Source: Eledone cirrhosa (taxonomy: Eukaryota). Taken from it: 64,000 bases of DNA. Made by a program: the position numbers and the translations under genes. The notes beneath the pieces were generated by a model that was not told where the DNA came from, searched no databases, and saw only the letters and a list, made by a program, of their open reading frames with translations. Shown one piece after another: positions 1 through 64,000 of the stretch. The DNA lies in assembly GCA_964016885.1 (NCBI GenBank), contig OZ024759.1, positions 36,890,001-36,954,000 on the forward strand, given 5' to 3'. How positions within the stretch are numbered: position 1 is the first letter of the stretch; each line of letters starts with the position of its first letter.

Positions 1-13222: not shown

Positions 13223-13879
13223 CACGTTGGACAAGAGTCCTTGTTCTTTTCTGTTTTACTATTTCTCTCCTTTTTATATTTGTGTAATTCCCCTAAAGGT
13301 ATGCCTTGTCTTTACCTGGCAAGTGGGCCCCAGAAGTTCCACGGTAGCATTGCAAGAGCCCACAGTAGTATTGCAGGGCCCCCTGTAGTATTTTAGGGGC
13401 CAGTGCTTTGTTTAAAATCTTACCTGTAATCTAAGAGAAAGAATAATTTTTTTTTTAAATAAATAAAACAATTAAGCAAAGCATTTGGTCCACCAATTCC
13501 CCAGGGAATTACTAGAAACCAAAATATATGATAGTCCAAATAGCTGGAATCAGTGGTTGTACATTCTACTAAACTAAAGCTTGGTGTATTCATTCATGTA
13601 AACATACATATATAGACACAGACACAAGCATATGTATATGAGAGGGTGGGGAGAAATGAGGTTGAACAGAAATGAAACATGGATTACAGGTTAAAATATA
13701 TTCTAGATAGTTGTGAAACAAAATGAGGATGTAGTTTATGGAACACCCAAATGATTTAGAAGTCGACCTTAAGTAGCAGCAATAACATTAAGAAAGGCAT
13801 GAATGACACCACAACACTTTGGTTTGAAAATTTTGAAAGTAGGTTTATAAGTATGAATTTTCATAAGATTTTTGTAGTA

Positions 13880-13952
13880 GTCTCTGTGGCCTAGCGGTAG
13901 GTACTAGAGACGGTGGAGATCCTGGTCTTGGGTTCAATCCTGGTCAAGAGGT
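13880..13952 (+). other. tRNA-derived Pol III-type unit (A and B box), not a foldable tRNA
   Basis: A box TGGCCTAGCGG, B box GGTTCAATCC, downstream T5 runs. The anticodon arm does not pair. Confidence 0.6.
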
Positions 13953-14021
13953 ACATGCAACCTTTTTCAGTTTTTATTTTACAACCAATAGAAAAAAACT
14001 GAAAAGGTTTACCGGGAACCC

Positions 14022-14094
14022 TACTCCCGACCAGAATCGAACTCCAGACTAGGATCACCACCGTCTATGATTCTCCCAACTCGGCCACCGAGAC
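14022..14094 (-). other. Second, convergent tRNA-derived Pol III-type unit
   Basis: Minus strand carries A box TGGCCGAGTTGG and B box AGTTCGATTC, with downstream T4 and T7 runs. Confidence 0.6.
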
Positions 14095-14670
14095 ATCTAC
14101 AATAGTATAATGAAAATTGATAATTATAAACCTACTTTCAAAATCAAAGTTAAAAACATGTGGTGTGGTGTGGTGTCGTTCATGGCTTTCCTAGAGCTAT
14201 TAGTAATATTTAGGGTCGACTTCTGGTCATTATTGAAAGTCTCTGGATATCGTAAAATACATGATATTTTTTATTGGGGAAGGTACGATATTTTCCCGTA
14301 AAAATGTGATTGTACTGTTTTGTTTCCACTTATGTATTTTTCGAAAATGTTATTTATTCATTATAAAAATTAAATGATAGCATTCTATATGTAGGTGGGT
14401 CCCGTTCATCTCCTGGCAACCAATATTTTTAGACCCAGTCAGCCACTGTATACAGCTGTGTTTGCGTGTTTGTATGTACATGTGTGAGCATTGTGTGTGG
14501 GTATATATGTGTGTGTGGGGGGGGGGGGGGTATATATGTGTGTGTGTGTGTGTGCGCGCGCTAAATGGTCCTTTATTTCCGGTTTTCAATACAGTTTATA
14601 TATATATTATCAATGTCTTCCGCATTGCAACTAAAATACCATATGTCATAATGTGCTTAACACAATGTAG

Positions 14671-14722
<52 letters not shown>

Positions 14723-15140
14723 ACAATCTATTTGTTATGCCAGTTTCTTCATTTTTTGCTTATATATATGTATGCGCGTGTGTGTACATACATATACATA
14801 TACATTCACACACACACATAAATACATACTTACATGCATACACATACACACACATATACATACATACTTACATACATATACATACACACACACACACATA
14901 CATACATACATACATACACATACACATACACATATACATACACACACACATACATACATGTGAAGGCATACATACACACATACATACATACATACACACA
15001 CATACATACATACTTACATACTTACATACTTACATACATACACACCACACACAAATGTATCGGCAATTAATAAAGTCCAACTCCATAATTAGTTTGTTGT
15101 GTATTAATTGCACACTCGTTTAATTACATAATTCCAGGAT

Positions 15141-15185
<45 letters not shown>

Positions 15186-15299
15186 AGAGAGAGAGAGAGA
15201 GAGAGAGAAAGAAAGAAATATATGTGTCTAAGTATGAATGTATCCAAAGTACAAGTGTGATTGTACATGGTAATACATACATGATATACATATAAACTC

Positions 15300-15350
<51 letters not shown>

Positions 15351-15547
15351 GTATATAACTACATCTGTAGTTTGTCCAGGAGTTCAATAGTTATTGAAAC
15401 GGTTAGTACATTTTAATTCGACTCTTTCTAGTTCTGTATTTTCCGTTTGTTTCATAGATTTTATACATCGTGGTTTATACAAAGTGGTTTTTCAGTCCTT
15501 GTAATTCTATACATACATATTTCTGTGTTTATTTCTATATATTATAC

Positions 15548-15592
<45 letters not shown>

Positions 15593-15659
15593 CAGTTGCA
15601 AGTGTAGATGTATTTAAGCGATGTGTATTGTCTTCTTGTCATCTTCATGCACCAGGGAA

Positions 15660-15937
15660 ACCCTTTTTGAAATTTTCGAGGAAGAATTTAGACATGTGCA
15701 GGCAATTTGAAATTAGTTCATTGTTTTCAGTTAGTAATATTGTGTTAAATTCTGTTAAGATTCTCTGTAAGACTTGTTTTACATGGCATTCATCTGTTAT
15801 TAAACGTCTGTACTTTGTCTAAAGCTGCTCTTGAGATGGCTGTAGTTGTTGCGCCTTTGTCTATCGATTATCAAATGTGCTTAGAATGGGCTGTTGTCTT
15901 TTCCAGTTGGCAATTGTGGAACGAGGTTGCTTGGCGA
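15660..15937 (-). mobile_element. Naiad-type PLE GIY-YIG endonuclease C-terminal fragment (decayed)
   Basis: Minus strand gives RQATSFHN..TTAHSKHI*..ISRAALDKVQTFNNR*MPCKTSLTE, then after a frameshift LLTENNELISNCLHMSKFFLENFK. Compare the Naiad-type pattern STELSKYIW..CNLCLTEK..LNKRSELISKCRHxxKFLL. Confidence 0.65.
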
Positions 15938-16174
15938 GGGAGGAAGGTGGGGAGGTAGAGAAGCAGGAAGGGAGAGAGAGAGAAAGATAGAGAAGTTGTG
16001 GAGAGGTAGAGAGGTAGAGGGAGGATAAGAGAGAGAGAGAGAAAGATAGAGAAGAAGGAAAGGAAGAGAAAGAGTAGTGGGGAGGTGGGGAGATTGAGAA
16101 GGAGGAAGAGGAAGATAGAGAAGAGAGAGTTATGGAGAGGAAGAGAAAGATGGAGAGGAAGCGATAGATAGATA

Positions 16175-16520
16175 TGTTTCTTTATTAGCCACAGGGGCAC
16201 AAATGAAGGGGACAAATACAAAGGGGGAAGTTTACATACAATAAAAACGTGTAAAATGTTATCACAGATGGAATTTAAAAAGTTAGTCGATTTTCCCCAA
16301 TAGGGGGAGACATTACATATGGGTAACACATACCCCCGAAAAAATGTGCAACTCTCATCTCCAGGAGTACGAAGAGTTTGTACTCCTTTCCTCTCCTCCT
16401 CCTTTTTCTCAACCTACAGGCTGATATAGAGAGAAAGCCCATTCACTCGGGCCATTTTCGCCACTTTCACCCACCTTTCATAAAACTTGCTGGGGTACAG
16501 CACCTCTCTCTCCATCCTGG
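16175..16520 (-). mobile_element. Tx1/L1-type LINE 3' end (ORF2 end plus 3' UTR), related to 30119-31243
   Basis: Clear nucleotide homology to 30119-30440 (CACCCACCTTTCATAAAAC, CACCTCTCTCTCCAT, GGGACAAATACAAA). Ends in AATAAAGAAAC followed by (TATC)n. Confidence 0.8.
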
Positions 16521-16850
16521 GGTACAGCACCTCTCTCTCCATATATTTATGTATATATATATATTTATGTATATATATATATTTATGTATATATATATAT
16601 ATTTATGTATATATATATATATATTTATGTATATATATATATATATTTATGTATATATATATATATATTTATGTATATATATATATATATTTATGTATAT
16701 ATATATATATATTTATGTATATATATATATATATTTATGTATATATATATATATATTTATGTATATATATATATATATTTATGTATATATATATATATAT
16801 TTATGTATATATATATATATTTATGTATATATATATATATTTATGTATAT

Positions 16851-17120
16851 ATCTATCTATCTATCTAAGGCGGGTAAAATTCCCGAGATCCATGGACGAG
16901 TTCTCTCCAGCGGTCTCTGTCCCTCATTATCGCTGCCATATCCTTCATCTCCAACAGACCAGTGTCTGTCCTTAGGGCATCAACATATGTTAACCTTGGT
17001 CTTCCTCTTCTAGTGTGTCCATGTAGGGGCTCCCAAAGGAGCACTGAGTGCAATGTCAACTCTGGATGTCGGTGAGCATGTCCAGCCAACCTCAGTCTTC
17101 TCTGTGTCACTTTTGAGCTG
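16851..17120 (-). mobile_element. RTE-type LINE 3' end (second family) with (TAGA)n tail
   Basis: ORF reads [52 protein letters not shown]. The stop codon runs directly into TAGATAGA. Confidence 0.85.
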
Positions 17121-17328
17121 TATATATATATGTATATATATATGTATATATATATATATTTATGTATATATATATATATTTATGTATATATATATATATT
17201 TATGTATATATATATATATTTATGTATATATATATATATTTATGTATATATATATGTATGTATGTATGTATATATGTATATATATATATTTATGTGTATA
17301 TATATATTTATGTATATATATTTATGTA

Positions 17329-17365
<37 letters not shown>

Positions 17366-17434
17366 GTGTATATATATATATTTATGTGTATATATATATA
17401 TATATTTATGTATATATATATATATATATTTATG

Positions 17435-17488
<54 letters not shown>

Positions 17489-17872
17489 GTGAGGTGGGGA
17501 TTGGGAACCATGGGTTGGGAAAGAAGAAATAAAGAGAATATATTCTAAGGTGACTTAATGAAATAAAGAAAGGAGAGATTTAGTGGGAAGTGGGGAGAGG
17601 GGAAAGATTATGAGGTAGGAAAAGGGAGGGGGTCGGAGTAGTTGGTGTGGGATTTAGAAATAATTGCTTAAGGAGGTGGAAAGATCTTGACAAGAGATAT
17701 TATTAGGAGAGGGGGGGGGTATTTTTATCATTATTATTATTATTATTAACTTCAACTTTACTTTTGAGTTGAGTGAAAAATACTTTGCAGTCACTAGCAA
17801 CACTTTGTTTTTTATGGTGGTGGTGGTGGTGGTGGTGGTTGTGGTTGTGAAGTGGTGATGGTTGTATGGTGG

Positions 17873-17907
<35 letters not shown>

Positions 17908-18537
17908 ACCAACATACAACCATCACCAACATAAAAAAAAACCACATGTATATATATATATGTATATTTATACATATATGTGTATGTCTGTGTGTGTAGC
18001 TTTATGTTGAAACTCATACAAACAAACAATATGTGTGTGTGTGTGTGTGTGTGCGTATATATGTATGTATGTATGTATGTGTGTGTGTGTGTGTGTTTGA
18101 GTACATTTCTTTGTAAGTGCGAATATATGTATAAAAAATATTTGATACGTACGTGTATATATATGTGCGGATACGCACATGTATATATATATATTTACTA
18201 TATGTGTATAAAATTTACTATATAGAATGTTCCTCTACTCTTAAATACATATGGGGCCGCTTAAAAACATAATAAAAAACAGTATATTTAAGTTGACCTG
18301 AGATCTACGAAGCACCGTGTGAGTTTTGCCAATCTGTTGTTCTGAAAGAAATTTAACATAAAATTTTATAAAGAAACAAGAAGCTTCCATTACTAAAATA
18401 TATCAATATGACTTCTCTAGGGATGATATAAAAAAAGGGAGGTAAAAATGTATTTAAAGAAAAATAACGTAGTATTTGTATATATATATATATAGGTGTG
18501 TGTATGTACATATATATATATATATATATGTATGTAC

Positions 18538-18571
<34 letters not shown>

Positions 18572-18901
18572 TATATTAAAGTGGTTGTATCTGTGAAGTC
18601 AGTTGACTGTCATGGTGTCGAGAGGCGATGGTGTGTGTGTGTGTTAGAGAGAAAGAGAGCGGTAGATGTGTTGGTGACAAACTCTCAAATTTAACTTTTT
18701 AACTTTAAAAAGTTTTTTTTACGGAAATGTTATGGCGAAAGAGAAAGAGAGAAAGAAAGAGATTGTGTGTGTGAGAGAGAGAGAGAGAGGGGGGTGGGGG
18801 GAGAGAGAGAATTAAACGAGGCTGCCCATGACTGATATATACGTGTATATATATATATATATCGTTTAATTCTCTCTCTATATATATATGTGTGTGCGTA
18901 A

Positions 18902-19005
18902 AAGGTAAAGAGAAATAACAACACAACCGGTACAAGGGATATATTAGGTTAACGCTTGATATAGCAAGAAGAGGGTCATAACGTTTCGGACGCCAGTCTT
19001 TAATC
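18902..19005 (-). mobile_element. PLE pseudo-LTR fragment with a truncated hammerhead (same family as 43165-43340)
   Basis: Minus strand AAGACTGGCGTCCGAAACGTTATGACC..TTAACCTAATATAT..TTGTGTTGTTATTTCTC matches 43248-43345. Confidence 0.7.
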
Positions 19006-19010
19006 TGTTA

Positions 19011-19045
<35 letters not shown>

Positions 19046-19269
19046 CCAGACTCATATATGTATCTATGACTATGTCTAATTATGTACATATATCCCTTTG
19101 AATTTAATATATACTCCCGTAAGGTTGAGTAAAACCTTAGGCAGTATCTGGCTGCGCTTTCTAACAACCAGCCTACTCGCCGACTGGCAACCAATCACAA
19201 ATTTCTTAGTCATTTTTGAATTCATTTCTGGCGGGGATCACGGTAGAAAATTTTAGTCCAGACTGAGGC

Positions 19270-19355
19270 GTCTCTTGATGAGCTCCAAGCTTCGTGGATA
19301 AATCCAAGATCGGGTATATCCACAGAAAAGGAACGAAACTACTGGTAGTCGAGAC
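19270..19355 (+). ncRNA. Type I hammerhead ribozyme with extended stem II
   Basis: GTCTC [TTGATGA] GCTCC..GTGGATA..TATCCAC..GGAAC [GAA] ACTAC-tg-GTAGT C GAGAC. Cleavage triplet is GUC and the core is a U3 variant. Confidence 0.8.
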
Positions 19356-19920
19356 TAGAGGAATTTTGGTAGTTTATATGCATTTTTTTCTACAAACTTC
19401 TATTTTATAGCTAACTCCGTGTAGTTGATTATTTGTCTAATCAATTTCTACGGGCTAAAAGGAATGACTAGGTAAATTCTATCTGGCTGTCCTTCGCGGA
19501 AGATAGTCTGTATCTTTTGTATATTATTTCTTCATAGTTACATTTTAAACTTCATAGTTACATTTTAGCCTTGTTTAAATGATTATTTATGCGGTTGATT
19601 TATAAGGACTACGGAGAGGAAATACTGTATATATTTTATCTAATAATTCTTCAAACTTGCAATTTGTTTTTGATCATGCTGAGTAACACCCTCACTCATT
19701 TCTTGCTATCCTCTCCCAACCTCCTTATCATCTATTGCACTATTTATATGATACATTTTTGATGTAATTTTTTATGACATTTTATGACATTATGTGCGTC
19801 ATGTATTGTGTGTTTTTCTATATAACGCTGATCTTGGGACCCCACTACTGGTCCTTTAACCTTGTTCTGGTGACTGAGCTTGATGGAGCCTGTAACCTCT
19901 TATATTCTCTTGTTAATAGG

Positions 19921-19956
19921 CTCTGATGATTCCTGCCATACGGTATAGATGAAACA
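19921..19956 (+). ncRNA. Hammerhead core cut off by (TA)n right after GAAAC
   Basis: CTGATGA-ttcctgcc-atac-ggtatagat-GAAAC followed by ATATATA. The 3' strands of stems III and I are absent. Confidence 0.4.
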
Positions 19957-20515
19957 TATATATATATATATGCACATACACATAAACATACGTTTACATA
20001 CATACACAAAATTATTAAATGATAATTTAGCGTGTGGTCTACCAGGCCATTTACACTTTAGCGTGCGGTCTACCTGCACCTTTACACCTCAGTGTACAGC
20101 CTAACTCCACTACAAAAACGTTTTTTGGAGGATAATAAAACCAATTGAATACTGATTCATTATTACTGACATACTAAACTGTTGAATATTGTTTTGCAAG
20201 AACTGGTATCCCTGAGTGTGGTTGTTGTCCTCTAATACACAGCCTTCTACTTGGCTACCTTAACATTTCTTCTCCGACACACCACTTTGTTGAAGAAACT
20301 TTGGTGAGGGGGCGGTTGGAGATATTTTTGAAATATTTATTCGGGAGATGGAAAGATTTTTAAGAGAGATAGTGTTGTTTGTGATTTAATGTCCTTAACA
20401 GTGTATTAGGCCTGGAAATACTTTGTCTTATATGTATGTGTATATATATATATATATATGTATGTGTATATGTATGTGTATATATATATAAATATATATA
20501 TGTATGTGTGTGTGT

Positions 20516-20547
<32 letters not shown>

Positions 20548-20566
20548 AATGTGTGTGTGTATGTTT

Positions 20567-20597
<31 letters not shown>

Positions 20598-20646
20598 GTA
20601 AGTATATATATATATATATATACATATGTATATGTAGATGTAAATA

Positions 20647-20705
<59 letters not shown>

Positions 20706-20793
20706 ACACACACACAAATATAAATATATATACACATAATTATATTTATATATATATATATATAGGTTGTGTGTGTGTTGTGCTAGTGGCTGT

Positions 20794-20833
<40 letters not shown>

Positions 20834-21151
20834 ATACACACACACACACATATATATAAATATGTGTGTGTGTGTGTGGTGTTGTGCTAGTGGTGGTGAC
20901 AGCATATGGGCCTATTTAAAAATAAGGAACCGAACTGATGAAAGAAACGCCGCGTGATTATAAATATGTACAATGTGTGTAGGGAGATGTGTGTGTTAGT
21001 GAGTGTATGTGTGTGTGGCGGGTGCCATTGAGTGTAGGTGTTTATATATGTGGGTGTGTGGGGATTATATAGGTGTATGTGAGAGCGTGTGTGTATTTGA
21101 ATCAATGAAGCCTGTCACACACACACGTGTATATATATATATACATGCCTA

Positions 21152-21235
<84 letters not shown>

Positions 21236-21382
21236 TATAGATATATATCTTTAAAAATATAAATTTCTCATTTCCTCATTCTCCTATCTACACTTTTACA
21301 CAAGCTCATATATACATACATGCACTCAGATATAAACATATACACTCAAAAGTCCATACCTTTTCTTGTTTTCTATCTCCCT

Positions 21383-21550
21383 CTCTCTCTCACTCACCCT
21401 CTATCACTCTCTCTCACTCACCCTCTATCACTCTCTCTCACTCACCCTCTATCACTCTCTCTCACTCACCCTCTATCACTCTCTCTCACTCACCCTCTAT
21501 CACTCTCTCTCACTCGCCCTCTATCACTCTCTCTCACTCGCCCTCTATCT
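21383..21550. repeat. 24-bp minisatellite (CTCTCTCTCACTCACCCTCTATCA) x ~7
   Basis: Directly visible. Confidence 0.9.
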
Positions 21551-22163
21551 CTATCTCTCTCTCTCTATATATATATATATTTTTTTTATATCCAATTGAG
21601 TTCTTGACGCATGGTTAAAATTATTGAAAGAATTAATTGACCCGCGTGCATATTATTTTATGTTTTGCGATAACCTCCCCTTTCCGCTTTTTGGCAGTGT
21701 GAGATCTCGCATTGTGAGACTGCTGGAATTTCAAATTTGGCGGTCATTCTAGCACGGAGGAGTACCATCGTTGAATATTAATATCGGTAAGGTTTGTTTT
21801 TTTTATCGATATTTGTCGGACATCCACTGATAATTTATAAGTGGGTACCTACATATATTCCTACGGACTATGTGTAGGCTTCTACATAACCTGGACACTA
21901 TTTTCCTAATTTGTAGAAAACCTATAATGAAACGATCGTTTGGAAAGAGAGATGTATTTTAATTATGTCTCATATAAAATAATACAACTGGCTATCCGCA
22001 AAATACGTATAGTTAGCACCCCAAACGTAAAATTGGGATTATACTAAGGCATATCCTAATGTTTGTTGGGTGAGACGGAAGCCGGTCGGAGTATTGCTTA
22101 AAGCTTTCTCTGTTAATGTATTAAATATATATATATGCATATATATATATATATATATATATA

Positions 22164-22351
22164 TAACGAAGGAGTTGTGGTAAGGAACCAAATGGACCAT
22201 AACGCACCAGAGTACTTAGGGTAGTAGAGTGGGTAATGGGAACAAGTATGACCCCGACGGCAGAGCTCAAGCCGTTTCGACGGCTATTTCTGTACAGAAA
22301 TAGCCGTGGAAACGGCTTGAGCTCTGCCGTCGGGGTCATACTTTTTCCCAT
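22164..22351. mobile_element. TA-embedded foldback element family, copy C, with a 116-bp palindrome (22236-22351)
   Basis: Spacerless near-perfect palindrome centred on TTTC-TGTACA-GAAA, flanked by (TA)n. Confidence 0.9.
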
Positions 22352-23027
22352 ATATATATATATATATGTATATATATATCCCTCCATCACTCTTTCTCTC
22401 TCTCTGACTCTATCTTCCTCTCGTCCCACATACTATAATCACCACACTAAGAATGTTGATCCCTCTAGTACTTCCTCCTTCCAACTGACGTTCTTTTGGG
22501 CCCCATTCCTGCTTATATGTTTTTTCCTGTAAGACTTCTCTTCTGTTATTTTTCGTCTATTTCCACATCAACTCTCCCCCTCCAATTCTATTAGAATTTT
22601 CAGTTATTGTTATTGTACTGCAGTGACGGCTCCAAGTCAGAACTCTTTCATTCGTAGATTAAACTGGAATATGTCTACATCTCTGTGAAGATTGGTGGCG
22701 CAATTGCTATTTTGTGTGAAGAGAAAGAAACTCAATCTCTCTCCCTCTCTCTTTTACAATCTCTCTCTCTCTCTCTGGTTATATATACACAGATAGACAC
22801 ACACATATTACACATTATTCGGATGAAGTTAGTGGGTTCGTAATTTACGCACCAAACGAAACGGGGGGTGTAATATACTTTATATATGAGAGAGAGAGAG
22901 AAGTGTGTTCGAATGACTATATATAGATATATAGTCACAGGCCACATGTATATATATATATATGTGTGCGTGTGTATGTGATTATATATATATATGTCTG
23001 TCTGTGTGTGTGTGTGTGTGTGTGTTC

Positions 23028-23070
<43 letters not shown>

Positions 23071-23301
23071 TGTGTATGTGATTATATATATATATGTCTG
23101 TCTGTGTGTGTGTGTGTTCATGTATATATATATATATATGTGGGTGTGTGTGTGTGTGTGTGTGTGTATATGGTAGTTAATTTCCTTCTGTATATGTTCT
23201 CCCACTTTATGTAGGTTATATCTTGTTAATGTCCCGAATTATGAAACTGTCTTTCAAGGATATAGTTTCATCTACAGAACCATTTCATTGTCACCAATAG
23301 C

Positions 23302-23334
<33 letters not shown>

Positions 23335-23600
23335 GAATGATATATATATATATAGAATGATATATATATATGTGTGGGGTAGGCGTAGAGAAAGTGAAAG
23401 AAAGTCTGCTCTTGTATCTCTCTCTCTCTCTCTCTCTCTCTCCCTCTTTCTCTCACCTCTCTCTTTCTCACCCCCTCTCTCTTTCTCACCCCCTCTCTCT
23501 TTCTCTATATCTCTCACTCGCTCTCTTTCTCTATATCTCATCTGCATCGATCAGTTTTTCTCTAAAATTTACTATTTTGAAGCTCCATACATATCACTTC

Positions 23601-23633
<33 letters not shown>

Positions 23634-23834
23634 ATCTATATATATATATATGTGTGTGTGTATCTATATATATATATATGTGTGTGTGTATCTATATATA
23701 TATATATGTGTGTGTGTGTGTATCTATATATATATATATGTGTGTGTATGTATCTATATATATGTGTGTGTATGTATCTATATATATATATATGTGTGTA
23801 TGTATCTATATATATATATATGTGTGTATGTATC

Positions 23835-23865
<31 letters not shown>

Positions 23866-23870
23866 ATGTA

Positions 23871-23901
<31 letters not shown>

Positions 23902-23914
23902 ATGTATCTATCTA

Positions 23915-24005
<91 letters not shown>

Positions 24006-24008
24006 ATA

Positions 24009-24093
<85 letters not shown>

Positions 24094-24629
24094 ATGTATA
24101 TATATATATCTATATATATATAGTAGTGGCATTCCTTTGGCAAGTTATGGTTTGTCAAGAGACGGCCGCAGTTCTGCTATATTTATCAGGACCACCGTGA
24201 TTGGAAGGAGAAATTACGAGACAGACTCTTACATATATATACACATATGTATACATACATATATACATATATATACATCTACAGACCCATATATATATAT
24301 ACACACACATACACTTATATACATATATACCCACATACATATACATTGATATATATATACAATAACATACATATACATATACATACACATACACTTATAT
24401 CCATATATACCCATATACATATACATATATATGCATTTATATACACATACATATATCTGTATATATATATATATATACATATAGATACATACACATACAT
24501 ATATACACACATATAGATAAATACACATACATACTCATACATATATATAAAATCGCATGCCCATGCATACACCCACAAACATACACAAACACACAAGCAC
24601 ATATATATACCATGCACCTTTATATAGAC

Positions 24630-24787
24630 TCACACACATCCACATAGCGACACAACCTCATATAACACACACATACACACCCTCAAATAGACACACATAC
24701 ACACCCTCACATTGACACACACATCCACATAGACACACATACACACACACACACACACACAATAGGCACACATACACATCCTCACAG

Positions 24788-24818
<31 letters not shown>

Positions 24819-25022
24819 CACATAGACACACACACACACCCTCACATAGACACACATACACACCCTCACATAGACACACATACACACCCTCACATAGACA
24901 CACACACACCCTCACATAGACACACACACACCCTCACATACACCCTCACATAGACACACACACACACACCCTCACATAGACACACACACACCCTCACCCA
25001 CATAGACACACACACACACCCT
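24630..25022. repeat. ~24-bp CA-rich minisatellite (CACATAGACACACATACACACCCT)
   Basis: Directly visible, with variable CA counts. Confidence 0.85.
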
Positions 25023-25246
25023 TATATAGTTTAACAGAAAGTTAATATAATAAGGAAAGTCTTTTAAAACAAGGATTAAAATACAGAATATGGGAGGGGT
25101 GGGGTGGAGTGAAGTTATGTCTTAAATAAAGGGGGAGGGTGTTCTACACCCGCCCCCCACTGGCGGGGGCAGTAGGATTGGTTTGTTATATCTGCTGCAC
25201 CCCGTGGACAAGATGGTGAAAAGATTGCTATGGAGAGATGTCTACC

Positions 25247-25790
25247 CACACATACACCCTTAACACACACACACTCACATACACCCTTAACACACACACA
25301 CTCACATACACCCTCAACACACACACACTCACATACACCCTTAACACACACACACTCACATACACCCTTAACACACACACACTCACATACACCCTTAACA
25401 CACACACACTCACATACACCCTTAACACACACACACTCACATACACCCTTAACACACACACACTCACATACACCCTTAACACACACACACTCACATACAC
25501 CCTTAACACACGCACACTCACATACACCCTTAACACACGCACACTCACATACACCCTTAACACACACACACTCACATACACCCTTAACACACGCACACTC
25601 ACATACACCCTTAACACACATTCACTCACATACACCCTTAACACACACACACTCACATACACCCTCAACACACACACACTCACATACACCCTTAACACAC
25701 ACACACTCACATACACCCTTAACACACACACACTCACATACACCCTTAACACACACACACTCACATACACCCTTAACACACACACATTCA
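25247..25790. repeat. 27-bp minisatellite (CATACACCCTTAACACACACACACTCA) x ~20
   Basis: 9-aa periodicity in all reading frames. Confidence 0.95.
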
Positions 25791-26616
25791 ACCACACACT
25801 CTGGCATACTCCCACGCACACATTAACATACCCCCCCACACACACACTCAATTACCCACCCACCCCATACACTTACTCACATAGCCCCCACACAGCCATC
25901 CTACCCCCCGGGACAGACGCAGCATCCGTGTCAAAGTGGTGTATCTCAGATGTGAACCACGGATAAGGTGTGAAGGTATTGCAGGGGAAAAACAGCCAGC
26001 GACACCCGCTACACCAGCCAGTCTACCTCCCTGGACTCCTTCCTCAGGTGAAGACTGAGAACACCCGATGTCTTAATGGTGACCAACAGGACTAGGAAGC
26101 CGTCGGTCAAATTTGACAAATTTCTCTCCCTCTCTTCCTCCAAACACCCATGCCACCCCCACCACCACTACCACCACCACCACCACCACTACAATTGTGT
26201 TGTTAATCTGTCAGCACAGCCGTTCCATGTGAGACAAGCCAACAAACAAATGTTTTCACATCGGCTTTGTGTGACCTTTGACACAGCAGGTTGTTAAAGA
26301 AACAGATAGACATATAGATAGACATATAGATAGATATATAGATAGATATATATAGATAGATATACAGATAGATATACAGATATAGATAGAGATAGACAGA
26401 TATAGATAGATAGATAGATTTCTTTATTTGCCACAAGGGCGCCCAAGAAATGGGACATTACAGGACGTACTGCTGGAGTTTTACAGATAGACTGACAGAC
26501 TGACAACACGACACATAGATATACAGGGAGGTATATAGACAGACAGACAGACTGACTGACTGACAGCAAGACAGACAGGCTGACAACAAGACACGGTGTC
26601 TGACAAGACCACAATA

Positions 26617-26700
26617 ATGGCCAACGGAAATGTAATGGACGCCGCCAAAATATCTACATCTAAAGGAAAGATGGTGGGGAGTGGAGCCCCGGACAGAGTG
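26617..26700 (+). CDS. Candidate first coding exon of an unidentified host gene (MANGNVMDAAKISTSKGKMVGSGAPDRV)
   Basis: ATG in a strong context (ATAATGG), 28 non-repetitive codons, then a GTG|GTGAGG phase-0 donor. I recognise no homolog and found no partner exon. Confidence 0.25.
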
Positions 26701-27608
26701 GTGAGGGGGAGTGGTGATAGGGTGGTAGAGTGGTGGTGGTGGGAAGAAGAGGTACTATATAGTGGGGTGTGGGGCCGTGAAGTGTGGGGATGAAGAGAAA
26801 GGTGGTGGTGTAGGCGACGAGCAATAGACGGTGGAGGTGGGAGTGTAGAGATGAGGAGGTGTGTGTATGTGTACGTATGTCTGTGTGTGTGTGTAGGAGA
26901 GTGTGTATGTTTGTGTTTGAGTTTGTGTATGTGTGTGTACGTATGTTTGTGTATGTATGTGTACGTATGTTTGTGTGTGTGTATATCTGTGTGTATGTAT
27001 GTGAACGTATGTGTGTGTGTGTGTGTGTGTGTACGTGTACGTATGTTTGTGTGTGTATCTGTGTGTAAGAAGAGGTGAGACAAAAACAACACCCCACCCT
27101 TCTCGCGCTACAGTCATCAATGGATAAAGGAAGAGACCCTGGTGGTGTAGGGGAGACAAAAGGGGCCGCTTACAGTGTCCATCCACCCGTTTCCCCACCA
27201 TTACCACCCGCCATATCATGTCACACAAATGGTAAACCCATTAAAAGGTCAAGGGAAGACTTTCTTCTCTCAAACACTGACCCATGATACTTAAAAGATA
27301 TGAGAAGAGCTATTTCACACCCTATAAAAATATCGACACCGCAAATACCAGCACACCCACACACATATGACAAACTCACATACATACACACACACACACA
27401 CACATACACATACATACATGTACACACACACACATACACGTACATGCACATTATATATATATATGTGTTGTATTGAAGCGAATTGAACTGTCTACTCTGG
27501 GAGTTTACTTAACATTACCTATTGAGTACACTGAGATGCAACCGGTCCTAGCTGTGAAACCCATGCTAGTTCCGTCAACTTATTATATATATACGTATAT
27601 GGATAGAT

Positions 27609-27740
27609 GGTGAATTGGCGAAGTCGTTAGAATGTCGGGTAGAATACTTTGAGGAATTTGTTCTGGTTCCAAACCTGCCGAAGTCAAGAAAAATATGCCA
27701 ATCCAGTCCAGGGGTCGATTCCCTCTCTCTCTCTCTAGCT

Positions 27741-27787
<47 letters not shown>

Positions 27788-28160
27788 TCTGGAAAAAAAT
27801 GAATGAAACAAATGATAGAATAAAATACGAAGCGATGAGATTATACACACATACATACACACACACACATTGTGAACAGACACACACACATTGTGAACAC
27901 GTACATATACGCACATTGTGAACTCTCTCTCTCACTCTATCTCTCTCTCAATAACAATGGCGAGTATGTAAGTTTTAAAGACAGTCAATTGAGTCGTTAG
28001 GACGTCGGCTCGAATGTTTTTGCGGTGTTTGTTCTGGTTCTCTGATCTCTGAGATCAAACAACGACCTTTTCAATGGATTCAGTCGATCATATCGACCAC
28101 AGTATTCCTTTGTTCAAGACTAGGATTTATTTTATCGATTTTCTACTGTCGAACCACTGG
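27609..28160 (+). mobile_element. Two decayed tRNA-derived SINE fragments (27609-27720 and ~27990-28160)
   Basis: Heads read TGGCGAAGTCGTTAGAATGTCGG and GAGTCGTTAGGACGTCGG. These resemble the reverse complement of 42870-42917. Confidence 0.5.
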
Positions 28161-28337
28161 GTTATAGATACGTATTATGTTTTTTAACTTAATTGAAGAA
28201 GACTCGAGGATTTAGTGAGAGGATTTGGCCGAGTTTCGGGATTTCTGATAGAAGGTATTGCGCTTAAAGAGGTTTACAGTGCCCAAGACACACCGTATGT
28301 CATTACGGCGCCACAGAGATTCCACCAGGAGTAACTG

Positions 28338-28395
<58 letters not shown>

Positions 28396-28924
28396 ACAGA
28401 CACACAGACACAGAGACAGACAGACAGACAGACGTATTTACATGTTATTAAATGCCGGGATGGACACAATGTCATACACTTATTTTACTAAACGATAAAA
28501 TAAACACAGACATTATATATGTGTGTGCGTGTGTTTATTTACACCTACACGTATATATGTATATTTATCTACACACACACACACACACACCTATATATTT
28601 AGATCTATACATACATAGGCATATCTATATTTTCACATACACACATATATTTACATACAATTTGTATGCATATATATATATATATTTGTGTGTGTATATA
28701 TATATATATATACACACACACACAAGCACGTATGTTTAAGATCATCAGCAAAAGTACTTATGTTCTGAGACACACATCGCTTACGTTTGTTTATATATAC
28801 ATTCAACGCAGTTTATTTTCATATGCCATGTATTTATGTATTCAAAACTTATATTAACAGTGTATATAATATATACAACATTGTACTTATCGTGTATACC
28901 AAACCCTCGTCTTCATCTTCATTA

Positions 28925-29128
28925 GTTTCTTCTTCCATTTATTCCTGACAGGGTGGGGCTCGAGGTGGTAGAGTCCTTAGACACGCCTTCCTGGGAATCC
29001 TGACTGAAGCAGCCATCTCTCGAAATGACCCGAATGTATGCTCCAAGTATGACCAAGCATGATTATTTTGCTCGGGGCCGAGCTCTGGGTCTCCCGTCGG
29101 CTGCATCTTTGGCTGTAAAACCTCTCCT
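28925..29128 (-). mobile_element. Decayed RTE 3' end
   Basis: Minus strand GGAGAGGTTTTAC..GACCCAGAG..GGAAGGCGTGTCTAAGGACTCT..CAGGAATAAATGG is colinear with 51675-51860. Confidence 0.6.
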
Positions 29129-29279
29129 ACGATTTATTTCCTTTTAACATTGGAACTAATTGTCCCTAGTAACAGAGTTGTGATCTCTCGAGGCCGAGAA
29201 GAAGGAGCACTTTCTTGATCGGCACCTTTCTTTATCTCCGTGCTGGGCAACTCGAGAAACGAAGTGTAATAATTTATTA

Positions 29280-29592
29280 ATAACGAATGCACTCGCATTG
29301 GAGTGACCCAACGCCTCAGCCTCCTTATGTGTGAGCCATATAAATGCCATTGCGTGGTGGTCGTCGATAAGTTCGGCCTGCACCCATTGTCTTGCGGCCA
29401 GAGCACAGGCCGGTTCCCCCGACAGGCCGCTCTCAACGACAGATTGAGAAGGAGCTTGGACGCAGCTAGCTTCCCATCACAACTGGAACCAGAGACGGAA
29501 AACGCCCGATGGAATTACCCTCTTCCCATTCGAAGGAGGTAGATCCCTTATCTGAGATGCTGGTATGACACGTTCTCAACCTCCAACTTAGT
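29280..29592 (+). mobile_element. CRE-like non-LTR retrotransposon fragment: CCHC knuckle plus restriction-like endonuclease
   Basis: RIGVTQRLSLLMCEPYKCHCVVVVDKFGLHPLSC..GRFPRQAALND.LRRSL..PSQLEP, then after a frameshift RDGKRPDGITLFPFEGGRSLI*D. Shows the CCHC, RH..(L)ND and RPD..WD motifs of RLE domains. Confidence 0.85.
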
Positions 29593-30118
29593 CCTCGGGC
29601 GTATTTGAACCCCGTACTACCGAGCTCCCCCGCAAGATTGGAAAGTTGGCAGCACGTCTGAGGAAGGAGCTACGCGAGGTGGGGTGGTTGTTGCAGTGGG
29701 TGTCGCTGGCCATTGTCCACGGAAATATTTATGCGGTCTTGTCCGCAGGGAGCAGGGCCAACATCGCCGTGCACTAGGCCCAGAGCACTTCACCGTCCTC
29801 TTTCCCCCACCCAAACTTCTCTGATCCTAGAGACTTCACCCTTCCTTTTGTGTGTGTTAAAAATTAATAGAGTTGATCACTAAAACTATAAGACGACAGA
29901 AGTCTTCAGGGTAATATTGTAATATTCCGTGTCATTTTCTGCGACTTGTTTACCATATGCTCGGGTCAGGTCTATGGTAAATGACAATTACCCACAATTC
30001 CAGGCAATAGGATTGATCAAGAAGCGAACCTCTTACCAATACGTACATGGTGTGTCCATAATAACATAAATCGTACCTTTTATATCTTGCAACTGTACAT
30101 ATATCTATATATATATAG

Positions 30119-31243
30119 ATTTCTTTATTTACCATAAAGGCATAAAAAGAAGGGACAAATACAAAGGGGGAGTTTACATATAATCGAGTAAAAAGGGTGT
30201 AACATGAAAATAATCGAAAATAACCTCAAAAGGGAGGGGACGTGATGGGGGTTGCACACACCCCCGAAAAAGTGTGCAATCCTTTGCCCGGGGAGCACAT
30301 GGAGAAGGTGCTCCCCTCTCCTTTACTTCTTTACCTACAGGATGGTATACAGAGAAGGCCCATTTACACGAGCCATTCTCGCCACTATCACCCACCTTTC
30401 ATAAAACTGCCTGTGGCCAAGCACCTCTCTCTCCATTCTTATCCTTCTTCCGAAGTGATATCGGAAGAAGTAGACCAGACTATGGCCAGAGAGGAAGTTG
30501 CCTGACCTCAGACCTTTCAATCGTGTCCACCAAACAACCTCTTTCAACATGGCTATTACGCACAGAAAAACCGCCTTTGCTTCCTTTGTGAAGAGGGGAG
30601 GCGGTTTGATTGTCATCACGGACTCGGCTGTCAATTTAATCGGCGCCACCCGCGACAGCAGTTGTTCGGCGTAGCCCCACAGATCAGCCACGCCCGGACA
30701 TTGCACCAATGCGTGCGCCACGGTTTCTTCGTGACGCACGCATCTAGGGCAAATCTTTTTTGAGGGATCCCTGCCCGGGCGCCCGTGTCTGTAGAGCCTC
30801 TCTCGAACGGGTAGAGCCCCTCGGTAGCACTGCCAGGCCAGTGACTTCTGGAAGTTGTCCATTGGTCCTGGGCCGAAAGTCCTACCGAACAGGCTGGCCA
30901 GTTCGTCTTCTTCCATGTCCAGCGACTCTCCAAGGGTGTCATCGCCCCTGCTAGCCACCAGCCCTCTATAGAATGATGAGGTGGATTCTCCACCGATGGC
31001 CCGGCCCGCTTGCCAGAGAGCCCTGAGCGCCTGAGCACACTCAGTGTGCCAGTCTCCCAGTTTTCCGGATCTTTGCTTGACCCAGGACTGTAGCTCGGTG
31101 AGTGAGACGAGTCTCGGAAAGGCTCGTTTCACGAACGGAGCCCACACCGGTTGACCAGTGAGGAATACCTGTAGGTGCCGTAGCCTTAATGCGTGCCTAC
31201 GCATCATCAACCACGGCATCCCCAGCCCTCCTTTCGAAGAGAG
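30119..31243 (-). mobile_element. 5'-truncated Tx1/L1-clade LINE: ORF2 C-terminus (zf-RVT) plus 3' UTR
   Basis: Uninterrupted ~300-codon frame (30335-31219+) with KGGLGMP, LPVRERL and CPRC-X8-H-X4-C (CPRCVRHEETVAHALVQC). The 3' end reads AATAAAGAAATCTAT. GC- and CpG-rich, consistent with a young copy. Confidence 0.9.
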
Positions 31244-31403
31244 TTACATACGGAATTTCAGCAATCTATATACAGTAAAATATAAATGGAATGACAACCA
31301 CATCAACAATGTTATGAATGTATATATGAATATATACGTATTTGTGGGTGTATATATATATATATGTGTGTGTATGATGTGAATGTAAGTATGTATATGT
31401 ATG

Positions 31404-31434
<31 letters not shown>

Positions 31435-31980
31435 TTGTGTTTGTGTTTGTGTGTCTGTGTGTAAGTACATACATGTATGTATGTATGTATGTATGTATGT
31501 ATGTATGTATATATACACATACGGGTGGTGTATATGTATTTCAGAACGAATGTCAATAAATGTTAATAAACCTTGATAAAAGTTGCAAAGAATGTGTATA
31601 CATATAAATATATTCTCTGACAAAGAATGTATACATACATTATATATAAATATATATATATATATATAAATATACATTATATATACATTATATATATATG
31701 TGTGTGTATATGTACATATATATATATGATATGTATATAATGTAGATTTGTACATACATACCAACAGTCAACCACACACATATAACGTATAATTGGAATC
31801 GAATGGCAGAGAGAACGAATCTATTGAAAACTGTTCATTCGAAATATATATATTTAAGTAATTTCATCATCTATATCATATGGTTTGCAACCGATATCAA
31901 TATATGTATATATGTATGTATATATGTATGTATATATGTATATATATGTATGTATATATGTATATATAAGTATGTATATG

Positions 31981-32013
<33 letters not shown>

Positions 32014-32026
32014 ATATGTGTGTATA

Positions 32027-32059
<33 letters not shown>

Positions 32060-32060
32060 G

Positions 32061-32111
<51 letters not shown>

Positions 32112-32276
32112 GTGTGTGTGTGTGTGTGTGTATATATATGTGTGCGTGTGTATGTATGTATATATATGTGTGTGTATATATATATGTATGTGTGTGTGTA
32201 TATATGTATATGTGTGTGTGTATATAAATATATATGTAGGTATATATGTATGTATATAGATAGATAGATATGTTTT

Positions 32277-32328
<52 letters not shown>

Positions 32329-32467
32329 CATACATATATATATATATATATACATACATACATATACACATACATTATACATATATATTGATGTTCTAGT
32401 TAATGTATTTTTTTTAACGTTAAATTACCTCTACGAAGATTCATATATATCATCTTGCGTGCACGTT

Positions 32468-32500
<33 letters not shown>

Positions 32501-32557
32501 GCAAACATGCACAGAAATACATTCAGACACACACACAAGTATATACACATACATGTT

Positions 32558-32590
<33 letters not shown>

Positions 32591-32854
32591 GAATGCCATG
32601 TTACCCGGGTCAATAACTGCCGCTTATAAAAGCCACGTATTGCCAAATATTGAACGCAGAACAGAACAAGATATAATATAATATAATATAATATAATATA
32701 ATATAATGGCTGACAAAAGATGTCAGACATTGAGATGGACAAAAATATAAATGGAAGCCGAAACGAAAAACGAAATATATACATACATGTGTATATAGAG
32801 AAAAATGGAAGAGGAAGCAAGATTCACTACATATATAGATATACACACACACAA

Positions 32855-32937
<83 letters not shown>

Positions 32938-33030
32938 TTGCATTTATATAAATATGTATATATATATATATACAGTATGTGTATACTATATATATATATA
33001 TATATATTTGTATGTGTCTATGTATATATG

Positions 33031-33063
<33 letters not shown>

Positions 33064-33341
33064 CTGTGTATATATATACACATACGTGTATGTATAAGAG
33101 AGAGTAAGTGAAAATATTTATCCTGATATACAAAACACAAAAGAAAATGTCAAGAAATATAAATGGTCCGTGCTATTTAAATATATTGTCTATATATATA
33201 TATATATATATACATTATATATTGGGTATATATTTTTATATATTGTGAATATATTTATCTAATAATATCTGATACTGAAAATAATGTGTGTGTGGATTAA
33301 TACATGTGTGCATGTTTGTATGTATATATGTTCATGTAGGC

Positions 33342-33377
<36 letters not shown>

Positions 33378-33422
33378 ATTTGCGAATATATGCGTGGTTT
33401 TGTGCGTGTTACACCGCCAGTG

Positions 33423-33484
<62 letters not shown>

Positions 33485-33772
33485 GACACACACACATATA
33501 TATATATATAGACACACACACATATATATATATAGACACACACACATATATATTCAGATATGTGTGTGTATATATATATGTGTGTGTGTATGTGTGTACA
33601 TTACTAACATCTCTTAAGAATCACATAACTATGTTGTTCGATTGTCTCTTAAACAATTCAATCTCTCTCTCTCTCTCTCTCTATGTATATATATATATCA
33701 ATAACTTTTTTTAAATTTTAAGCGCAAATGAATCACATACATATAGATGTCTGTCTCTTTCTATACACACAC

Positions 33773-33810
<38 letters not shown>

Positions 33811-33855
33811 GTTTGTGTGTGTATATATATATACACACACACATGTATATATATA

Positions 33856-33891
<36 letters not shown>

Positions 33892-33897
33892 TATATG

Positions 33898-33929
<32 letters not shown>

Positions 33930-34904
33930 TATATGTATATATATATATATATGTATATATATGTATATATATATGTATATATATATATATGTATATAGAT
34001 ATATATATATATATATATGTATGTATATATATATATATATGTATGTATAGATATATATATATATGTATGTATAGATATATATATATATATGTATGTATAG
34101 ATATATATATATATATGTATGTATAGATATATATATATACATGTATATGTATACGCATATATGTGCATGCACATTTATACATCCATTCAATTCCTGCATG
34201 TATATATACTCATATATTGTAAGCGTATATATACATAAATATACAGACCCCCCCCACACACACACACACATACACACACATCTGTTAGACATGGGGTGGA
34301 CGGGCAGTCACGCAGACCCACACACAGACTGACAGACAGATATAATCAAGAAATTTACATTGACATACATTGCCGTATAATTCAATAATGTTCAATGACC
34401 AACATGTGTGCTTATATTGATTGGTGGGGTGTAGGTTAGGGGGTTATGGGTGAGGTGGTGCTGGTTTACGTGAGGTGGAAAACACTTTCCGCTCCACTGA
34501 TTTTTCACTTGGCCGAATTTCCGCTCGAATGAGTTTCAACTTGGCTCAATTTCTCCTCCGACCCCCTCCGTAAACATAACTAGATTTTGATATTGAAAGA
34601 ATAAATGAGAACATTTGCTTACGGACGCCTGCTGCATGATAACGTAACAGTAAAGTAGGAACTAGAGGGGTCTAATATTAGTTTTATTATCTGTTACTAG
34701 ATGTGGTGAGTATGTGTTAGTATTTATGAGATTTAGATTAAACACACACACGTGTGCGTGCGTGTGTGTGTGTGTGTGTGTGTGTGTAAGTGTGTCTAAG
34801 TGTGTCTAAGTGTATGTGTAAGTGTATATATAAGTGTGTATGTACCTGTCTGAAACTGGTGTTATATATTATGTATATATATGTATATATATATATGTGT
34901 GTGC

Positions 34905-34941
<37 letters not shown>

Positions 34942-34969
34942 TATATCTAGGGAGTGTTACCACTACAGA

Positions 34970-35043
34970 GGTCCGACGAGCTTTTGATTCCAGATCGATA
35001 CAGATCGAACCTTAAGCTGATCAGTAGCGAAACACGCGTCACC
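34970..35043 (+). ncRNA. Hammerhead ribozyme with mutated core (paralog of 60053-60137)
   Basis: GGT [CCGACGA] GC..GC [GAA] ACACGCGT C ACC, with a U4-to-C change in the core. It lies in a ~135-bp island between (TA)n tracts. Confidence 0.65.
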
Positions 35044-35080
35044 AACCAATAAACATAATGAAGGAGTAACCATTCTTCCT

Positions 35081-35137
<57 letters not shown>

Positions 35138-35141
<4 letters not shown>

Positions 35142-35208
35142 AGATTCAGGACCCCGACGGCTGAGCTCCGGACGTTTTGACAGCCAGATGCCAAGTATCG
35201 AGTACTTG
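35138..35208. mobile_element. TA-embedded foldback element family, copy D (partial, opposite orientation)
   Basis: Reverse complement reads AGTACTCGATACTT/GGCATCTGGCTGTCAAAACGTCCGGAGCTCAGCCGTCGGGGTCCTG. Confidence 0.75.
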
Positions 35209-35209
35209 A

Positions 35210-35540
35210 GGTCGGTCCAAGGGGGGAAACTGTGTGGGTATATATGTTTGGAAGTCCACCCCTATCACATATTTTGACATATATGATTTTACAATGTTCT
35301 CTGGTCGGTCCAAGTAGGAATTGGGGGACAGGGTAATGTTTTGAAGACCGCCCTTGTCATAAACTTTGTCCTACAACCTTTACCATGTTCTGGGGTGGGT
35401 CTAAGGGTGAAACTGACCACAATGTAATATATGGAAGTATGTCCTTGTCACACACTGTGTCTTACAGCCTTTACCATATTCTCTGGGTGGTCCAAGGGTC
35501 AAACTGGCGTCTCCCTTGTCCACCCTTGTCACACTGTGTT
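35210..35540. repeat. Degenerate ~92-bp tandem repeat x ~3.5
   Basis: GGTC(C/T)AAG recurs at ~35214, 35307, 35398 and 35489, each followed by CCTTGTCA..TTTAC(A/C)AT motifs. Confidence 0.7.
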
Positions 35541-35625
35541 TTGCTCATTGTCTTCTCCTTTCTATCGTCCACGTCATCTTCGTCTTTATCTTTCTTTAAA
35601 TATTTACTACTATTACTAAATGTAC

Positions 35626-35683
<58 letters not shown>

Positions 35684-35991
35684 GGTGTTGGATGTTTAAA
35701 GCGTCCGCATGCGGTAGACCGTATGAGCACTCAATGCCCTCGTATTTCAGAGTCAGGTTTGATCACCATATTGATCGTGCCTCGATCTGGTCGCCCGAGA
35801 AACAATTGTAATATGTCCAATAAATTCATTTCGTCGCAACACTGATTCTCTTTTTTCTGTGATATATATATATATATATATATAATACATATATATATAT
35901 ATATATAATATATATATATATTATGAATATATATATTTATATATATATATTCTCCTTTACTCTTTTACCTGTTCCAGCCTTCCGGCTGAGG

Positions 35992-36045
<54 letters not shown>

Positions 36046-36073
36046 TAGATACACATATATATACACACACACT

Positions 36074-36110
<37 letters not shown>

Positions 36111-36113
<3 letters not shown>

Positions 36114-36192
36114 CAAAAATGTATACACACTTTGAGAACTGTACAAACAATAGCTATTAGAATGGTGTATACATTTTGGGGGACACCCTATA
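36111..36192. mobile_element. Tiny Tc1/mariner-type MITE remnant
   Basis: Inverted ends CCAAAAATGTATACAC / GTGTATACATTTTGGGGGACACCCTA-TA. The left TIR is eroded into (TA)n. Confidence 0.55.
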
Positions 36193-36515
36193 TATAACAT
36201 TAATAATAATAAGTGTGGCTATTATTGGGTATAGACTGTTGGAGTTTCTTATTCTTTATATATACATACACATGTACTTATGTATATATATGTGGATATA
36301 TATATATTTATGAATGTATATGTGTGTATATAATACATGTATATATATATATGTTTATATATTTATATACATGTATTATATATATACATATACATACACA
36401 CATATATATATATGTATTATATATATACATATATACACACACAAATATCTATATATATATATATATACATACACACACATATATATATACAAATAAGTAT
36501 TATATATATACATAT

Positions 36516-36566
<51 letters not shown>

Positions 36567-36929
36567 AATATATATAAATATATATATATATGTGTGATAT
36601 ATATATATATGTGTGATATATATATATATAAATATATATATATATGTGTGATATATATATATATATATGTGATATATATATATATATGTGATATATTGCT
36701 GCAGCATTTCAACAATGTATGACAGAAACAACCCGAGTAATTCTGGTTGCTGGACACCAAAACATAAACCATACTGAATTTGTGCTCCAACAGAAGCGAA
36801 CAAAACAGACGCTGATCTCTGTAGCTGCTATTAAACTTATTTAGTTTATATATCTATATAGAATGCCTATATTTCTGTGCCTATATCTATACAAACATAC
36901 ACACGTGCATATATGTACGTGTGTATGTG

Positions 36930-36992
36930 TGTGTATAAATATATATATGTATATATATGTATATATATATATATGTATGTATATATATGTAT

Positions 36993-37033
<41 letters not shown>

Positions 37034-37975
37034 TGTGTATATATATATATGTGTATATATATATATGTGTATATATATATATGTATGTATATATATATAT
37101 GTGTATATATATATATGTGTATATATATATATGTGTATATATATATATGTGTATATATATATATGTGTATATATATATATATGTGTATATATATATATAT
37201 GTGTATATATATATATATGTGTATATATATATGTGTATATATATGTGTGTATGTATATATATGTGTGTATATATATGTGTGTATATATATATATGTGTAT
37301 ATATATATATATGTGTATATATATATATGTGTATATATATATATGTGTATATATATATATGTGTATATATATATATGTGTATATATATATATGTGTGTAT
37401 ATATATATATGTGTGTATATATATATATGTGTGTATATATATATATGTGTGTATATATATATATGTGTATATATATATATATGTGTATATATATATATAT
37501 GTGTGTATATATATATATGTGTGTATATATATATATATGTGTATATATATATATGTGTGTATATATATATGTGTATATATATATGTGTATATATATATGT
37601 GTATATATATATGTGTATATATATATATGTGTATATATATATATGTGTGTATATATATATGTGTATATATATATGTGTATATATATATGTGTATATATAT
37701 ATGTGTATATATATGTGTGTATATATATATGTGTATATATATATGTGTATATATATATGTGTATTTAAAAATGTGTGTATTTAAAAATGTGTGTATATAT
37801 ATGTGTGTATATATATATGTGTGTATATATATATGTGTGTATATATATATGTGTGTATATATATATATGTGTGTATATATATATATGTGTGTATGTATAT
37901 ATATATGTGTGTATATATATATATATGTGTATATATATATATATGTGTATATATATATATGTGTGTATATATATA

Positions 37976-38024
<49 letters not shown>

Positions 38025-38050
38025 ATATATATATATATATATGTGTGTGT
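36930..38050. repeat. Long compound (TA)n(TG)n microsatellite
   Basis: Directly visible. Confidence 0.95.
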
Positions 38051-38336
38051 GTGAGAGGGAGAGAGACGGGGAATATAGATGTGTGGATAGGGGTGTAGTT
38101 AGATATTTCCTAAAATGAAAGAATTACGATGGTAATAATAATAATAATGATAATAATAAAATTATTGGTAATAATAACAATAATAATAATAATATAGAAA
38201 TGTACCAAACCAAAAAAAGCAAGTAAGAAGGGAACAAAAGTAAAATACAGAACATATGTAGACATACATTTATTTACATCATAAAAGACCAGTATATAAG
38301 ATTATGTGGTCCGGTCTTACCAGAAAGGAAAAATAT

Positions 38337-38384
<48 letters not shown>

Positions 38385-39279
38385 ATATATATAAACGCAT
38401 TTATTGATATATATATTTCTACTTTGTTCTATCGTAGTTCGATTGATTCTTTCGCTAAACCAACATTACGAAAAAACAAAACAAAGAATAAAATAATAAT
38501 AATAAAGACATTTTAAACACACACACAAATATATATATATATATGTCTATATATACATATATATGTATATAGAAACAAATATAAGTTTTGGTATGGCGAT
38601 AGTGTGCCACAGAGAAAAAAAAGAAAAAGATCCGCTCTAAACCAGTACACTAACACAAGGCACTGCCAGAACGTAAGACAAAACATCACCACCAAACCAT
38701 CGCCTAAATAAAAAGCCTAAACTAATACAACACAACACAGAACAGAACAGAACAGAACAGAAAAGATTAGAACACTAACAAATAAACAAACAAAAAAAAA
38801 AAAATGAAAAAACCAAACCAAACAAAATAAAACAAAAATACAATGAGAGACAAGATGGAGGGGAAAAATGGCGGAACAAACGCAGCAAAAACGATATAAA
38901 ACTAAAGATTAAAAAAATATAGAAAAATAACGACAAGCACAATATGAATATGAAGAAAAGTCCCAGAAAAAAATAGCAGGAATCAAATTCTCTTATTTCT
39001 ATTCTACTTATTTTTGTGATATGCTAAAATCTTCTTTGGTAATTTCTACAGCCTTAGTTGATAATGGAATACGGCCATACGGCTCCATAAGGCTAATCTG
39101 AAATTGCCTTTCTGCACACATTTATCTCAAACCAACTATTGTCTGTGTGTGTGTGTGTATGTATATATGGGTCTGTGAGTGTGTGTGTATCTGTGTGTGA
39201 GTGTGTGATTGTTGAGGGATGTAAGTGTGTATGGGTTTATAAATGGCTATGTGTATATGTGCGCAGATATGCGTTCATC

Positions 39280-39354
<75 letters not shown>

Positions 39355-39581
39355 TTCACGCATTCGTTCATTTTTTTTTACTAGTACTTCATCTCCAGGC
39401 TCTCTCTCTCTCTCTCTCTCTCCATACATCCTCTCACTCACACATATACACACATACAAATACATATATGGGGAGGGGGTGATATGCCTCGGATTATAGA
39501 TAAACAATTCATTTATATATATATACATTCTGCACACATACACTATATATATATACTTTCTGCACATGTGCACTGTATGTA

Positions 39582-39617
<36 letters not shown>

Positions 39618-40164
39618 TGTATGTATGTATGTATGTATGTATGTATGTATGTATGTATTCGTCTAAATATCTATGGCTTTAGCATCTGACCTATGTAAGT
39701 ACTAACTAAAGATATTTTGATCCTTAATTTTTCGTACTGAGCAGCTTCGATTCCATGTTTTTACTTTATGACTGTGTCTGGGTGGGGGGGGGTCAACTAG
39801 GGGACCTGTGCTTTTGGCTGGCCTTAGTCCGATCGAACATATCTTAAATGTCTTGAAAATCTTTGAGAATCTACAAAACATAATAGAAAGAATATAGAAA
39901 TAAAAAGGCTTCTGCACCACCCCGCCCACCAATATATATTACTGCTGCATTAAAACTTCCTCCAGAGAATTACGGTTTTTATCTCTCATTCATACTACAT
40001 ACATATTTCTATACATACACAGATAGGTACATATTTCTATACATACATATATATGTGCATATTTCTATACATACATAGTATATATACATATATAAATATA
40101 TACACATATATACATATATACAAAACTTTGATAGATTTCGGCCAGTATTGGCCCGGGCCATGTC

Positions 40165-40745
40165 TAACTTAATAACACCACCTGGCGAAGTCTTTCAAAT
40201 CAGGATTTGGACACCTTGGCCCACTCAAGTAGAGTTATTGGTTACGGAGGTATATCCGGGATTTCTTGAAGGAATTTGTCCAAAGACTTCTCTAACTTGA
40301 TGGGGTCTGTTTCTGTTTTAATATGTTTTGGTGTAATATTAAAGAGAGCGGGGCCAATTGAGGTGAAATAATTGTAGAGTAATGTTGTTATGAGATGCAA
40401 GTTTGATTTTGTTGTAAGCGGATAGCACGGGGCCCAAACCTTGGGTGTAGTTTAAAGATTATAAGCAATGCTGGTGAACTATTTTCGTCATCATTCAGAT
40501 AATGCAGCGCTCACGACAGCGTCGGAGAGAATAAGGGTTGAGCTTTTCTTGTGGAACTCAATAGTCAAGGCCTGTCATGCCGTCTATCTTGTTTTCTATT
40601 TAACCTCAGGTGGTGCTTCAATCTTCATAATAGCTTTTGTGTGAGATGACCGCAGTGGACAACAGTTTTGAAGGTGGGGTCGGGCAAAGATGAGTAGAAT
40701 AGGAGGACAGCGTGGATATCTCTTGTCTGGAAAGTTCTGAGAATC
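40165..40745 (-). mobile_element. CR1-type LINE ORF2 C-terminal fragment (decayed)
   Basis: Minus-strand frames give FARPHLQNCCPLRSSHTKAIMKIEAP, KIDGMTGLDY* and EKLNPYSLRRCRERCII. Compare CR1 RPHLEYC..WSP..KIE..LDY.ERL..LNLYSL.RRRER. Confidence 0.8.
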
Positions 40746-41250
40746 CAGGATACATACATATATGCATACATATATGCATATATGCATACGTACGTATATA
40801 CATGGATTTATACATACATACATATTGATGAATGCACATATATATATATGTATATGCTTACATACAGACAGACATACATACATACATACATACATACATA
40901 CATACATACATACATACATACATACATACATACATACATACATACATACATACATACATACATACATACATACATACATACATACATACATCCATACATA
41001 TATATATACATGCATACTTACATTCATCTATACACGCATACTTGTATACATATATACATGCATACTTACATACATATATACATGCATAGTTATATACATA
41101 TATACATGCATAATTATATACATATTTACATGCACACTTATATACATATATACATGTATTCGTACACATACATACATAGACACACATACATACGTACATG
41201 CACATAGACACATATACATACATACAGACGTACGTACATACAGACGTACG

Positions 41251-41403
<153 letters not shown>

Positions 41404-42215
41404 GCAATGCTAATTCTCTCGTCTGAACTGACACTGCGCTCTGTCAAATAAAATACTGTTAGACATAGAAGAATCGTTTCGTTTCTGATCCTTGTAAAAC
41501 TGAAACAACAACAACAACCACAATAACAACACCAACCACCACAATAACAACAACAACCGTCAGCAAGTAATAGTAGCCACAATGATTTCATAAGGCAATG
41601 CATGACTCCATGACACTTGGCATCCGTAGTTTATCAGACCAGTTCAAACATCGCCTGACTCCTATATCCATTGTTAGTGGTAATTTCGAAAACGAAAACT
41701 AAAACGAACGGTTAGAAATGTCGGCCATTTTATTCCACAATTTATTATCTTCATCAGCGTTATTATTAGTATTAATAGTATTAATAGTAGTATTTTTATT
41801 TATATTTTGTTGTATTTTTTTTTTTTACTTTATTTTTTTTACTTTATTTTTTTTACTTTATTTATTGTATTGCATTTTCGCCATGGCACAAGAAAACCGC
41901 TTTTGGCAATCTGGGAGTTTTGAAAGCAAATTACAGTTGACTCGTTGACGGCGAATTTTTAAGCGTGACGAAACCCAGAGAAAACTTCCTTTACAGCATT
42001 CACATGTCAACTTTCTATTTCATTGGACTGGACACAGAATGGACACCATGGACGAATATATATTTATTTATTTATTTATTTACTTATCATAACGTAAGCA
42101 TCCTTACTAAACACTTTACGTAGGTCGCATGAGTAAGAAACAAATGAATTATGTTCGTTTGGACACTAATATTACTAATGATGAAGTTATTGTTTAGCTT
42201 CTGGTTCATTCTGAG

Positions 42216-42300
<85 letters not shown>

Positions 42301-64000: not shown

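Follow-up and report, generated by a model that had tools for sequence, protein, structure and literature searches.

The window analysed here, a 64-kb stretch of AT-rich and microsatellite-dense DNA (289 tandem-repeat rows), contains at positions 13758 to 14224 a palindrome that aligned with its own reverse complement at 70.7% identity over 481 columns (E value of 2e-59). Self-alignment and an arm profile placed the left arm at 13754 to 13974 on the plus strand and the right arm at 13995 to 14227 on the minus strand, with a spacer of about 20 bp between them. Across the window, the profile recovered six arms and one upstream fragment, and no other match was below an E value of 1.8. Both the palindrome of diverged inverted arms of about 230 bp and its three copies in 64 kb, as proposed in the first-pass annotation, were thereby recovered. 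Copy A (13317 to 14448, plus strand), as delimited by read coverage and self-alignment, is complete except for the outermost ~35 bp of its left end. Copy B (44140 to 44707, minus strand) comprises both arms and the flank as far as an internal microsatellite, is without a terminal repeat, has one box letter altered in each arm, and is 90.8% identical to copy A over 574 positions. Copy C (44884 to 45527, minus strand) has its right end beside a TA run and retains both arms, but it is broken off 30 bp beyond the left arm and its right flank has two deletions in comparison with copy A, to which it is 84% identical over 726 positions with two gaps. Copies B and C are both in the opposite orientation to A and lie 177 bp apart. 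An extra piece of the left-arm upstream block (45541 to 45598, minus strand), detected by self-alignment and by the profile, adjoins the broken end of C. Both ends are present in none of the three window copies, so that no target duplication is visible in them. The alignment of A with B stops at about 13600 to 13655 because an internal TA run is located there; this microsatellite, of TA and then GA type, was of variable length in reads and self-alignment.

Each arm carries one tRNA-like unit. The left unit (13880 to 13967, plus strand) has its +1 at 13880, an A box at 13887 to 13897, GTG at 13913 to 13915, a B box at 13931 to 13941, and a run of five T's at 13963 to 13967. The right unit (14002 to 14094, minus strand) has its +1 at 14094, an A box at 14087 to 14076, a B box at 14043 to 14033, and four T's at 14005 to 14002 followed by a longer T run. 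Every unit has a G at +1 and its A box at +8; the B box follows after 33 nt, and the first TTTT comes at +84 or +90, the T run starting 22 to 28 nt behind the B box. The A box, B box, and inward oligo-T that had been claimed for each arm are thus present in all six. Scored against a published Pol III promoter pattern, TGGCNNAGTGG-N30-35-GGTTCGANNCC (as given in the available text of PMC8969392), the A boxes of the six arms matched 7 to 8 of 9 letters (8 to 9 of 9 in the 12-nt form for the right arms) and the B boxes 6 to 7 of 9. A generic A+B pattern matched four times in 64 kb, always within the arms (four of the six; both copy B arms failed), and shuffled controls gave one match in 2 of 40 window shuffles and in 1 of 3,000 palindrome shuffles, indicating that the box pattern is not due to chance. 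A further B-box-like motif lies to the right of copy C (45700 to 45720, minus strand); no A box accompanies it at tRNA spacing, and it is possibly a SINE relic.

The units are not tRNAs, and the cloverleaf has been lost. ARAGORN at default settings returned no tRNA genes. Rfam gave only subthreshold matches, none in the window at the gathering score, and at E values up to 10 neither tRNA nor Vault was among the matches. The His-like anticodon position proposed earlier is correct insofar as GTG occupies +34 to +36 in all six arms. However, the His identity is unsupported, since the anticodon stem retains 1 to 3 of 5 pairs and U33 is present in two of six arms. The D stem is retained in the left arms only. 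At lowered thresholds, ARAGORN produced 141 and 35 calls, most of them spurious, in which one arm was typed as His and another as undetermined; the His call was rejected. Single units folded no better than shuffled sequences (z of -0.57 to +0.79). The arm alignment folds as one rod, in which the A-box region pairs with the stretch behind the B box, but covariation gave this consensus rod no support (term of +0.31; two-sided change in 1 of 21 pairs). The whole palindrome folds on both strands at -195 to -222 kcal/mol, compared to about -109 kcal/mol for shuffles (15 each). Selection for an RNA hairpin was considered but gained no support, as G-U-compatible changes showed no strand bias (11 versus 14; P = 0.69).

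The two arm types are much further apart than the copies of either one. Left and right arms are 68 to 74% identical, with a K2P distance of 0.32 to 0.42 (nine pairs), whereas arms of the same type are 90 to 96% identical, with a K2P distance of 0.04 to 0.11 (six pairs). By this measure, the age of the asymmetric arm pair is several times that of its amplification, and the earlier statement that arm-to-arm divergence exceeds copy-to-copy divergence was confirmed. We additionally examined how this divergence is distributed. Between arm types, identity was 8/12 in the A box, 9/11 in the B box, 47/64 in the tRNA-like part, and 90/120 upstream. The invariant promoter positions were kept in 11 of 11 cases, compared to 38 of 53 other positions (Fisher P = 0.039) and to the 90/120 upstream (P = 0.050). 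An upstream block at -49 to -30, located at 13831 to 13850 on the plus strand and, by the arm alignment, at 14124 to 14143 on the minus strand, is identical between arm types at 20 of 20 positions; the longest identical run, of 21 bp, ends in TATAA at -30 (P = 0.028 by column shuffling). These P values come from post hoc tests with three copies per arm, on an element that was noticed for its boxes and is subject to that ascertainment bias. The expectation that the boxes are more conserved between arms than the flanks therefore held in part: the whole boxes are at background, and it is the 11 invariant positions that stand out (P = 0.03 to 0.05). Private changes affected 16 of 384 tRNA-like positions and 20 of 726 upstream ones. 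The present copies thus decay without a sign of selection, with decay no slower in the tRNA-like part than upstream, and the promoter constraint most likely predates capture by the transposon described below.

Four of eight listed public runs (X1, X4, X5, and X6) were aligned to 13250 to 14460 at 80% likeness. Over these 1,211 bases, 9,453 X1 contigs and 8,091 X6 reads were aligned, and 30 of 30 bins were covered in both. Between 13332 and 14460, every bin had a summed X1 depth of 1,900 to 96,000, against 652 for the next bin leftward, while the single X1 contigs among those listed had depths of 3 to 11; we read the summed depth solely as a sign of a high-copy family and not as a copy number. 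To the left, 349 X6 RAD reads pass beyond 13317 with a common 30-letter sequence. This read consensus opens with GCGGACTGG, which matches the inner 9 letters of the right terminal repeat at 8 of 9; the outermost 5 letters of the left end lie outside the consensus and are inferred. The right terminal inverted repeat (14435 to 14448, minus strand) reads CAGTGGCTGACTGG inward in copy A, with TATA outside, and the right end at 14448 is common to copies A and C. The end TA|CAGTGGC of the first-pass annotation was located at this position. The span of 13651 to 14450 given there was too short, as read coverage takes the family leftward to 13317 and beyond, and we infer that a whole copy begins ~35 bp left of 13317 and ends at 14448, a length of about 1.17 kb. 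The left break of copy A is abutted by another repeat (13250 to 13318), which is common to X5 contigs that continue otherwise. Inside the element, 612 reads run off behind 13626 into the TA run of the microsatellite (13600 to 13655). At the right end, 226 and 246 X6 reads, counted as reads and not as loci, pass into a TA-run consensus; for comparison with these flanks, 8% of window positions start TATA.

The left subterminal region (13317 to 13402) contains TGGCAA and GGGCCC-like motifs at about 13325, 13356, 13376, and 13396, and a motif scan located the same kinds of motif in the right subterminal region at 14397 to 14419. None was found in the ~1 kb between, so the motifs are restricted to the end regions. 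A hallmark of hAT elements is the recurrence of short motifs in the subterminal regions of both ends, and the end letters and motifs presumably resemble those of the Tip100 group. The single scanned open reading frame inside the element had no Pfam match. The proposal of a nonautonomous DNA transposon was supported by the match of the right end to the read-derived left end, the end-restricted motifs, and read coverage over the whole length. The same ends and motifs, coverage of the whole 1.1 kb, and the longest listed X1 pieces also bear out the view that the palindrome moves as a unit: among the best eight by length of those listed, a ranking that favors pieces spanning both arms, seven span both and one has the left arm without the right. 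On these sequence features, the element is likely a hAT-type DNA transposon, and no autonomous partner was seen. The target duplication of hAT elements is 8 bp (PMC6004678). Tc1/mariner terminal repeats are roughly 25 to 30 bp or more; one example in PMC6004678 has 29 bp. Both superfamilies are expanded in cephalopods, according to the accessible part of PMC10294476. A TA lies outside the right end of copies A and C, and such flanks are also compatible with Tc1/mariner or Mutator-type elements. However, the read-derived left end and the right end cease to match beyond their first ~14 letters, short of Tc1/mariner length, and the inner end regions did not align with each other (409 of 500 shuffles were as good).

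The run of organism B (X4) had high depth solely on the right ~130 bp, with right-end flanks that were mixed in 12 contigs and TA in 5. For the TA target duplication of Tc1/mariner elements, the 12 mixed flanks stand against the TA outside the right end of copies A and C. Its interior pieces were of low depth and about 83 to 96% identity, and the signal may come from a related species or from traces of organism A. That the high-depth family of organism B has only the right end (14316 to 14448) in common points to sister elements served by the same transposase.

Variants of the tRNA-like heads were also encountered in the runs. Contigs of X1 (two), X4 (two), and X5 (one) return from 13934 precisely to the left head's +1 at 13880; this is a tandem head duplicate of low depth found in both organisms. 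Two X1 contigs carry at 13870 a third head variant with the upstream region, the same 9-nt spacing, and an A box reading TGGCCCAGCGG. At 13935, four X1 contigs have loose ends, with heads followed by a different stretch behind the B box, which places related tRNA-like units in other sequence settings as well. A single X4 contig, 423 letters long, matches solely 13830 to 13945, that is, from the upstream block through the end of the B box. In copy B, the outer flank of the right arm (44120 to 44145) resembles the outer flank of the left arm at 17 of 26 positions, versus 7 to 10 of 26 in copies A and C; homology to the left flank was not found beyond these 26 bp. Judging from copy B, there may be a form in which the arms are longer or the right end is different, and the palindrome may also occur outside the transposon, as this copy has no right end and a left-arm-like outer flank.

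We compared the element with described families. No published description of it was found in the open literature; Dfam/Repbase, subscription papers, and bioRxiv supplements lay outside the comparison. The hAT-5 and hAT-NA families and MITEs are similar in their noncoding interior, high copy number, and presumed mobilization in trans, and probably in their short terminal repeats, but unlike them, as described in the available text of PMC6004678, the element here is 1.17 kb long with an internal diverged palindrome of Pol III cassettes. By analogy of design, the nearest described elements are the TRIMp3 elements (Cassandra, Helenus, and Ajax), which are likewise nonautonomous and have two small-RNA-derived Pol III promoters with the boxes kept and tRNA function lost. 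These are LTR retroelements with direct repeats, a site for primer binding (PBS), and a polypurine tract (PPT), and they need a transcript, whereas the units here form an inverted pair that differs by 30%, terminates immediately, and sits between DNA-transposon ends (TRIMp3 features as given in the accessible text of PMC10886601). In place of the two direct LTRs with PBS and PPT of a Helenus-type element, we found inverted arms around a ~20-bp spacer, and a search of one Helenus supplement file gave no match to the element. A solo-LTR reading, in which the arms begin with TG and have CA near the center, was weak, with no room for a PBS or PPT, and was rejected.

SINEs derived from tRNA, such as the dimeric Twin and the octopus SINEs (Ohshima and Okada 1994), also have a tRNA-like head with A and B boxes, and the internal Pol III promoter of SINEs (A box-N30-35-B box) is found here. 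By the descriptions available, including the part of SINEBase (PMC3531059) at hand, the present units are set apart from them in that the head is not at an element end, an upstream flank is shared, there is no body or tail, and the units are paired tail to tail. In place of a head within 10 to 15 nt of the 5' end followed by a body and tail, 128 bp of upstream sequence is common to the arms, in agreement with the earlier remark that the tRNA parts are internal with a long upstream flank, unlike a SINE. The microsatellite-targeting MITEs of pineapple share TA-run flanks that mask the target duplication and clusters of adjacent insertions (compare copies B and C), but they are plant elements, derived from Mutator, with long terminal repeats and no Pol III cargo mentioned in the available text of PMC8449440. 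The foldback element Tetris shares long inverted repeats and modular, rearranged copies; unlike in Tetris, the long repeats here are internal and old rather than terminal, the arms lying about 440 and 220 bp inside the ends, and the term "tRNA" is absent from the accessible main text of PMC4079207. The tRNA-like motif was also considered as a transposase-binding end box and rejected, as the units lie far from the ends and have an A box, spacing, and a T run. Neither the degenerate box pattern (metagenome, viral, and prokaryote collections) nor the end motif (metagenome contigs) had any match, and blastn against phages gave none. The 20-nt upstream block matched six loci in IMG/VR, extending to 24 to 38 bases at most, which we took as chance.

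We think that the locus probably represents an abundant noncoding repeat, a likely nonautonomous hAT-type cut-and-paste transposon, that carries an older inverted pair of tRNA-derived Pol III cassettes as a likely passenger. The palindrome would have arisen when a single Pol III unit, together with ~130 bp of its upstream DNA, was duplicated by fold-back, as judged from the homology, which runs through the T runs to the ~20-bp spacer. The two units would then have diverged to a K2P distance of about 0.35 with promoter-critical letters under constraint, most likely as a transcribed locus or master element. The cassette pair would have come between the transposon ends and later been amplified (copies differ by 4 to 10%), often into TA runs, by a transposase supplied from elsewhere. 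Intact copies would bind TFIIIC and produce two separate transcripts of 83 to 89 nt that stop before the center. Because each unit terminates before the center, two similar short Pol III RNAs would be expected rather than a long hairpin, which Pol II read-through would yield.

It is possible, though unlikely, that the cassettes instead serve the transposon, with paired TFIIIC sites or short Pol III transcripts keeping copies open or unsilenced and both promoters selected in the lineage of the element. The invariant box letters, upstream block, spacing, and T runs kept in both arm types over a K2P distance of about 0.35 are consistent with this, as is the excess of transversions between arms (32 versus 25 transitions, compared to 15 versus 25 within arm type; P = 0.10), which is expected where free sites are saturated. 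Constraint before capture, however, leaves the same signature, and a box letter has changed in both arms of copy B. Movement of a DNA transposon requires no transcript. The insulator or antisilencing role suggested in the first-pass annotation gained no support from the analysis. Retained Pol III promoters do have a precedent in nonautonomous LTR elements, according to the part of PMC10886601 available. Capture of a host locus, namely, tail-to-tail paralogous small Pol III RNA genes (vault-RNA-like or tRNA derived) copied with their upstream promoter elements, is improbable. It would explain why the homology takes in ~130 bp upstream and the terminators, and it is in line with the third head variant, the organism B contig restricted to block and boxes, and the rod that joins the A-box region to the stretch behind the B box; but no Rfam family came near threshold, with Vault and tRNA absent even at E values up to 10, single units fold like shuffles, the rod lacks covariation, and no source locus was found.

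We give still less credence to a palindrome formed by a separate old foldback, or by two SINE or solo-LTR relics, inserted in the transposon with the common box letters as chance leftovers. Copy B starts at an arm boundary with a left-arm-like flank, whole-box identity equals background, no structure is kept, and the P values, at 0.03 to 0.05, are modest. On the other hand, no SINE tail or flanking duplication of its own is visible, the arms are inverted and not direct, and the six arms and the single upstream fragment in the window include no solo arm. The flanks are covered by reads at least as deeply as the tRNA-like part, and the three weak constraint signals agree.

An element that moves through RNA can be expected to contain a Pol III promoter, while a cut-and-paste element does not need one; the letters retained here despite the deep divergence therefore suggest either that octopods have a source pair of RNA genes or that the transposon benefits. 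Should box-intact copies of the probable passenger pair bind TFIIIC, the family would lend itself to testing chromatin boundaries spread by transposons in cephalopods, for which it is suited because many intact and broken copies can be compared. If the pair is passive, the family would chiefly concern repeat libraries and would be a cause of spurious tRNA or SINE calls. A much bolder generalization, which we regard as doubtful, is that DNA transposons can profit from retaining two functional Pol III cassettes that converge and terminate themselves, as a counterpart of TRIMp3, and would thereby distribute paired TFIIIC sites or ~85-nt RNAs by the thousands in the octopus genome; such a design may recur across animals.

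Other repeats occur in the window. A LINE-like open reading frame with a zf-RVT domain (30335 to 31243, minus strand) has eight homologues; the two with animal names belong to Argonauta hians and Octopus sinensis, from which we take the genome to be that of an octopod. The best homologues of the frame are in metagenome sets and a bacterial MAG, probably because these assemblies contain animal DNA. An open reading frame fragment at 496 to 984 (minus strand) had no Pfam match and contains a motif that we take to be that of Penelope-type reverse transcriptases. A second, shorter repeat family with inverted parts lies within TA runs at 4005 to 4253, 7245 to 7485, 22121 to 22378, 35083 to 35197, and 60506 to 60783. 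Tandem arrays at 49010 to 49858, 50815 to 51637, and 55142 to 56109 have periods near 72, 30/59, and 56 bp.
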